64,000 bases of DNA from an uncultured virus (IMG/VR IMGVR_UViG_3300030019_000024) (taxonomy: Duplodnaviria > Heunggongvirae > Uroviricota > Caudoviricetes), in the IMG/VR virus record IMGVR_UViG_3300030019_000024; one strand, 5' to 3'. Numbering within the stretch: the first letter of the stretch is position 1; the number at the start of each line of letters is the position of its first letter. The translations under genes were made by a program, and so were the position numbers. The notes below the pieces were generated by a model. It saw only the letters and a program-made list of their open reading frames with translations. It was not told where the DNA came from and ran no database searches. Positions 1 to 64,000 of the stretch are shown here, one piece after another.

Positions 1-302
1 TAATCTCTATCAAAATGTATATTAATACCATATTTAATTAATAGTTTTAATATATCAATATCTTCATCTTTACAAACAAAATATAAAAAGTTTCGGTTAA
101 ATCCATCAGTAGCATTAGCATTAGCATCGTTTTCTAATGCATATTTAACACCATCATAAAATTCCATATCAATAGACTTATCTAATAATTTATCCATATT
201 CTGATATTTATCTATTAAATTATTAAGTATTTGTTCATCGGATGGTCCTGTTAAATGTTGAAGAATTCCTTCATTTAAAAATTCACTATATTTTTTAATC
301 AT
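1..302 (-). CDS. Partial ankyrin-repeat-like protein (runs off window start) with MIKKYSEFLNE N-terminus
   Basis: Manual translation from ATG at 302: MIKKYSEFLNEGILQHLTGPSDE...GVKYALENDANAN...DILKLLIKYGINIH; N-terminus paralogous to 47612-48079. Confidence 0.65.
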   Translation of the reverse strand, partial: MIKKYSEFLNEGILQHLTGPSDEQILNNLIDKYQNMDKLLDKSIDMEFYDGVKYALENDANANATDGFNRNFLYFVCKDEDIDILKLLIKYGINIHFDRD

Positions 303-305
303 AAA

Positions 306-950
306 TTATTTCTTTTTAGCTTTATATTTTTCTGTTTTTTTAATATACTCTTTAATAATTTTTACAAATTTAGGATTTTTATATTTTGTTGCAAGATCTA
401 AAATATAAGATAAATAGTCTAAGTTGTATGAATAATCTGTAATTTTTGGAATATTAAACATTATATAACCATTAATTAATCTATTTAAACCATCTATTAA
501 ACCATCTTCATAATTTAATTCAACTGAATCATACATATAATAAAAAGGTGAAATAGTATCTTTAATATTATTTAATTCAATTATTTTATTTTTTCTTACT
601 AAACTATCATCTATATCATCAATTATATAATCATCATCTTTTTCACCTGGATCATAATTTATTGTTTTTTCTTCTTCTCCACTTTTTTGGTGATAATCAT
701 CCCAATCTTTTATAAAATTATATTTTTGGTCTGCTGTACTATTAGATATTCTATTTGCTTTTATTTCATCAAGTTCTCTTTTTTGTTCTTTTGATAAATT
801 ATTTTTTAATAGATCCTTATTAATATTTAATTTAGTACATGCTGCATAATATGAAAGATTGTTATTTTCCATTTCATCAATAACTTCATCAAAAATTAAA
901 TTAATATTATCAGATTTTTTAAATTCTTCGTATAATTTTATTAGTTTCAT
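306..950 (-). CDS. Hypothetical protein
   Basis: 214-aa ORF; N-terminus MKLIKLYEEF resembles the shared N-terminal motif. Confidence 0.6.
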   Translation of the reverse strand: MKLIKLYEEFKKSDNINLIFDEVIDEMENNNLSYYAACTKLNINKDLLKNNLSKEQKRELDEIKANRISNSTADQKYNFIKDWDDYHQKSGEEEKTINYDPGEKDDDYIIDDIDDSLVRKNKIIELNNIKDTISPFYYMYDSVELNYEDGLIDGLNRLINGYIMFNIPKITDYSYNLDYLSYILDLATKYKNPKFVKIIKEYIKKTEKYKAKKK

Positions 951-955
951 TGTAA

Positions 956-1555
956 TTATTTCTTTTTATTAATATATTCCAACTTAAATTTAGTAATCAT
1001 ATATTCTGTTATTAAGTCATGTGTTTTCAATGAATCAATATCACCCAATCCTATTTTCAATGTTCTTGAAATTTTTTCTAAATGTGAACCATCACCTGGT
1101 GGGGATACCAATTTAAAATCATTATAACGTAATTCTAATATTACCATATGATACCTACCTACATTACCTTTAGTCATAAATACTGATTTTTCTATATCAA
1201 AATCATAAGTAGATGAAAGAACAATACCAGCTTCTTCGTATAATTCCCTTCTAACTGTGTTCTTTATGTTTTCACCTGGTTCAACCCTACCTGATAATAT
1301 AGTTAAAAAATTTGTTACATGTTTATAATCTTTTAAATCTTTATAAAAATATTGAAATGTTGGAACAGCTTCGTGTCTTAAAACAATAGCTGCTTCATCA
1401 ATAAAATAAGGTAATACTATAACTATATCAGACTCTTTTACAATTTCGTAACCTTTGTAGTCAATTATTTTATATTTACCATCATATTTCAATTCTTCTT
1501 TTGCTTGTGCTTGTAATGATTGTTCACCTTTTATTACTTTACTAAATTTATTCAT
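956..1555 (-). CDS. Nudix hydrolase
   Basis: Nudix box GRVEPGE-x7-RELYEEAG. Confidence 0.85.
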   Translation of the reverse strand: MNKFSKVIKGEQSLQAQAKEELKYDGKYKIIDYKGYEIVKESDIVIVLPYFIDEAAIVLRHEAVPTFQYFYKDLKDYKHVTNFLTILSGRVEPGENIKNTVRRELYEEAGIVLSSTYDFDIEKSVFMTKGNVGRYHMVILELRYNDFKLVSPPGDGSHLEKISRTLKIGLGDIDSLKTHDLITEYMITKFKLEYINKKK

Positions 1556-1611
1556 ATAAACTTTTATTATATTTTAATCTATATATTAAAAACATAAAAG
1601 CATTTTTATAA

Positions 1612-2115
1612 ATGGAACTAAACGATAGACTTAAATATGATGTAATTCCTTTTAAAACATTAGAAATGTCAAAGGATTACGAATATATTGTATTGGAATT
1701 AGAAAATATTTCAAAAGATTATAATAAAAGATACCAAAATATTTCTTTAAATTTTAATAATGAAAGTTTTCCTATATATTTTTCTTATAATTCTGTTGAT
1801 GAACTTAAATATAGTGAAACAATAGAACATAATCATATAATAACAGATTGTGTTAATTTTAAAAATATTTTAGTTGAATATATGGACCTTAGTTATGGTT
1901 CTAATAAATATAAATTGTGTATTAATTTTAAAAATAATGAAGTTTTAAGAAATAAAATATTAACACTTGATTATACATTAAAACCATACTATCATAAAGA
2001 CGGTAAAGCATTTATTATTTTATTAGATTATACACCGAATATTAGAAAAGTTAAGTTATTAAAGTTAAAAGAAATAATAGCTAAAAATAAAGAAATTATT
2101 AATTATGATATTTAA
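1612..2115 (+). CDS. Hypothetical protein with C-terminal RxxK[IL]xx[IL] motif
   Basis: IRKVKLLKLKE near C-terminus; first of a tightly coupled ORF run. Confidence 0.6.
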   Translation: MELNDRLKYDVIPFKTLEMSKDYEYIVLELENISKDYNKRYQNISLNFNNESFPIYFSYNSVDELKYSETIEHNHIITDCVNFKNILVEYMDLSYGSNKYKLCINFKNNEVLRNKILTLDYTLKPYYHKDGKAFIILLDYTPNIRKVKLLKLKEIIAKNKEIINYDI

Positions 2116-2422
2116 TGATGTAAAAGATATCGAATTAGATATAAGAAGTAGATTGTCTTCATATCTTAAAGTTAACACTGATATTTCAATTGGTATGTTG
2201 TCATCAGTTATTTGGAACTATTTACAAGAAATGAAAAATATAGATGAAATTCAATCCTTCTATGTATCTGAACCTGATAAAGAAGATAATTCTTTTTATA
2301 TTTCATTCCATAAGGATGATAAAGGTTGTAAATTTAATATATCATTATTAATTGAATTTAGAAATATTAAAATCGAAAAGATTAAATCAAATAAAGTTGT
2401 TGATTATAAAATAATTAGTTGA
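2105..2422 (+). CDS. Hypothetical protein with C-terminal motif
   Basis: FRNIKIEKIK; overlaps previous stop. Confidence 0.6.
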   Translation: MIFNDVKDIELDIRSRLSSYLKVNTDISIGMLSSVIWNYLQEMKNIDEIQSFYVSEPDKEDNSFYISFHKDDKGCKFNISLLIEFRNIKIEKIKSNKVVDYKIIS

Positions 2423-2423
2423 A

Positions 2424-2699
2424 ATGGAATTGGATAAAACTAATGGTTATTGGGTTGATGGTAATTTTGAAAGTAGTGATTTATATTGGAAAAATTATAA
2501 AAAGTCACTAATTGATGATTATGCTTATAACTTTTATATTAAAAACATAATATCAAACGTAGATAAACGTCACCAACAATATTTTATATATTCATATTAT
2601 GTTGAAAATAAGTTTAAACGTTTTTACATATTTGCAGAAAATATGTTAAGAAAAGAAAAAATAGAAAAAATTAAAAATAAACTAAAATATGGAATATAA
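2424..2699 (+). CDS. Small paralogous family member (DKxxGxW...DDxAY...LRKEKI)
   Basis: Similar to 3941, 4137 and 4390 ORFs. Confidence 0.65.
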   Translation: MELDKTNGYWVDGNFESSDLYWKNYKKSLIDDYAYNFYIKNIISNVDKRHQQYFIYSYYVENKFKRFYIFAENMLRKEKIEKIKNKLKYGI

Positions 2700-2970
2700 A
2701 AGTTGTAAAGAAGAAGCAGTAAATATAGGTGATTGTTTTTATGATAGATTAGATGGTAATCTCTATGTATGTTCATCAACAGGTTATTCCGAAATTAGAT
2801 TGGATACAACAGCAATTAGTAGTACTAATACTAATTATGCACAATTATCAACATATATTGAATCTAATTATGACCGTGTTAAAAATTTTTTGAGGGATAA
2901 TCCAGAATTAATGGATGAAATAATAAGGGATTTAAGAAGTGAAAAAATAAATAAAATATTAAAGAAATAA
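2689..2970 (+). CDS. Hypothetical protein with C-terminal motif
   Basis: DLRSEKINKIL. Confidence 0.6.
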   Translation: MEYKSCKEEAVNIGDCFYDRLDGNLYVCSSTGYSEIRLDTTAISSTNTNYAQLSTYIESNYDRVKNFLRDNPELMDEIIRDLRSEKINKILKK

Positions 2971-2971
2971 T

Positions 2972-3002
2972 TTTGGTTATCTGAATTATTTTAGTATCTT
3001 TG
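2972..3002 (+). promoter_or_regulatory. Bacteroidota sigma70-type promoter
   Basis: TTTG (2972) - 19 nt - TATCTTTG (2995-3002). Confidence 0.8.
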
Positions 3003-3025
3003 TAAAAAAAATAAAAATATAAATT

Positions 3026-3331
3026 ATGATAGTGTATTCAGCAGAAGATTATAGCGAAATGAGTAATCTAATAACAAGATTAACAGTTGAAGTTTTAGAT
3101 GGTGAAGAAGCAGAAAAAGAATTTGATAATGTTCATATGTTAATTGTTTTCCATGATGATTGGAATGGTGGTGTATGGGATGGTGGTGGAATATTGTGGT
3201 ATTTCCAAAATGATATTAAATATTCTGATTATGATGAACTTATGGAAGGTTATGCATCTTATGATGGTTATTTAACCAAAAAGGAACTTCTTGAATTATT
3301 CGGTGAAATTGGATTTGATATATACTATTAA
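3026..3331 (+). CDS. Hypothetical acidic protein
   Basis: ORF directly after host-type promoter. Confidence 0.65.
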   Translation: MIVYSAEDYSEMSNLITRLTVEVLDGEEAEKEFDNVHMLIVFHDDWNGGVWDGGGILWYFQNDIKYSDYDELMEGYASYDGYLTKKELLELFGEIGFDIYY

Positions 3332-3333
3332 TT

Positions 3334-3954
3334 ATGTTTGGAAATAAAAATAAATTAAGTTTTTTAAGACAATATACATATGATGATTCATATTCAGAAT
3401 GTGAAAAATTCAGGAAATGTTCAATTGAAAAAATGGTACGTAAATTTAATAAAGAAGCACAACCAGAAGATAATATTTCTATATTATCTGTATTTAATGG
3501 TATAAATTATCCAATATTTGATTTAGATACACAAGAACATTATGATTTGTTTAAAAAAATAAATCAAGAATTACCATATGTTATGTTCAGAAGTAGCGAA
3601 GGACATTATTGGGGTATATCGGGTGTTCCATATAAAAAGATAAAAACTTTATTACTTGACCACGCATGGAAAGCGTGTAATGATGAAAAATATGTTAAAT
3701 TTTGTATACACCATAATATACAAATTATCAGAGGTTTATATGAAAATTTTGAAAGATTACCATATGAATATGAAAGAAATGGTGAAATAAGTGAAAACTT
3801 AGAACTTTTTATAAAAAAAGTTAAGGAATATTATAAAAACGAAGGATTTGAATTATCACTTTCTAAATTCAAAGATTCTGAACTCTTAGAAGAAATGGAA
3901 GTAAGAAGACGGAAAGATAAAATAGAACGGATTAGGAATCATGGAAATAGATGA
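3334..3954 (+). CDS. Hypothetical protein, possible primase-polymerase-like fold
   Basis: IFDLD ... SSEGHYW pattern resembles AEP motifs; C-terminal RRKDKIERI. Confidence 0.4.
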   Translation: MFGNKNKLSFLRQYTYDDSYSECEKFRKCSIEKMVRKFNKEAQPEDNISILSVFNGINYPIFDLDTQEHYDLFKKINQELPYVMFRSSEGHYWGISGVPYKKIKTLLLDHAWKACNDEKYVKFCIHHNIQIIRGLYENFERLPYEYERNGEISENLELFIKKVKEYYKNEGFELSLSKFKDSELLEEMEVRRRKDKIERIRNHGNR

Positions 3955-4150
3955 TATAGCATATAAAATATATGTTAAAACATGTGAAAAAGAATATGCT
4001 GATGAAAAAGATAATGGTTATCTTTTATATGCTGAAAAGGAATTCTTTTTAGGACATAAAACTGATGGACGTTGGACTCATTTTTATGAACAAGCAATAT
4101 TAATTTTAAGATATGTAAAAATAAAAAAAATTAAAAATGGTAATAGATAA
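3941..4150 (+). CDS. Small paralogous family member
   Basis: IDDIAYKIY...FYEQAILILRYVKIKKIK. Confidence 0.6.
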   Translation: MEIDDIAYKIYVKTCEKEYADEKDNGYLLYAEKEFFLGHKTDGRWTHFYEQAILILRYVKIKKIKNGNR

Positions 4151-4403
4151 AACATTTGGTGAGTGGTGTGACTACGGTACTGAATTAGACGATTTAGCTT
4201 ATTATTTATGTGCAAAAGGATTTAAAGATTTAGAATTTGATTCTGTAAAACATGAAAATATATATGCTTTCATAACACAAGATGTATTTATTAGTGAAGA
4301 ACAAGAATATGACACATTTAAAGATTACTATGAAAAAGCAATCATAATGTTAAGAAAAGAAAAATTAAAAAGAATAAAAGAAAAATTAAATGATAATAGA
4401 TAA
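4137..4403 (+). CDS. Small paralogous family member
   Basis: IDKTFGEW...LDDLAYY...YYEKAIIMLRKEKLKRIK. Confidence 0.65.
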   Translation: MVIDKTFGEWCDYGTELDDLAYYLCAKGFKDLEFDSVKHENIYAFITQDVFISEEQEYDTFKDYYEKAIIMLRKEKLKRIKEKLNDNR

Positions 4404-4626
4404 ATCTTGGGGTCAGTGGGATTTAAAGAATGCATCATTATTAGATGATTATGCATTTCATATTTATTTGGAATATATGAATAAAGTATTTCCTGATGCA
4501 AAAAAAAGATTTTTTGGTCAAGAATTTTTTAAATTTTCTAATCATAAAGAAGATTATTATTCGAAAGCAAATTTAATATTAAGAAAAGATAAAATAAATA
4601 AGATAAAATTAAGAAAACTCAACTAA
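4390..4626 (+). CDS. Small paralogous family member
   Basis: IDKSWGQW...LDDYAFH...YYSKANLILRKDKINKIK. Confidence 0.65.
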   Translation: MIIDKSWGQWDLKNASLLDDYAFHIYLEYMNKVFPDAKKRFFGQEFFKFSNHKEDYYSKANLILRKDKINKIKLRKLN

Positions 4627-4648
4627 ATTAGTTGAGTTTTTCTTTTTT
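4614..4648 (+). terminator. Intrinsic terminator
   Basis: AAAACTCAACTA-aat-TAGTTGAGTTTT followed by T tract. Confidence 0.75.
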
Positions 4649-4701
4649 ATTAAACATTTTATAAAAACTATTATATAATAAATAAAACTTTTAATTTAAG
4701 A

Positions 4702-5256
4702 ATGAATGAAGAAAAAATTATTATATTGATGGGTTCTTGTTCGGTTGGAAAAGATACGACAGCAAGACTATTAGAACAAGAAGGATTTAATTTTGTTGTA
4801 TCAACTACAACAAGACCAATGCGTGAAGGTGAAACGGTAAGAGATCCGTATATATTTACAACGAATGAAGAATTTGAAAAACTTATTGATAATGGTGGAC
4901 TTATTGAATACAGGGAATATCTTACAACTAATAATGAACTATGGTATTATGGTGTTCAGAATGAAGAAATAGAAAAAGATAAAAGTTACGTTGCAGTTTT
5001 AGACCCTGTTGGGTTAGATGGGTTTAAACAGCATTTTAAAGACGTTGTAGTGTCTTTTTATATGGATGCTAATGAATCTGTAAGAATGGAAAGATGTAAG
5101 CATAGAGGTGATTACGATGAAACAGAATGGGTGAACAGACTTAAAAATGATACTGACATGTTTTCAAAAGTATTTATCGAAAATGAAATTGATTATGTAA
5201 TAAATGCAGAAGGAACACCAAAAGAAATTTTCAATAAAATAATAAAAAAATTATGA
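4702..5256 (+). CDS. gmk: Guanylate kinase-like protein
   Basis: P-loop GSCSVGKDT, STTTRPMREGE and WYYG motifs. Confidence 0.85.
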   Translation: MNEEKIIILMGSCSVGKDTTARLLEQEGFNFVVSTTTRPMREGETVRDPYIFTTNEEFEKLIDNGGLIEYREYLTTNNELWYYGVQNEEIEKDKSYVAVLDPVGLDGFKQHFKDVVVSFYMDANESVRMERCKHRGDYDETEWVNRLKNDTDMFSKVFIENEIDYVINAEGTPKEIFNKIIKKL

Positions 5257-5516
5257 AAAAAATAAATACAACAAAATCAATTAAAGAATCCCTTGAAAAA
5301 TTAATGGAAAATGCTGAAATTTTTAAGAATCTACCTGCACCTGAAACAGATGAACAAGTAAAAGATTTAGAAAAAATAAAAGATAGTATGGTAGAACTTG
5401 ATGGTTATTTAGAAGCAATTTTAACAGGTATACAAAAGCTAAATGACCATGAAGAATCTTTTGATGAATATATGGAAGGTGTAAGAAAAGATATTTTAGA
5501 AAAAAAAAATAAATAA
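5253..5516 (+). CDS. Hypothetical protein
   Basis: ORF in co-directional run. Confidence 0.55.
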   Translation: MKKINTTKSIKESLEKLMENAEIFKNLPAPETDEQVKDLEKIKDSMVELDGYLEAILTGIQKLNDHEESFDEYMEGVRKDILEKKNK

Positions 5517-5517
5517 T

Positions 5518-5766
5518 ATGGAAACATATGATGATAAAAATATAAAAGATATTAAATGGACTAAATATAAAATTATAGTTCCATCAGAAGAAGATAGACA
5601 AGAATTAATGGAAGCATTCAAACATATACACTATTCTGATGTTGATTCTAACTATGTATCAGTTAATCAGTTGATACATGAATATTTAGATGAAGAAGTT
5701 AGTCCTGAATATCATAACAATATAATAGTTGATGAAGAACTATTTAATAAAATAAATAATAAATAA
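5518..5766 (+). CDS. Hypothetical protein
   Basis: ORF in co-directional run. Confidence 0.55.
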   Translation: METYDDKNIKDIKWTKYKIIVPSEEDRQELMEAFKHIHYSDVDSNYVSVNQLIHEYLDEEVSPEYHNNIIVDEELFNKINNK

Positions 5767-5767
5767 T

Positions 5768-6019
5768 ATGGCAAAGTACGTTTTAAATCCTAAATATGGT
5801 GATATGAGTATTGTAGAATTAGGTGCATCAGTTAAAGTAATTATAAAAAAATTAACACTGCATTGGGAAGATGCAATAGAACACCCCGAAGATTATTCAC
5901 AAAAATTTCTTGATGGTGTAAACTTTATATTAAATAAAAGATATAAGGATATCGAAAGTATAATGATTGATTATAATGAATTAATTGATGAAGATTATTC
6001 TTTCGAAGAATTATATTAA
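5768..6019 (+). CDS. Hypothetical protein
   Basis: ORF in co-directional run. Confidence 0.55.
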   Translation: MAKYVLNPKYGDMSIVELGASVKVIIKKLTLHWEDAIEHPEDYSQKFLDGVNFILNKRYKDIESIMIDYNELIDEDYSFEELY

Positions 6020-6024
6020 ATATT

Positions 6025-6318
6025 ATGGGTGATTATGATATATCTAAATATAGAATTGAAATTATAGAAACCGAAAAATTTTTAGAAGATGGGAAAGTTA
6101 AATTTAAATCTACTGTTAATGTAAATGGATATGATATTTTCTTAATAATAATATTTCCAATAGAAATGATGTTCAAAGATAATATAGGTAAAGTTCAAAT
6201 AATAAATCACATGAATAAAGTTCTTAAACAAGAAGCAGTGGTGTGGTATGTTAATAAATTACCGCAAATTAGAAAAGAAAAAATAGATAAAATAAAAAAA
6301 TCAATAGATAAAATATGA
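6025..6318 (+). CDS. Hypothetical protein with C-terminal motif
   Basis: QIRKEKIDKIK. Confidence 0.6.
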   Translation: MGDYDISKYRIEIIETEKFLEDGKVKFKSTVNVNGYDIFLIIIFPIEMMFKDNIGKVQIINHMNKVLKQEAVVWYVNKLPQIRKEKIDKIKKSIDKI

Positions 6319-6662
6319 AAATATTTATAATTTGTAGTGTAAGAGGTTCATCAGACGAATACAAAACTAAGTTGGAAGACTATGTTAGTATATTAGAAAA
6401 CAGTGGTAATACAGTGCATCTACCACACCGTGACACTAATCAAACCGCAACAGGTATAGAAATATGTACTGAAAATATGAATGCAATTAAAAATGCAGAT
6501 GAAGTTCATATATTTTATAATAGTAGTTCACAAGGTACCCATTTTGATTTGGGTGTAGCATTCTCATTAAACAAAAAATTAGTGGTCGTTGAAAATGAAA
6601 TATATGGTGAAGGTAAAAGTTATCCACGTATGATTGATGAATGGTCAACTATTAAACAATAA
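6315..6662 (+). CDS. Nucleoside 2-deoxyribosyltransferase-like protein
   Basis: MKIFII...VHLPHRD...AIKNAD...SQGTHFDLGVAF pattern; the catalytic E position is D. Confidence 0.7.
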   Translation: MKIFIICSVRGSSDEYKTKLEDYVSILENSGNTVHLPHRDTNQTATGIEICTENMNAIKNADEVHIFYNSSSQGTHFDLGVAFSLNKKLVVVENEIYGEGKSYPRMIDEWSTIKQ

Positions 6663-6677
6663 ACAAAAATAAAAAAT

Positions 6678-6917
6678 ATGGAAAAAATTATTGACAAAGT
6701 GTTTTCTTACACAGTTCTAATATCTACTGCTATAATATTTGGTAGAATGATATTCACTAATTATCAAATACCGTTGAATATCGCAGTTGTTTTAATAATA
6801 GGTACGATACTATTAAAAACTGAACATATTATTTCAGAAATTAGGTTAAAATCTGATGCAACTGATAAAAAAACTTGCGATGATAGTTGTACAGATTGTA
6901 AATGTACAAAAAAATAA
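6678..6917 (+). CDS. Small two-TM membrane protein with Cys-rich tail
   Basis: Two hydrophobic stretches; CDDSCTDCKC. Confidence 0.55.
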   Translation: MEKIIDKVFSYTVLISTAIIFGRMIFTNYQIPLNIAVVLIIGTILLKTEHIISEIRLKSDATDKKTCDDSCTDCKCTKK

Positions 6918-6926
6918 GATTTAAGG

Positions 6927-7499
6927 ATGAAGAAAATAGGAATAGATTTAGATAGCACATTGAATAACTTAACTGATGTTTGGGTTGATTTATATAATAA
7001 AGATTATAATGATAACCTTAAATATTTTTTAACATGGGATAGTCATAATGATGTTAAACCTGAATGTGGTAGAAAAATCTATGACTATCTACTTAAACCA
7101 CAATTATTTTTTGATTTAGATATAAATCCTAATGCACAAGAAATAGTAAATTTCTTATCAAAGCATTATAAATTATATATCATAACTGCTTATATACCAT
7201 CATCATGTGTTGATAAAGTAAATTGGGTTCGTAAATATTTACCAGAATTAGAAAATGATATTGTTTTTATAAATGATAAAAGCATATTAGAGTTGGATTA
7301 TTTAATAGATGATGGTCCACATAACCTTAAAACGTTTAAGGGAACTGGTATTGTTTATGATAGACAATACAACAAGTACTTAGGTGATAAGTATCCAAGG
7401 GTTAATAATTGGAAAGATGTTGAAATGTTCTTTACAAATGAATTAATAAAGGATAATAGGAAGATTATGAAAAGAACCATAAAAGTAAAAGTAAATTAA
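6927..7499 (+). CDS. 5'(3')-deoxyribonucleotidase (HAD family)
   Basis: IGIDLDSTL, ITA, K..W and LIDDGPHN motifs. Confidence 0.85.
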   Translation: MKKIGIDLDSTLNNLTDVWVDLYNKDYNDNLKYFLTWDSHNDVKPECGRKIYDYLLKPQLFFDLDINPNAQEIVNFLSKHYKLYIITAYIPSSCVDKVNWVRKYLPELENDIVFINDKSILELDYLIDDGPHNLKTFKGTGIVYDRQYNKYLGDKYPRVNNWKDVEMFFTNELIKDNRKIMKRTIKVKVN

Positions 7500-7500
7500 T

Positions 7501-7863
7501 ATGATAGAATTTAATAAATGTTTAAGTAAATGGAAACCTATTTTAGAAAGTTATGGAAGTAAATATAATGAAAGGTTTGCATTTTTAGTTGCTGGATTTT
7601 TGGAATGGAAAAGTCAAAGGGATTCTATAACAGGTGTTTATGATGATTTAATACCTTATCTTATTGATATAAACAAAAATATTACTTTATACGCAAAAAG
7701 AACAGAAGTAAAAATATATGTTAATGAATATACTGGTGAAATTGAATATTTAGTTGATGATAAATTTTATAACACAAAAAATATACCAATTTCAAATGAA
7801 AGTATTAAAAAAATATTCGGTGATGAATATTTTGAATTTTTAAATAGTGAAAAATTAATATAA
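7501..7863 (+). CDS. Hypothetical protein with KWxPILE N-terminal motif
   Basis: LSKWKPILESYG similar to the 30057-30473 N-terminus. Confidence 0.5.
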   Translation: MIEFNKCLSKWKPILESYGSKYNERFAFLVAGFLEWKSQRDSITGVYDDLIPYLIDINKNITLYAKRTEVKIYVNEYTGEIEYLVDDKFYNTKNIPISNESIKKIFGDEYFEFLNSEKLI

Positions 7864-8064
7864 AAAGTTATGAAAACAATAGAAATAACAGAAGAAACAT
7901 TAAGGGGATTATATTTAATTCTATGTGGATTGTCTTTTGACCATAAAGGTTCAGAAGTTTCTGATAAAGCAATTCCAATTATGAATAAATCACATAAAGA
8001 TATAATCAGACTTGGGGAAGAAATGGGGTTTGATAATCGTGGTGCAGATATAAAATAAAAAGTT

Positions 8065-8286
8065 ATGATAAGTTTAGGAAATAATTGCTATTGTTACAAC
8101 GAAGATTGTAATCAAAAAAAGTGGGAAGAACTTGGGTATGAAGGTAAACGACAATATACAGTAGTAAGTGATTTTTGGTGCAAAGCATTTAAAATAAATG
8201 GTAAGACACCAAGGAGACCAAAATGTCCTTACTGTAAAAAAGCAATGACAGTCACTGCAAATATGTCAGATGATTGGGATTATTAA
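8065..8286 (+). CDS. Small zinc-binding protein
   Basis: CYNEDC and CPYC motifs. Confidence 0.55.
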   Translation: MISLGNNCYCYNEDCNQKKWEELGYEGKRQYTVVSDFWCKAFKINGKTPRRPKCPYCKKAMTVTANMSDDWDY

Positions 8287-8291
8287 AAATA

Positions 8292-8323
8292 TTTGGTAGT
8301 TTGAAATATTTGTATTATCTTTG
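8292..8323 (+). promoter_or_regulatory. Bacteroidota sigma70-type promoter
   Basis: TTTG-20 nt-TATCTTTG. Confidence 0.8.
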
Positions 8324-8352
8324 TCCATTATTAATAATTAAAATAATTAAAA

Positions 8353-8667
8353 ATGGAAATTCTTATAAACAAATTAAAGAATCTTGACTTGTCTAATATT
8401 TCAAAACAAGATGCTAATGATATGATAGATTTAATTTTAACACTTGATAAAAGTGAAATTAAAACTGCGTTATGTGTTATTATTGATTTTTTTTCTGCTA
8501 CATTCGATGACGATGATAATTTTAGATTTGAAGATAATATTGAAAGTTTCATGGAAACTATTTGTATCAACGAAAAAATTGAACCATATTTAGAAGAACT
8601 TCAATTAGAAGAAGAAAACATTGTTATTGCTAATTATCTTGATAGTGTTAGACCTTTATATAATTAA
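8353..8667 (+). CDS. Hypothetical acidic protein
   Basis: Follows host-type promoter. Confidence 0.6.
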   Translation: MEILINKLKNLDLSNISKQDANDMIDLILTLDKSEIKTALCVIIDFFSATFDDDDNFRFEDNIESFMETICINEKIEPYLEELQLEEENIVIANYLDSVRPLYN

Positions 8668-8679
8668 AATAGATAAATT

Positions 8680-9006
8680 ATGTCAGAAAAGAAAATAGAT
8701 TTAGAAAAATTGTTCGAAAAACATGCTAATTGTCATGCATCTTATGATGCAACTGAAAGAACATTAGACGAAGATGCATTTAAAGAAGCTATGTTAGATT
8801 TTGGTAAGCAATTACTTGAATTAGCAGCAGAAAATGCTATTAATCAATTTTGGGGAATGCATGATTATCATGGAGATCATGATTGTTTTAAATTGGATGA
8901 AGAAGGATGCTATACAACTAATTATACCAATGAAGATGGAAATGATGTTGAATTATCATTTCATTTTGATAAACAATGTATTATCGACACAATTAATCAA
9001 ATATAA
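8680..9006 (+). CDS. Hypothetical protein, tandem paralog 1
   Basis: AMLDFGKQLLELAAENA shared with next gene. Confidence 0.7.
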   Translation: MSEKKIDLEKLFEKHANCHASYDATERTLDEDAFKEAMLDFGKQLLELAAENAINQFWGMHDYHGDHDCFKLDEEGCYTTNYTNEDGNDVELSFHFDKQCIIDTINQI

Positions 9007-9013
9007 TTATTTT

Positions 9014-9229
9014 ATGTTAGAAAAGAAAATAAATTTAGATGAAATAATTAATATATGTATTAATAAAGATTATGAATCAAAATATAACAACATATGTAAA
9101 GATTCTATGTTAGAATTTGGTAAACAACTTCTTGAATTAGCTTGTGAAAACGCAGATATAGACTATGAAGGTGGTATACCTGGTATTGATAAACAAACAA
9201 TCAGAAACACTATTAAACAAGTAGAATAA
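9014..9229 (+). CDS. Hypothetical protein, tandem paralog 2 (start re-called to 9014)
   Basis: MLEKKINLD...SMLEFGKQLLELACENA...DKQTIRNTIKQV. Confidence 0.7.
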   Translation: MLEKKINLDEIINICINKDYESKYNNICKDSMLEFGKQLLELACENADIDYEGGIPGIDKQTIRNTIKQVE

Positions 9230-9335
9230 AATATTATGTTACTGACCACATTATATGGAAAGTAGACCAATGGACATTATGTGATTAATGGTTGCAGTAT
9301 ATTGGATGCGCACTTCTTTCTTGTAACGTAATTTT

Positions 9336-9366
9336 CCACCACTTATTTAATAAGTGGTGGGTTTTT
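9336..9366 (+). terminator. Intrinsic terminator
   Basis: CCACCACTTAT-tta-ATAAGTGGTGG then T tract. Confidence 0.75.
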
Positions 9367-9393
9367 ATATATAATAAAAATAAAAATAAAATT

Positions 9394-9894
9394 ATGATTA
9401 AAAAATTTCATGAAATGTTTGAATCATTCGAACAAGTAACAAATGAAACATATGAAGATTTCAAAAATTCAATAATAACAATGGATGAATTTATAGATAA
9501 TCTAAAAATAAAAGTAGATGTAAGATCAAATATTTTTTATCATTTTAGTCTATCAGTATACGGATTTAAATTTATTAATTCCGCACCATGTTTAAAATAT
9601 GACACAGATGATTATATTTTAAATAAAATAATATTACCAAGAAAATCACATTGGTATGGACAATATGTTGGTAAAATGTTTGAACAATTTATTGAACAAA
9701 ATGAAATAGTAAATGATGATACATCACTTAATGATAGATTATATGTATATGAAAGCGAACCATTAGAACCAAAAACTTTTAGTTATTTTAATTTTAGAAA
9801 TGGTTCAATGAATTATGAAAAACTTAAATTAATTAAATTATTTGATAGAATTGATATTCGTGGAAATGATAAATATCTATATAGAGTAAAATAA
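9394..9894 (+). CDS. Hypothetical protein with N-terminal MIKKFHEMFE motif (start re-called)
   Basis: In-frame ATG at 9394 after terminator and TATATA motif. Confidence 0.6.
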   Translation: MIKKFHEMFESFEQVTNETYEDFKNSIITMDEFIDNLKIKVDVRSNIFYHFSLSVYGFKFINSAPCLKYDTDDYILNKIILPRKSHWYGQYVGKMFEQFIEQNEIVNDDTSLNDRLYVYESEPLEPKTFSYFNFRNGSMNYEKLKLIKLFDRIDIRGNDKYLYRVK

Positions 9895-9911
9895 AAATAA
9901 ATAATATAAAA

Positions 9912-10271
9912 ATGATAACAAAATATAACAATTTCATAAACGAAAATTCAAATACTGATGATTTAGAATTAACTAATTTCAGACAATCTATTGAAGGATA
10001 CGGTGAACCAAAAGAAAAATATTCATATTCTAATAATGAAGATGTGGATAAAACATATGATATAATAGAAAGTATTATATTTAATAATTTAGTTGCACAA
10101 AAAATGTTATCATATAATAATGAAGTTGATGCTGAATTGGATAATAACATTGAACAAGATTTTAAATTTTTAGATAGCGTTAATGCTGAATTTAGTAAAG
10201 GTGAATTAAATATTGGTGACACACCTAAAGATGTGTTTATTAAAGAATATATTAAACATTCCATGAAATAA
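9912..10271 (+). CDS. Hypothetical protein with N-terminal MITKYNNFINE motif
   Basis: Shared N-terminal motif. Confidence 0.65.
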   Translation: MITKYNNFINENSNTDDLELTNFRQSIEGYGEPKEKYSYSNNEDVDKTYDIIESIIFNNLVAQKMLSYNNEVDAELDNNIEQDFKFLDSVNAEFSKGELNIGDTPKDVFIKEYIKHSMK

Positions 10272-10320
10272 TTTTATTATTCCAAATATTTGTATTATCT
10301 TTGTATCAAATAAAAACAAT

Positions 10321-10830
10321 ATGGACAAACTAATATCAGAACTTAAAGACCAAACGGTTTCCCTTAAAGAACAATATATTGTTAAAACAATTGAATGGAC
10401 TGAAAAGGATTATAAACGTAATGTTGAAAAAGCATCATGGAATGAAGAACAATGGGCAAAACACTTAGGTGTTAGAACAAGAAATGTTGATGGATATATT
10501 TTATTTCATGATGGATTTTATAATACCAAGGAATCAAAGACATGGTATAATGAAAGAAATACTGCTATTAGTATTAAAAATTTAGGATTAGAAAAATATA
10601 CAGAAAAAAATGTCCGTGCTGCTAAGTTGCATTATGCAAATTCTATATTTAAATTAGCAGAACGAATTATAAAAAAAGGATTAGATAAAGATAATTTAAC
10701 CCTTAAAACTACCCACATTGGTGTCAATATTGATACAAATATCACCGATGGTGCAAACACTGTGAAAGCGTTTACCATATTAGCTTACGGTGATGTTCAA
10801 AGACCACATTATAGATACTTAGTAAAATGA
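10321..10830 (+). CDS. Hypothetical phage protein
   Basis: Follows TATCTTTG at 10296-10303; ends IxAxGxVQRPHYRYLVK. Confidence 0.65.
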   Translation: MDKLISELKDQTVSLKEQYIVKTIEWTEKDYKRNVEKASWNEEQWAKHLGVRTRNVDGYILFHDGFYNTKESKTWYNERNTAISIKNLGLEKYTEKNVRAAKLHYANSIFKLAERIIKKGLDKDNLTLKTTHIGVNIDTNITDGANTVKAFTILAYGDVQRPHYRYLVK

Positions 10831-11150
10831 AAGAATACTTAAAAAATAACATATATTGGTTATTATTTATTAACCAATTTTTCATATATAAACTTGAAAA
10901 AAAGTACAATGTAAGTATTTATTTAGCAGAAAGTACTATATCAAGTCATATGTTTTTAGATATTGAATTCGATTTTAAAGAAAGTGCATGGACTAAGGAA
11001 AATTTTAAACTTCATATTCATTCATCTAATGCTATCAATATGTTAAATGATAGAGAATATTTAATATCAAATATAGAACATGTTGTAAATGACCGAATAA
11101 ATAGTCGTATCGAAACAAATAAATTATATTCTAAAATAAATGGAAAATAA
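10827..11150 (+). CDS. Hypothetical protein
   Basis: ATGA overlap with previous ORF. Confidence 0.5.
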   Translation: MKEYLKNNIYWLLFINQFFIYKLEKKYNVSIYLAESTISSHMFLDIEFDFKESAWTKENFKLHIHSSNAINMLNDREYLISNIEHVVNDRINSRIETNKLYSKINGK

Positions 11151-11415
11151 TAAAAAAGAAATCGAAAAGAAAAATAGATTATTTGATTACCTTTTAAGTA
11201 TTGGTTTTGATAAGCTATTTATAGTGGATATAAATATTCATCCACAACATTTAATAATTTTTAGACATATTGAATTTTATCGTGAACAGATTTTAGTTTT
11301 TCCTAATTATGATGAATTGCAATACTATAATTATGAAATAGCAATGAAATTTCTTGATGATTGGGGTTACTTAGATGATAATGAACTAAAAATATTTAAA
11401 AAATTATTTTTGTAA
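11140..11415 (+). CDS. Hypothetical protein
   Basis: Coupled ORF. Confidence 0.5.
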   Translation: MENNKKEIEKKNRLFDYLLSIGFDKLFIVDINIHPQHLIIFRHIEFYREQILVFPNYDELQYYNYEIAMKFLDDWGYLDDNELKIFKKLFL

Positions 11416-11443
11416 ATTAATATATAAAGAAAAAATATTATAG

Positions 11444-11872
11444 ATGAAACATCTAAACACGTATAATGAAAATATGGATACACATTATGAAATTTTCAAA
11501 GGTGAAATAGAACGAATTGAAAGTATACCCGAAGATATTAAAATAAATGATTATATAAAATCTCATTTATTTCAAAAAGGTGGAAATTATTATTTTGAAG
11601 ATGACACTAATAGATTAATAAAAGTAGATATTCAGTTTGAAGGTGATGATATTATTATTTTAAAAGGTGAAAAATATAAATTATCAAAGGATGCTATATA
11701 TCCAGGTGCTATATATTTTGATTTACGATATCCTGATGAAATTAATGAATTATCTGAACATAACCGTGATTCCCATGTAGATTTTGGATATAAACTGCAT
11801 CTTAGTAATAATAAAGGTAGTAAATGGATAAACGGAAATGATTGTGACTTTGTTGCAAAAAAAATGAATTAA
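11444..11872 (+). CDS. Hypothetical protein with N-terminal MKHLNTYNE motif
   Basis: Shared N-terminal motif. Confidence 0.65.
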   Translation: MKHLNTYNENMDTHYEIFKGEIERIESIPEDIKINDYIKSHLFQKGGNYYFEDDTNRLIKVDIQFEGDDIIILKGEKYKLSKDAIYPGAIYFDLRYPDEINELSEHNRDSHVDFGYKLHLSNNKGSKWINGNDCDFVAKKMN

Positions 11873-11875
11873 TAT

Positions 11876-12196
11876 ATGAAAAAAATACAAACATTTAATC
11901 AACATATAAATGAAAATAAAACAAATGATGAAACAACACCCGAATATTATTTAAAACAATATAGAGATGATGAAGTATTCACAAGTATTAAAAGAATAAA
12001 ACGTGGTGAATTTAAAGATACCCAATATACAGGTCCTGAATATCGTGAATTATTCATGGAATGGTATAATAAAATAAAACCATACTTAGATAATAATGAT
12101 GAATGGGGTGCTTTGGAAATTTTAATTGATTGGGATGAAGAAACATTAGCAAAAATGGATATATACAGTTTAGTAAAAAAATATTTTAAAAAATGA
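11876..12196 (+). CDS. Hypothetical protein with N-terminal MKKIQTFNQHINE motif
   Basis: Shared N-terminal motif. Confidence 0.65.
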   Translation: MKKIQTFNQHINENKTNDETTPEYYLKQYRDDEVFTSIKRIKRGEFKDTQYTGPEYRELFMEWYNKIKPYLDNNDEWGALEILIDWDEETLAKMDIYSLVKKYFKK

Positions 12197-12771
12197 AACA
12201 TTTAAACACATACACAGAACATATCAATGAATGGGTATCAAACCTTTCAAAAGTAAGAAACTTTCCAACTTACGGTGATAGTAATAGGTTTGATGATAAA
12301 AAAGCTATTAAAAAATTTGAAAATGAAACAGATTTTTATTCTATATACAATGTAAACAAACATGATATTGGTAAATATCTTAATACATGGTTCAAAGGTA
12401 AACATTCAGAATTTAAAACTTATGTAACCAATGATGAAATGTGGACTGTTAAAAAAGTTGATAAAGATACAGCAATGCATTTGTATAATCAAGAATATAA
12501 TCCTGTTTCAATTAGAATTGTTTGTCCAACAGGTGTAAAATTCATTAAAAATGAACAAGGTGAAGATTTATATAATATGGTAGCAAGAATTCATTCAATT
12601 GATGATTCTTCATACGGTATATGGTTCAACCAAATACCATATTCAGAATTAGAAGATATTAGAACTAATATTATGAAATGGATGAACACTAAACCACTTT
12701 TAAACGGTGAAGAATTTTTAGATTATTGTGTTGAAATGGGTGCAGACCAAAATGAAAAGGATTATAATTGA
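12193..12771 (+). CDS. Hypothetical protein with N-terminal MKHLNTYTEHINE motif
   Basis: Shared N-terminal motif. Confidence 0.65.
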   Translation: MKHLNTYTEHINEWVSNLSKVRNFPTYGDSNRFDDKKAIKKFENETDFYSIYNVNKHDIGKYLNTWFKGKHSEFKTYVTNDEMWTVKKVDKDTAMHLYNQEYNPVSIRIVCPTGVKFIKNEQGEDLYNMVARIHSIDDSSYGIWFNQIPYSELEDIRTNIMKWMNTKPLLNGEEFLDYCVEMGADQNEKDYN

Positions 12772-13201
12772 TTTGTAGCATAAACTACTACAAAAATTAA
12801 TATTTGTAACAAAAACCACAAAATGATTTGTGGTTTTTTTATATATAATAAGTATTTATATAAAAATAAAACAAATACTATACGTGTATAACAAAATTCC
12901 GCACACTCAATACAAAGATTTTATTGTTTTTTTAAAAAATAACAACTTTTCTTATAAAAAAGAAAAAGAAACCCTTTTTTATAAAAAATTAAATCTAATC
13001 ATAAGAATAAATGCATCAACTGTTGATATTGATGTATTAACGGAATCACGATGTTATTCTTTTACAAGGGAAACGACATCAGATTTATTAATAACATTTG
13101 TTGGGTATTTTAATACAATGTCAGAACACGCTTAATTTTCCACACTAAAACAAAAATTGCTTACTAATTTTTATATATAATAAAAAATACAATAACAAAT
13201 A

Positions 13202-15670
13202 ATGTACTATTTATTAGATAAAAAATCAGACCAAACTTTAACAATAAATTTTCTTGGAACTGAACAGTTTAATGTTAGTGATAAACTTACATTGTTTTCT
13301 GAATCAATTAAAGGTATAACTACAATAACTTCGTATACAGATACAGTAGTAGGTGAAACACCTAATGTTTATTTAAAGAAATATTTTCAATATAGACGTG
13401 AAGGTGATAAAGAATGGAGTGAAATGTATACAATTGACAACATTACATCAATTCCAGTATTTAATAAAACTTACTTAAAGAAAGGTATTGAATATAAATT
13501 ACTTTTTTTTAGAATGGATGACGGTGGTGCAAACTCTAATGTGGTTATAAAACTATCTAATATATCATTTGGTGGAACATTTGATTATACAACATCTGAT
13601 TCACAATTAATAATAAGTCCTAACGATGATTCTCAGGTATTTGAAATTTCAGACGTTTTAAAGATATTTAAAATAGATAACTATGAAGTTATATCATCAT
13701 CTAAAATAGGTGTCACATATGACGTTAGCTATCGTTTTTCACAAGATAATAAGAGAACTTGGACTACATGGGAAAAACTAACTTTCGATAATATCAAAAC
13801 TGCTAAGATTGATAAAATAAGATTCGTTAATCTACAATATTTATTCAAATTAAAACCAGGTGTTAAAACATCTGTTAAAATATATGATGTTATTATATAT
13901 GGTGATATTCAAAATGTATCAGCAAATGCACTTAAAATAAATAGATTCGGACTTACAGAAAATAGCGTAAATTTATATAGTAAATCACCAAATATTACAA
14001 CCGAAACAAGTGGTATAAATAATAATTTAACTACTGCTAACGGTGGTGATTCAACAACACAAAGTTTAGTAAAAGAAAGTTCAGACTATCAATTACATAT
14101 GAATTTCTTAACACAAGGGTTAAGTTGTTATCTTAGTGCGGGTACCGTAGATGGGAAGACTGTTATTGATGATCTTGCTACACAAAATAAAGTAAATACG
14201 AACACACTATGGAACCCATATGAAATAAATAAAACAGTCGATTGGTATAATTTCTTAGCAGGTACAATAAATGAAATGTTAGGATTTAAAATAGATTATC
14301 ATAGAACTGATCCTGATGGTAGAGGTATTGATAAAATCATGTATGAATATCAACTATTTAATATTGTTGATGTTAAAATATTAAAAGTGTTAGTTCCCGA
14401 AAATAATTTTCCTGATAATCAAGTCGTTGTTAATCAATTTAACTTGGATTTATTTGATACATTTAAAATTTGTATTTTAAAAGATGAATTTAAGAATGCT
14501 TTTGGTGACCAATTTAGACCTGGTAAGGAAGATATATTATATTTCAGTCAAACAAATAGGATGTATATTGTTAAACACGCACAAGTACATAAAGATGTAA
14601 TGAATGCGGGAATATATTATGATGTTGTATTAGAAAAATATGAAAAACGTGCAAATGTTATTAATAAGATGGAAGAATCTAAAAGCAAAATTGATTCACT
14701 TACAGCAAATACCACAATCGAAGAATTGTTTGGTATTGATAATAAAGAACAACAAAATAAAATTGCAAATAAAGAACAAACTAAACCAAAATCACTTGAC
14801 TTTATTAGAGAAAGTGTTAATGTTAATTTAAAATATAAACTTAATACTATATTTAATGGTAATAATAAAGTAATGGAAAGTAATTATATATTAAGTGATA
14901 TACCAGCAAACCAAACTGCTATTACATATACAGTTGAAGATAATGTTATGATATCATCTGATAATCGTCTATTTTCTTTTTGGTTCAATATGCCAAATCA
15001 ATATGATACGGATAAAGCAATAACAAAACGTGTTATAGATAGTTATAATATACCTTCTAATGGGATATATAATTTTATTGATAATATGACATCTGACCAA
15101 ATAGGGTATAAAATATGGTATCAAAATGGTAAAATATGGTTTATGATGAATGAAAAAATATATACATTGGATGCAAATATATTTACTAATGTTTGGTATG
15201 TATTACTTATTAATTTGAATCAAAGAACAAGTGAAATTACTATGACTATTTATAGAAGAAATACTTCATTAGATTTATTATTAGTAAATCCTAAATCTTA
15301 TGAAATGATTCAATTAAATATTGACACTGACCAAATGGATATAGATTATGAAATAAGTGCAAATGGGTTTAAACCAATTAATACAATTGAAACTGAAATC
15401 ATAGAAACAGATTCTAAATTTATTCCAATGTTTACAAGTAAACAAGTTTTAAATGAAACATTTGAATTTAAGCATACTGAAAAACTATCAATAAAAGGTT
15501 CAAATATGTATTTAACGAACATTCGAATAATGAATGATTTAGTAAAAGAAGGTGAAGAAGATTATTTCTTAAATGAATTAATAGTTAGGGATGCACAATA
15601 TCTAATACTTGGTGATAATGGTGAAAAGCAAATTAAAACAACCAATTACACTAATAAAAATTGGAGATAA
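13202..15670 (+). CDS. Large virion protein containing a T4 gp14-like neck/head-closure domain
   Basis: Central GFKIDYHR...DKIMYEY...F.I.ILKDEF...RPGKEDILYF...MYIV resembles gp14-family motifs; beta-rich flanks. Confidence 0.55.
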   Translation: MYYLLDKKSDQTLTINFLGTEQFNVSDKLTLFSESIKGITTITSYTDTVVGETPNVYLKKYFQYRREGDKEWSEMYTIDNITSIPVFNKTYLKKGIEYKLLFFRMDDGGANSNVVIKLSNISFGGTFDYTTSDSQLIISPNDDSQVFEISDVLKIFKIDNYEVISSSKIGVTYDVSYRFSQDNKRTWTTWEKLTFDNIKTAKIDKIRFVNLQYLFKLKPGVKTSVKIYDVIIYGDIQNVSANALKINRFGLTENSVNLYSKSPNITTETSGINNNLTTANGGDSTTQSLVKESSDYQLHMNFLTQGLSCYLSAGTVDGKTVIDDLATQNKVNTNTLWNPYEINKTVDWYNFLAGTINEMLGFKIDYHRTDPDGRGIDKIMYEYQLFNIVDVKILKVLVPENNFPDNQVVVNQFNLDLFDTFKICILKDEFKNAFGDQFRPGKEDILYFSQTNRMYIVKHAQVHKDVMNAGIYYDVVLEKYEKRANVINKMEESKSKIDSLTANTTIEELFGIDNKEQQNKIANKEQTKPKSLDFIRESVNVNLKYKLNTIFNGNNKVMESNYILSDIPANQTAITYTVEDNVMISSDNRLFSFWFNMPNQYDTDKAITKRVIDSYNIPSNGIYNFIDNMTSDQIGYKIWYQNGKIWFMMNEKIYTLDANIFTNVWYVLLINLNQRTSEITMTIYRRNTSLDLLLVNPKSYEMIQLNIDTDQMDIDYEISANGFKPINTIETEIIETDSKFIPMFTSKQVLNETFEFKHTEKLSIKGSNMYLTNIRIMNDLVKEGEEDYFLNELIVRDAQYLILGDNGEKQIKTTNYTNKNWR

Positions 15671-15711
15671 AATAAAAACTGATAAGAAATTATCAGTTTT
15701 TCTATTTTTTA

Positions 15712-15743
15712 TTTGTTTATATGAAATTATTGTATTATCTTTG
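15712..15743 (+). promoter_or_regulatory. Bacteroidota sigma70-type promoter
   Basis: TTTG-20 nt-TATCTTTG; implies ORF start at 15769. Confidence 0.75.
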
Positions 15744-15768
15744 TGTCAAATTATATAAACTTAAATAT

Positions 15769-16653
15769 ATGGATAACAATATCAAACTGGATACATTTAT
15801 AACTTTTAACATTATTAATAAAAGTGCAAAAAAGTATAAGTTATATATGTGGTCTTGTGGTAAGATGGCACAAGAAGCTATAAATGATTTACCTAAGTAT
15901 CAAGCATTAAAAGATAGGGTAGTGTTAGCATGGGATGCTATTTCTTATGATATAGATGAAGTAGTATACCGTACTAAAACGAATTCAGAAGATTATGGTG
16001 TTATATATAATTTTAATCCTGCAACAAATACCGCACTAACACCTATTATACAAAATACAAGAGTTAGATTGGAACTTAGATTGTATGATTATAGTAATAA
16101 CCATGATACAAAAATAACATATGTTCATATGTGGTTACCAGGGATTGTAAAAATAAAACAAGTTAATGGATATATAGATGGTGAATATTTTAGAAGCAAA
16201 CTACTTGAAACATATGGTACTACAACGTGCTTAGTTTGTGAAAAAACACTTGGTGTAATGAAAAAAGGTGAAGATTTTTATGGATTATATTTTGATAGTA
16301 TAAAACTTATAAAAAACGGTGAAACGTTACCCGCACTTCCAGTTGTACTTGATTCTTCAAATATTGTTTATGAAGCAGAAATAATAAATCCGTTCCCCGA
16401 AAAGATAATCATCGAAAAGATGGACATTGAAAAAATGAACGTGGTTGAATTATTGAATTTAAAAGATAGAATAGATGAAAAATTATTTAAATATCAATAT
16501 GATTTCACAGATGATGAATATGGATTTTATCTTGAAAACGAAGATTTTATTAAACCTGAAAATATTAAAGAATTTTATAAAATATATTTAAAGGATAATT
16601 TTAAAATTAAAAAGATGCGAATCAGAAAGATATTAGAAAAAGAAATGAGCTGA
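15769..16653 (+). CDS. Hypothetical protein (start re-called to MDNNIK)
   Basis: In-frame ATG downstream of promoter; C-terminal KKMRIRKIL. Confidence 0.6.
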   Translation: MDNNIKLDTFITFNIINKSAKKYKLYMWSCGKMAQEAINDLPKYQALKDRVVLAWDAISYDIDEVVYRTKTNSEDYGVIYNFNPATNTALTPIIQNTRVRLELRLYDYSNNHDTKITYVHMWLPGIVKIKQVNGYIDGEYFRSKLLETYGTTTCLVCEKTLGVMKKGEDFYGLYFDSIKLIKNGETLPALPVVLDSSNIVYEAEIINPFPEKIIIEKMDIEKMNVVELLNLKDRIDEKLFKYQYDFTDDEYGFYLENEDFIKPENIKEFYKIYLKDNFKIKKMRIRKILEKEMS

Positions 16654-16676
16654 TAATTTATCAGCTCATTTCTTTT
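16640..16676. terminator. Bidirectional terminator between convergent genes
   Basis: AAATGAGCTGATAA-tt-TTATCAGCTCATTT. Confidence 0.75.
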
Positions 16677-17160
16677 ATAGTGTTAATAACTTTTTTATAT
16701 CCTTTGATGATAAATAAGTAAAAAACTTTTCTTTATTTTTAATTGTTATTGTTTCTAATGATTCTATGTTAGTTTTTATAATAGTAACATAATCAACCAA
16801 TTCATCTATTCCCTTCTTATAAGTCAAGTTTGGTTTGTAATATGACGGAAATTTATCTAAATACAATGATACGAATTTAGTAATTGATGATTTATTTATA
16901 TAAAGTTCATCATTAATGATGCTACTTTTTATTTGTAAGTAATCAATGATATCTTCATTGAACCTATGTACAAAATTATCAGTTTCTATTACTTTTAATA
17001 ACCCTATTACATAAGCATCATTTTCACTTAAAGAAACTGGTTTATTATTTTCCACAACTTTTTCAATTTCCTTTTCATCCTTTTCATATAAACAAAACTT
17101 TTTATATTTATCCCATAAACATCTTTGAATTATATCGTTAGGTGTAACGATTATTTGCAT
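16675..17160 (-). CDS. Hypothetical protein
   Basis: 161-aa ORF. Confidence 0.6.
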   Translation of the reverse strand: MQIIVTPNDIIQRCLWDKYKKFCLYEKDEKEIEKVVENNKPVSLSENDAYVIGLLKVIETDNFVHRFNEDIIDYLQIKSSIINDELYINKSSITKFVSLYLDKFPSYYKPNLTYKKGIDELVDYVTIIKTNIESLETITIKNKEKFFTYLSSKDIKKLLTL

Positions 17161-17164
17161 ATTA

Positions 17165-17485
17165 TTATAATTTGTTTTTTTCTAAAATGTTGTTACATTC
17201 TTCTAATTTTTGACAGGTTTGTAAAAACCCAACTTCTTCTAATATACTTAATGAAAACCATTCACCATATGTTTTAAAATGATTGTATCGGTTATGTAAT
17301 GTCCGTTCAATGGTTTGACCATGTTTTGTATCATACACTTCAACTATTCTTATTTCATAAGGACATCCCGTTTGTAAAGATTTTATTCTTTCATTAACAG
17401 AACCTTTTGTTGAACCTATTTTATACAATCTGCAATCAGGTGTATCAATCTTCAATAAATAAATTTTGTTTTCGTACTTTTTCAA
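17165..17485 (-). CDS. GIY-YIG / T5orf172-domain nuclease
   Basis: IYLL...YKIG.T...RIKSLQTGCP...E..LH...GEWF. Confidence 0.8.
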   Translation of the reverse strand: MKKYENKIYLLKIDTPDCRLYKIGSTKGSVNERIKSLQTGCPYEIRIVEVYDTKHGQTIERTLHNRYNHFKTYGEWFSLSILEEVGFLQTCQKLEECNNILEKNKL

Positions 17486-17535
17486 AATATAATCTTTTTT
17501 TATTATATATTCGAAAGTATTGAACCAAACACATA

Positions 17536-17844
17536 TTATTTAATATTTTCTTCTTCCACTATTTCTTTTAATTGTGTTTCAATTTGTACTTGAATTTCTT
17601 CTGGAATGACCGCTTCTTCATCCACTAATAATTCATCTTCATTTAAATCTAAACCAAGGTCAATTTCAATTTCACTGTTTTCTACAACTTCACCCGTCTT
17701 TTGTGTTTTTTCAAGCATTTGACGTTGTATGTCTAAATATTGTTCCAACATTCGTTGTTTATATTTACGTTGTCCAATATTAATTTCTTCTGTACGTTGT
17801 TTAGATTTTTTTTTATGTTCCTTTCTGTTTTTTGATACTCCCAT
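17536..17844 (-). CDS. Hypothetical protein (basic N-terminus, acidic C-terminus)
   Basis: 102-aa ORF. Confidence 0.55.
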   Translation of the reverse strand: MGVSKNRKEHKKKSKQRTEEINIGQRKYKQRMLEQYLDIQRQMLEKTQKTGEVVENSEIEIDLGLDLNEDELLVDEEAVIPEEIQVQIETQLKEIVEEENIK

Positions 17845-17906
17845 AATTATACTATTATTTTTTAATTGTTTATATCATATATCATATAATTATGATAAAG
17901 TTTGTA

Positions 17907-18200
17907 TTATTTTAAATATTCTTCTATTATTTTATCTTTATTCGGAATATTTTCATGTATGAAGAATACTAAATCATTAAAATATTCATAATCTTCAATT
18001 TTTTCTACTTCTAAATAATCTAATAATTTATCATCGGGGGATATTATTATATCACCTTCTTTATTAAACCAATACCCAACTTCGAATGCTTCATCTCGAA
18101 TCATTAAATTTAGTAATAGTGCTACCCCACTATTTACAATGTTTTGAACATCTAATAATGAAATACTTACTTCATTAAAATTTTCATTTTCATTTGACAT
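17907..18200 (-). CDS. Hypothetical protein
   Basis: 97-aa ORF. Confidence 0.55.
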   Translation of the reverse strand: MSNENENFNEVSISLLDVQNIVNSGVALLLNLMIRDEAFEVGYWFNKEGDIIISPDDKLLDYLEVEKIEDYEYFNDLVFFIHENIPNKDKIIEEYLK

Positions 18201-18256
18201 ATTTTTATAGTTATTTGTTTTTTATATATATAGCATAAAAATAAAATAGTTTTAAA

Positions 18257-18628
18257 ATGGCAACCGCAGATATTAGAGATTTTGTGATAAGAAGTGCAAC
18301 AAATGCAAGATATAGAGTTGGGAATGTAACTGAAAACAGACCGATTGAAGTATTACTTCAAAAGTTAGAAAATATACTACAATCGAATAAGGGTGATATT
18401 CTTGGTGATCCCGATTTCGGATGCAATTTAGAATATTATTTGTGGAGAACTGATGCACCAAAGGAATCCATTAGAAGGACAATCTATGAACAAGTAAATC
18501 AATATATACCCGAATTATTTTCTTATAATTTTAAGGCAGATGTTGAATTATACGAAGGAACTTACAGGGATATTATGTATGTAAATATTACAATACAAGA
18601 TAATGAAGTTAATTTTATTCTTAGATAA
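18257..18628 (+). CDS. Baseplate wedge gp25/GPW-like protein
   Basis: IL.S.KG..LGDPDFGCNL...I..QV..YIPE signature. Confidence 0.75.
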   Translation: MATADIRDFVIRSATNARYRVGNVTENRPIEVLLQKLENILQSNKGDILGDPDFGCNLEYYLWRTDAPKESIRRTIYEQVNQYIPELFSYNFKADVELYEGTYRDIMYVNITIQDNEVNFILR

Positions 18629-18643
18629 AAATATAATAAGAAT

Positions 18644-20839
18644 ATGAAAGTAAGTAAAAAAGAATTAAAAGAAAAGTATATAAATATTCTTTCAACAGAA
18701 AGGGTAAACGAAATATTAGATAAAAATAATAAGGGTGAAAAAATGCACCTAAATGAAAAAATCTGGTTTGATAACAAAATAGGTGTTAGAAAAGCGGGTA
18801 TGAAATTTGCATCAACAAGAACAGAAATAGAAGAATTTACTAAATGTAAAATGGATATTCACTATTTTGCAAATAAATATTGTCAAATTAAAAGAGAAGA
18901 TGGTACGATAGGTCCAATGAAATTACGTGATTATCAAAAAGATATGCTTAACTTATATCAGAATAAGTATTCACTTCTAATGGCATCAAGACAAACAGGT
19001 AAGACGATATCAGCAGCAATAACAATGCTACATTATGCGTTATTCAATACGAATAAAGGTATTATGATTGTAGCAAATAAAGGTAAAACAGTAGAAGAAA
19101 TTGTAGAAAAAATCAAGAGCATTTATATGTTACTTCCTTTCTTCTTAAAACGTGGTATAATCAATTGGAATTTAACAAGTATTATTTTTGATAATGGTTG
19201 TAGAATTAAAACTGAAAAAAGAACAAAAGAACCCGCAATTGGTTTTACTATTGATTTATTATACCTTGATGAATTTGCACACATTCCACAAAATATTATA
19301 GAACCATATTATACTGCTGTTATTCCAATTTTATCATCAGTAAATGATTCAAGACTTATTATTACATCTACCCCAAAAGGTATGAACTTATTCTATAAAC
19401 TATTAATAGATGCTGAATTACCACATGATGATCCAAATTGGAATGGGTTCCATGCACTACGTGTTTATTGGTGGCAGATTAAAGGTAGAAGGGATACTAA
19501 AATTTTCATGAATGAAGTTAAAATGAAGAAGTTTGGTATTACAAGAGATGACATTACAAAGATATTAGATGATTATGGATGTGGGTACTATTTCCAGACA
19601 GAAGATAATTTTAAGGGTATATATGTAAGGTATGATAAAGATAATGACCAATCTAAGCATGACTTTTTAATGCAACTGCTAATAAAAGATATACCAATAG
19701 TAGAATTTACCCGAATAACAAATTGGGAAAAACAACAAACTAAAATTATTGGTGGTGAAGATGGTTTCAAACAAGAATACGACCTTCAATTCCTAACAGG
19801 TAATAAATTATTATTTGATAGTGGATTCATTGAAGAATTATATGATGGAAAAATAGATATGGAATATCGTGACATTCCACAATTTAATAAACGTCTTAAC
19901 TTTTCATATAATGGGTTACAATTTGTTAAAAATTGTCCTGAATTATTTAATATGGATGATATTAAGAAATATCAAATATTTATAGGTATTGACTTAGCAG
20001 AAGGGTTAGGTGAAGATTATAGTGTATTTAATATATTTAGGTTAGTTCCTAAAACAGATGATGAAATAAGACGTTACAAGAGTAAATTCCTTGATATTTA
20101 TGATTATTTCAAATTAGAACAAATAGGTGTTTATAAAACAAATGTTTATTCTGTTGAACAGGTTGCACATGTTTTATATTTATTATCATTTGAATTCTTT
20201 AATTCTGATAATGTACGTATTGTTTTAGAAAGAAATACATATGGTGATACAATGTTAGCATATATGCCAAATGTATTTAAACAAGATAATGATTTTTCAA
20301 ATCACGTCTTCCTAAGATATAAAGCAAAAGCAGAAGATAAAATAGCTAAGATGGGTCTTAAAGTTAATAGAAATAAAAAGATGTTAATTAAAGATTATCA
20401 AGTTAATTCGAAGAAGGGTAATATGTTATTACATGATAAATTTACTATTCAAGAAGTTACAACATTTACTAAACACGATACACCAAGTGGTGAAATTACG
20501 TTTAAATCAGAATCAGGACATGATGATTTAATTATGAGTGCTATTACTTTATCAACAGCATTCTCACATATTGGTTATCGTGATGCTATTGATTCACTTA
20601 TTGAATCAATGGGTAATAAATTAAGTAAATTAATTACCGATTCAAAAGATAAAATAAACGAAGAAACACCCGATATTAATACTATTAGAGCAAGTTATAG
20701 TAAAATATATAAAAAACCTGCTCAAAATAATAACAATACAAGTGGTTATAATAGTAATAATCCTTTTAGCGGAAATAACCAAAATAATACCAATTTTGGA
20801 TCAATGATGAAAAGACAATTTGGTAACTTAAATTATTAA
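18644..20839 (+). CDS. terL: Terminase large subunit (T4 gp17-like)
   Basis: LRDYQ, Walker A SRQTGKT, Walker B LYLDEFAH, TSTPKG, nuclease GIDLAEG.G.DYS, GHDDLIMS. Confidence 0.95.
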   Translation: MKVSKKELKEKYINILSTERVNEILDKNNKGEKMHLNEKIWFDNKIGVRKAGMKFASTRTEIEEFTKCKMDIHYFANKYCQIKREDGTIGPMKLRDYQKDMLNLYQNKYSLLMASRQTGKTISAAITMLHYALFNTNKGIMIVANKGKTVEEIVEKIKSIYMLLPFFLKRGIINWNLTSIIFDNGCRIKTEKRTKEPAIGFTIDLLYLDEFAHIPQNIIEPYYTAVIPILSSVNDSRLIITSTPKGMNLFYKLLIDAELPHDDPNWNGFHALRVYWWQIKGRRDTKIFMNEVKMKKFGITRDDITKILDDYGCGYYFQTEDNFKGIYVRYDKDNDQSKHDFLMQLLIKDIPIVEFTRITNWEKQQTKIIGGEDGFKQEYDLQFLTGNKLLFDSGFIEELYDGKIDMEYRDIPQFNKRLNFSYNGLQFVKNCPELFNMDDIKKYQIFIGIDLAEGLGEDYSVFNIFRLVPKTDDEIRRYKSKFLDIYDYFKLEQIGVYKTNVYSVEQVAHVLYLLSFEFFNSDNVRIVLERNTYGDTMLAYMPNVFKQDNDFSNHVFLRYKAKAEDKIAKMGLKVNRNKKMLIKDYQVNSKKGNMLLHDKFTIQEVTTFTKHDTPSGEITFKSESGHDDLIMSAITLSTAFSHIGYRDAIDSLIESMGNKLSKLITDSKDKINEETPDINTIRASYSKIYKKPAQNNNNTSGYNSNNPFSGNNQNNTNFGSMMKRQFGNLNY

Positions 20840-20859
20840 CTACTATTAACTACTATTAT

Positions 20860-20890
20860 TTTGACTAATAGAATTTTTGTACTATCTTTG
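20860..20890 (+). promoter_or_regulatory. Bacteroidota sigma70-type promoter
   Basis: TTTG-19 nt-TATCTTTG. Confidence 0.75.
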
Positions 20891-20914
20891 TGTCATAATC
20901 AAATCCAAAAAATT

Positions 20915-21946
20915 ATGACACAAGATATTACATTATCATTCGGTAAATACAGAAATCAAAATATTTCTGTTGTTGCTAAAACTGATTTTAGTTATTTATA
21001 TTGGTTATCTGAAAATGCATTTGATGCAAGTCTTAAAGAATCAGTGAAAACTTTCATTGATGAATACAAACAAATTAAAGGTGAACAAGGTAAAACTATT
21101 ATTGTTGATAATAACCTTACTTTTAATTTTGGTAAGTTTAGTGGTAAAACATTTAAAGTAGTTTACCGTGAAAATCCACGTTATTTTAATTGGGTAGTTC
21201 GTACTTTTGTAGATGATACTGTATTGGTAGATTCAATAAATTTGTTTCTTACTCAAATGAAACCTATACAAAAACGATTGAACAAAATCGTTAAATTTAT
21301 TAAAGAACAAATCGCAGAATCAGAACGTATTGTGAAGTTCAACCAATACCTTGTACAAAAGGAAAAACAGAATGTTTTATATTCTGATATGCTTAATTTA
21401 AATCTTGATGATTTTTTTATTGTTAATGGAAGATATCTTTCTAATAAAATATTTTGTAAAATTACAAGTATATCTATTGACAATCATAATGATGATACAT
21501 TACACATTGGTTCAGTAAGAACGAATGTTGATTATTATTACTTTGATGCTATTAAAGGTATGACTTTAATGCAAAAACATTATTATGATAAAACTGTCAT
21601 TATCACAGAAGTACCAACTAAATATACCTTTGATTATGATATTTATTTTTTGGTTGAACGTAATCTTTATAATTCAGATGGTGTTAGTGTAAAGGATACA
21701 GATGAAAAATCTTTATTAAGAACTGAAACACATGAAGAAAGAATTATGTCAGATGTATGGGATAATGTAAGCTATACATATTTTAAAGATACTTTATTGT
21801 ATGTATCAGGTGAGTTTGTTTCAAATAATGGTGCAAGGAATTCAATTTCTATTAAAGATAAATTTGTTGTTTGTACTATTACTCAAACAAATTTACCAAT
21901 GCTTATTAGATATTTGAAGTTAATAAAAATTAAATCCAAAATTTAA
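20915..21946 (+). CDS. Protein with two FGK(Y/F)...Y..W repeats (DUF3820/ExoX C-terminal-like); start re-called
   Basis: LSFGKYRNQ...SYLYWL and FNFGKFSGK...RYFNWV; C-terminal IRYLKLIKIK. Confidence 0.6.
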   Translation: MTQDITLSFGKYRNQNISVVAKTDFSYLYWLSENAFDASLKESVKTFIDEYKQIKGEQGKTIIVDNNLTFNFGKFSGKTFKVVYRENPRYFNWVVRTFVDDTVLVDSINLFLTQMKPIQKRLNKIVKFIKEQIAESERIVKFNQYLVQKEKQNVLYSDMLNLNLDDFFIVNGRYLSNKIFCKITSISIDNHNDDTLHIGSVRTNVDYYYFDAIKGMTLMQKHYYDKTVIITEVPTKYTFDYDIYFLVERNLYNSDGVSVKDTDEKSLLRTETHEERIMSDVWDNVSYTYFKDTLLYVSGEFVSNNGARNSISIKDKFVVCTITQTNLPMLIRYLKLIKIKSKI

Positions 21947-22009
21947 TCAACAAATAATAAACAAAATTTGTTTTTTGATATAAAATAGATAAACAAAAAT
22001 ATTTATATT

Positions 22010-22801
22010 ATGTCTAAAATAAATGAATTATCTTTTTCTATTAAAAAAGAAAGCATGTCACAGTTGATTGATGTACTTAAAGACCTATCAAAACTAAATG
22101 ATAAGGTACTACTTAAAATAGATAAAAAGAATACATTAATATATTCAACAGTTGGAAATGGTAATGCTATAAACGCATTCAAAAATTTTATATTTAAGAC
22201 TGATGATATATTTAAAGGAATGGGTGACTTTGATGAAACCATCCACTTTATTATAAAAAGTGGAAAACAAATGTGTAACACATTAAGAATTATAGCAAGT
22301 TTTGATTCTGATGTGACGGGTAAGATTTTCTTTGATAGTGTTGGTACCACTGTATATGCTGATAGATTATATTTAAAAGTTGGTTCTAAATTAAGACAAA
22401 ACTTTTATGGTGGTGATCCAAGGTCAATGAATATTAATATTAATATAAGCGATATTAAAAAAATTGCAAATGTTGAAAATGCAGATTATTCATTCGATTT
22501 AGAAAGTGATGATTTTGATAAAATTAAAAAACTTTCATCATCCGAAGATGTAATAAATATCTACTACTTAAATGTTTATGAAAAGAATGAAAAGTTTTAT
22601 ATATCAGTTGGTGAAGGTCCTTGGGATATCACAGTAGCAGAAACAGAATACAATAGACCTTGTTCATTAGCATTTCCAAAGAAGTATTTTAAAAGTATAA
22701 ATTTAGTAAATAAAACTGTTAAAATTCATGTATTTGATAATATGATATTAGCAGTAACCGAAAATAGTAACTTATTAATTAGTGTAGAAATAACAGTTTA
22801 A
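22010..22801 (+). CDS. Putative DNA sliding clamp (gp45/PCNA-like)
   Basis: 263 aa with two-domain alpha/beta periodicity (L.DVLKDLSKLNDKVLLKI; F.LES.DF.KIKK; F.KKYFKSI). Confidence 0.5.
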   Translation: MSKINELSFSIKKESMSQLIDVLKDLSKLNDKVLLKIDKKNTLIYSTVGNGNAINAFKNFIFKTDDIFKGMGDFDETIHFIIKSGKQMCNTLRIIASFDSDVTGKIFFDSVGTTVYADRLYLKVGSKLRQNFYGGDPRSMNININISDIKKIANVENADYSFDLESDDFDKIKKLSSSEDVINIYYLNVYEKNEKFYISVGEGPWDITVAETEYNRPCSLAFPKKYFKSINLVNKTVKIHVFDNMILAVTENSNLLISVEITV

Positions 22802-22819
22802 CAATTTAATATAATAAAT

Positions 22820-22960
22820 ATGGAAAATGATATTGATGAACAAACAGAACAGTATTATGATAATCAACAAGTAAAACATTTAAAATCAATTAAAACCGAT
22901 TTTTATGCAATTGGAATTGTTTTAGTTATTGGACTTGTTTGGTATTTCCTTTCAAAATAA
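22820..22960 (+). CDS. Small membrane protein (46 aa, not in ORF track)
   Basis: MENDIDEQ...FYAIGIVLVIGLVWYFLSK; single C-terminal TM. Confidence 0.55.
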   Translation: MENDIDEQTEQYYDNQQVKHLKSIKTDFYAIGIVLVIGLVWYFLSK

Positions 22961-22961
22961 A

Positions 22962-22994
22962 AAAAATCCCTACCGAAAAAGTAGGGATTTTTTT
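22962..22994. terminator. Bidirectional terminator
   Basis: AAAAATCCCTAC...GTAGGGATTTTT. Confidence 0.75.
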
Positions 22995-25203
22995 ATGTGT
23001 GTAAATATGTAAATGTTATTTTATCCACTGTTCCTAAATCATATCCTGATACGGGTTTTGAATTAAAATAGTTCCAATATAATAAATCACCCATTTTAAT
23101 ATTTGTTAAAACTTTTTTGGTTCTTCCACCATCATCTGAAAAATAACATTCACATGCTTCATCATTTCCTAAAACTGCTTGTAGACCATTAATAGTAATT
23201 AACACACCCGAATTTGTAGAATTACCCGATAATAAAGGTGTAATACACGCTAACCTATTAGTTGTAGTAGTATTCAATGCACTCATGTTTATATTAGTAG
23301 TTGAAATTTTACTTATATAATCAGTTGAATTTATTTCTGTAATTAAACCTTCTAAATATAAATCCCTTGCAATTCTATTTGATTCTTCAATAGATAACAT
23401 TGTTGATAAACTTGTTTCACCTGATACATTCAAACCACTGAAATCAATAAGTGTTAAATCACCATTTTGTTTTCGTAAAGTTAAAATACTTCCTTCTAAT
23501 TCACCATCATTATAAGCTGTCCTATCTTGTAAAGATACAATTTCAATAGTATCATATGTACCATCTGTTTTTGTAAATTTAAGAAGTCCATTTACTTCAT
23601 CAACATTAGCATCAATAAAAGAATTATTATCAATTATAAAACTCTTAATTATTGTTTCTAAATCAACACTTATATATTCAACACCTTCTTTATAAAAAAT
23701 TAAAGTATTTGTAGTATTATCAAAGGTAACATCAGTAAGTCCTGTTTCATTGTTGATAATTGTTGATAAATCAATAGTAGTTAAATCACCATTTTGTTTT
23801 TTAAATGTTAATATATTATCTTCTAATATAGCATCATTATAAGCTGTTCTATCTTGTAAACTTGCAATTGTAATTATATCATATGTTCCATCAACCTTTC
23901 TAAATTTAAGAAGTCCATTTATTTCATCTACAATAACATCAACAAATGAATTATTATCTATTATAAAATCATTTATAATAGATTGTAAATCAATTGTATT
24001 ATATAATAAACCTTCTTTATAAAATGATAATATATTAGTACTTTCATCAAATTGAACATCTGTAATACCAGTATTTATCATTAATAAACTTAAATCAATA
24101 GTTGTTAAATCCCCATTTTGTTTTTTAAATAATAACATACTATCATCCAAATAAACATCGTTATATGCAGACCTATCTTGTAATTCAGTTAATGATATCG
24201 TATCTGTTGTTCCATTAGCACGTGTAAATATAAGTTGATTAGTTGTAAGATCAACTTTTGAATCAACAAATGATTTATCAACATTTAATATAATATCATT
24301 TAAATCCAATGATAAATAAGATTTTCCATTTTTAAAGAATGTTAAAATAGTTGAATCTGAATCATATGTAACATCACTAACACCATTAGCTACATCACTA
24401 AGTGGACTTAAATCAATTTCGTAATTATTACCGTCATATCTATTAACTGCTAATTTTTTTGTTGATGGATTGAATTGTATATTAGTTATAGTTTCAGTTA
24501 TCTGTAATGTACTTAAATCTAATCTTGCTTCACCAATCGTGTTTTTATTAAACACAATATTATTATTTTCATAAACAGCACTGTTGAAATATTTATCGGA
24601 AACATCACTTACATACTTACCAGTATATTGAAAGAAAGATGCTTTAATTGAACCCCAACCCAAATCTTTAGGTGTATATTCTTCTTGAAATGAAACAATA
24701 CCCGAATAATAATTTACAACCCAATTTCCTTCTGTTATAAATATTTCCGAACCTGGTGTTCCTGATGTAGCATCATCACCCCTATATAATCTTAGTCTAT
24801 ATCCATTACTAATTTCATTCGTTAATTTATTTACAACATCTTCGGGTGCAATAAACGGTCTTATATAAATTCCACCATCAGATACTTTACCCCTTTTATC
24901 AATTGGATATGAATTATCATAATAAAAACCATTTTCTATATATGAATATGATTGTCCATTTGATCCATATATTTGATCCAATGGTACATTAATATAATTT
25001 GTTACAGAAGAATTAATAATTGATTCATTTTTAGCATCAGTGTAAGTAGATGCAAAGGATATTGCATCAGTCCATATTTCATTTGTTTTTACTGTATGTG
25101 ATGATTTATATCTACTTTCATAAATATTTTGATTTGCTTCTGTCATCACTTTTCCAAGTGAATGAAAATATGCTACCTTTCTTTCATATGTTGAAGAATC
25201 CAT
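22993..25203 (-). CDS. Repeat-containing structural/fibre-like protein
   Basis: Three ~110-aa repeats (LQDR.AYND...KQNGDLT.ID.S); C-terminal domain shared with 27010-27615. Confidence 0.65.
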   Translation of the reverse strand: MDSSTYERKVAYFHSLGKVMTEANQNIYESRYKSSHTVKTNEIWTDAISFASTYTDAKNESIINSSVTNYINVPLDQIYGSNGQSYSYIENGFYYDNSYPIDKRGKVSDGGIYIRPFIAPEDVVNKLTNEISNGYRLRLYRGDDATSGTPGSEIFITEGNWVVNYYSGIVSFQEEYTPKDLGWGSIKASFFQYTGKYVSDVSDKYFNSAVYENNNIVFNKNTIGEARLDLSTLQITETITNIQFNPSTKKLAVNRYDGNNYEIDLSPLSDVANGVSDVTYDSDSTILTFFKNGKSYLSLDLNDIILNVDKSFVDSKVDLTTNQLIFTRANGTTDTISLTELQDRSAYNDVYLDDSMLLFKKQNGDLTTIDLSLLMINTGITDVQFDESTNILSFYKEGLLYNTIDLQSIINDFIIDNNSFVDVIVDEINGLLKFRKVDGTYDIITIASLQDRTAYNDAILEDNILTFKKQNGDLTTIDLSTIINNETGLTDVTFDNTTNTLIFYKEGVEYISVDLETIIKSFIIDNNSFIDANVDEVNGLLKFTKTDGTYDTIEIVSLQDRTAYNDGELEGSILTLRKQNGDLTLIDFSGLNVSGETSLSTMLSIEESNRIARDLYLEGLITEINSTDYISKISTTNINMSALNTTTTNRLACITPLLSGNSTNSGVLITINGLQAVLGNDEACECYFSDDGGRTKKVLTNIKMGDLLYWNYFNSKPVSGYDLGTVDKITFTYLHT

Positions 25204-25224
25204 TTATATTATTATTTTTTATTT

Positions 25225-26991
25225 TTATACCCAATAACTATCTATTATACCTATACCACCTATATATTTATTTACAGATGCAAAAGTATATTTTATTCTT
25301 AAATAACAGTAATTGGATGAACCACCATAACCTAATGTGAATCTTAATGCATTGTTATTTATTAATCCTGTTCCAAATGCATAATCATTATTATCAATCC
25401 TACAACCTTTACCATTTGTTATAACACTACCATCATATAATTTATTTAAACTAAACCATGTTGCACCTTTATCTATACTTATATCAACACCAACCCTATT
25501 GTTTGTAATATCACTTTCAGTAATATTATAATCACTAAATTCTATTATACCATTAGATATACTACGTCCATCAGTACTGAATAATCTATAATAATATCTA
25601 ACACCTACACATAAACTATAATCAGGTTCACTTATGAAATTATTATATAATGTGAAATTATTTTTAGGATAAACTAATCTATTAGCTAAAACTTGTAACC
25701 CTGTTCCACCGTCATATGTTATTAAACTTTGTGTACTATCCCATGCTGATAAAGTACTATCTAATCTTTTTGTTTCACTTATGAATTTTTCATTACTTCT
25801 ATTTGAATCATCTACCAATGTATCAATAATATACGGATATGTAGGTGAATCTTTACTCATAACTAAACCCCAATCATATAAGTTAGCAGTTATTTTTATA
25901 TCATTAATACTATTTGTTGTGTGATTCCATGATGTATTATTAACCTTGTTTATAGTCCAATCATTTTTAAGATAAGATACATTATTTGAATTGTATTTTG
26001 TGTTCCATGTGCTATCATAAAAAGTATCAAATGCACCACCTTCACCATTAACTAATAAATTTTCGGTAAATGTATTTGTTCCAACTACTTCTAATTGTTT
26101 TGTTAATGGATACGTTAAATTATTTAAATCGTTTATCCCTGAAATATTAACACCTAACAACGAATTTTCTGTTAAAAAATTAACACCACTTAAAGTTTTC
26201 AAAACATAAGGTGTTGATACTGATAAACTTAAATTATTAGATACTGTTATAGATGCTGTGTCTGAATCAATAAATAAATCATTTTGTGAAAATGTATAAG
26301 AACCATCAACACCATCATTATGAATAATTGAAATTGAAAATCTACCACCATTAGGTAATATATTATACATTTTTAAACTAACTATTAAATTTGCTTTGTA
26401 TTTATTTTTATCCATGACAAAGTTTGATATTGTATATGTTATGTTGTTGTCAGTGATAGTATTATTACTATTTAATATTATTTCATGTGAAGTTAATATA
26501 CTTGTTCCATCTGCATCATAAACGATTGTTTTAATAGTCGTGTCGATGCTTATAATGCTTATCGGATCAACTGTTGTATAAGATAATGAATTAGTACCCT
26601 TAACGGTTTTAGCTACCGTAGAAGCACCCCAATTACCTATTTTGAATGGAACACCTTCTGATGTTGGTAAAGAAATATATCTATCAGCTAAAGTAGGATT
26701 TACAACTAATGAATTTGTTAATCCGTCAGATGTATTAAAATGAGAAGCATAATCAACAGGTGCAATATATATGTTAACTTTTTTACTTATTGAATCATCT
26801 ACATATGCGTACACACCACCACCAATAAAATTAATCGCTGTTACATCTGTTAATATTTCTTCCCCTTCATCAATAATTGTTATACCCTTACCCAAACTAC
26901 CTACTAATTCATCAACATATCCTTTTGTTGTTAAATCATCTTGTTCTATTGGGGTTTCACCTATTATTTGTTTACTTTTAATTCTTGGCAT
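25225..26991 (-). CDS. Putative virion structural protein
   Basis: DLTTKGYVD fibre-type motif, INFIGGGV; beta-rich. Confidence 0.6.
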   Translation of the reverse strand: MPRIKSKQIIGETPIEQDDLTTKGYVDELVGSLGKGITIIDEGEEILTDVTAINFIGGGVYAYVDDSISKKVNIYIAPVDYASHFNTSDGLTNSLVVNPTLADRYISLPTSEGVPFKIGNWGASTVAKTVKGTNSLSYTTVDPISIISIDTTIKTIVYDADGTSILTSHEIILNSNNTITDNNITYTISNFVMDKNKYKANLIVSLKMYNILPNGGRFSISIIHNDGVDGSYTFSQNDLFIDSDTASITVSNNLSLSVSTPYVLKTLSGVNFLTENSLLGVNISGINDLNNLTYPLTKQLEVVGTNTFTENLLVNGEGGAFDTFYDSTWNTKYNSNNVSYLKNDWTINKVNNTSWNHTTNSINDIKITANLYDWGLVMSKDSPTYPYIIDTLVDDSNRSNEKFISETKRLDSTLSAWDSTQSLITYDGGTGLQVLANRLVYPKNNFTLYNNFISEPDYSLCVGVRYYYRLFSTDGRSISNGIIEFSDYNITESDITNNRVGVDISIDKGATWFSLNKLYDGSVITNGKGCRIDNNDYAFGTGLINNNALRFTLGYGGSSNYCYLRIKYTFASVNKYIGGIGIIDSYWV

Positions 26992-27009
26992 TATTTATTA
27001 TTTTTTTGT

Positions 27010-27615
27010 TTAAAATATTATTTTAACTAAATATACAAAATCAATTAAATCTGTTTCATCAAGTTTATATCCCGACACTGATTTATTCCAATATAGTTTG
27101 TCACCAATCCTTTCATCACCAAGTATCCTTTCTGTAATACCATCTACTGAAAAATAACAATCAAATGGATATACTTTACCACCAACACTCACTTCTACAC
27201 CATTTATAAAAACCTTTACCATTGAATACGGTGCGGGTATTTCCCTAATTGGTGTACTACAAGCTAACGCACCATCAAAAGTTGAAACATTTGCTTTCAT
27301 GTTTAAATTTAATTTTGAAAAAACTGTAATTTGATTGTTTACTGCTGTTATACTACCCGAAAACATATCTAATAATTCCTGCTTTATTCCACTAAGTCTT
27401 ACTAATGCTGAACTTGCTTCTGCTGATGTTTCAAAATCTAAAACTACATCAGCTATACCAGGACTTTTAATTATTACCAAATTCGAATTTTTATAAAATA
27501 CCGAAACACGTGGGTCAACACTATATTTTAATGTAGAAGATTTATCATATATTTTTATTTTCACATCACCTTTAACAGGGTTTGTAACAAATGTTTTTAA
27601 ATCATAATTTGCCAT
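27010..27615 (-). CDS. Putative virion structural protein
   Basis: NLNM.A...LAC.TP...ING...CYFS.DG...GD.LYWN...SGY.L domain shared with 22993-25203. Confidence 0.6.
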   Translation of the reverse strand: MANYDLKTFVTNPVKGDVKIKIYDKSSTLKYSVDPRVSVFYKNSNLVIIKSPGIADVVLDFETSAEASSALVRLSGIKQELLDMFSGSITAVNNQITVFSKLNLNMKANVSTFDGALACSTPIREIPAPYSMVKVFINGVEVSVGGKVYPFDCYFSVDGITERILGDERIGDKLYWNKSVSGYKLDETDLIDFVYLVKIIF

Positions 27616-27652
27616 TATTAGTGTTACTTATTTTATAATATATATAAAAATA

Positions 27653-27687
27653 AAAACCCCATGATATTTTTATATCATGGGGTTTTT
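27653..27687 (-). terminator. Intrinsic terminator
   Basis: AAAACCCCATGATA...TATCATGGGGTTTT. Confidence 0.75.
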
Positions 27688-27704
27688 ATAAGTGCTTTAA
27701 TTTA

Positions 27705-28181
27705 TTAATCTAAAATAAGCATAAATTCTAAATTTCTTAATTGTTTTTCAGAAATTTCTTCTGGTAAATCTTCAAATGCAAGTTTCTTAAAATCAAATGT
27801 TAATTCTTCTTCCATTAATGAATTATATTCTTCCATTTGTGTGTATCTATTTTTAACGTCTTCTTCATATTCATCTGACAATTTCTTCAATTCTTCATTA
27901 AATACATCCATATCAATGATTTTATATTGGTCATTTTCTGTAATAGGATTTCCTTCATCATCTTTTTCTGAATGGTAAATACATAAATCAATTCGTTTTG
28001 TTTCAAATTCTTTAAATCCTTCTGATGGTTTTAGAATTTCTTCGAAAATTAATTTATCTTCTTCTATTTGTGATTCAATTTTCTTTCTATTTTTCAAAAC
28101 AGTAAATGCAAATTTTACACCTTTAAGTTCACTTACTTCATTTAGTGTGTTTAAAATTGCGGTAATATCATTTCTTTTCAT
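27705..28181 (-). CDS. Hypothetical acidic helical protein (start re-called to MKRND)
   Basis: KFAF...KN...EKDDEGNP pattern. Confidence 0.55.
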   Translation of the reverse strand: MKRNDITAILNTLNEVSELKGVKFAFTVLKNRKKIESQIEEDKLIFEEILKPSEGFKEFETKRIDLCIYHSEKDDEGNPITENDQYKIIDMDVFNEELKKLSDEYEEDVKNRYTQMEEYNSLMEEELTFDFKKLAFEDLPEEISEKQLRNLEFMLILD

Positions 28182-28266
28182 AATTTTAATATTGTTTTTA
28201 TTTATTATATAAAAAAAAGTATATTTTGTTTTAAAAAAATACACTTTTTTTTAAATTATTTTATCA

Positions 28267-29718
28267 TTATTCAGTTACATTTATCGTTTTACGATAAGTG
28301 ATATTGTTTCCTGATAAATCGGTTGCTGAATAAGTTACGTAATATACACCTACTGTTGGTATATTCATATATTCAACGCTATTTATATCTGTTATAGTTA
28401 CAGTATAATCAATTGTTTTAATTTGACTCAAATCTTTACTTGTTATTTCAGGTAATATAGAATTAATATTATCAGTAACTGAAATTACAGTCTTAGCAGT
28501 AATATCTTCTTTGGATATACCTAACGATTGATTTGAAGCATCCGTTGTTATTGACATAGGAATTATATCATTTTCAGATACAAAGGTCACAACGGGTTTA
28601 GTAACATCAATAACTAATATAAAATTCATTATTGAAGTGTTATTAGCATAATCTGATATAGATAATAAAATAGTATAAGAACCTTCTTCATCTATTTGTA
28701 CTAAATTAACCAATTCACCATATCGTCTTATTTGAACTGCTAAATTTTTCTTATCTATTTCACCATCTCTTTCATCATTAACTGATAATATGAAATAATT
28801 TATTATATCTTTAGGATAAACAATAAATTTATTAGCAAGATTACCATTAACATGCATAGTATAAATATATTCAATAACAGGTAATACACCAACATTCATT
28901 GTTATTGATGGTGGTACCGTATCTACACCAGGTAATTCAGTTGTTAAATTTCTATTTAATGAATCTTGCATTGACCAATGTATTCTTGAATTTGCTTGAT
29001 ACATTTCAAATCTACTTAGAAATTCTAAATAAATAGTACTATCTGTTTTAGTATCTATTCTTACTAAATTGCTTTTTTCTTCAACTTGAATATTATCTAT
29101 TTCAGTATAATTTAAATATAATGATACATTACCTTCATAATCAAGTAGTATAAACTGTGTTGAACCATGATTATTAGTTGTTATATTAAATATGCTATCA
29201 GTTGTGATGTTATTATGATATAACCCTTTCATTTTTATAATATTAGATGTTAAGTTATCACTATCAATATCACTTTGTGTTAAATTACCAACCATTACAT
29301 CAATGATTACCGTATAATCACTTGGATTATTAAGATATATTTGTGGAATTCTTTTTGTTGAATTACCCGATAACATCATTAATTTTCCAATATATTTTAA
29401 ATCAGTTAAATTAGTATCAAAATAATATTCGATATATTGGTCTTCTTCTATTAAAAGATATGGATTAACTTCATCATATGTTACTTTCAATAATAAAAAT
29501 GTAACACTTTGACCTAAAAATCCATATAACAATGGTTGACCAAATGAATTAGGGTTTAATACTATTCTACTTGTATATTGTGATTCATACTGCATCTCTA
29601 CACCTGCTAAATCAATTTTACCCAAAAGGTTTGGACCTTCTGTTGCTATAAATGAACAATTATAAGGTTTTATAATCCTTGAAGTTTTTCCAAGCAATTT
29701 ATTTTGTTGTACGTACAT
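28267..29718 (-). CDS. Structural protein with C-terminal Ig-like domains
   Basis: DTVPPSIT...D.RDG...G.Y.I...D...N and DVTKPVVT...GVYYVTYSATDLSGN. Confidence 0.65.
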   Translation of the reverse strand: MYVQQNKLLGKTSRIIKPYNCSFIATEGPNLLGKIDLAGVEMQYESQYTSRIVLNPNSFGQPLLYGFLGQSVTFLLLKVTYDEVNPYLLIEEDQYIEYYFDTNLTDLKYIGKLMMLSGNSTKRIPQIYLNNPSDYTVIIDVMVGNLTQSDIDSDNLTSNIIKMKGLYHNNITTDSIFNITTNNHGSTQFILLDYEGNVSLYLNYTEIDNIQVEEKSNLVRIDTKTDSTIYLEFLSRFEMYQANSRIHWSMQDSLNRNLTTELPGVDTVPPSITMNVGVLPVIEYIYTMHVNGNLANKFIVYPKDIINYFILSVNDERDGEIDKKNLAVQIRRYGELVNLVQIDEEGSYTILLSISDYANNTSIMNFILVIDVTKPVVTFVSENDIIPMSITTDASNQSLGISKEDITAKTVISVTDNINSILPEITSKDLSQIKTIDYTVTITDINSVEYMNIPTVGVYYVTYSATDLSGNNITYRKTINVTE

Positions 29719-29727
29719 TTTAGTTAT

Positions 29728-30018
29728 TTATTTTTTATTCATGAATTTTTCTAAATCTTCTTCTGTTATGTAATATTTACCTGCTGAATCTTCACCACCA
29801 CCTAAAACAATTTTACCTGTTGCATCAACATTACTCCATGAATGATTTCTAAAATTTTTAAACATAAATCTTCTTTCTTCATCAGTAAGTTCTCTTTTAA
29901 AAGGTTCTACTGGTCTTGTGAATTTATCAAAACTTCTTTTAGGAAAACTTTCATTTTTAATACCCAATTCACTAAAATCACCACCAAAAAATTCTGTTAT
30001 CATTTTAATATGTTTCAT
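29728..30018 (-). CDS. Hypothetical protein with N-terminal MKHIKMITEF motif
   Basis: Shared N-terminal motif. Confidence 0.6.
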   Translation of the reverse strand: MKHIKMITEFFGGDFSELGIKNESFPKRSFDKFTRPVEPFKRELTDEERRFMFKNFRNHSWSNVDATGKIVLGGGEDSAGKYYITEEDLEKFMNKK

Positions 30019-30056
30019 TATAAATATATTTTTTTATTATATATAAAATTTTTATT

Positions 30057-30473
30057 TTAAATATTAATCTTTAAACTAACAAATACCTTATCTTCTTTAG
30101 TAGTTATCCTATCAATTAAAGTATAAATTAAAATAGTTCTATGTTGAAGCTGCTCTAATAAATAATCAATAATTGTAGTTTCTAATTCTAACAAACCTTC
30201 TTCTGATTCTAAGTGGTCATGCTTTTCAAATGTGAATGTAATAGTTATTACATCAGTTGGATTAGATGTTAGATTAAAGTTATCAAGTTTAGATAATAAC
30301 TTTAAATTAGTTGATAAATATGTTTCACCATTAATGTTAACTAAAGATAAATCTTTTTCATATACTACTTTACTTAAAAATTCTGCATATTCACACATTT
30401 TTCCAATTTTTTCTTCATTGGTAACACCCAATTCTTCTATAATAGGTATCCATTTTTTTACTGCTTTTGCCAT
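30057..30473 (-). CDS. Hypothetical protein with KWxPIIE N-terminus (start re-called)
   Basis: MAKAVKKWIPIIEELGV...MCEYAEF. Confidence 0.55.
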   Translation of the reverse strand: MAKAVKKWIPIIEELGVTNEEKIGKMCEYAEFLSKVVYEKDLSLVNINGETYLSTNLKLLSKLDNFNLTSNPTDVITITFTFEKHDHLESEEGLLELETTIIDYLLEQLQHRTILIYTLIDRITTKEDKVFVSLKINI

Positions 30474-30483
30474 TGTTGTAATA

Positions 30484-31797
30484 TTATTTTTTAAATTTTT
30501 CTCCACCTTTACCTTTTTTACCACCTGGTTCTTCACCTTGACCAAATCCAGGTTCTACATCAGGATATATTTCACCTGCACCATCTCTATCAAATTTAAT
30601 ATTGAAATAGTCATTGAAATTTAGTAAATCGACTTTTTGGAAAACATAATCTCTATTTAAATTTAATAGGTTATCAATATATCTTGAAATCTTATCTACC
30701 ATCTTATTGAAAAATTCAACAGTAGATTCTTTCATAACACCAATCGGTTTCTTTCGGTATTTCTTAAATGAACCCAATATAACCTTAAATAAATATTCAA
30801 TCTTATCGGATGATTTAATTAATAACTTCGTATCCTTATTCCTTATTAAATCAGTATTGATTTTAAATTTATCATCTTTTATAAAGTTTGGAATAAAGAA
30901 CTCCCAACTATTAATATCATCTTTCATGTTAGCAACATATTCATTGAAAAGTTGTGATATTAAATTAACATATATTTCATCTTTTGTTAATCCTTCTACT
31001 TTTATTTTATTTAAATCTTTAAGTTGTAAGAATTCAAGAAAGCTCGTTACTATTAAACTAAATACTTGTGCATGTTCTGTTTGATTTTCACCTACATTCC
31101 TTGTGTATAATGGATTTAGGATAGCTAATGTGTATTTATCATCACCATCAATCCTAATTATAATCTTTTCTAAATTATTATTATATCCACCTTCTTCCAT
31201 TAAGAATGAACCTTCCATATGTGGATTCAATATATTATAAAAGAATTTTGCAAATGATTCATCACCAAATATAAATTTTAAATCTTCTTCTGATGTTTTA
31301 AGATATAAGTTAATGATTTCCAATTGTTTATCATTTAATTTCCCTTTGAAGATAACAGGAACTGGATCAATATCAAATAGCTGTGCATATTCTACAATTT
31401 CTTCATAGTTGAATTTATGATGTCCACCTTTTACAATAGATGTTAATATTAAATTATTTTTTGGAATTCTATTATATTTTGTATTATTGTTTTCCATGTC
31501 TGGTAGATATTCGAATACAAACGTCCATTTTCTATTCAATATGTCTGTTACATAAGATGGTAAGGTATGGAAAAATGCATACGCTTTTCCGTAGAATTTT
31601 TGAATTGCTAAATCAATGAAACTCAATTCATCGTTCTTTATTGATTTTGGTTTGATTATAAAACGATCCCCGTCAAATCTTACATACAATTTACTTCCTT
31701 GTATGTCTTCATAAATAATTAGTTCTTTTCCGTCTAATTGTTTTATGAATTCTTCTGATGTAACTACATCATCATTTAAGTTAATTAGTTGTGACAT
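30484..31797 (-). CDS. RNA ligase (Rnl2)-like fold protein, motif I Lys apparently absent
   Basis: IYEDIQGS, FVFEY and VPVIFKG motifs. Confidence 0.45.
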   Translation of the reverse strand: MSQLINLNDDVVTSEEFIKQLDGKELIIYEDIQGSKLYVRFDGDRFIIKPKSIKNDELSFIDLAIQKFYGKAYAFFHTLPSYVTDILNRKWTFVFEYLPDMENNNTKYNRIPKNNLILTSIVKGGHHKFNYEEIVEYAQLFDIDPVPVIFKGKLNDKQLEIINLYLKTSEEDLKFIFGDESFAKFFYNILNPHMEGSFLMEEGGYNNNLEKIIIRIDGDDKYTLAILNPLYTRNVGENQTEHAQVFSLIVTSFLEFLQLKDLNKIKVEGLTKDEIYVNLISQLFNEYVANMKDDINSWEFFIPNFIKDDKFKINTDLIRNKDTKLLIKSSDKIEYLFKVILGSFKKYRKKPIGVMKESTVEFFNKMVDKISRYIDNLLNLNRDYVFQKVDLLNFNDYFNIKFDRDGAGEIYPDVEPGFGQGEEPGGKKGKGGEKFKK

Positions 31798-31938
31798 TTT
31801 TGTTATTATGTTATTTTTTATATTATAACTTATATATTAAATAATAGTCGGTTAAAAATAAAATAAACTTTTTATTTAATTGAATGTATAATGACTAAAA
31901 CAATAGTAAGTTATGTGTGAAAAAATAAAAATATTTAA

Positions 31939-32367
31939 ATGTCATTAGACTTTAGATTTAATAAAGGAATATTATTATCTGATGTTCCTTTAAAAACAGA
32001 AATTACTATTAATACCCATGAAAATTCTATATTACTTAATCATCCTAATGGTGAAATTGTACATTGTGTTATAGATAAAGATTACCTTTATGGTGTGACA
32101 GCACGTGGTGGGGTTCCTTGTGAAATATTATATAATTTAATGATATCTTTTAATATTAAATTTATTGATGATAATTATACTGAAACATTATGTTATAATA
32201 GTTATTATAATCCAGATATGGAAATTACTGATTTTGATTTAGAAGAAATATATAATAACTGCATGATAGAATATGGGTTTGAATATTTAGTTTTTGAAGA
32301 ACAATATAGAATTAATATAGAACAACGTAATCTTAAAATAGAAAAAATTTTAAAAAGAAATAATTAA
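31939..32367 (+). CDS. Hypothetical protein with C-terminal motif
   Basis: EQRNLKIEKIL. Confidence 0.55.
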   Translation: MSLDFRFNKGILLSDVPLKTEITINTHENSILLNHPNGEIVHCVIDKDYLYGVTARGGVPCEILYNLMISFNIKFIDDNYTETLCYNSYYNPDMEITDFDLEEIYNNCMIEYGFEYLVFEEQYRINIEQRNLKIEKILKRNN

Positions 32368-32461
32368 TGTTTGTTAAAAATAAATTAAACTTTTTATTAA
32401 ATAGATTGTATAATACATATAAAAAATAAAAACCTCGCTTGTATAGGTAAAGTGATTAATT

Positions 32462-34177
32462 ATGGAATTTAAAAACACTTCAAAACAAACTATTAGTATT
32501 TCAGAAGCTACAAAACTTGGTCAACTTCTCATTCGTTCAAATAGTATTGTTATTAATTATGAAAACCAAAGACCCTATGTGTGGACAAGTGAAGAAATAA
32601 CTCAATTATTAGATGATTTATATAGTGCTTTTAGTAATAATAATAAATATTATCTTCATAATATTACACTAACAAATTATGATGATTATAAAACACCATC
32701 AAGATTGGTGGATGGACAACAACGTTTTACTACTCTTACATTACTCTTACATTATTTAGCACAATCATTAGATAAACCCTATTATTATAATAGATTAATA
32801 AGTAACGTAACTAATGATTATGTTTTTAAAATTAATGGGTTTGAATTTGATAAATTTAAATTTGTTATATCTGATGGGTGTGAGAATGAAGATGATGAAG
32901 ATGATGAAGATCAAGATGATACACCACTAACTTATAAAGTAGCAGTAGATTTAATTAATTATTTTTTTAAAAATAACACAATTGATTATCAAGATTTTTT
33001 TTCGTGGTTGTTAGATCATGTTTCTTTTTCTGTGGTCGAACTATTAGATGAAAATTGTGAAGGATCATATTTTAAGGACGTTAATTCAAAAGGTAAACAT
33101 ATAAGTCAAGTTGATATGATTAAAAATACATTATTTTCTAAAGTAGAAGATAAAGAACAACGTGATTTTTTGGTGAAAAAATGGAAAAAATTTGATGATG
33201 GTATTAATAATTTAATTAAAAAAGATTATAAACCAAAAACAGTAAGAGATGGTGATATTAAAGAAGGGATATTTAGAGATGTTTATAAAATAACAAAATT
33301 AGATACTGATCCAGTATACAAAAAAATAAACATGTATAAAGATTTTGTTAAAAAATATAATACATTTGAAGAAATCTTAGTATTAATTGAAAAATGTATA
33401 ATGTATAATGAATGTATTTTAAAATACATATATAGTGAAGAAGATATTTATAGATTACCAACCTTATTTTTTAGAGTACGAAAATTGAAATCCTTTATAT
33501 CAACTATAATGTATGCTAAAGAAAAAAATTATTCAGTAGACATATGTTTAGAAATATTAAGTAGAATAACGCTATTTACACACACTGGTATAAAACAATT
33601 ATATGATGCTAAATTAGATGCATTTCATAAATGTATACGAGATGGTAAAGATGTTATATTATGGTATAATAATTTAATTGATACGTTAACAGTTCATGAT
33701 TTAACACGTGATTTATATTATCAAAAAAATTCTAATGCACGTGTTAAATCTGCATTAGTTTTTATGGAAGCTAAAATGTATAATAAAGCTAATTATTTGG
33801 AAACAATTTGTGATAAAGATTTATTTAAAAGTTTTAATATAGAACATATATATCCAAAACATGATGATACAGATGCAAACAAATGGTTTAATAAGTTTGG
33901 TAATTTAACATTACTAAAAAATGGTAAAAATTCATCCATTAAAGATGAAATGGAAAAAAAATCACCCGCTTATCAAGATGTCATAGATGGAAATATTTTA
34001 AGTAGAATACTTGTAACAAATGATCCTAATAAATATGTTTCATTGAGGGTGAATAATAAATATTTAGAAAAGTTAACACCATATAGTGTAGAAGAAATTA
34101 TAGATTGGGATGAAACTAAAAGTATAAAAAGGAATAATGAAATGGCATTATTATTCAAAGAAATGTTGAAAATGTAA
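32462..34177 (+). CDS. DUF262-DUF1524 (GmrSD-like) modification-dependent nuclease
   Basis: QRPYVW, VDGQQRFTTL, F..VNSKG; C-terminal IEHIYP...GNLTLL...N HNH-type motif. Confidence 0.85.
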   Translation: MEFKNTSKQTISISEATKLGQLLIRSNSIVINYENQRPYVWTSEEITQLLDDLYSAFSNNNKYYLHNITLTNYDDYKTPSRLVDGQQRFTTLTLLLHYLAQSLDKPYYYNRLISNVTNDYVFKINGFEFDKFKFVISDGCENEDDEDDEDQDDTPLTYKVAVDLINYFFKNNTIDYQDFFSWLLDHVSFSVVELLDENCEGSYFKDVNSKGKHISQVDMIKNTLFSKVEDKEQRDFLVKKWKKFDDGINNLIKKDYKPKTVRDGDIKEGIFRDVYKITKLDTDPVYKKINMYKDFVKKYNTFEEILVLIEKCIMYNECILKYIYSEEDIYRLPTLFFRVRKLKSFISTIMYAKEKNYSVDICLEILSRITLFTHTGIKQLYDAKLDAFHKCIRDGKDVILWYNNLIDTLTVHDLTRDLYYQKNSNARVKSALVFMEAKMYNKANYLETICDKDLFKSFNIEHIYPKHDDTDANKWFNKFGNLTLLKNGKNSSIKDEMEKKSPAYQDVIDGNILSRILVTNDPNKYVSLRVNNKYLEKLTPYSVEEIIDWDETKSIKRNNEMALLFKEMLKM

Positions 34178-34181
34178 CAAA

Positions 34182-34442
34182 ATGAAAACACTAACATCCG
34201 AAGAATATATTGCAGCAAAGAAAGCAATAAAAGAATACGAACAATCTAATGAGATTAAAGAAGATGTATTCCCATATAATATACATGTAGGTGATACTAT
34301 TGCACATGTTTGTAATTGTCGTTCTCACCATGGACTTCTAAGTGTTGTAGTAACAGAAGAATTACTTGAAAATATTCTTAAATATGAAACTACTGAAAAT
34401 TATCATCAATTTAGAATAATGAAAAAATATAATGAAGAATAA
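34182..34442 (+). CDS. Hypothetical protein
   Basis: 86-aa ORF. Confidence 0.5.
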   Translation: MKTLTSEEYIAAKKAIKEYEQSNEIKEDVFPYNIHVGDTIAHVCNCRSHHGLLSVVVTEELLENILKYETTENYHQFRIMKKYNEE

Positions 34443-34474
34443 TTTGGTAGTTTAAAATATTTGTAGTATCTTTG
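34443..34474 (+). promoter_or_regulatory. Bacteroidota sigma70-type promoter
   Basis: TTTG-20 nt-TATCTTTG. Confidence 0.8.
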
Positions 34475-34497
34475 TCGAATAAATAAAAAAATAATTT

Positions 34498-36297
34498 ATG
34501 AGTATATTAACATCAATATTAGAAGTATCAGAAATTAATTTAAATAAGTTTAGAAACCCTGATTCAAATGAAGTATTACATGATAATCAAATTGAGTGTG
34601 CAGTTCGAATATTAAAACAATTTGATAACACTAAATACCCACGTGCTAATTATATTGTAATAAAAGGATTTACACAAAGTGGTAAAACGGGTGTATTTAC
34701 ATCTTTGATAAATATAATCAATAATTTAAACAAATCAATACCTTGGAAAGATCCGGTATTAAATATAAAAAAAATAGTATATATCACGGGTGATAATTCC
34801 AAAGCATTAACATCACAAACAAAAAAACGAACATTCGACCAAACATTTTCAGATGAATATAATGATGATGTAATTAATGTTATATTTGTTAAACAAAGTG
34901 ATTGTACGAATGATTTGAAAGGTAAAGATATGAATCAAGTGCTTGGTGAAAATTTTTCACTTGATAATACATTAATTTTTCTTGACGAAAGTCATTATGG
35001 TACAACTAATATAAAAAACAAAGTACCTAAATGGTTAGAATCATATGGTCTTGATTTGAAAAATAATAATAGTCTCCAAGAAAAAAATTCATATATAATA
35101 TCTAATAGTGCAACACCATATCAAGAAATGGAAAGTGATATTGTATTATCAAAAGCGAGAATTATATTACATAAAGGTGAAGGATATGTTGGTATTTATG
35201 ACTTTGCACCAAATATTATACCTGTCGATAGTCAATGGTCTAATAGGAATTCTTCTAAGGATTATCTGAGATGGAGTGGATTAATGCGGGAAACATACAA
35301 TATGATTAAAGCAACTGGTGAAAATTTGTGTTCAATTGTTCGTATGAGTATATCAAACTATGAATTTCATAAATATATGATGAACTTATATTTTGATACA
35401 GAGGTTATTAATGTTTCAAACAATTCACTTAATTATAGAACAATGGAATCTACTATAATTAGTTATTGTGAAACTGGTTTCAACCAATCATCTGGTAAAT
35501 ATTTAATGATTATTATTGTTGGTGGTTTACGTATGGGGATATCAATTGATAATATTGTTAAAAATAAAATAAAAATGATTTATGATTATACTTCAACAGC
35601 TAAAGCTGTATGGACAACTGAACAAGGTCTTATTGGACGTATGACAGGTTATCGTGAAGGTGATGCATGGAAAAATACCAAATTTTATATTAGAGGTGAA
35701 CATTGGGATAAATTATCAGATTATTATTCTGATGTAAATAATGACGAATTATTAACATTTAATACTCCCATTTCTTCTAAAAAAGTGGAAACAAAAATTT
35801 GGTCAGACGAAGAAGGATATGATGAATTAGATAGTAATATAATGATTGGTATTGATATTATAAAAGATTATGAAAACATACATGATTCATTTGGAAGTGA
35901 TATGATAAAAATATTTGGTGCTAAAAAATTCAAACAAATTTTATCAAAATATACATCTGAAATAAGAAAATATTTAGAAAATAAAGATGTTTTTTTTAAA
36001 AATGCTTTAGTTATGGATCAACGAAAAAAACATACTAAAAATACATCATATTCTTCTGAAAATTTCAATGCATCTGATTATCATAAGAAAGAATATTGTG
36101 ATGAAAATATAGGAAGAAATGCTTATACGTATTCAGTTGATGACAGGGATATTAATAATATTAAATTATTTGTTATTATAGGTGTGTTTAAATATTATAA
36201 GATAAAAAATAACACTGAAAAAATTCAATTCAACCCACTTGAAACTATGGATACAAGTATAAAGGATACTGAAAAAATTGAATGTATACGTATATAA
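34498..36297 (+). CDS. SF2 helicase/ATPase-like protein
   Basis: GFTQSGKT, IFLDESHY, SATP, EQGLIGRMTGY. Confidence 0.75.
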   Translation: MSILTSILEVSEINLNKFRNPDSNEVLHDNQIECAVRILKQFDNTKYPRANYIVIKGFTQSGKTGVFTSLINIINNLNKSIPWKDPVLNIKKIVYITGDNSKALTSQTKKRTFDQTFSDEYNDDVINVIFVKQSDCTNDLKGKDMNQVLGENFSLDNTLIFLDESHYGTTNIKNKVPKWLESYGLDLKNNNSLQEKNSYIISNSATPYQEMESDIVLSKARIILHKGEGYVGIYDFAPNIIPVDSQWSNRNSSKDYLRWSGLMRETYNMIKATGENLCSIVRMSISNYEFHKYMMNLYFDTEVINVSNNSLNYRTMESTIISYCETGFNQSSGKYLMIIIVGGLRMGISIDNIVKNKIKMIYDYTSTAKAVWTTEQGLIGRMTGYREGDAWKNTKFYIRGEHWDKLSDYYSDVNNDELLTFNTPISSKKVETKIWSDEEGYDELDSNIMIGIDIIKDYENIHDSFGSDMIKIFGAKKFKQILSKYTSEIRKYLENKDVFFKNALVMDQRKKHTKNTSYSSENFNASDYHKKEYCDENIGRNAYTYSVDDRDINNIKLFVIIGVFKYYKIKNNTEKIQFNPLETMDTSIKDTEKIECIRI

Positions 36298-36300
36298 ATT

Positions 36301-36380
36301 TTTGCAACTAAAGAATTTTAAACTAACATCTCACGATATATCGGTTAATCGTTATTTTATTATGAAGAAAATTATATTTA
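36301..36380 (+). repeat. Duplicated leader copy 1
   Basis: Identical 37-nt core TAAACTAACATCTCACGATATATCGGTTAATCGTTAT at 36319-36355 and 36905-36941. Confidence 0.9.
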
Positions 36381-36826
36381 TATTATTGTGTAGTGTATTA
36401 TTGTTTAGTTGTGGTAAATCAGAAGAACCGATTGCTTTCAATTATGATTCCTTAATTGGTACTTGGGTTGAATATAAGCAAATGGATGGTGTATATGTTG
36501 ATACAAATAAACCATACACTTTTGAAAAATCAGACACACGTGATACAATCGCATTTACACCATCTTATCAACAATTGAAATATTTAAAATATAATGGTGT
36601 TTGGTTTGTAGACCAATATGTTACTGATATATATCCATTGGGTGATAAGTTCACTGTAAATTATTATAAATCTAATTATGATACAAGTGAAATAAGTCAA
36701 GATGGTAAAAATATTATAATTACATCTGTTGAAACAGATTATAACCGTAAATTCTTTAAATATTTCAAGAAAATTTCAAAAGAATGGAAATTGGAATATA
36801 TGCTAAATGATATTGAAAAGAAATAA
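36362..36826 (+). CDS. Lipoprotein (start re-called to MKKIIF)
   Basis: Signal MKKIIFILLCSVLLFS-C-GKSEE; LIGTW lipocalin-like motif. Confidence 0.75.
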   Translation: MKKIIFILLCSVLLFSCGKSEEPIAFNYDSLIGTWVEYKQMDGVYVDTNKPYTFEKSDTRDTIAFTPSYQQLKYLKYNGVWFVDQYVTDIYPLGDKFTVNYYKSNYDTSEISQDGKNIIITSVETDYNRKFFKYFKKISKEWKLEYMLNDIEKK

Positions 36827-36886
36827 TATGTATTTAAAAACTTTTTCGTAAAAATTGATAAAAATGAATGCAAAGTTATTTCAACT

Positions 36887-36967
36887 TTTGCAACTAAATA
36901 ATATTAAACTAACATCTCACGATATATCGGTTAATCGTTATAAAATTATGAAGAAAATTATATTTTT
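36887..36967 (+). repeat. Duplicated leader copy 2
   Basis: See copy 1. Confidence 0.9.
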
Positions 36968-37559
36968 ATTAACATGTGTAGTATTTGTATCACTTTCAGT
37001 ATTTAGTCAAAAAAAAGATTCGATTTATTTGAAAATTGGTGAAGTTATCCCAGTAGAACAAATAATTTTAAATAAAAATGTAGATTCTTTATCGTATCAT
37101 CCATTAGGTGAAACAACTATTATAAGAAAAATTAGTTTAAAAGATGTATCTAAAATTTATAGTAGGTATGATGATGTTAATTATCTTCGTGAATATAATA
37201 ATTATAATTTAAAAATTAATGAAGATTATAAATTTAATTATATTAGAAGTAATTTAAATGCTTTTTATAAAGAAAAAATGAAAGGTTATTGTTTTATTGC
37301 AAGTGGTGTAGCATTATCATGCGCAGGATATATTATTTCATCATCAACATATAATAGCAATCCTGAATATTATGCGAATATTAAATCAAATAATAGAACA
37401 GAAGATATAAATGGGGTTGATATTGGAAATGTGGTTATGATAGTAGGTGGTATATCAAGTTTAATTGGTATTATTATAAATATTGATTCATATAGTTGGA
37501 TTAAAAAAGCATCTATTTCACCAACAGTAAACGGTATTTCAATTAAAGCTAATTTTTAA
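36948..37559 (+). CDS. Secreted/membrane protein of Bacteroidota type (start re-called)
   Basis: Signal peptide ending FSQ.KDSIYLK.G, two Gly-rich hydrophobic segments, C-terminal GISIKANF. Confidence 0.7.
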   Translation: MKKIIFLLTCVVFVSLSVFSQKKDSIYLKIGEVIPVEQIILNKNVDSLSYHPLGETTIIRKISLKDVSKIYSRYDDVNYLREYNNYNLKINEDYKFNYIRSNLNAFYKEKMKGYCFIASGVALSCAGYIISSSTYNSNPEYYANIKSNNRTEDINGVDIGNVVMIVGGISSLIGIIINIDSYSWIKKASISPTVNGISIKANF

Positions 37560-37680
37560 TATAGTGAAATATTTATTAATCATTCTAAACAAGTTTATTT
37601 TAAAAGATTAAAAACTTTTTTGTAAAAATATCATATAATATAAAGTCTTGAATAAAGATTAAAAAATATAAAATATAGTT

Positions 37681-37917
37681 ATGGGAAAATTTATGAGGAT
37701 AATTGAAGTAGGTGATTGGAATATCAATGCAGATGAATCTGGGTTTAATGTAGTAATTAAAAAAGAAGCACATGGTTTAAGTGATGGTTTAATAGTAGCT
37801 TTCTATGATGATAAAGGTAATATAGTATCACCTGGTATAAATACATTAAAAGATGAAGTTACTATTAGTACTAATTCTAAACCATCCAAAGTTTATACCG
37901 TTGTTATAATTGGTTAA
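37681..37917 (+). CDS. Small beta protein, paralog of 41089-41346
   Basis: HGLSDGLIVAFYD..G...TL.D.VTI...VIIG. Confidence 0.7.
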   Translation: MGKFMRIIEVGDWNINADESGFNVVIKKEAHGLSDGLIVAFYDDKGNIVSPGINTLKDEVTISTNSKPSKVYTVVIIG

Positions 37918-37933
37918 AAATAAATAGTCAATT

Positions 37934-38206
37934 ATGGAAAATGGATTTAAAACTGATAAATATAATGTTTTTATACGAATAGGGATTAAAAACGTATGGG
38001 GTGAAGATAAACCAGAATTAGAAGTAATGTTAGTCACTATGTGTACAAATTTAATTAATGATTATCTATCAAAACAAAGTAATAATTATACCGTGTCATT
38101 GGTAATAGATGTTACAGATGAAAATGGTATTGTTGCATCAGGATTAGAAGAAGCATTAACAAAAATGTGTTCAAGTTTAATTACTGAATTTCTTAATAAA
38201 AAATAA
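37934..38206 (+). CDS. Hypothetical protein with internal repeat
   Basis: LE..L..MC..LI..(Y/F)L.K occurs twice. Confidence 0.6.
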   Translation: MENGFKTDKYNVFIRIGIKNVWGEDKPELEVMLVTMCTNLINDYLSKQSNNYTVSLVIDVTDENGIVASGLEEALTKMCSSLITEFLNKK

Positions 38207-38295
38207 TTTATTTTTATATTCATTGTGGTATTTTTGTTATAAAAAAGTATTTATAAGAAAAGTCCTATAATGGATTATAAAAATAAAATTAAATT

Positions 38296-38658
38296 ATGAA
38301 CAATGTACAGAATTCATCACCAATACAAGTACCAGTGGTACCACCATTAGTATTACCTGATGTAGTAATACCTAATGTAGTTATTCCATCAATTTCAGAA
38401 GTAGTTGTAACACCATCAGTTGCAGCAGTAACACCAACACCATCAGTAACAGAAGTAGTTGCAGCAGTGGTAATAGACCCATCAGTTGACACAAACGCTT
38501 TTATAATTAATTTATTGGAAGTAATTAAAAATAAATTATCAGTTACACCTGTTGTTTCAGATGTTAAGCAGTCTGATCCAGTAGTTACCTTATTAGAAGG
38601 ACTTAAAGCACAAATAGAAGATTTCAATTCAAAAATTTCTAATATAATTAAAATATAA
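38296..38658 (+). CDS. Val/Pro-rich low-complexity protein
   Basis: PVVPPLVLPDVVIP...; PSVDTNAFI..LLEVIKNKL; LEGLKAQ. Confidence 0.7.
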   Translation: MNNVQNSSPIQVPVVPPLVLPDVVIPNVVIPSISEVVVTPSVAAVTPTPSVTEVVAAVVIDPSVDTNAFIINLLEVIKNKLSVTPVVSDVKQSDPVVTLLEGLKAQIEDFNSKISNIIKI

Positions 38659-38768
38659 TTTTTCTTTAATATAAAATAATTTTTTATTTTAAAATGGTAT
38701 TTATTGTTATAAAAAAGTATTTATAACAATAAATCCTTTTTTATGGATTATAAAACAAATTAAAGATT

Positions 38769-39170
38769 ATGGAATATATAGAAAATTCAAATGATAAAAT
38801 TTCAGTAATAGAACAGAATAAAATAATTATTGCATTATTAGAAGAAATTAGAAATAAATTACCAGGTGATAATAAAGTTGTTGAAGCTGTTATTGAACAA
38901 ATACCTTTAGAAGAATCAGTGGATGAAGTAGTTGTTGAACCAATAGTTGAAGTAGATGAAACAGTTCTTGAACCAACACTTGAACCAAAAATTGAAGAAG
39001 TGGTTAATCAAATAGTTGAAGAATTTGTTAAACCAAGAGATGAACCAATTAAATCAATGATTACAGTATTGGAAGGACTTAAAATACAAATGGATGGTCT
39101 GAATGCAAAATTTCCTAAAAGGAACAATTCATCTATAATTGATTTAGTTAATAAACGATATAAAAAGTAA
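38769..39170 (+). CDS. Val/Glu/Pro-rich paralog of 38296
   Basis: LLEEIRNKL and TVLEGLKIQ. Confidence 0.7.
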   Translation: MEYIENSNDKISVIEQNKIIIALLEEIRNKLPGDNKVVEAVIEQIPLEESVDEVVVEPIVEVDETVLEPTLEPKIEEVVNQIVEEFVKPRDEPIKSMITVLEGLKIQMDGLNAKFPKRNNSSIIDLVNKRYKK

Positions 39171-39191
39171 TACATATTAAAATAAAAATAA

Positions 39192-39317
39192 ATGGCAAAG
39201 AAACTAATAGATATATCAGATTTAAAGAAAGTAAAAACACCAAATAATTTAAAATTCGTTAGAGTGGAAGTAACAAAATTCAAAAGTGGAACATCATATA
39301 GATTTATATATGAATGA
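39192..39317 (+). CDS. Small basic protein (41 aa, not in ORF track)
   Basis: MAKKLIDISDLKKVKTP...YRFIYE followed by a terminator hairpin. Confidence 0.5.
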   Translation: MAKKLIDISDLKKVKTPNNLKFVRVEVTKFKSGTSYRFIYE

Positions 39318-39438
39318 TAAAAAAGACCGAAATTTATTTTGGTCTTTTTTTGTTATATTATGTATTTACACAATTATAAAATGTATTTATTATAGCTAAG
39401 TCCTAATTAAGGATTATAAAAAAATAATAAAAAAACTA

Positions 39439-40034
39439 ATGAAAAAAGGGGAAAAAAAGGAAAAACAAATAATTGTTCCTATCACAGGTGGTTCTGTAAT
39501 ATTTGGTACTGTTACACAATCAGTTGAATCAGATGACCATTCTAAAACTGAACATAATTCTAAACAGGATGACCATTCTAAACATTATGATTTAAAAGAT
39601 AACAATTCTAAAAATTATGATTTAAAAGATAACAATTCTAAAAAGTATGATTTAAAAGATGACCATTCTAACCATTATGATTTAAAAGATGACCATTCTA
39701 AACATCATAATACTGAATATGAAGAAGAATGTGAAGAAGAATGCGATGACAAAGAGGAATGTGAATGTGAAGAAGAGTGTGAATGTGATGACAAAGAAAA
39801 ATGTGATGACAAAGAAGAATGTGATGAAAAAGATGAAGAAGATTGTGATGACGAAGAAGAATGTGATGACGAAGAAGAATGTGATGAAAAAGATGAAGAA
39901 GATTGTGATGACGAAGAAGAATGTGATGATGACAAAAAAAAAAGTTGAACCCCTCAGTTGATACCAATGCTTTTATAGATAAAGTATTTGAAGATGTTAA
40001 ACATAAATTATCAGATAAAGGAATAAATTATTAA
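39439..40034 (+). CDS. His/Asp-repeat and Cys/Glu/Asp-repeat protein; frame 0 stops at 39948, -1 frame across A10 extends to 40034
   Basis: DDHSKHYDLK 10-aa repeats, then EECDD repeats; -1 frame gives NPSVDTNAFIDKVFEDVKHKLS, homologous to ORF 38296. Confidence 0.7.
39531..39933 (+). repeat. Coding tandem repeats (30-nt units, then 18/21-nt units)
   Basis: GATGACCATTCTAAACATTATGATTTAAAA-like and GAAGAAGAATGTGATGAC-like units. Confidence 0.9.
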
Positions 40035-40234
40035 TTTATACTATTATAATGACTTAACACAATTTGAATTTTTAATTAAAAGTAAAGATATCTGAAAAGA
40101 CCGAAATTAATTTCGGTCTTTTATTGTTATATATGATAACCGTTTATAACATTTTACGTATTTACAATATTACTAAACGTATTTATTACAGTGAAGTCCT
40201 ATTTTTAAGGATTAAAAAAAAAATAAAAAAAATT

Positions 40235-40444
40235 ATGTTTAATAATGCTTTTTTATACAATCGCAGACGTGGTTACGGTTGTGGTTATTCTGACCCATAT
40301 TGTTATTCTGGATATGGATATGGTAGAGGATGTGGGATAGGATATGGATTAGGATATGGATATGGCTGTGGTGGTTATGGTTATGGTGGGTTATACAATG
40401 GAACTATATTAAATTCTTATTATGGTAGACCATTTTTATATTAA
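40235..40444 (+). CDS. Gly/Tyr/Cys-rich small protein (start re-called)
   Basis: GYGCGY...GYGYGRGCGIGYGLGYGYGCGGYGYGG. Confidence 0.7.
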   Translation: MFNNAFLYNRRRGYGCGYSDPYCYSGYGYGRGCGIGYGLGYGYGCGGYGYGGLYNGTILNSYYGRPFLY

Positions 40445-40492
40445 TTAAAGTGAAGTCCTACTTAATGGATTATAAAAATAATAATAAATATT

Positions 40493-40729
40493 ATGAGAAG
40501 TTCAAGTGATATAGTTAATGCTATGTATGGTGAACATATAAATAGATATGATGATGCTGCTTATGCTGCTATTAGAGGTGGATTACCTTATTTCAATTAT
40601 GATTTGGGTGATTTAAGATTTAGAAATAGATTTGAATCTGATTTAGGTTTATATGGTTATCCTTATACATATGCTGATGGATTATATAATATAGATTTAG
40701 CTAATCTTCATTACGGTGTACCTTATTAA
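40493..40729 (+). CDS. Tyr-rich small protein, paralog of 40781
   Basis: DI.N..Y...DD...LP...Y.L.D.RF..RFE..L...GYP...Y.IDL..L..GVP. Confidence 0.7.
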   Translation: MRSSSDIVNAMYGEHINRYDDAAYAAIRGGLPYFNYDLGDLRFRNRFESDLGLYGYPYTYADGLYNIDLANLHYGVPY

Positions 40730-40780
40730 AGTGAAATCCTACTTAGTGGATTATGGAAAAAAAAATATGAAAAAAAAAAT

Positions 40781-41044
40781 ATGAAAGCAGCAAGAGATAT
40801 AATTAATGAATTGTATAACAATGATGTTAAAAAATTTGATGATATAGTTTATAACGGAATTAAAACAAAATTACCAAAAGTAGATTATAAATTAGATGAT
40901 GTTAGATTTAAAGAAAGATTTGAAGCAGAATTAAAAAACAGTGGATATCCATTCACGGCAGATGTAGCTATACCAGAAACATACAGTATAGATTTATCTA
41001 AACTTGATTTTGGTGTACCGTCAATGACAACGATGTACCTATAA
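40781..41044 (+). CDS. Small protein, paralog of 40493
   Basis: Same pattern as 40493. Confidence 0.7.
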   Translation: MKAARDIINELYNNDVKKFDDIVYNGIKTKLPKVDYKLDDVRFKERFEAELKNSGYPFTADVAIPETYSIDLSKLDFGVPSMTTMYL

Positions 41045-41088
41045 AAATAAATCCGTTAGGATTATATAAAAAATAAAAATAAAAAATT

Positions 41089-41346
41089 ATGAGAACAAAT
41101 GCATGGAAAGTAACTAAGGAAATTTTACCAACTGATTGGAGAAAAGATTTAATAGAACCAGGTTACACTGTTTATATTCCACAAAAAGAACACGGATTAA
41201 GCAACGGATTGGTAGTAGCTTGTTATGATACAAATGGTAAAATATCAGGCACAGCAGTAATAAGTACACTTAATGATGATGTAACAATTAGTTTACCTAC
41301 ATTTGAAAGTGCAAAATTAGTTAAAAAGGTTATTATATTTGGTTAA
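41089..41346 (+). CDS. Small beta protein, paralog of 37681
   Basis: HGLSNGLVVACYD..G...TL.DDVTI...VIIFG. Confidence 0.7.
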   Translation: MRTNAWKVTKEILPTDWRKDLIEPGYTVYIPQKEHGLSNGLVVACYDTNGKISGTAVISTLNDDVTISLPTFESAKLVKKVIIFG

Positions 41347-41354
41347 TTATATTA

Positions 41355-41384
41355 AAAAACCATGATAAATATATCATGGTTTTT
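41355..41384. terminator. Bidirectional terminator
   Basis: AAAACCATGATA...TATCATGGTTTT. Confidence 0.75.
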
Positions 41385-41387
41385 ACT

Positions 41388-41654
41388 TTAAAGTGTTATT
41401 GTTATTAAAGACTTAATACCATTAACTGTTGTTTTTAATTCAGGTACTTTTTCAGCATCCTTTACGATATACCCAGCATCTTCAAGTTTTTTCTTTATAA
41501 TTTCTCTTACTTCATCATTTAGAAGTTCAACTGTACATTCAGTTTGGTTCATACCAAGTTGAGATAGAATTTCTCTTTCTACTTTTCCCATTTCATTAAA
41601 GTATAACTGCTCTTTTAATGAAGATAAAGTCATTACGCCATTTAGTGTCATCAT
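41388..41654 (-). CDS. Hypothetical protein
   Basis: IKKKLEDAGYIV motif; possibly distantly related to 40493/40781. Confidence 0.55.
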   Translation of the reverse strand: MMTLNGVMTLSSLKEQLYFNEMGKVEREILSQLGMNQTECTVELLNDEVREIIKKKLEDAGYIVKDAEKVPELKTTVNGIKSLITITL

Positions 41655-41699
41655 AATTATAATATTGTTTTTTATTTATAGTCAATAATTATAAAAAAG

Positions 41700-41730
41700 T
41701 TTGGTAATTCGAAAAATTATATTATCTTTG
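41700..41730 (+). promoter_or_regulatory. Bacteroidota sigma70-type promoter
   Basis: TTTG-19 nt-TATCTTTG. Confidence 0.8.
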
Positions 41731-41753
41731 TACCGAAATTTAAAATAAACCAT

Positions 41754-43025
41754 ATGATACTAAAAGAACTAAAAGCCGAAGTTTTAGGTAAAGATATTAT
41801 TTGTTACCGCAGAAATTATGAACAGGATTATAAATTAGAAACTCTATGTACTGGTGTAGTAGTTGGATTTAAAACAAATAAAAATGATGATGCAGATATA
41901 AAAGATGTGTTTATTATTTCATGTTTAATTGTTACATCCGAAAATTTTTTAATTGAAGGATATATAAACAATTGGTATTCAGCATCTACCGATGATAAAT
42001 ATCGTGCATCTTTTAGTGGGAAACAAAGAACCAAAAGAACTATTAATAAAATTTTAAAAAATTCTATCAAGTTCAATGATTGGATATATTACAATAAGTA
42101 TAACAAAAATTACGTAGAATTGGATGGAAAATATACACGTTATGAATCAACTGATGATGTAACAGTTGGTTTAGAATGTGATTTTTCCTACCAATATGAA
42201 TATAAAAAATATATACCAACTAAATGTATTAATAAATCAAATCCTGATTTTTTACAACAAATTACTATTTTAAATAGGATTAAAAATGATGGTAATTCTA
42301 TTGATGAAAGAATTTTAATGTATAATGAATATGATGTTATTAATTATAATGTTGAAAACTACGAAATTTTAGGTTATTATATTAAGCATAACGAAGATGA
42401 TGTATATATTCCAAAAGAGTGTATATCTGAAAATGATAACAAAGATAAAGCGTTTGATGAACTTATTAAAAAGTACGAAGATTCTTTAGGTGATTCTGTT
42501 ACAGATGATATAAAAAGAATTTTGGTGGATAATTTCAAAAACGAATATGAAATCAATACATTGAAATTAAAGAATGAAATTGCTAATATTCGTTTTTATA
42601 ATATTGATAATACCATTAAAATTATAACCGAAAACGTTAAAGATTTAAATACAAAAACTGCTTTATTATATAAAATTGTTAATGATAACTATGCTACACT
42701 TAATAAAAAGATTGATACTGTTGAAGTTAAATTAACTAAGTATGTAGATAATGTTAAAGATTCACTACAAAAACAGATTGATATAAATTATGAAAAAGCA
42801 AACAACTTCCGTCTATATCATGTTTGGGTGACTAATGATGTTGTAGCTGAAATATCACAAAGTGGGTTGAAAAATCTAATTTACAATGATTATAAAGATG
42901 TTCAATTAAGTGAAAGCGAACACGCAAAACTAATGTCAGAATATGCAAGTAGATATGACACAGGTTCAAGAATATCAAATTCTGATTATTATGTAAATTG
43001 TGGAAATATAAGAAAAGTTGGATAA
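41754..43025 (+). CDS. Hypothetical protein with C-terminal coiled coil
   Basis: 423-aa ORF with heptad-like region. Confidence 0.6.
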   Translation: MILKELKAEVLGKDIICYRRNYEQDYKLETLCTGVVVGFKTNKNDDADIKDVFIISCLIVTSENFLIEGYINNWYSASTDDKYRASFSGKQRTKRTINKILKNSIKFNDWIYYNKYNKNYVELDGKYTRYESTDDVTVGLECDFSYQYEYKKYIPTKCINKSNPDFLQQITILNRIKNDGNSIDERILMYNEYDVINYNVENYEILGYYIKHNEDDVYIPKECISENDNKDKAFDELIKKYEDSLGDSVTDDIKRILVDNFKNEYEINTLKLKNEIANIRFYNIDNTIKIITENVKDLNTKTALLYKIVNDNYATLNKKIDTVEVKLTKYVDNVKDSLQKQIDINYEKANNFRLYHVWVTNDVVAEISQSGLKNLIYNDYKDVQLSESEHAKLMSEYASRYDTGSRISNSDYYVNCGNIRKVG

Positions 43026-43066
43026 ATATATAAAATGATAATAATTTACTAAACATAAAAATAAAA

Positions 43067-43819
43067 ATGATTAATGAAGAATTAATAGACGAAAATTATA
43101 GATTTCCACTTGAATATAAAGGTGAAATGATGTGTGATAACTTTTCAATGAAAACCACCCCGAGAAAATGGACAGAAAAAGAATATGAAGTAATTGATAT
43201 TCTTATGAAAAAAGGTTTTAATAATCGTCAGATTATGATATGCTTGGATAGGTCAATTGAATCTATAAATAATAAAGTACGCAGACGTAAAAAATTAAAA
43301 TGTGTATACAATGATTCACATCGTGATGAAAAATACATGTATAATAAAAAATTTGTGGAGTATCTTAAACCACAATCAGTATTGGATGTTTATTCTGGTA
43401 TGAATAGTGTTTATAAAAATTACAACATCAATACTATTATTAGTAATGATGAAAAAATACATTTTGATACTGATTTTCATATGAAATCACATAAATTAGT
43501 AAAGATGTTATATTCACGTGGTGATACATATGACTTAGTTGATTTAGACCCATTTGGAAGTGCATATGATTGTTTTGAATATTCAATAAGAATGGCTCAA
43601 AAAGGATTAATTATCACACTTGGTGAATTAGGACATAAACGATTTAGAAGAGTTGATTATGTTAACAAAAAATACGGTATATCTAAATATGAAGATTTTA
43701 ATACAAAAACAATTGTAAATCATATTATTGAATATGCTAAAAAATTCAATAAAACATTATTACCTATATATGTATGTGATTGGAATAACATAGCACGTGT
43801 ATATTTTAAAATAATATAA
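43067..43819 (+). CDS. HTH/Myb-like domain fused to SAM-dependent methyltransferase-like domain
   Basis: RKWTEKE...LDRS..SI..K; VLDVYSG; DLVDLDPFGS. Confidence 0.65.
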   Translation: MINEELIDENYRFPLEYKGEMMCDNFSMKTTPRKWTEKEYEVIDILMKKGFNNRQIMICLDRSIESINNKVRRRKKLKCVYNDSHRDEKYMYNKKFVEYLKPQSVLDVYSGMNSVYKNYNINTIISNDEKIHFDTDFHMKSHKLVKMLYSRGDTYDLVDLDPFGSAYDCFEYSIRMAQKGLIITLGELGHKRFRRVDYVNKKYGISKYEDFNTKTIVNHIIEYAKKFNKTLLPIYVCDWNNIARVYFKII

Positions 43820-43830
43820 AAATTAAAATT

Positions 43831-44247
43831 ATGAAAGGAAATCTGTTTAAAACAACAAAAAATCAATCTTTTGGTTATGAACCAAAAGAAAATGCAAGAT
43901 ATAATCGAAATCGGGGTTCGTATATAGATAAAATAGAAAATCAAAAAAATCTTTTTAGTTTTATTTTTAAAAATGATGATTTTAAAAAAATAAAGCAATA
44001 TAGAACAGTATTAATAAATTATTTTTTAGAAGATATGTATATTAAGACTCATTCAGAAATGAATAGCGAATGGGTTATACGTAATATAGAAGAAAATAAT
44101 GCGTGTATGTGTTTTTATTTTTTAAATAAAGAACTTGAATCAAAAGGTTTTAAATTACCAATACCAACTAAATTTGAAGATTTTTATATCAAAATGGAAA
44201 GAACTAAAAAAATTGAAAGATTAAAAAATAACATAAAAAAGGATTGA
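43831..44247 (+). CDS. Hypothetical protein with C-terminal motif
   Basis: MERTKKIERLK. Confidence 0.55.
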   Translation: MKGNLFKTTKNQSFGYEPKENARYNRNRGSYIDKIENQKNLFSFIFKNDDFKKIKQYRTVLINYFLEDMYIKTHSEMNSEWVIRNIEENNACMCFYFLNKELESKGFKLPIPTKFEDFYIKMERTKKIERLKNNIKKD

Positions 44248-44268
44248 TAATTTATCAATCCTTTTTTT
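44235..44268. terminator. Bidirectional terminator
   Basis: AAAAGGATTGATAA-t-TTATCAATCCTTTT. Confidence 0.75.
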
Positions 44269-44272
44269 ATTT

Positions 44273-44938
44273 TTAATTGCTTTCGTTTTCAACTAAATAT
44301 TCATATAATTTATTTACTGATAAAACTTTAACATTTTTTGAACCAAATTCTGCATTCAACAATTCTACCTTGTTTTCAAAGTATTGTCCATCGACAATTG
44401 CTAAAAAATATTCATTACCATAATTTTTCTTCGCACAATTTCTTAAAAAATTTCTAATGTCATTATATTGGTTATCTTGCGCACCACCAGCTTCACCAAT
44501 ATGTTTAAGTGAACAATTGTAATGTTTACTTTCAGTGAAAAATTGTAAATCAAGATTCTTCAAATCATTTTGTCGAATAGTTGTAATTTCACCATTTACA
44601 ACATAAATTTGTTCATTTTTTGGAACAGGGTAATAATAATTTATGATATCACCATCCCATTGTTTGATTAAATCTAATGCAGTTTTTTCAGCACAACCTT
44701 GTTTACTTGGATCCTTAATAAATCCTGCTCTAAACTTAGCATTTTTTTCATAATTATTAATAACTGATTTTATACTAAACCCAAACTTTTCAGCAAAGTT
44801 TTCAAGTTTTTTATTCGTATTTTTATCACGAATAAATCTTTGATCTCTTGCTTCTTTTACATTCACTTTTAATTGTGATTTTTTTACTTCATCGAAATTA
44901 GTAACTAAGGGGATTACCTTTAAAATTTTTGTGCTCAT
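44273..44938 (-). CDS. Putative type II restriction endonuclease (PD-(D/E)xK-like)
   Basis: K.LD...SLKH...GGAQDNQY...IVDG; directly downstream of an MTase. Confidence 0.55.
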   Translation of the reverse strand: MSTKILKVIPLVTNFDEVKKSQLKVNVKEARDQRFIRDKNTNKKLENFAEKFGFSIKSVINNYEKNAKFRAGFIKDPSKQGCAEKTALDLIKQWDGDIINYYYPVPKNEQIYVVNGEITTIRQNDLKNLDLQFFTESKHYNCSLKHIGEAGGAQDNQYNDIRNFLRNCAKKNYGNEYFLAIVDGQYFENKVELLNAEFGSKNVKVLSVNKLYEYLVENESN

Positions 44939-45028
44939 TTTTTTTATTTTTTAAAATTAATATTGATTATACGTATTATAGTAATGTTTTTTTAAAAAGT
45001 TTATTATTAAATAGTAGTTTAACTTCTT

Positions 45029-46036
45029 TTATAGTTTGTTATTTATTATGTAAGATATTAATTTATAACATACATCGAATGAAATTCTTTTTCTTGAATA
45101 TGCTTTTGTAGAATTTCTATAATTTGTTAAAAACAAAGAATTATATTTTAATCTATAACTTTCAAGAATAGTATTAAATTCTTCACATATTTTTTGTTGG
45201 TCATCTTGTGTATATATTTTATCTAAGATAATTGTAGCAAAAGTTCTATCAGTATTTTTACCATAAAAATGATTATAATTTAAAGACAAATCAATTCTAC
45301 CATCCATCGTACCAGTATCAATAGCTCTTAAATATATATTAGAGTTCGGTGTTTTACTATTTTCAACTAATCTACTTATTCCTATATTTTTTTGATTGTT
45401 TATTATTTTATGAAATTCACCACCAATTCTCCAAGATACATCACTATTTAATTCAATAATAATTTCTTCCTTACTTGGAAATATTTTTGTTGGTATCAAC
45501 ATAATATTATCTTTCACATCTTTTTTAATAAATGAAAATGAACATATTGTATATGATGTATCATCAAACACTGTTTCTTCGAAAATATTAAGATTTAATA
45601 TTTTAAAACTTTCGAAGAATATATTTCTAATTTTATCATCTTCATCACAAAGGAAATTTAAAGGTAGAATTAAAATACCACCATCACATTCTAATAATGT
45701 AATAATTGCAGCTTTATATAAATCAGAAACATTATATTTATCATAAATTGTTTTATCATTATTTTTATTTTTATATAAAAATGGTGGATTTGTTATTACA
45801 AATTTATTTTTATAACAAGGTGGGTTTAATAAAGTGTCTTGCTGTATAGTATCTTTCGTTTTCGGATCTATATCATATATTTCCCAATCACCATCTAATA
45901 TAAGTAAGTCACCGCTACCGCAATATGGTTCAATTAATTTTACATTTTCGGGTATATCATTAATTAAATTCCCTATTATATAATTAGCTCTTTTTGTATA
46001 AAATTGTCCATAGTTTTTTTTATTTTCTAATATCAT
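45029..46036 (-). CDS. N6-adenine DNA methyltransferase (gamma-type order)
   Basis: GQFYT, IEPYCGSG, ITNPPF. Confidence 0.85.
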   Translation of the reverse strand: MILENKKNYGQFYTKRANYIIGNLINDIPENVKLIEPYCGSGDLLILDGDWEIYDIDPKTKDTIQQDTLLNPPCYKNKFVITNPPFLYKNKNNDKTIYDKYNVSDLYKAAIITLLECDGGILILPLNFLCDEDDKIRNIFFESFKILNLNIFEETVFDDTSYTICSFSFIKKDVKDNIMLIPTKIFPSKEEIIIELNSDVSWRIGGEFHKIINNQKNIGISRLVENSKTPNSNIYLRAIDTGTMDGRIDLSLNYNHFYGKNTDRTFATIILDKIYTQDDQQKICEEFNTILESYRLKYNSLFLTNYRNSTKAYSRKRISFDVCYKLISYIINNKL

Positions 46037-46093
46037 TATTTAAAAATTGTTTTTATTATATAGGATAAAATAATAAAAAAGTTTGATAATTTA

Positions 46094-46627
46094 TCAATCC
46101 TTTTTAAAATGAACTATTGTTACATCACAATCTTTTAATTCCTTTTTAAATATTTCCTTAATAATAGAAAAATCCCCACCTGCTAATCCAGTACCAATTA
46201 ACGGTAAACCTATTCTTTTACCCTTAAATGCAACGTTTATCTTCCGCATACATAATGTTAGTGCTTCATAGTCTATTGGTTTAGAAACACCGTCAGTATG
46301 ATTCTTACCATAGTTATACTGTGAATAACAGTTTACAACATACATATTGAATTCTATTGTATCACCATCATCAGGATATCTTTCAAATTTTTGATCCCAT
46401 TTTGAAAAATGAAGTCTTTCATAATCAATCTGACCTAATTTATTTATATCACCTCTATGTTGTTTTTCTTCCAAATTAAAACCATCAGTATGAAAATGTT
46501 TTACAAATTCTAATGCAATTCCAGCACCTTGTACACAGAAACAATTATTTCCTTGTGCTATCACATCAAAGTTGTTTTCGTATGCTAATGTTATTAAATT
46601 CCCTTTAATTTCTTTAAATGTTCCCAT
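46094..46627 (-). CDS. Macro-domain (ADP-ribose-processing) protein (start re-called)
   Basis: IKGNL...IAQGNNC...GAGIA...LPLIGTGLAGG. Confidence 0.85.
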   Translation of the reverse strand: MGTFKEIKGNLITLAYENNFDVIAQGNNCFCVQGAGIALEFVKHFHTDGFNLEEKQHRGDINKLGQIDYERLHFSKWDQKFERYPDDGDTIEFNMYVVNCYSQYNYGKNHTDGVSKPIDYEALTLCMRKINVAFKGKRIGLPLIGTGLAGGDFSIIKEIFKKELKDCDVTIVHFKKD

Positions 46628-46671
46628 TTTAGTTATATTTTTATCTATTATATAAAATAACTTAGAAAAAG

Positions 46672-46702
46672 TTTGATATTTCAAATATTTATATTATCTT
46701 TG
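46672..46702 (+). promoter_or_regulatory. Bacteroidota sigma70-type promoter
   Basis: TTTG-19 nt-TATCTTTG. Confidence 0.75.
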
Positions 46703-46732
46703 TATCGAAATCAAAACATAAAAACTAAAAAC

Positions 46733-47185
46733 ATGTCAACTGTAAAAACACCGAAAGCAAAGTTATCTTTAAACATTCAACGTGATTATATTACACTTCG
46801 TACACCAAACGGTAATTACACAAACAGTTGGGGTGGTGCTAAAGCATCAGGAAAATTAGCAATGCATAAAACAGCATTTACTAATATTGATAAATTTGTA
46901 ATGTCAGAAAGTAAATTATCTTCTTTCGGTGATGCGATGAACAAACTTACAGATGGTGCAGTATTATCTACACTTTGGTCAGAATGGGATGAAGTAGTTG
47001 CTGTTAATGATTTCAAAGCAACTGATAAAGTTGTTTTTACATCTGATACTATGTTTAGTAAGAAATATCCCAGTGGTGGTGTAGTTAGAAGCGTTTCACG
47101 TAAAAACGTTTTTATAACACTTTCTGATGGTAAAGATGCGGGTCAAACAATTGGATTCGATTATCAAATTTTAGAACGTATTTAA
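46733..47185 (+). CDS. Hypothetical protein with SH3/KOW-like C-terminus (start re-called)
   Basis: ATG downstream of promoter; FKATDKVVF...GVV..V. Confidence 0.55.
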   Translation: MSTVKTPKAKLSLNIQRDYITLRTPNGNYTNSWGGAKASGKLAMHKTAFTNIDKFVMSESKLSSFGDAMNKLTDGAVLSTLWSEWDEVVAVNDFKATDKVVFTSDTMFSKKYPSGGVVRSVSRKNVFITLSDGKDAGQTIGFDYQILERI

Positions 47186-47204
47186 TAAAAAGGACTGATT
47201 AATT

Positions 47205-47615
47205 TCAGTCCTTTTTTTCTTTGTTTATCGTTATGAAGTTTGATTTATCATAATCTACTTGAACTTGTCCAACTTTACTTTTATCTGTTTTAGTTACATT
47301 TCTTTTTTCAGTATAAACCACCTTAACAGCACCTGTTCCTTTTGAATTTTCTGCTGCTAATTTTGCTGCTTTTTTAATTACATCTATTGATGGGTATTCA
47401 TCACCAACTTTAATTACTACATGTGAACCTGGTACACCCGCAGAATGCATCCAAATATCACTTGGTTTAGCTATTTCAAATGTTAGTACATCATTCATTT
47501 CAGCATTCCTACCAATATAAACATCAAATCCATCAATGTTTGCTTTTTTAACAACACCTGATAGTTTAACTTCTTCATTTAATTGTTCAAACTCATTATA
47601 TTTTTTAATTTTCAT
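47205..47615 (-). CDS. NFACT RNA-binding (DUF814) domain protein with N-terminal MKIKKYNEF..LNE motif
   Basis: IGRNAEMNDVLT...DIWMH...PGSHVVI...AAKLAA..S...V.YT...V.K. Confidence 0.85.
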   Translation of the reverse strand: MKIKKYNEFEQLNEEVKLSGVVKKANIDGFDVYIGRNAEMNDVLTFEIAKPSDIWMHSAGVPGSHVVIKVGDEYPSIDVIKKAAKLAAENSKGTGAVKVVYTEKRNVTKTDKSKVGQVQVDYDKSNFITINKEKKD

Positions 47616-48079
47616 TTCACACCATTTTGTTGTACATAATATATAAGATAATCTTCTATATCTTCAAAATTATAATTCTTTGCTATTTTTAACATTTCTT
47701 GGTAATTACTTTTAAGACCTTCTTTACCTATCTTTATTAAATACTTAACTATTTCAAGATTTCCACTCATCACAGCATACAATAATATACTATAATTACC
47801 CACACTGAGGTATGAATCCAATCCTTTCCCAATTAAAAATTTAACTAATTCATAATTAGATGATTCAACAGCGTATCTAAGTACTACACCAAGGTTTTGA
47901 TAAATATTAGCACCCTGTTCTATTGCTTGTTTAACACCATCTATAATACCAGCTTTAGCAGATGATATTAGCATATCATTTGGTACCATGTCTTTTATAT
48001 TTCCCCATGCTTCTTCATTAGATGGACCAGTCATTTTATCAAGTAAACCTTCATTAAATTGGTTAAATTTCTTAATCAT
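47612..48079 (-). CDS. Ankyrin-repeat protein with N-terminal MIKKFNQFNE motif (start re-called)
   Basis: LRYAV..SNYELVKFLI..G; LLYAV.SGNLEIVKYLI. Confidence 0.75.
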   Translation of the reverse strand: MIKKFNQFNEGLLDKMTGPSNEEAWGNIKDMVPNDMLISSAKAGIIDGVKQAIEQGANIYQNLGVVLRYAVESSNYELVKFLIGKGLDSYLSVGNYSILLYAVMSGNLEIVKYLIKIGKEGLKSNYQEMLKIAKNYNFEDIEDYLIYYVQQNGVK

Positions 48080-48112
48080 ACCATAAATATATTTTATTTT
48101 ATATATTAAATA

Positions 48113-48144
48113 TTTGCACATTAAAAAAATTATTTGTATCTTTG
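48113..48144 (+). promoter_or_regulatory. Bacteroidota sigma70-type promoter
   Basis: TTTG-20 nt-TATCTTTG. Confidence 0.75.
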
Positions 48145-48161
48145 TATCTAAAATAAAAAAT

Positions 48162-48767
48162 ATGAGAAGAGAAGACATTGAAAGACAGATATCGTTTGGT
48201 AATACTATAAGTCCTGGTATCTATTACCATCTATTAATCAGTAGCATTGAATCTAATTCAATAGATGATGTAGAATATTCTTTTAATAGACTTTTATCAG
48301 GGTCAAAGGATATTTTAAGAAGTCAAGAAATTATATACATAACGTGTGATAATGAAGCACCCGAAATATTAAGGTTCTTTTTAAAGAATGGTATTAAGAT
48401 AACTGTTCCATTTTTTTATGATATTGTTGATATATACAATTCTTGTGATTCAATATTAGAATATATTAAAATAATATCCGAATATGTTGATATTAATAAA
48501 GTTCCGAAATTATTAGCATTAGCGATAAGTTTTGGTTCGTATGACATGGTAAAATGTCTAATTGATTTAGGTATTGATATTCATAAGCAAAATGATATTG
48601 CAATTAGACAAGCTCTTGACAGTTATGGGGAATGCGGATTAGATTTATTTAAATTGCTTATTAACAGTGGTATTGATATTCACACTAATAATAATTTCAT
48701 TAGTAGATACGCAGAAAACTATCATTTTTCCGAATTAAAAGAGTATTTAACTGAAAATGGAATCTAA
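48162..48767 (+). CDS. Ankyrin-repeat protein (start re-called)
   Basis: LALAISFGSYDMVKCLIDLGIDIH; LFKLLINSGIDIH. Confidence 0.7.
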   Translation: MRREDIERQISFGNTISPGIYYHLLISSIESNSIDDVEYSFNRLLSGSKDILRSQEIIYITCDNEAPEILRFFLKNGIKITVPFFYDIVDIYNSCDSILEYIKIISEYVDINKVPKLLALAISFGSYDMVKCLIDLGIDIHKQNDIAIRQALDSYGECGLDLFKLLINSGIDIHTNNNFISRYAENYHFSELKEYLTENGI

Positions 48768-49590
48768 AAGAAATCTATTAATATATTTAAAAGGTTATTC
48801 TTCCGATGAATTATCTACTAATATCAAGAGATTTTCTTTTGATAGGAAGATGAATATAGCTATTAAGAATAATATATTAAATTTATTTAAAGAAACTTAT
48901 GAAAAAGGTGCATATTTTTCTACTGATGATAAAATACCATATACAAAAACATATAGAAATACATTAGAAAAAGTTGGATTATATTGCGATTTAGAATTTA
49001 TTAAGCACGTTGTTGAAAAATGTGATTATAACAGTCCTAAATATTTAGATATATTGTTTCATAATTGTGTTATGAATAGTGGTAAAATTGATGCAATTAA
49101 ATACTTAGTTAAAAAAGGTTCTAATGTTTCATCTTATGATTTATTATTTTCAATATTATATAAAAATTTCGACTATACTAAATATTTTTTGAAATTAGGT
49201 ATTAATTATTTAAATAGTAATGACTTATTTTCAATTGTGATTCAAGATTCAGTAGAGATGTCAATTAAATTCATATATGAAAATAAAATTAAGTTTAATC
49301 ATCATAAAATGCTGATGGAAATGATTAAAAGAAATGATGGAAAGATGGAAAATTCTTTTAATTTTATATTAAATAATTACAAGGTTAAAGTTAATTTAGG
49401 AAATAGTAGAACTGATAATTTATTATCAGTTGCTGTGAAATTTAATAACATTAATATAGTTAAAATGTTAGTCGAATATGGTGCTAATGTGAATTATGAA
49501 TCAGGAACACCATTAAGGATAGCACTGGAAAATAACCATAAAGATATTATTCTGTATTTAGTTGAAAATGGTGCAAAATTTTATTATTAA
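48757..49590 (+). CDS. Ankyrin-repeat protein
   Basis: LLSVAV..NN..IVKMLVEYGANVN; TPLRIALENNH.DII.YLVENGA. Confidence 0.8.
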   Translation: MESKRNLLIYLKGYSSDELSTNIKRFSFDRKMNIAIKNNILNLFKETYEKGAYFSTDDKIPYTKTYRNTLEKVGLYCDLEFIKHVVEKCDYNSPKYLDILFHNCVMNSGKIDAIKYLVKKGSNVSSYDLLFSILYKNFDYTKYFLKLGINYLNSNDLFSIVIQDSVEMSIKFIYENKIKFNHHKMLMEMIKRNDGKMENSFNFILNNYKVKVNLGNSRTDNLLSVAVKFNNINIVKMLVEYGANVNYESGTPLRIALENNHKDIILYLVENGAKFYY

Positions 49591-49605
49591 ATTCTGCACC
49601 ATTTT

Positions 49606-50799
49606 TTATTTTATATATTTTAATAATTCTTTATCATAATCGTAATGTTTACCATGCGATAATTCATGGGTTCTTACTATTTTTACTATCTGTTCCAACT
49701 TAGGGTTAGTTTTCCATATTATCATAACTTTGTTTGAATCAGGTCCAAATGATTGACCTCTATCGTTTGTTTCTTTATCTATAATACCAACAACATCTGG
49801 ATCTTTTAATAAGTTAAAGTACATTTTTCTTGCATCTGATGTTGACTGTTCATCTGAAATTAAATATCCTTGATATTTTAAGAATGCTTTATATATTTTA
49901 TATCCTAAACCAATCCCCAATACTTCTTCTTTTATAGATTTGGAATGTATTCTATTCTTTAGATGACCAAAATAAATTTTATTATTTTTAATATGCTCTT
50001 TTTCAAAAAATGGATTATCAATTAAATGATATTTTTTAACTTTATCATTCAATGCTTCATCTTTAAAATCAACGAAATAAAAGAAATTATCACGTGTATG
50101 AAATGTAATATCTTCATATGAAATATTTTTTAATATATTTTTTAATTTGGATATTTCAATTGATTCATAATCAGTTACTTCTTTCCCTTTTGATTTATTA
50201 TTAAAATATAATATTTTACAAAGTTCACTTTCTTTAATTTCACTTACTTCATTAATAAATTTCTTGTAATCTTTTGATAAGTATAAATTTTCTGATAATG
50301 AATAATCATCTTTTTCAGTATAATATAATCCGTAATATTCATTATTGTTTTTGAACAGTTCATTAACTATTTCATTTGAAACACCCCTGAATGTATATGA
50401 CGGTTCTGTTCCCATAAACATTTTTGATAAAAAATTTTTTGTTGCAGTTTTATTTAACAATTTCATTAATGCTAATATAAATTTATAATTTTGTTCTTTT
50501 ATCTTTTCATCGGGAAATATTCTAATATCACCTGTTTTATTTATAGTAAAGATTGGATTAAAATCGGAATTAAGTGAAAAATAATTATTTTCCCTCACTT
50601 CAAATTCAATATCATCTACATTAAGTTTTTTAGCTTTATTATAAATTACTTTTGAAGAATCCTTATCATTTTCATTTTGTTTTTGTTTTGATTTAACTAT
50701 ATTGTCATTTTTAGACAAATAGAAGTTAGGGTTTTCTTTAAACCATTTATCTTCTATCGTTTCATTTATAATAAAGTTATTAAATCTTTTAAGTTTCAT
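49606..50799 (-). CDS. Protein with N-terminal MKLKRFNNFIINE motif and possible GNAT-like C-terminal domain (start re-called)
   Basis: LGIGLGYKIY...LISD..ST.DARKMY resembles an acetyl-CoA binding loop. Confidence 0.5.
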   Translation of the reverse strand: MKLKRFNNFIINETIEDKWFKENPNFYLSKNDNIVKSKQKQNENDKDSSKVIYNKAKKLNVDDIEFEVRENNYFSLNSDFNPIFTINKTGDIRIFPDEKIKEQNYKFILALMKLLNKTATKNFLSKMFMGTEPSYTFRGVSNEIVNELFKNNNEYYGLYYTEKDDYSLSENLYLSKDYKKFINEVSEIKESELCKILYFNNKSKGKEVTDYESIEISKLKNILKNISYEDITFHTRDNFFYFVDFKDEALNDKVKKYHLIDNPFFEKEHIKNNKIYFGHLKNRIHSKSIKEEVLGIGLGYKIYKAFLKYQGYLISDEQSTSDARKMYFNLLKDPDVVGIIDKETNDRGQSFGPDSNKVMIIWKTNPKLEQIVKIVRTHELSHGKHYDYDKELLKYIK

Positions 50800-50812
50800 A
50801 TTTATGTTTATT

Positions 50813-51406
50813 TTAATTAAACCACCCACCTGTTCCACCACCATGAACACGCTTAAAGTTTCCTGGTTCGTTTTTGCTATTTTTATATACTTCACAATCA
50901 TCACCTTCCTTATCAAATATTAATTTAACATTATCACCTACTTGTGGTCTTTTAGAACTATTAAAAAGTGATGTACTAATATTAAGTTTAACTACATTAC
51001 CATTATTATCATTTACATAACACTTGTAATGTGGATCATTTTTATCATATACGTAATGCCTTTCTTCTATAACACCATTAACAGTTTTATTTGAATATTC
51101 AATATTTGGAATTTTTTTACCATCGTGATTTTTAATAGTTACGCTTGTACAAGATGCAAGGAAAATTAAACCAGCTATTAATAAATGTTTCATATTTAAT
51201 TCTTCATTTTGTTTAGGGAAAAGTTCATCATAATATTCATTAATTCTATCTTCTGACCAATTTTTAACATCATCTGCATCTAATCCAACACCATTGTCTT
51301 GACTATTAATATATTTAATAATATCTGATAATTTGCTTTCAATACTCTTTGTTAGATTTGGTGTATATTCTTCATTGAATGTTTTCCAATTTTTAACGTT
51401 TTTCAT
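50813..51406 (-). CDS. Protein with N-terminal WKTFNEE motif and internal lipoprotein-like signal
   Basis: MKNVKNWKTFNEE; internal MKHLLIAGLIFLASC. Confidence 0.55.
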   Translation of the reverse strand: MKNVKNWKTFNEEYTPNLTKSIESKLSDIIKYINSQDNGVGLDADDVKNWSEDRINEYYDELFPKQNEELNMKHLLIAGLIFLASCTSVTIKNHDGKKIPNIEYSNKTVNGVIEERHYVYDKNDPHYKCYVNDNNGNVVKLNISTSLFNSSKRPQVGDNVKLIFDKEGDDCEVYKNSKNEPGNFKRVHGGGTGGWFN

Positions 51407-51410
51407 ATTA

Positions 51411-52205
51411 TTATTTGTTTTTATATATACGATTGTATTCTTCTATTACATCGTCATCTTCCCATTTATCAATTTCTTTTCTTGAATATGAAGAACCATC
51501 ATCTTGTGAATTTAAATATTGCAAAACTTTATCACGCATTTCTTCAATTGTTATATCATTTTCACCACCCATATAAAAAAATTCTTCATTGAATGTTTTC
51601 CAAGATTGAATTATTCTTCCATTGTTTGAACTTTCTTTATAATTAGTAGTGTATAAGTTTTCTATTTTATTGATTGCTTTTGTTCTTTTAGTTTTAGCAT
51701 TCTTTTTATTTTTCATTGTTCTACCAGCTTTTCCTTTTGTGTACATTCCACCATTTGAACCTATATCACCGCTACCTTTTTTACTACCAGCAACGTCACC
51801 AGGTTTAGATGATGGTTGTGCTGAAACTATTGGACCCATACCACTTGTATTAGCAAGTGTTGCACTTGATGTTCCTGAACCTGTTGAAAAAGAACTACCT
51901 GAATCATATCCACTGACAGCACTACCCATTGCACTTGTATATGAACCCGATGCACCACCACCAACAGCAGTACCACTTCCTACAACAGCAGTTGTAGAAC
52001 CATCAGATTCATTAACACCTTTTGTACTAATCAAGACATTATTATAAAATTTATCTAATTGATTGTCTTTTAATGCAGAAAGGTCATCATGGTCTGCGGA
52101 TGGATTATTAGGATTTTCATCATTATCCAATATGAATTGTATTTTTTCTTCTCTTGTTAATTCTTTATCTTCGAATCCTTCGAAATCTTCAAATTTTTTA
52201 ATCAT
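51411..52205 (-). CDS. Modular Gly/Ser-rich protein with N-terminal and internal motif copies
   Basis: MIKKFEDFE; internal IIQSWKTFNEE; C-terminal YLNSQDDG module shared with 50813. Confidence 0.6.
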   Translation of the reverse strand: MIKKFEDFEGFEDKELTREEKIQFILDNDENPNNPSADHDDLSALKDNQLDKFYNNVLISTKGVNESDGSTTAVVGSGTAVGGGASGSYTSAMGSAVSGYDSGSSFSTGSGTSSATLANTSGMGPIVSAQPSSKPGDVAGSKKGSGDIGSNGGMYTKGKAGRTMKNKKNAKTKRTKAINKIENLYTTNYKESSNNGRIIQSWKTFNEEFFYMGGENDITIEEMRDKVLQYLNSQDDGSSYSRKEIDKWEDDDVIEEYNRIYKNK

Positions 52206-52240
52206 TATTTTGGTTCTTATTTTTTATTATATATTTAAAT

Positions 52241-53893
52241 TTAAATTTCATAGTTCTTATTCTTTTCTGCATTATATTCATATGTACCATCATCGATCTT
52301 TCTATAATCTTGACCACCATCTTTAAGTATAACTCTTACTGAATTTTCAGGGTTTATTTTTTTACCATAATATTCTGAATAAACACCATTTTCAAAATAT
52401 TCATTTTCATCTTCATCATAATCATAATTCTTTTCAGCATAATCTAATGTAGCACTTTCACCGTTTGAAAGTGTTATATAATCATCATCTTTTCTAAATC
52501 TATCTTTAACAGATTCGTAGTGGTCACAATCTTTCATTTCATCGTCTCTATATTCATTTTCAATCCAAGAATTATAATAATCAGAATAATAACATTCTTC
52601 CTTTAATCTTTTGGTATCATTACCTGCATCACCTTCTAATACAAAATCACCACAGTCTACCATATTTTCATCTGCATAATCATTTGCTATATCAACACCA
52701 TAATGTTCAGAATAAAAGCAATCAGGATAATTTCTATAATCATCAGACCATTCACAATAACTATAATTACTAAAATCGTTTTCTACATCAATATATTCAC
52801 CATAATAAGCACTCCAAATTCCTATTGATTCAGTTCCACCATATGTATCAACTAATTTATCTATTTCATCACTTGTTGGAAATAAATTTTTATTATTAGA
52901 TAAAGCATTACCATTATAATATTTCATTGTATCCATGTATGGGTATTCACCTTCGCTATTAATACCATTAACCATTAAATTATGATAAATTATATCATGA
53001 ACTGCATCAATAATATGTGCATCTTCTTCCATATTTTGATACTTTTTATATAACCATTCGTTTTTTACAGCATATTTTATAAAGACATCTTTAAGATGTT
53101 CTTGTACATAATATATCCTATCCATGAATTTCTGTCCATTAGCTGCTTCTCCGTCCATTTCATCTAAGTTCCATACAATTGCTCTACCAATGATTAAATG
53201 TGTCTCTGATGGGTCTTTAAGGATTAATAAGGATATCTTATCAGGGTTAATAGCATAAAAATTTATATAATTAGCACATCTATCATATCTCATACAAGAA
53301 TCATGCAGTGATCCACTACCTGCATCCGAATAAAAACCTTCATTATAGTATTTTACTATATCTTGACCCTTAACTAATTCAAAATTTACGTTTAAATCAT
53401 TCAATGATTTAAACATATTAACAAAATCTTCAATTTCAGATGATGTGAATTCATCATCAAACAATTTTTTTACAATTCTACCAATCGTTGTTTCAGAACG
53501 ACCTTTACTTGAAAAATATTTTTCAGTACGGAACATTTTATTAGTAATATCAGTTAGGTCATAATCCGATAATGGTTCATCTCTTTTTAATTCTATCCCT
53601 AAATCTTTAGCTACAAGTTCAATTGCTTTACTTGATGTAAAAAATGAAATACCATCAAGAACTTTTTCTTCATTACTATCAGCTTTATCAATTAAATCTA
53701 ATAGTGTTATTTTAAATCTTTTGTCTTTATCAATCTTTTTATATGTTTGAAGTATTCTTGTTGCAATAGGATTATTCATATTTTTTAATACATAAATTAA
53801 TCTATTTGATAAAATAAGCATAACCCTATCATTTTTAACAGCTTCCATCAACATATCAAAATTATATTTATCAAAATTATTTATTATTTTCAT
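52241..53893 (-). CDS. Conserved phage protein (SCM...GRA..W...FMDRIY...YPYMDT family), paralog 1
   Basis: LHDSCMRY, IIGRAIVW, FMDRIY, YPYMDT; acidic Tyr-rich C-terminal repeats. Confidence 0.7.
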   Translation of the reverse strand: MKIINNFDKYNFDMLMEAVKNDRVMLILSNRLIYVLKNMNNPIATRILQTYKKIDKDKRFKITLLDLIDKADSNEEKVLDGISFFTSSKAIELVAKDLGIELKRDEPLSDYDLTDITNKMFRTEKYFSSKGRSETTIGRIVKKLFDDEFTSSEIEDFVNMFKSLNDLNVNFELVKGQDIVKYYNEGFYSDAGSGSLHDSCMRYDRCANYINFYAINPDKISLLILKDPSETHLIIGRAIVWNLDEMDGEAANGQKFMDRIYYVQEHLKDVFIKYAVKNEWLYKKYQNMEEDAHIIDAVHDIIYHNLMVNGINSEGEYPYMDTMKYYNGNALSNNKNLFPTSDEIDKLVDTYGGTESIGIWSAYYGEYIDVENDFSNYSYCEWSDDYRNYPDCFYSEHYGVDIANDYADENMVDCGDFVLEGDAGNDTKRLKEECYYSDYYNSWIENEYRDDEMKDCDHYESVKDRFRKDDDYITLSNGESATLDYAEKNYDYDEDENEYFENGVYSEYYGKKINPENSVRVILKDGGQDYRKIDDGTYEYNAEKNKNYEI

Positions 53894-55479
53894 TCTTTTA
53901 TATCTTCTTTTTTAACATCATTATCATATAAACGACCATGATAATTATAGTAAGTTCCATCACCATCTATTCTCCAATCTATTTCAGAATCTGTTTCATA
54001 TTCACCCTTTAGATTAGGTACTATATATACAAAAAGTGTATTTCCATCAGCACTGTGATCTAAATAAGAATTATAATGTTTTGACCAAATACCATCAAAA
54101 ACATTACCCTTTAAATATTCACTGTATTTTATATTATATGGTTTAGCGTAGTCAGTTGTAGAATATTTACCATTATATAATTTAATAGTATCTTCGGGAT
54201 TTCTTAATCTTTCAGATTCATCACCGTCATCATATCTATAATAATCACATTCAATCATATTATCTTTAGCATAATCTTTTGCTATATTTGCATGATAAAA
54301 ATCGGAATAGAAAAGATCATTATAAAATCTATAATCATCTATAAATGCACAACGTTCATATTCATTATCAGATAAATCAATATCCTTTTTATAAAAATCA
54401 CTCCATATAATATCAGAACCAACAGAAATATGACTTCCATCAGTACGATTTAATTTTCTATAACTATCATAACTATCTTCATCTATAACATAATTACTTA
54501 ATACCCCATTTGTATAAAATTTTAACGTGTCCATGTATGGATATGATTTATTATCATTAAAGTCTAATACTTCTAATTTTATAAATGAATTTTCATTATT
54601 CATTGGATCATGTAGGTAAGTATCTTCATACATGTCTTGTGAATATTTATATAACCATAAATTTTCTTCTGCATAACTTTTAAAGTGATTTTCTAAATAA
54701 TTTGATGTGGTGTATATTCTATCCATGAATATCCTTTCTGATGGTTTATCTAATGTCCAAACTAAAGCTCTACCAAGTATTTTAGAAGTATCTTGTTTAT
54801 TTTTCATAATTAATAAACTTACTTTATCAGGATTATTTGCATAAAATTGTATATATTTTGAACATATATTATGTCTCATACAAGAATTATTTAATGAACC
54901 TTCTGCAAGTGTATATGTATTTTCATTATAATATTTTACTATATCTTCACCATTAACCAATTCAAAATCAGGGTCTTCCCTAAAAGATTTATATAAATTA
55001 ACAAATTCTTCAACTTCTTTATCTGTAAATTTTTCAGGAAATAACTTTTTTACAACCCTACCTATTGATGTTTCAGACCTTCCTGTAATATCAAACATGC
55101 TTTTACCATATCTATATTTAGCTAACATAGAATTAAATTCTGCGTGTTGATTATTTGGTATAATCTTTCCTGGTTCCAAGGTAGTACCTAATAGTTTAGC
55201 AGCTAATGCATATGCTTTATTTGATTGCATAAATGAAATACTATCTAATATTTTTGTACCATCTGAATTTTCCTTATTATTTATATCTAATAAGGTAATT
55301 TTATAACCGTCATCACTCCAATTTCCATTAGCTGATAATAAATCAGATGCAATATCATTAGTCATAGCTCTTAATACTTGTACTAATTCCTTTGATAATA
55401 CTAATATTGCTGTATCAGATTTAAAATCTTCTACTATTAAATCTAATATGTATTCATCGTAATTATTTAATAAATTCAT
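53890..55479 (-). CDS. Conserved phage protein, paralog 2
   Basis: LNNSCMRH, ILGRALVW, FMDRIY, YPYMDT. Confidence 0.7.
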   Translation of the reverse strand: MNLLNNYDEYILDLIVEDFKSDTAILVLSKELVQVLRAMTNDIASDLLSANGNWSDDGYKITLLDINNKENSDGTKILDSISFMQSNKAYALAAKLLGTTLEPGKIIPNNQHAEFNSMLAKYRYGKSMFDITGRSETSIGRVVKKLFPEKFTDKEVEEFVNLYKSFREDPDFELVNGEDIVKYYNENTYTLAEGSLNNSCMRHNICSKYIQFYANNPDKVSLLIMKNKQDTSKILGRALVWTLDKPSERIFMDRIYTTSNYLENHFKSYAEENLWLYKYSQDMYEDTYLHDPMNNENSFIKLEVLDFNDNKSYPYMDTLKFYTNGVLSNYVIDEDSYDSYRKLNRTDGSHISVGSDIIWSDFYKKDIDLSDNEYERCAFIDDYRFYNDLFYSDFYHANIAKDYAKDNMIECDYYRYDDGDESERLRNPEDTIKLYNGKYSTTDYAKPYNIKYSEYLKGNVFDGIWSKHYNSYLDHSADGNTLFVYIVPNLKGEYETDSEIDWRIDGDGTYYNYHGRLYDNDVKKEDIKE

Positions 55480-55527
55480 TTTGATGTGTTTCTTTTTAAT
55501 TTATTATATATTAAAAATGAACAACAA

Positions 55528-55560
55528 AAAAAAAGGATTAACGTTTGTTAATCCTTTTTA
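55528..55560 (-). terminator. Intrinsic terminator
   Basis: AAAAGGATTAAC...GTTAATCCTTTT. Confidence 0.7.
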
Positions 55561-55909
55561 AAAGTTTAGTGAAAAAATTTTCTTTCTTTTCACAGTCATT
55601 TTTTATTTCAATCTGTATGTCTAAAATATGGTCATAATCCTTTTTTATGTACATCCATCTTTTATCATTGAGGTTAGACATCAATATTACATCATATCCT
55701 TGTAATATTGCATCTTTTACTGCAAATGTTTCCAAATCACGAACAAAATTGTCCTTTATTTTTATCTTATTACTATTATACATAGCACGTATGTCTTCTT
55801 TATCAATAAAAATATAAGTAGTATAATTTTTTTTTGTGTAATCTAAACCCCATTTTCGATTATTATTGTAATTTTCATTACTTAATAATATAATTTTTCT
55901 TCTTTCCAT
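55538..55909 (-). CDS. Degenerate polynucleotide-kinase-like protein
   Basis: IDKEDIRAM...A...GYDVIL..LN pattern but no P-loop. Confidence 0.35.
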   Translation of the reverse strand: MERRKIILLSNENYNNNRKWGLDYTKKNYTTYIFIDKEDIRAMYNSNKIKIKDNFVRDLETFAVKDAILQGYDVILMSNLNDKRWMYIKKDYDHILDIQIEIKNDCEKKENFFTKLLKRINKR

Positions 55910-57108
55910 TATGTTTGTATCTTTTCTTTTAATTTTACTAATAATAATCTTCTTTTTAGAAATATTAATGTTTCTATTATAGAATTTAGTATATATTCTT
56001 TTCTGTTATTATAACTCCACATATAGTTGTTTCCACCACCTAAAGTTTTAAATTCATTGTGTGTTTTTGAATATTCTTTTATTAATAAATTAATATCCAA
56101 TCCTTGTGATAAGAAAATTTGATATATTTCTAAAATATCTTTCTTATGATAACCATCAACCTTATATACAAATTCATTATACAATGATATTTCTTTAAAA
56201 ATGATAGTAGAATTACTATCATTTAGTAATCCAACTTCTACAAGTAATTTAAAATAAGATAAAAATTCACTATAATAACCACGTAAGTTATGCAAACCCC
56301 TTATCATAAACGTAATATGTGATTTTTTATTTTTTACTATATTTATGTAATTTATAATATCTGAATCGTAAAATTTTTTGCGAACATCCAAATATTGTGA
56401 TGGTGTAATAGTATCAATCACATAATCAAATAACATAGTATATTCAGAACATAAACTATAATTATCAAGTTTTATTAATAACTTTATTATCTGTGACTTA
56501 GTTAATGTTTTAATTATAAGTAAACTAAAAAATTCAATTAAATTTCTATCTGAATGATAATATAAATTTGAGTTAACTGATAATAATGAACTTAATAATT
56601 CATATAATCTTATCTGATTGTTTTTAATTGTTACTTTATCCCTTGGGTTTATAATATTATCAGTTAAATATCTATCTATTAATTTCAATGAATTAATTGT
56701 AGACTTTTTCGAAATATTATAATAAAGCAAAAGTGCTAAATTTCTTAATTCACCAAGTTTTTCTACCCTTTTGTAATAATCATAAAATGAATTACCTCTA
56801 TCATATAGTTTTAATATTTCATAATTGTATTTTATAATTCCTTTATACTTAGTATAATCAACTATCGGTTTTATACTAAAATATGAATCTTCTATATTTA
56901 TATGCTTATCAAAAATATATTTAAATACAGTATCATCTTTTTCTAATATAGAATCTATCCCTCTTTGATATCTATCTTGCGTAAATTTAGTAATATCTTG
57001 GGATTCTAATATTTCATCTATTAAATCAATATCAGTTGTTCTACCAATACTTCCTAATAATAAATAAGGGTATTCTTTAAGTTCTTCTACTGCTTTATAT
57101 TTGTACAT
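55909..57108 (-). CDS. Hypothetical helical protein
   Basis: 399-aa ORF; ends LKRRLLLVKLKEKI. Confidence 0.55.
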   Translation of the reverse strand: MYKYKAVEELKEYPYLLLGSIGRTTDIDLIDEILESQDITKFTQDRYQRGIDSILEKDDTVFKYIFDKHINIEDSYFSIKPIVDYTKYKGIIKYNYEILKLYDRGNSFYDYYKRVEKLGELRNLALLLYYNISKKSTINSLKLIDRYLTDNIINPRDKVTIKNNQIRLYELLSSLLSVNSNLYYHSDRNLIEFFSLLIIKTLTKSQIIKLLIKLDNYSLCSEYTMLFDYVIDTITPSQYLDVRKKFYDSDIINYINIVKNKKSHITFMIRGLHNLRGYYSEFLSYFKLLVEVGLLNDSNSTIIFKEISLYNEFVYKVDGYHKKDILEIYQIFLSQGLDINLLIKEYSKTHNEFKTLGGGNNYMWSYNNRKEYILNSIIETLIFLKRRLLLVKLKEKIQT

Positions 57109-57192
57109 AAAAAAAGATTATTTAATTCTACTATAATATACAAATATACTATAAAAGTTTTAAATAACCTTTCTATTTTATTAAAATTAATC

Positions 57193-57297
57193 TTATTTAA
57201 CGATAATTAATAATGTACAAGTTGGACATATATAATATACACCATCACCCGTTTGTATTAAAGTCATTTCAATTTGACAATTTGGACATGTTTTCAT
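57193..57297 (-). CDS. 34-aa zinc-ribbon microprotein (not in ORF track)
   Basis: MKTCPNCQIEM...YYICPTC; two CPxC motifs. Confidence 0.6.
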   Translation of the reverse strand: MKTCPNCQIEMTLIQTGDGVYYICPTCTLLIIVK

Positions 57298-57315
57298 TTC
57301 GTTAAATATATTTTG

Positions 57316-57389
57316 TGATCTGGAAGGGATTCAAACCCTTGACATTTTCATTAGAAGTGAAATGCTCTATTCAACTGAGCTACCAAACC
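57316..57389 (-). tRNA. tRNA-Arg(TCT)
   Basis: Cloverleaf; anticodon arm TTTCA-CTTCTAA-TGAAA. Confidence 0.9.
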
Positions 57390-57396
57390 ATTTTTG

Positions 57397-57467
57397 TTGT
57401 CCAACAAGGATTCGAACCTTGACACCAAGAACCAAAGACTTGTGTGCTACCATTACACCATCGGACA
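57397..57467 (-). tRNA. tRNA-Gln(TTG)
   Basis: Loop CTTTGGT; U1-A72. Confidence 0.9.
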
Positions 57468-57578
57468 ATTTAATGTTGTTACTATTATATATATATTATT
57501 CTTTTGGTCAAAAGTTTAATAAATAGTAAAAATAGTTTGTTCTTTTCTATTTAGAACAAAAAAGAACAAACTATAAAG

Positions 57579-57664
57579 AGCAGAAAAAGGGATTCGAACC
57601 TTCGGTGTGATATTATCTTTCCAGCTTGGAAGGCTGGCGAAATCGACCACTATGCGACTTCTGC
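57579..57664 (-). tRNA. tRNA-Gly(TCC) with long variable arm
   Basis: CCAGC-CTTCCAA-GCTGG; ~17-nt variable region; U73. Confidence 0.8.
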
Positions 57665-57683
57665 ATATAACATTTACATGTTG

Positions 57684-57755
57684 AGCAGATAACGGTAATC
57701 GAAACCGCATCCTCGGTATGGTAAACCGATGCACTAACCATTGTGCTATATCTGC
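57684..57755 (-). tRNA. tRNA-Gly(ACC)
   Basis: TCGGT-TTACCAT-ACCGA; G1-C72, C2-G71, U73. Confidence 0.85.
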
Positions 57756-57770
57756 ATATAATATTTAAAG

Positions 57771-57842
57771 AGCAGGTGAACAGAATCGAACTGTCATCCT
57801 GAGTTTGGAAAACTCACGCACTAACCATTGTGCTACACCTGC
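57771..57842 (-). tRNA. tRNA-Gly(TCC)
   Basis: TGAGT-TTTCCAA-ACTCA; U73. Confidence 0.9.
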
Positions 57843-57958
57843 GGTATTTTACGTCCTGGAAAGGACGGGTTCTACTGTTTTCCTTCATCCTGCAAAATCA
57901 TTTATAAATCATACTTATAAACATAATTGCAATACTTTAAAATTATTACTTTATATAA

Positions 57959-58702
57959 TTAAACTTTAATCCATTTTCTTATTGTATTATCACAAACACC
58001 ATATTTTCTACCTGTTCCACAATATCCTAATATTTCAACATCTTTAATTAATTGACTATGTTGGGGTCTATTTTCATTAGATTTTTCTAATCTGAATATT
58101 CCTTCACATTTTTTACATTTCATTGACCGTTTATCTATTTCTTTACCACAAGAACAAAAATTATTAGACTTTACTTTTGAATTATTTTTTGTTTTTTTTG
58201 TCACTATTGTTTTTAATTTTATTTTTGATTCTATTTTATTTATTTTATTTTTAGAACCAAAATTATCTGTTTGACTATGACAATTTGGACAAAGAACTTT
58301 TAAATTATTTAATTCATGATTTCTATTATCACCATCAATATGATGTAAATGTAAAGATATATCTTTATCACACCATTTAATTATACCACAATTTTCACAT
58401 TTATTTTCTTTAAGACCATTTTTTATTAATTTAATTCTTAATAAACCAATATTTGTATATGTGGATTTTTTTATTAAAATATCATCTAACGACATTATTT
58501 TACCAGGGTATTTATATTTTTCCCCTTTGTTCCATCCTTGACCTATAAAGTGTGAAATATCAATACTATATTTATTAATTAAATTATGTACTCTTTTATA
58601 ATTTCCACCTACTGGTCTTATATTTAACATTCTACAAACATCTGCAATCGAGAAAGATTCTTTAAATATTTTTTTTATTTCTTCTATATCAATAATTTTC
58701 AT
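57959..58702 (-). CDS. HNH homing-type endonuclease inside the tRNA array
   Basis: CENCG...LHLHHIDGD..N....NL..LCPNCHSQT; C-terminal zinc finger and HTH. Confidence 0.9.
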   Translation of the reverse strand: MKIIDIEEIKKIFKESFSIADVCRMLNIRPVGGNYKRVHNLINKYSIDISHFIGQGWNKGEKYKYPGKIMSLDDILIKKSTYTNIGLLRIKLIKNGLKENKCENCGIIKWCDKDISLHLHHIDGDNRNHELNNLKVLCPNCHSQTDNFGSKNKINKIESKIKLKTIVTKKTKNNSKVKSNNFCSCGKEIDKRSMKCKKCEGIFRLEKSNENRPQHSQLIKDVEILGYCGTGRKYGVCDNTIRKWIKV

Positions 58703-58771
58703 ATTTTTTTTTAATTATATATTATATAATTAATAGTCAAAAAAAAATATACATTTTGCGTTTATGCTTTG

Positions 58772-58852
58772 TACTTGTAGACGGGATCGAACCGTCACGC
58801 TTTTCAGCATATGTTCCTAAAACATAGGTGTCTACCATTCCACCATACAAGC
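58772..58852 (-). tRNA. tRNA-Leu(TAG)
   Basis: TATGT-TTTAGGA-ACATA; long variable arm. Confidence 0.9.
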
Positions 58853-58857
58853 ATATG

Positions 58858-58944
58858 TACTGATGATGGGAGTCGAACCCACACGCACCTTACGATGCAA
58901 CAGATTTTAAGTCTGTCATGTATTTCCAGTTTCATCACATCAGC
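58858..58944 (-). tRNA. tRNA-Leu(TAA)
   Basis: ACAGA-CTTAAAA-TCTGT. Confidence 0.9.
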
Positions 58945-58953
58945 ATATTATAG

Positions 58954-59036
58954 TAACTTAGATGGGATTCGAACCCATACGTCTTTCGACACTACATTTT
59001 GAGTGTAGCATGTTCTACCAATTTCATCACTAAGCC
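58954..59036 (-). tRNA. tRNA-Leu(CAA)
   Basis: CTACA-CTCAAAA-TGTAG. Confidence 0.9.
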
Positions 59037-59042
59037 ATTTTG

Positions 59043-59105
59043 TCGAAGGGTGAAGATTCGAACTTCAACAATAGCTAAATGCACCGCTATTTCCACATAC
59101 CTCCG
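59043..59105 (-). ncRNA. D-armless tRNA-like RNA
   Basis: Acceptor CGGAGG/CCTTCG, T-arm TGAAG-TTCGAAT-CTTCA, stem AATAGC-10 nt-GCTATT, no D stem. Confidence 0.6.
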
Positions 59106-59111
59106 TTATTG

Positions 59112-59198
59112 TACCTAAAGTGGGACTCGAACCCACACACCTACTTTATTCGGTAATAGCCTCTTAAACTATCGTGTCTACCATTCCACCATTTAGGT
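59112..59198 (-). tRNA. tRNA-Leu(AAG)
   Basis: ATAGT-TTAAGAG-GCTAT; long variable arm; A73. Confidence 0.85.
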
Positions 59199-59208
59199 AT
59201 TTATATTG

Positions 59209-59291
59209 TTGCGAAAATGGGATTCGAACCCATGAAATCTTACGATAACACCTTATGAGAGTGTCCTATTTGACCGCTTTAGTACTTCGCA
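59209..59291 (-). tRNA. tRNA-Met/Ile2(CAT) with extended variable arm
   Basis: ACACT-CTCATAA-GGTGT; variable hairpin ATC-GTAA-GAT. Confidence 0.8.
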
Positions 59292-59300
59292 ATATATTTG

Positions 59301-59373
59301 TTCCCCAACCAGGGTTCGAACCTGGATTACTGCATCCAAAGTGCTGTGTGGTTAGCCATTACACTATTGGGGA
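59301..59373 (-). tRNA. tRNA-Gln(TTG)
   Basis: Loop CTTTGGA; U1-A72. Confidence 0.85.
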
Positions 59374-59383
59374 ATATTTAAAG

Positions 59384-59467
59384 AGCCTTCTGTCAGATTC
59401 GAACTGACGTGTCTTATTCAGATCTTGATTACAAGTCAAGCGCAATCGACCACTATGCGAAGAAGGC
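59384..59467 (-). tRNA. tRNA-Thr(TGT) with long variable arm
   Basis: CTTGA-CTTGTAA-TCAAG; variable ATCTGAATAAGACAC. Confidence 0.8.
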
Positions 59468-59479
59468 ATTTTTATTTAA

Positions 59480-59557
59480 TGGTGGAGAATATCGGGTTCG
59501 AACCGATGACCCCTTGCTTGCAAAGCAAGTGCTCTAAGCCAACTGAGCTAATCCCCC
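59480..59557 (-). tRNA. tRNA-Ala(TGC), encoded CCA
   Basis: CTTGC-TTTGCAA-GCAAG; G3:U70. Confidence 0.95.
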
Positions 59558-59577
59558 ATTATTTACTTTTTAAAGTG

Positions 59578-59649
59578 TGGAGATGTGGGTAATTGAAACC
59601 CAATTTATTGGTTGCAAACCAATTGTAATAGCCGTTATACGACACCCCC
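59578..59649 (-). tRNA. tRNA-Ala(TGC), divergent copy
   Basis: ATTGG-TTTGCAA-CCAAT; G3:U70. Confidence 0.8.
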
Positions 59650-59696
59650 TTGTTGAATTTTTGTTTTTTTATAGAAAAAATTCTAAAATCTACTTG

Positions 59697-59771
59697 GGTG
59701 AAAGGCGGGTCTCGAACCCGTGACCTTCTGAACCACAATCAGACGCTCTAACCAACTGAGCTACAATCACC
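59697..59771 (-). tRNA. tRNA-His(GTG)
   Basis: TCTGA-TTGTGGT-TCAGA; G-1:C73. Confidence 0.9.
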
Positions 59772-59798
59772 ATATATACTTATTTTTCAATAAGTTTG

Positions 59799-59872
59799 TC
59801 GGGATGAAAGGACTCAAACCTTCAATAACCTTGTGACCAAAACAAGTAACCTCATCAATGGATCGCATCCCG
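59799..59872 (-). tRNA. tRNA-Pro(TGG), atypical D arm
   Basis: CTTGT-TTTGGTC-ACAAG; C1-G72, A73. Confidence 0.7.
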
Positions 59873-59880
59873 ATATTTAG

Positions 59881-59953
59881 TAGAGTAGACAGGGCTCGAA
59901 CCTGCGACCTCAACATCCCAAATGTTGTAATCTTCCAACTGATATACTACTCT
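59881..59953 (-). tRNA. tRNA-Pro(TGG)
   Basis: CAACA-TTTGGGA-TGTTG. Confidence 0.85.
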
Positions 59954-59958
59954 ATGTG

Positions 59959-60048
59959 GGTGAATAACGAGGCTCGAACTCGCAGGGACCTTTTTTAAAG
60001 GTTCAGGGGCCACAACCCTATCGGATACCATTACCGTTTATATTCACC
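59959..60048 (-). tRNA. tRNA-His(GTG) with long variable arm
   Basis: TAGGG-TTGTGGC-CCCTG; variable hairpin ACCTTT-AAA-AAAGGT; G-1:C73. Confidence 0.8.
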
Positions 60049-60075
60049 ATATTAACTTATTTTACAATAAGTTTG

Positions 60076-60148
60076 TCGGGATGACAGGGCTCAAACCTGC
60101 GACTTCTTGCTCCCAAAGCAAGCACTCTTTCCACTGAGCTACATCCCG
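60076..60148 (-). tRNA. tRNA-Pro(TGG)
   Basis: CTTGC-TTTGGGA-GCAAG. Confidence 0.9.
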
Positions 60149-60187
60149 TTATATTTGTCCAAAATGTCAAAGAACTAATTTTTTTTG

Positions 60188-60259
60188 TGTTTCCAAAGGG
60201 ATTCAAACCCTTATCGTCTGGTCCGTAGCCAAGTGTTCTATTCGTTGAACTATGGAAAC
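60188..60259 (-). tRNA. tRNA-Arg(ACG), first gene of the array
   Basis: Loop CTACGGA. Confidence 0.85.
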
Positions 60260-60265
60260 ATATTT

Positions 60266-60307
60266 AAAAAAGAAAAACCCAATTCAAGTTTCGTTGAATT
60301 GGGTTTT
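60266..60307 (-). terminator. Intrinsic terminator (attenuator) immediately upstream of the tRNA array
   Basis: AAAACCCAATTCAA-CGAAAC-TTGAATTGGGTTTT-TCTTTTTT, ending 6 nt before tRNA-Arg(ACG). Confidence 0.85.
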
Positions 60308-60331
60308 GCATATTTCGTTTTATAATCTATC

Positions 60332-60448
60332 TTACATAATAATTATGTTTTTAGTTATACGATTACACGTACCCAATCCAGTGCCACGACCTCCTTGAGG
60401 TAGTTGTGTTGGTTGTAAATGCGCCATATGTAATCTAACTGTTGTCAT
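60332..60448 (-). CDS. Putative attenuator leader peptide (38 aa) of the tRNA operon
   Basis: MTTVRLHMAHLQPTQLPQGGRGTGLGTCNRITKNIIIM; codons match array anticodons; A-rich translation initiation region. Confidence 0.75.
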   Translation of the reverse strand: MTTVRLHMAHLQPTQLPQGGRGTGLGTCNRITKNIIIM

Positions 60449-60529
60449 AATATTAATTTTTACTTGTTTTGTTATTTTTATATATTTAATCAGAAAAGTC
60501 GTTTTTTTCCATTTTTTCTGATTGTGATA

Positions 60530-60561
60530 CAAAGGTAATACAAATTTTCCGAATTACCAAA
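60530..60561 (-). promoter_or_regulatory. Bacteroidota sigma70-type promoter for leader/tRNA operon
   Basis: TTTG-20 nt-TACCTTTG on minus strand. Confidence 0.8.
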
Positions 60562-60691
60562 TGTTTTTCAATTTATTTTCATTTATTTTAAAAATATACT
60601 TATTATAGTATGTTTAATTTAAAAAGTTTGATTTATTATTGAATAAATACGTTTTATTTTTGAAATAGACTTTTTATTTCTATTTTCTTTA

Positions 60692-60723
60692 CAAAGATAA
60701 TACAAATAATTGGATTATACAAA
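60692..60723 (-). promoter_or_regulatory. Second Bacteroidota sigma70-type promoter
   Basis: TTTG-20 nt-TATCTTTG on minus strand. Confidence 0.75.
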
Positions 60724-60730
60724 TATTATA

Positions 60731-61510
60731 TCAATCAATACCTAAATTAAATTTTCTTGCCCAGAAGCATCCTTTATTTAATGCTACTTTTACATCAAAC
60801 CCATCTAAAATTTTTGGGTGGTGTTTATTTTCTGACCAATCTATATAACGTAGGTTATTATTTACGATTGTGTCTTTAAAATCGGAATTCATCAATACTG
60901 TTTGGAAATACATTTCATCGGGTATTTGTGAAAATTTAAAAAAATCATAAAAATATTCTTTTTTTGAAAAATCTTCATATAAAAATAATAGACAGTCATG
61001 TGTTATCGAAAACCATTGTGATCCATCATAATATTTTATATTGATATTAAAAATCCTTTTATCCCCTAAAAATTTCCAAGATTCATCAATATCCCATGAT
61101 TTAGAAATTCTACTAAACTTTGGTTTATTTGGTAATAAATCATGGTATTCTATATAATTTTTTCCATTATTTTTTATGAAAAAATCATCTATTACATTTC
61201 TACTTACGATAGGTAGACATGAATTACTTAATAGGTGTATATAATCAGCATTAAATCCACTTTTTAAATATTCGTCAAATAATTCAAAGGTAGCTTCAAT
61301 CATACTGAATCCACCCCATTTTACTTGAACACGTTTTTTTATAAATATTACATTATCTGAAAATTCAGATAAAGCACTTTTAAACACATCAATATATGAT
61401 TTAGCATCTATATGTATAAAAATTATATCATTTTTATTAGTTAGTGTTGAAATCAACTGTCTTAATTGATTTGGTTTATCATGTGCTAAAATTAAGTAAG
61501 CAAATTTCAT
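60731..61510 (-). CDS. Glycosyltransferase family 14 (Core-2/I-branching-like), paralog 1
   Basis: AYLILAH, FIHIDAK, V.WGGFSMIEAT, GSQWFSIT, IPDEMYFQT, NLRYIDW, ARKF. Confidence 0.9.
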   Translation of the reverse strand: MKFAYLILAHDKPNQLRQLISTLTNKNDIIFIHIDAKSYIDVFKSALSEFSDNVIFIKKRVQVKWGGFSMIEATFELFDEYLKSGFNADYIHLLSNSCLPIVSRNVIDDFFIKNNGKNYIEYHDLLPNKPKFSRISKSWDIDESWKFLGDKRIFNINIKYYDGSQWFSITHDCLLFLYEDFSKKEYFYDFFKFSQIPDEMYFQTVLMNSDFKDTIVNNNLRYIDWSENKHHPKILDGFDVKVALNKGCFWARKFNLGID

Positions 61511-61528
61511 TCTTAATCTTTTTTTTTA

Positions 61529-62302
61529 TTACATCCCTAAATCAAATTTTCTCCCCCAAAAACAGCAAGTATTTAATGCTATTTTTAAATCATCATCATT
61601 CAATGTTTTAGGATGTTTATTTTTTTCAGACCAATCTATATAACGTAAATTATTATTTACTATTGTGTTTTTAAATTCCGTATTTAATAGTATTGTTTGA
61701 AAATACATTTCATCTGGTATTTGTATATACTTAAATTTTTCATTATATACACCATTATTATATATATTATATAAATATTCTAAACACTCATTTGTTATAG
61801 AAAACCACTGTGAACCCTTATAATATTTAATATTGTTATCATATTTTTCATTTATTCCATCATATATAATTTCACTATCTTTTAAAATCCATTTATATAA
61901 ATATCTATAAGAAAAATTATCATATATATTTACCAATTCATAATTTAGATAATTTTTATTATTGTTACAGAAGAATTTTTTAATTTCATCATTTGGTTTT
62001 ATCGGTAAGCATACACCACTTATTAGATGAATATAATTAGCATTAAATTTACTATTTAGATAACATTCAAAAAGTTTTATAGTTGCTTCTACCATACTGA
62101 ATGTACCCCAATGTATATCAATTCTATCATCAAGAAAAATAACATCATTTTTATATTTTTCTAATGCATTATGAAAAATATTAATATCACATTTTTTATC
62201 AAGGTGTATAAAAATTTTAGTATCTTCATTTAAAATTGAAGATACTAAATAATTTAATTGATTAGGTTTTTCATGTGCTAATATTAAATATGCAAATTTC
62301 AT
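61529..62302 (-). CDS. Glycosyltransferase family 14, paralog 2
   Basis: Same motifs as 60731-61510. Confidence 0.9.
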   Translation of the reverse strand: MKFAYLILAHEKPNQLNYLVSSILNEDTKIFIHLDKKCDINIFHNALEKYKNDVIFLDDRIDIHWGTFSMVEATIKLFECYLNSKFNANYIHLISGVCLPIKPNDEIKKFFCNNNKNYLNYELVNIYDNFSYRYLYKWILKDSEIIYDGINEKYDNNIKYYKGSQWFSITNECLEYLYNIYNNGVYNEKFKYIQIPDEMYFQTILLNTEFKNTIVNNNLRYIDWSEKNKHPKTLNDDDLKIALNTCCFWGRKFDLGM

Positions 62303-62317
62303 GTTACTATATTGTTT

Positions 62318-63001
62318 TTATATGTCTAATATTCTTTTAGCTATTTGCATGGTGGAATACACATCTTTTTCACAGTATGTTTTAATACGTTCTAAATCAT
62401 TGTTATACCAATACGTATGATGAACTTCACTTCCATTTATGTCATCTTTTGGTGATTCTATACCTAATTCATAACAAACTTCATCTAAAGAATTATAATA
62501 TTTTGCACCGAATTTCCATTTATCAGCTAAATCAAATGTTCTTACTTCCCAAGGTTTCTTATCATATACATTCAATATAGATGGTATTGGTAAATCATAT
62601 TTATGTAATTTATGTATTAACCAAGGAATATCGAACCCATTTATAACATATCCCGATAATAACATGTCTTTATCAGAAACTTTACTAAATAATTTTGAAA
62701 CTTGTCTCATTATTTCATATTCTTCATCACCATATATTGAATTAACTGTATATCCATCTTCATTTTTATTTGTAAAATATCCAAATGATACACACACAAC
62801 TTTACCAAAAGTAGAAAACAAACCAGCATATTCTTCATATGCTTCTTCGACAGTTGATTTATTTTCTTTCATCCAATCATTTTTATTATACTTCTTTTCA
62901 AAAAGTTCTGCACCCTTTGCATCAGCATTTTTATAACTTATGAAATCTTTAAACTTACCAGTTGTTTCTATATCGAAATAAAATAAATTTTTATATTCCA
63001 T
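62318..63001 (-). CDS. DEDDy 3'-5' exonuclease (PolB-exo-like)
   Basis: FDIET, NGFDIP, YCEKDV. Confidence 0.85.
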   Translation of the reverse strand: MEYKNLFYFDIETTGKFKDFISYKNADAKGAELFEKKYNKNDWMKENKSTVEEAYEEYAGLFSTFGKVVCVSFGYFTNKNEDGYTVNSIYGDEEYEIMRQVSKLFSKVSDKDMLLSGYVINGFDIPWLIHKLHKYDLPIPSILNVYDKKPWEVRTFDLADKWKFGAKYYNSLDEVCYELGIESPKDDINGSEVHHTYWYNNDLERIKTYCEKDVYSTMQIAKRILDI

Positions 63002-63476
63002 TTTTAACTTTATTAATTTTTTTGCTTCTTAAATATATTTTAGTGAAGTAGTCTTTTTCTATTACTTCATCGCTTATATAACTAATACAATCACTACATG
63101 GTGTACATGAATCATCATAACGTTTTTTTATTCTACATGCATCATAAAAATCATGATCTTCAATTGAGTCATGTCTATGTGGACAATTCTTTTTAATAAA
63201 TCCAATAAATTTAATTTCATCATTTATTGAAGTGGTTCTATCCTTAGCAGTTTTCAAATCTATTTTAACAGTAAAGTCAGATAAACTACTAACTTTAACT
63301 TCTATATCACTTTCATTATCTTTTAAAATATTGTTCACTTCATTTGAACCTTTAACGTGTATAACAGTGAATTCGTGATATTGAGTAAAGACACAATATT
63401 CTATTCTTATTTCCTTTAGTGATATAACAATATCACCTTCAATTACTTTCATGTTTTTATAAATTGGTATAATCAT
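62991..63476 (-). CDS. Hypothetical protein with Cys cluster and C-terminal motif
   Basis: CPH...C...C.PC..C; YLRSKKINKVK. Confidence 0.55.
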   Translation of the reverse strand: MIIPIYKNMKVIEGDIVISLKEIRIEYCVFTQYHEFTVIHVKGSNEVNNILKDNESDIEVKVSSLSDFTVKIDLKTAKDRTTSINDEIKFIGFIKKNCPHRHDSIEDHDFYDACRIKKRYDDSCTPCSDCISYISDEVIEKDYFTKIYLRSKKINKVKNGI

Positions 63477-63496
63477 AATGTACTTTTTATTTTATA

Positions 63497-64000
63497 TTAA
63501 ATACTAATTAGATTTTTATAAGTTTCAAATAAATCAGTTGGTGTTAATACTTCACCCTTATTATTTATACATTTTACTATTTTATAGTTTGCGAAATCAA
63601 CCAAACCTAAGTACAAATCCCTTACTCTTGATTGTAATTCTAAATCTTGTTCATGTATATCAGCAGTACCGTTTAAATAATCCCTATCTTCACCTGTGCG
63701 ATTTGATTCTAATCTTTCTTTTATTACATCAATTGGTAAATCAAAATATATAATTAAATCGGGATATGGTAATTGTAAGAATTTAAATTCAAAGTCATCA
63801 ATCCATTTAACAATACCTTGTTTCTTTTCATCATCTTCATATTTAGCACCTTGAAATGCCATGTTTGAAAAAACGTATCTATCTAATACAACGTAATCAT
63901 ATTCATCTAAGTGTTTTAATAGTTCTATTTTATACTTATATCTATCCATTGCATAAATGTTTGCTACAAATAAGGGATCAACTTCATCAGCAGAACCATA
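63497..64000 (-). CDS. tmk: Thymidylate kinase (5' end outside window)
   Basis: YAMDR, VLDRYVFSNMAFQG, PDLIIYFD, DIHE; frame open to window edge. Confidence 0.85.
   Translation of the reverse strand, partial: YGSADEVDPLFVANIYAMDRYKYKIELLKHLDEYDYVVLDRYVFSNMAFQGAKYEDDEKKQGIVKWIDDFEFKFLQLPYPDLIIYFDLPIDVIKERLESNRTGEDRDYLNGTADIHEQDLELQSRVRDLYLGLVDFANYKIVKCINNKGEVLTPTDLFETYKNLISI

Follow-up and report, generated by a model that had tools for sequence, protein, structure and literature searches.

Organization of the tRNA array locus

The window, by which we mean the whole analyzed stretch of 64,000 nucleotides, comes from an uncultured virus of the Caudoviricetes (IMG/VR record IMGVR_UViG_3300030019_000024). 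It has a G+C content of 25% and carries genes for a T4-type large terminase and a GmrSD-like nuclease together with other phage genes; the host is probably a member of the Bacteroidota. Near one end of the window, the minus strand contains, in this order, two promoter-like motifs, a 5' stem-loop, a short leader ORF, an intrinsic terminator, and a tRNA array. The same order of promoters, ORF, terminator, and array, with the same coordinates of the ORF and the terminator, had been described in an earlier note made from the letters of the DNA, and both were recovered here.

The array (57315..60259, minus strand) consists of 19 tRNAs for nine amino acids (Arg, Pro, His, Ala, Thr, Gln, Met, Leu, and Gly), with 14 distinct anticodons, as identified by ARAGORN. 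The ARAGORN count of 19 is the same whether or not introns are searched for, Rfam finds 18, and the earlier note had counted 20. The first tRNA of the array, Arg-acg, starts at position 60259, 6 nt past the terminator. An HNH endonuclease ORF is inserted within the array (58702-57959, minus strand; phrog_10822, E 2.4e-46), and a second intrinsic terminator (57532..57574, minus strand), which has no leader ORF, precedes the last two tRNAs (Gln-ttg and Arg-tct).

A motif that resembles a promoter, TTTGTATTAYCTTTG, occurs as two exact copies upstream of the leader on the minus strand, one at 60706-60692 (60692..60706, TTTGTATTATCTTTG) and a proximal one at 60544-60530 (60530..60544, TTTGTATTACCTTTG). 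The same motif is found 18-24 nt 5' of ORF starts at positions 10289, 34460, and 41716 of the window, and it includes TAnnTTTG, which we take to be the Bacteroidota -7 element. Judging from its position, the proximal copy is likely the promoter of the leader transcript. The nearest virus record among those compared (G001) has related copies of the motif; it contains no tRNAs, and its matches are limited to the promoter motif.

Between the proximal motif and the leader ORF lies a stem-loop with a 10-bp stem, AAUCAGAAAA...UUUUCUGAUU (60523-60488), followed by AAAUAUAUAA (60487-60478); the stem of this element (60478..60523, minus strand) is present in every fold. Kindred elements, each a hairpin with AATATATA, are located upstream of leaders in all four huge-phage relatives described below (W01-W04). 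As a mark specific for leaders, the hairpin with AATATATA was ruled out, since long protein genes in IMG/VR contigs carry it too.

A DNA search with the leader region against 50,697 phage records gave no match. A search of IMG/VR with exact patterns for the leader and the first tRNA, and with the neighboring Branch-domain protein, returned a single near-identical contig of 41 kb. This contig is rated as approximately 7% complete, in agreement with a genome of several hundred kb, and the approximately 22 kb by which it extends beyond the end of the window contain no other tRNA arrays. The sequencing runs listed as containing the window sequence are 24 DNA runs of peat or pond metagenomes, with no RNA run among them. 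Contigs from four of these DNA runs are low-depth fragments of the same strain together with unrelated tRNAs, and the one DNA-run contig that covers positions 60343-60493 shows zero differences there.

Codon content of the leader ORF

The leader ORF (60332..60448, minus strand) has 38 codons and a stop codon, and its predicted product is MTTVRLHMAHLQPTQLPQGGRGTGLGTCNRITKNIIIM. Its start, ATGACAACA (MTT), is common to the window and to leaders in the relatives W01 and W03. At codons 2-27, 25 of the 26 codons encode one of the nine amino acids of the downstream array, as the earlier note had observed; over the whole leader the count is 28 of 37, and at codons 6-17 it is 12 of 12. These nine amino acids account for a fraction of 0.315 of the proteome, against which the binomial probability of the leader codon set, a calculation proposed in the earlier note, is 5e-12.

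The leader is a G+C-rich segment in G+C-poor DNA (46% at codons 2-27 versus 7-20% in the surrounding intergenic DNA), and a control for composition was therefore needed. The amino acids of the array have G+C-richer codons, so that a local rise in G+C within a genome of 25% G+C could produce the match by chance. We shuffled the mononucleotides of the 78 nt of codons 2-27 while keeping the frame open and found that none of 85,486 such sequences reached 25 matching codons (mean 13.2), whereas the alternative frames of the same DNA encode array amino acids at only 11/30 and 12/30 codons. In addition, the rule is kept in 26 other units with quite different amino acid sets (see below), among whose members are the A+T-rich Lys, Asn, Ile, Tyr, and Phe. 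With these results, an origin of the match in base composition is so improbable as to be negligible.

The correspondence at the level of individual codons is less informative. An exact Watson-Crick codon is present in the leader for 11 of the 14 array anticodons, as noted earlier, with GCA, CAC, and CTT missing. Because these codons are also the preferred codons of the phage, this match constitutes weaker evidence, and it was equaled by 51 of the 85,486 shuffles. Rare codons of the phage are present in the leader as well, namely GCG (4% of Ala codons), GGC (about 0% of Gly codons), and ACG (6% of Thr codons).

Alternative RNA structures of the leader region

The intrinsic terminator (60266..60307, minus strand) is a hairpin of 14 pairs (arms 60307-60294 and 60287-60274) with the 6-nt loop CGAAAC and a calculated energy of -16.2 kcal/mol. 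It is followed by a U-tract (60273-60266), and the sequence 3' of the stem up to position 60266 is UCUUUUUU.

Three further structural elements were identified upstream of the terminator on the minus strand. Region 1, GUUAGAUUACAUAU (60426..60439), pairs with 60367-60353 in the untranslated RNA; this 1:2 helix has a duplex energy of -11.0 kcal/mol and is present both in the minimum free energy (MFE) structure of the RNA that ends before the terminator arm and in the full-length MFE structure. Folded in this way in the untranslated pre-arm RNA, it resembles the 1:2 helix of the trp leader. A small hairpin within the ORF, ACCUC-AAG-GAGGU (60389..60401), had been proposed as a pause site; the fold contains the hairpin, and its role in pausing is speculation. 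Region 2, CUGGAUUGGGUACGUGUAA (60363..60381), spans codons 23-29 and would serve as the antiterminator strand. Its core (60380-60371) pairs with positions 60304-60295 in the 5' arm of the terminator over 10 bp (9 Watson-Crick pairs and one G-U pair; UGGAUUGGGU with ACCCAAUUCA), in agreement with the pairing that the earlier note had pointed out. The energy of the leader-arm pairing in the window is -16.1 kcal/mol versus a mean of -6.9 kcal/mol for shuffled sequences (z -4.8; 0 of 300 shuffles).

We folded the nascent RNA of the window under a 30-nt ribosome mask placed at successive codons. When the A-site is located at codons 3-18, positions 60380-60371 pair with 10 of the 14 nucleotides in the 5' arm of the terminator. 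Moving the A-site to codons 22-30 masks region 2; no arm nucleotides are then paired, and the arm is left for the terminator. Once the ribosome has advanced to the stop codon, the fold shows region 2 free again. In the simple thermodynamic fold of the nascent RNA without a ribosome, the antiterminator forms as well, despite the region 1:2 helix. The full-length MFE structure contains the terminator (-51.2 kcal/mol versus -44.9 kcal/mol for a forced antiterminator). Under this folding model, kinetics and the stability of the region 1:2 helix (-11 kcal/mol) would decide the default state of the untranslated RNA.

These folds also narrow the part of the leader that could act as a sensor. The regulatory codons are approximately codons 2-18 (T T V R L H M A H L Q P T Q L P Q), which cover eight of the nine array amino acids, and the Gly codons come at 19-20. 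The proposal that the leader codons sense tRNAs is compatible with the early codons; codons 20-27 could not have this function, since the antiterminator strand is hidden by any ribosome that stalls on them. The 25/26 match is accordingly due in part to the G-rich pairing strand, which reads as Gly.

Leader-tRNA units in related phages

By the terminase, five records of uncultured huge phages (634-735 kb; 41-47% identity) are the nearest relatives among the matches listed, namely LR745206, LR756502, LR756504, and LR756501/LR756503, the last two having identical listed matches. They are followed by jumbo phages of Tenacibaculum and Flavobacterium. We analyzed four huge-phage genomes (LR745206, LR756502, LR756504, and LR756501), each of which contains 43-62 tRNA matches in sub-arrays sorted by amino acid.

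Units were collected by a rule blind to composition, which required a strong hairpin with a T-run followed by a tRNA and assigned to it the longest ORF that starts with ATG and has its end -6 to 70 nt upstream of this terminator. Two terminators that end long genes before a tRNA (L024 and L031) and the leaderless internal terminator of the window array were left out. The rule yielded 26 units in the four genomes, or 27 with the window. A short ORF of 16-42 codons is present in all 26 related units. The terminators of the relatives have energies of -11 to -20 kcal/mol and are located 6-100 nt before the next detected tRNA; where the gap from terminator to first tRNA is 6-15 nt, there is no space for another promoter.

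The amino acid content of these leaders varies with the tRNAs that follow them. For example, MTTTQQIQQQQINQTD and MTTSFQQQQQQQINRTD precede three and four Gln tRNAs, respectively, MKTINNTSKSSSRSSSMSEIRLYS precedes Arg and Ser tRNAs, and MKTIAMIIRMRIIRPKMLG precedes Arg, Ile, and Met tRNAs. Leaders with MKTKKQQYKQYQPQYK... and MKAMILSLCLSLSLSLQ... are located upstream of Tyr, Tyr, Gln, and Lys tRNAs and of Leu, Ser, and Cys tRNAs, respectively, and a leader with ...NIAIVEIAVIGGAEEGV... is followed by Glu, Ala, Ile, Val, and Gly tRNAs. The leader MNNILHINLLNSLCLLGIKLIG uses all six Leu codons and precedes five tRNA-Leu genes with four anticodons. The units are sometimes nested, as in the case of a Pro/Gln/Asp leader upstream of a Gln-only leader, and the outer leaders include codons for tRNAs located past the inner leader. 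One unit was also found in the more distant LR756500, where ...SVHIIHIWEHLLEEV... stands before His, Glu, Val, Trp, and Leu tRNAs. Among the cultured phages of the group, the Tenacibaculum phage pT24 has four Rfam tRNA matches (three by ARAGORN) and no leader, and PTm1 and the Flavobacterium phage MaF61 have no tRNA match, so that none of the three offers a cultured model.

A homologue of the window cassette was identified in LR756501, with the same 5' hairpin and the same 'aaaattaatATG' start. It has the leader core TPAPAVAFRRGTGTGTGTCVPAGCG, and the tRNAs downstream are Arg, Thr, Val, Ala, Gly, and Pro. Its antiterminator would be formed by GGGUGUGGGU and ACCCACACCC, and the homologue has the same switch architecture as the window written in different letters. 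The peptides of the two leaders resemble each other because Arg, Gly, and Thr codons are common to both. The peptide motif R-G-T-G-x-G-T-C, derived from the homologue, was tried as a family signature and had no matches in the four genomes.

The collected units bear on two other ways of reading the ORF. Phages commonly have small peptide genes, and a strong terminator stands behind this ORF, so that it could be an independent gene for a small protein with its own terminator, the tRNAs being produced by constitutive leak-through or by processing at the hairpin. However, the leader peptide matches no PHROG family, the R-G-T-G pattern is missing from the four genomes as stated above, and the peptides are not conserved past the first 3-5 residues, while their composition follows the downstream tRNAs unit by unit. 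We consider a separate small-protein gene very unlikely.

An equally poor candidate is a device similar to a T-box with multiple specifiers, in which the untranslated leader would itself bind tRNAs through triplets that resemble codons. Runs of cognate triplets do adjoin a terminator/antiterminator switch, as such a device would have them. On the other hand, an Rfam search of 57000-61000 with an E value up to 10 listed only tRNAs and weak chance hits, with no T-box and no other family in the leader, the codon match is specific to one reading frame, and each of the 27 units contains an ATG, a stop codon in frame ahead of the terminator, and the conserved N-terminal codons M-K/T-T/N.

Co-variation of leaders with tRNA arrays and terminators

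For the 27 units, we took the leader codons that follow the start codon and determined what fraction of them match, by amino acid, the tRNAs downstream of the same leader. The mean fraction is 0.437, compared with 0.182 when leaders and arrays are permuted (sd 0.021), and a value this high did not occur in 200,000 permutations; the corresponding pooled z of 12 overstates independence, since W01 and W02 units are orthologous and the 27 units are thus not independent. Tests within single genomes are not affected by this orthology. When leaders and arrays were permuted exhaustively inside a genome, no alternative assignment equaled the true one in any of the four (1/5040, 1/5040, 1/5040, and 1/120). 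When the downstream tRNA sets were taken cumulatively, codons 6-17 matched in 234 of 323 cases versus 0.226 in permuted pairs, and in 12 of 12 in the window. The earlier note had expected leader codons to co-vary with array content in related phages, and this expectation is borne out in all four genomes.

Additional units were obtained from IMG/VR. The pattern of the 5' hairpin occurs there in more than 131 stretches, of which the DNA of 80 was analyzed; these contain 91 motif instances and 23 distinct leader-like units. The test set consisted of 18 new units with at least one tRNA inside the short flanks. The match in these 18 units is 0.254 versus 0.114 in permuted pairs, a value reached by none of 100,000 permutations.

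The position of the matching codons within the leaders is also uneven. Codons from the set of the downstream tRNAs account for 59-85% of those at positions 8-17, for no more than 19% at positions 2-4, and for approximately 20-40% past position 18. Matching codons thus peak upstream of the antiterminator strand, which is the geometry required by attenuation.

A second kind of co-variation connects each leader with its own terminator. Across the 27 units, the average pairing of a leader with the 5' arm of its own terminator is -12.4 kcal/mol, compared with -8.2 kcal/mol when leaders of other units are used (0 of 100,000 permutations), and the pairing strand always falls within the 3' portion of the ORF or immediately follows the ORF. 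By this duplex measure, the complementarity is significant in 17 of 27 units (p<=0.033 against 300 shuffles) and is not significant in the other 10. The co-variation of the antiterminator foreseen in the earlier note is therefore present as complementarity specific to individual units.

Proposed mechanism of tRNA array control

Taken together, the leader, its codon match, the terminator, and the antiterminator support the earlier reading of the locus as ribosome-mediated attenuation of the trp/his/thr type. We consider it likely that the leader is a leader-peptide transcription attenuator that gates the tRNA array of a huge phage, and that the array tRNAs are probably made only when ribosomes read the matching codons slowly. 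The anatomy of the locus, the codon match, its co-variation with array content in the relatives, and the unit-specific complementarity are observed in the sequences; translation of the leader ORF, the direction of the switch, and its physiological trigger are inferred.

According to this model, transcription would begin at the motif near 60530-60544 and run into the 38-codon ORF, where codons 2-18 would test the supply for eight of the nine array amino acids. When decoding is fast, the ribosome would move onto codons 23-29, that is, onto the antiterminator strand, while the terminator is being synthesized; the 14-bp hairpin would then form, and transcription would end 6 nt short of the first tRNA. 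A stall at any of the regulatory codons would instead leave the ribosome covering region 1 and region 2 free. Free region 2 would pair with the emerging 5' arm of the terminator and allow read-through into the 19 tRNA genes. Because the products of the array would themselves relieve the stall, the circuit would be a closed negative-feedback loop, and such a loop would fit the tRNA supply of the phage to its decoding demand.

The nature of the signal deserves separate consideration. In trp and his attenuation, a stalled ribosome does not distinguish a missing tRNA from an uncharged one. The same switch could thus sense amino acid starvation or a general slowdown of translation, like the classic attenuators or sensors of the ermC type, with read-through into the tRNAs as a by-product or a timing device. 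The hairpin with AATATATA also stands before long, structural-looking genes of related contigs, which fits a temporal expression class. However, each sub-array has its own leader limited to its own amino acids, a restriction that a slowdown or timing signal does not need, and extra tRNA does not relieve amino acid starvation. A starvation or timing signal is for these reasons improbable, if less so than the other alternatives considered above, and sensing of the supply of decoding tRNAs is the reading that we prefer.

This tRNA-sensing attenuator may have a wider function. Stalls may reflect codon demand, a loss of host tRNAs, or cleavage by defence nucleases; the last, exemplified by PrrC, RloC, and PARIS, was among the triggers suggested in the earlier note. 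We regard it as possible, if rather doubtful, that in huge Bacteroidota phages each block of tRNAs is under its own sensor of decoding speed, built as an evolvable and sometimes nested cassette with test codons that are rewritten as the tRNAs of the block change, which doubles as a counter-defence alarm: depletion of a tRNA by anticodon nucleases of the host, or a loss of host tRNAs induced by the phage, would stall the ribosome, and replacement tRNAs would be produced.

Comparison with known regulatory systems

Leader-peptide attenuators are known from the trp, his, leu, thr, ilv, and pheA operons of enterobacteria. They share with the phage element a short ORF with regulatory codons, a Rho-independent terminator, and an antiterminator that depends on the position of the ribosome, and the phage leaders with codons for multiple amino acids are reminiscent of the multivalent leaders of thr and ilv. 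In sequence, the two groups are unrelated. The enterobacterial attenuators regulate biosynthetic enzymes, whereas the phage element is followed by tRNA genes, so that the sensed molecule and the product are of the same kind. The phage leaders further differ in covering up to nine amino acids, in being repeated as a cassette for each sub-array and sometimes nested, and in their probable Bacteroidota host.

Attenuation of aminoacyl-tRNA synthetase genes is closer with respect to the target, since there, too, a leader with abundant cognate codons governs a gene of the translation apparatus; in this case, however, the target is a protein enzyme for one amino acid and not a set of tRNA genes. The pheST operon of E. 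coli, for example, is controlled by the pheM leader. T-box riboswitches also couple the state of a specific tRNA to the choice between terminator and antiterminator in a 5' leader. Unlike the phage element, they bind uncharged tRNA directly and without translation, and they regulate aminoacyl-tRNA synthetase and amino acid genes. A further case among the synthetase genes has been described in bacilli, where a His leader is located upstream of hisS paralogs (PMC2965389); the term 'tRNA gene' occurs 0 times in the main text of that paper.

An attenuator-like leader of the E. coli tRNA-Phe genes was considered as a possible precedent and found to be unsupported: pheV and pheU are located approximately 105 nt past the preceding gene, with no annotated leader. 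The earlier note knew of no described case for a phage tRNA array. In agreement with this, our search of the literature outside the subscription journals, which was covered mostly through abstracts, found no published description of leader-peptide attenuation of tRNA genes, either phage or cellular. On the sequence evidence, the mechanism would therefore be the known one of attenuation, and the target, tRNA genes, would be new.

Implications for phage tRNA genes

If the proposed mechanism is true, this would apparently be the first leader-peptide attenuation of tRNA genes and a natural sensor of the tRNA pool that reads multiple codons. Its modular organization, with a promoter, a leader of interchangeable codons, and a switchable terminator, suggests a possible use as a reporter of codon-specific translation speed. 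The usual explanations for tRNA genes in phages are compensation of codon usage and replacement of tRNAs lost to host defence. A leader with matched codons turns the question of why phages carry these genes, and how they are controlled, into a testable circuit. In such a circuit, the phage would gauge decoding speed codon by codon and make only those sets of tRNAs that are scarce.

Gene content and internal features of the tRNA array

Upstream, the tRNA leader of the window directly adjoins a tandem pair of paralogous genes whose products belong to the Core-2/I-branching glycosyltransferase family (60731-62302, minus strand; Pfam Branch, E 7e-36 and 2e-29). Downstream, the tRNA array is interrupted between Leu(tag) and Gly(tcc) by a gene for an HNH endonuclease (57959-58702, minus strand; phrog_10822, E 2.4e-46). 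The array also contains a 20-bp terminator-like hairpin followed by a sigma-70-like site (57484-57574, minus strand); the latter, TTGACC-16-TATAAT with an 11/12 match, lies between this hairpin and the last two tRNAs (Gln-ttg and Arg-tct). No leader ORF was found at the internal hairpin.

Unusual tRNAs and anticodons

Several tRNAs of the window are unusually long, namely Gly-tcc (87 nt), His (90 nt), Thr (85 nt), and Met (84 nt). In several of the huge-phage units, each comprising a leader ORF, terminator, and downstream tRNAs, the terminator is separated by 65-180 nt from the first tRNA called by ARAGORN (loci L020, L026, L027, L034, L040, L043, and L038). The gap contains tRNA-like sequence, which suggests that unusual or intron-bearing tRNAs were overlooked by ARAGORN.

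As well as Arg(acg), the window array includes Gly(acc) and Leu(aag) (57683-57755 and 59111-59198), whose anticodons start with A; such tRNAs are seldom found among bacteria. Among the fetched loci, tRNAs with a CUA anticodon, labelled Pyl by ARAGORN, were identified in LR756501 (L041), LR756500 (L056), and Tenacibaculum phage pT24 (L058). These tRNAs are possible amber suppressors, and they hint at TAG recoding in the three genomes. No tRNA with this anticodon was found in the window.

Leader-like ORFs and the 5' hairpin element

Short leader-like ORFs followed by a terminator (e.g., MKTMTINNRNRLTDII; MYRNLYINEEMCNNEIINNIDD...) were also identified at five loci (L021 4954, L022 140, L080, L136, and L054 483) for which no downstream tRNA was detected in the fetched DNA; these were left out of the leader-tRNA tests.

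A search of IMG/VR with the pattern GAAAAAANNGACWTTTT..AATATATA revealed more than 131 stretches with a 5' hairpin followed by AATATATA. The window copy (60478-60523) is one base off this pattern. Its stem-loop also accommodates, within the loop and 3' arm, a mini-ORF, MEKNDFSD (60486-60512, minus strand), which is located 18 nt downstream of the promoter-like motif and carries variant positions 60493, 60497, and 60501 in contigs from other sequencing runs. In the IMG/VR loci (L059-L138), the element precedes tRNA leaders, but also genes for long proteins (e.g., MNFIVDSAKA..., MKNLKLELFNF..., and MAIQIGKYKRPG...). It is upstream of the promoter-like TAnnTTTG motif in some loci, whereas in others it is downstream. 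The hairpin with AATATATA may define a second class of promoters or serve as a 5'UTR module common to highly expressed genes.
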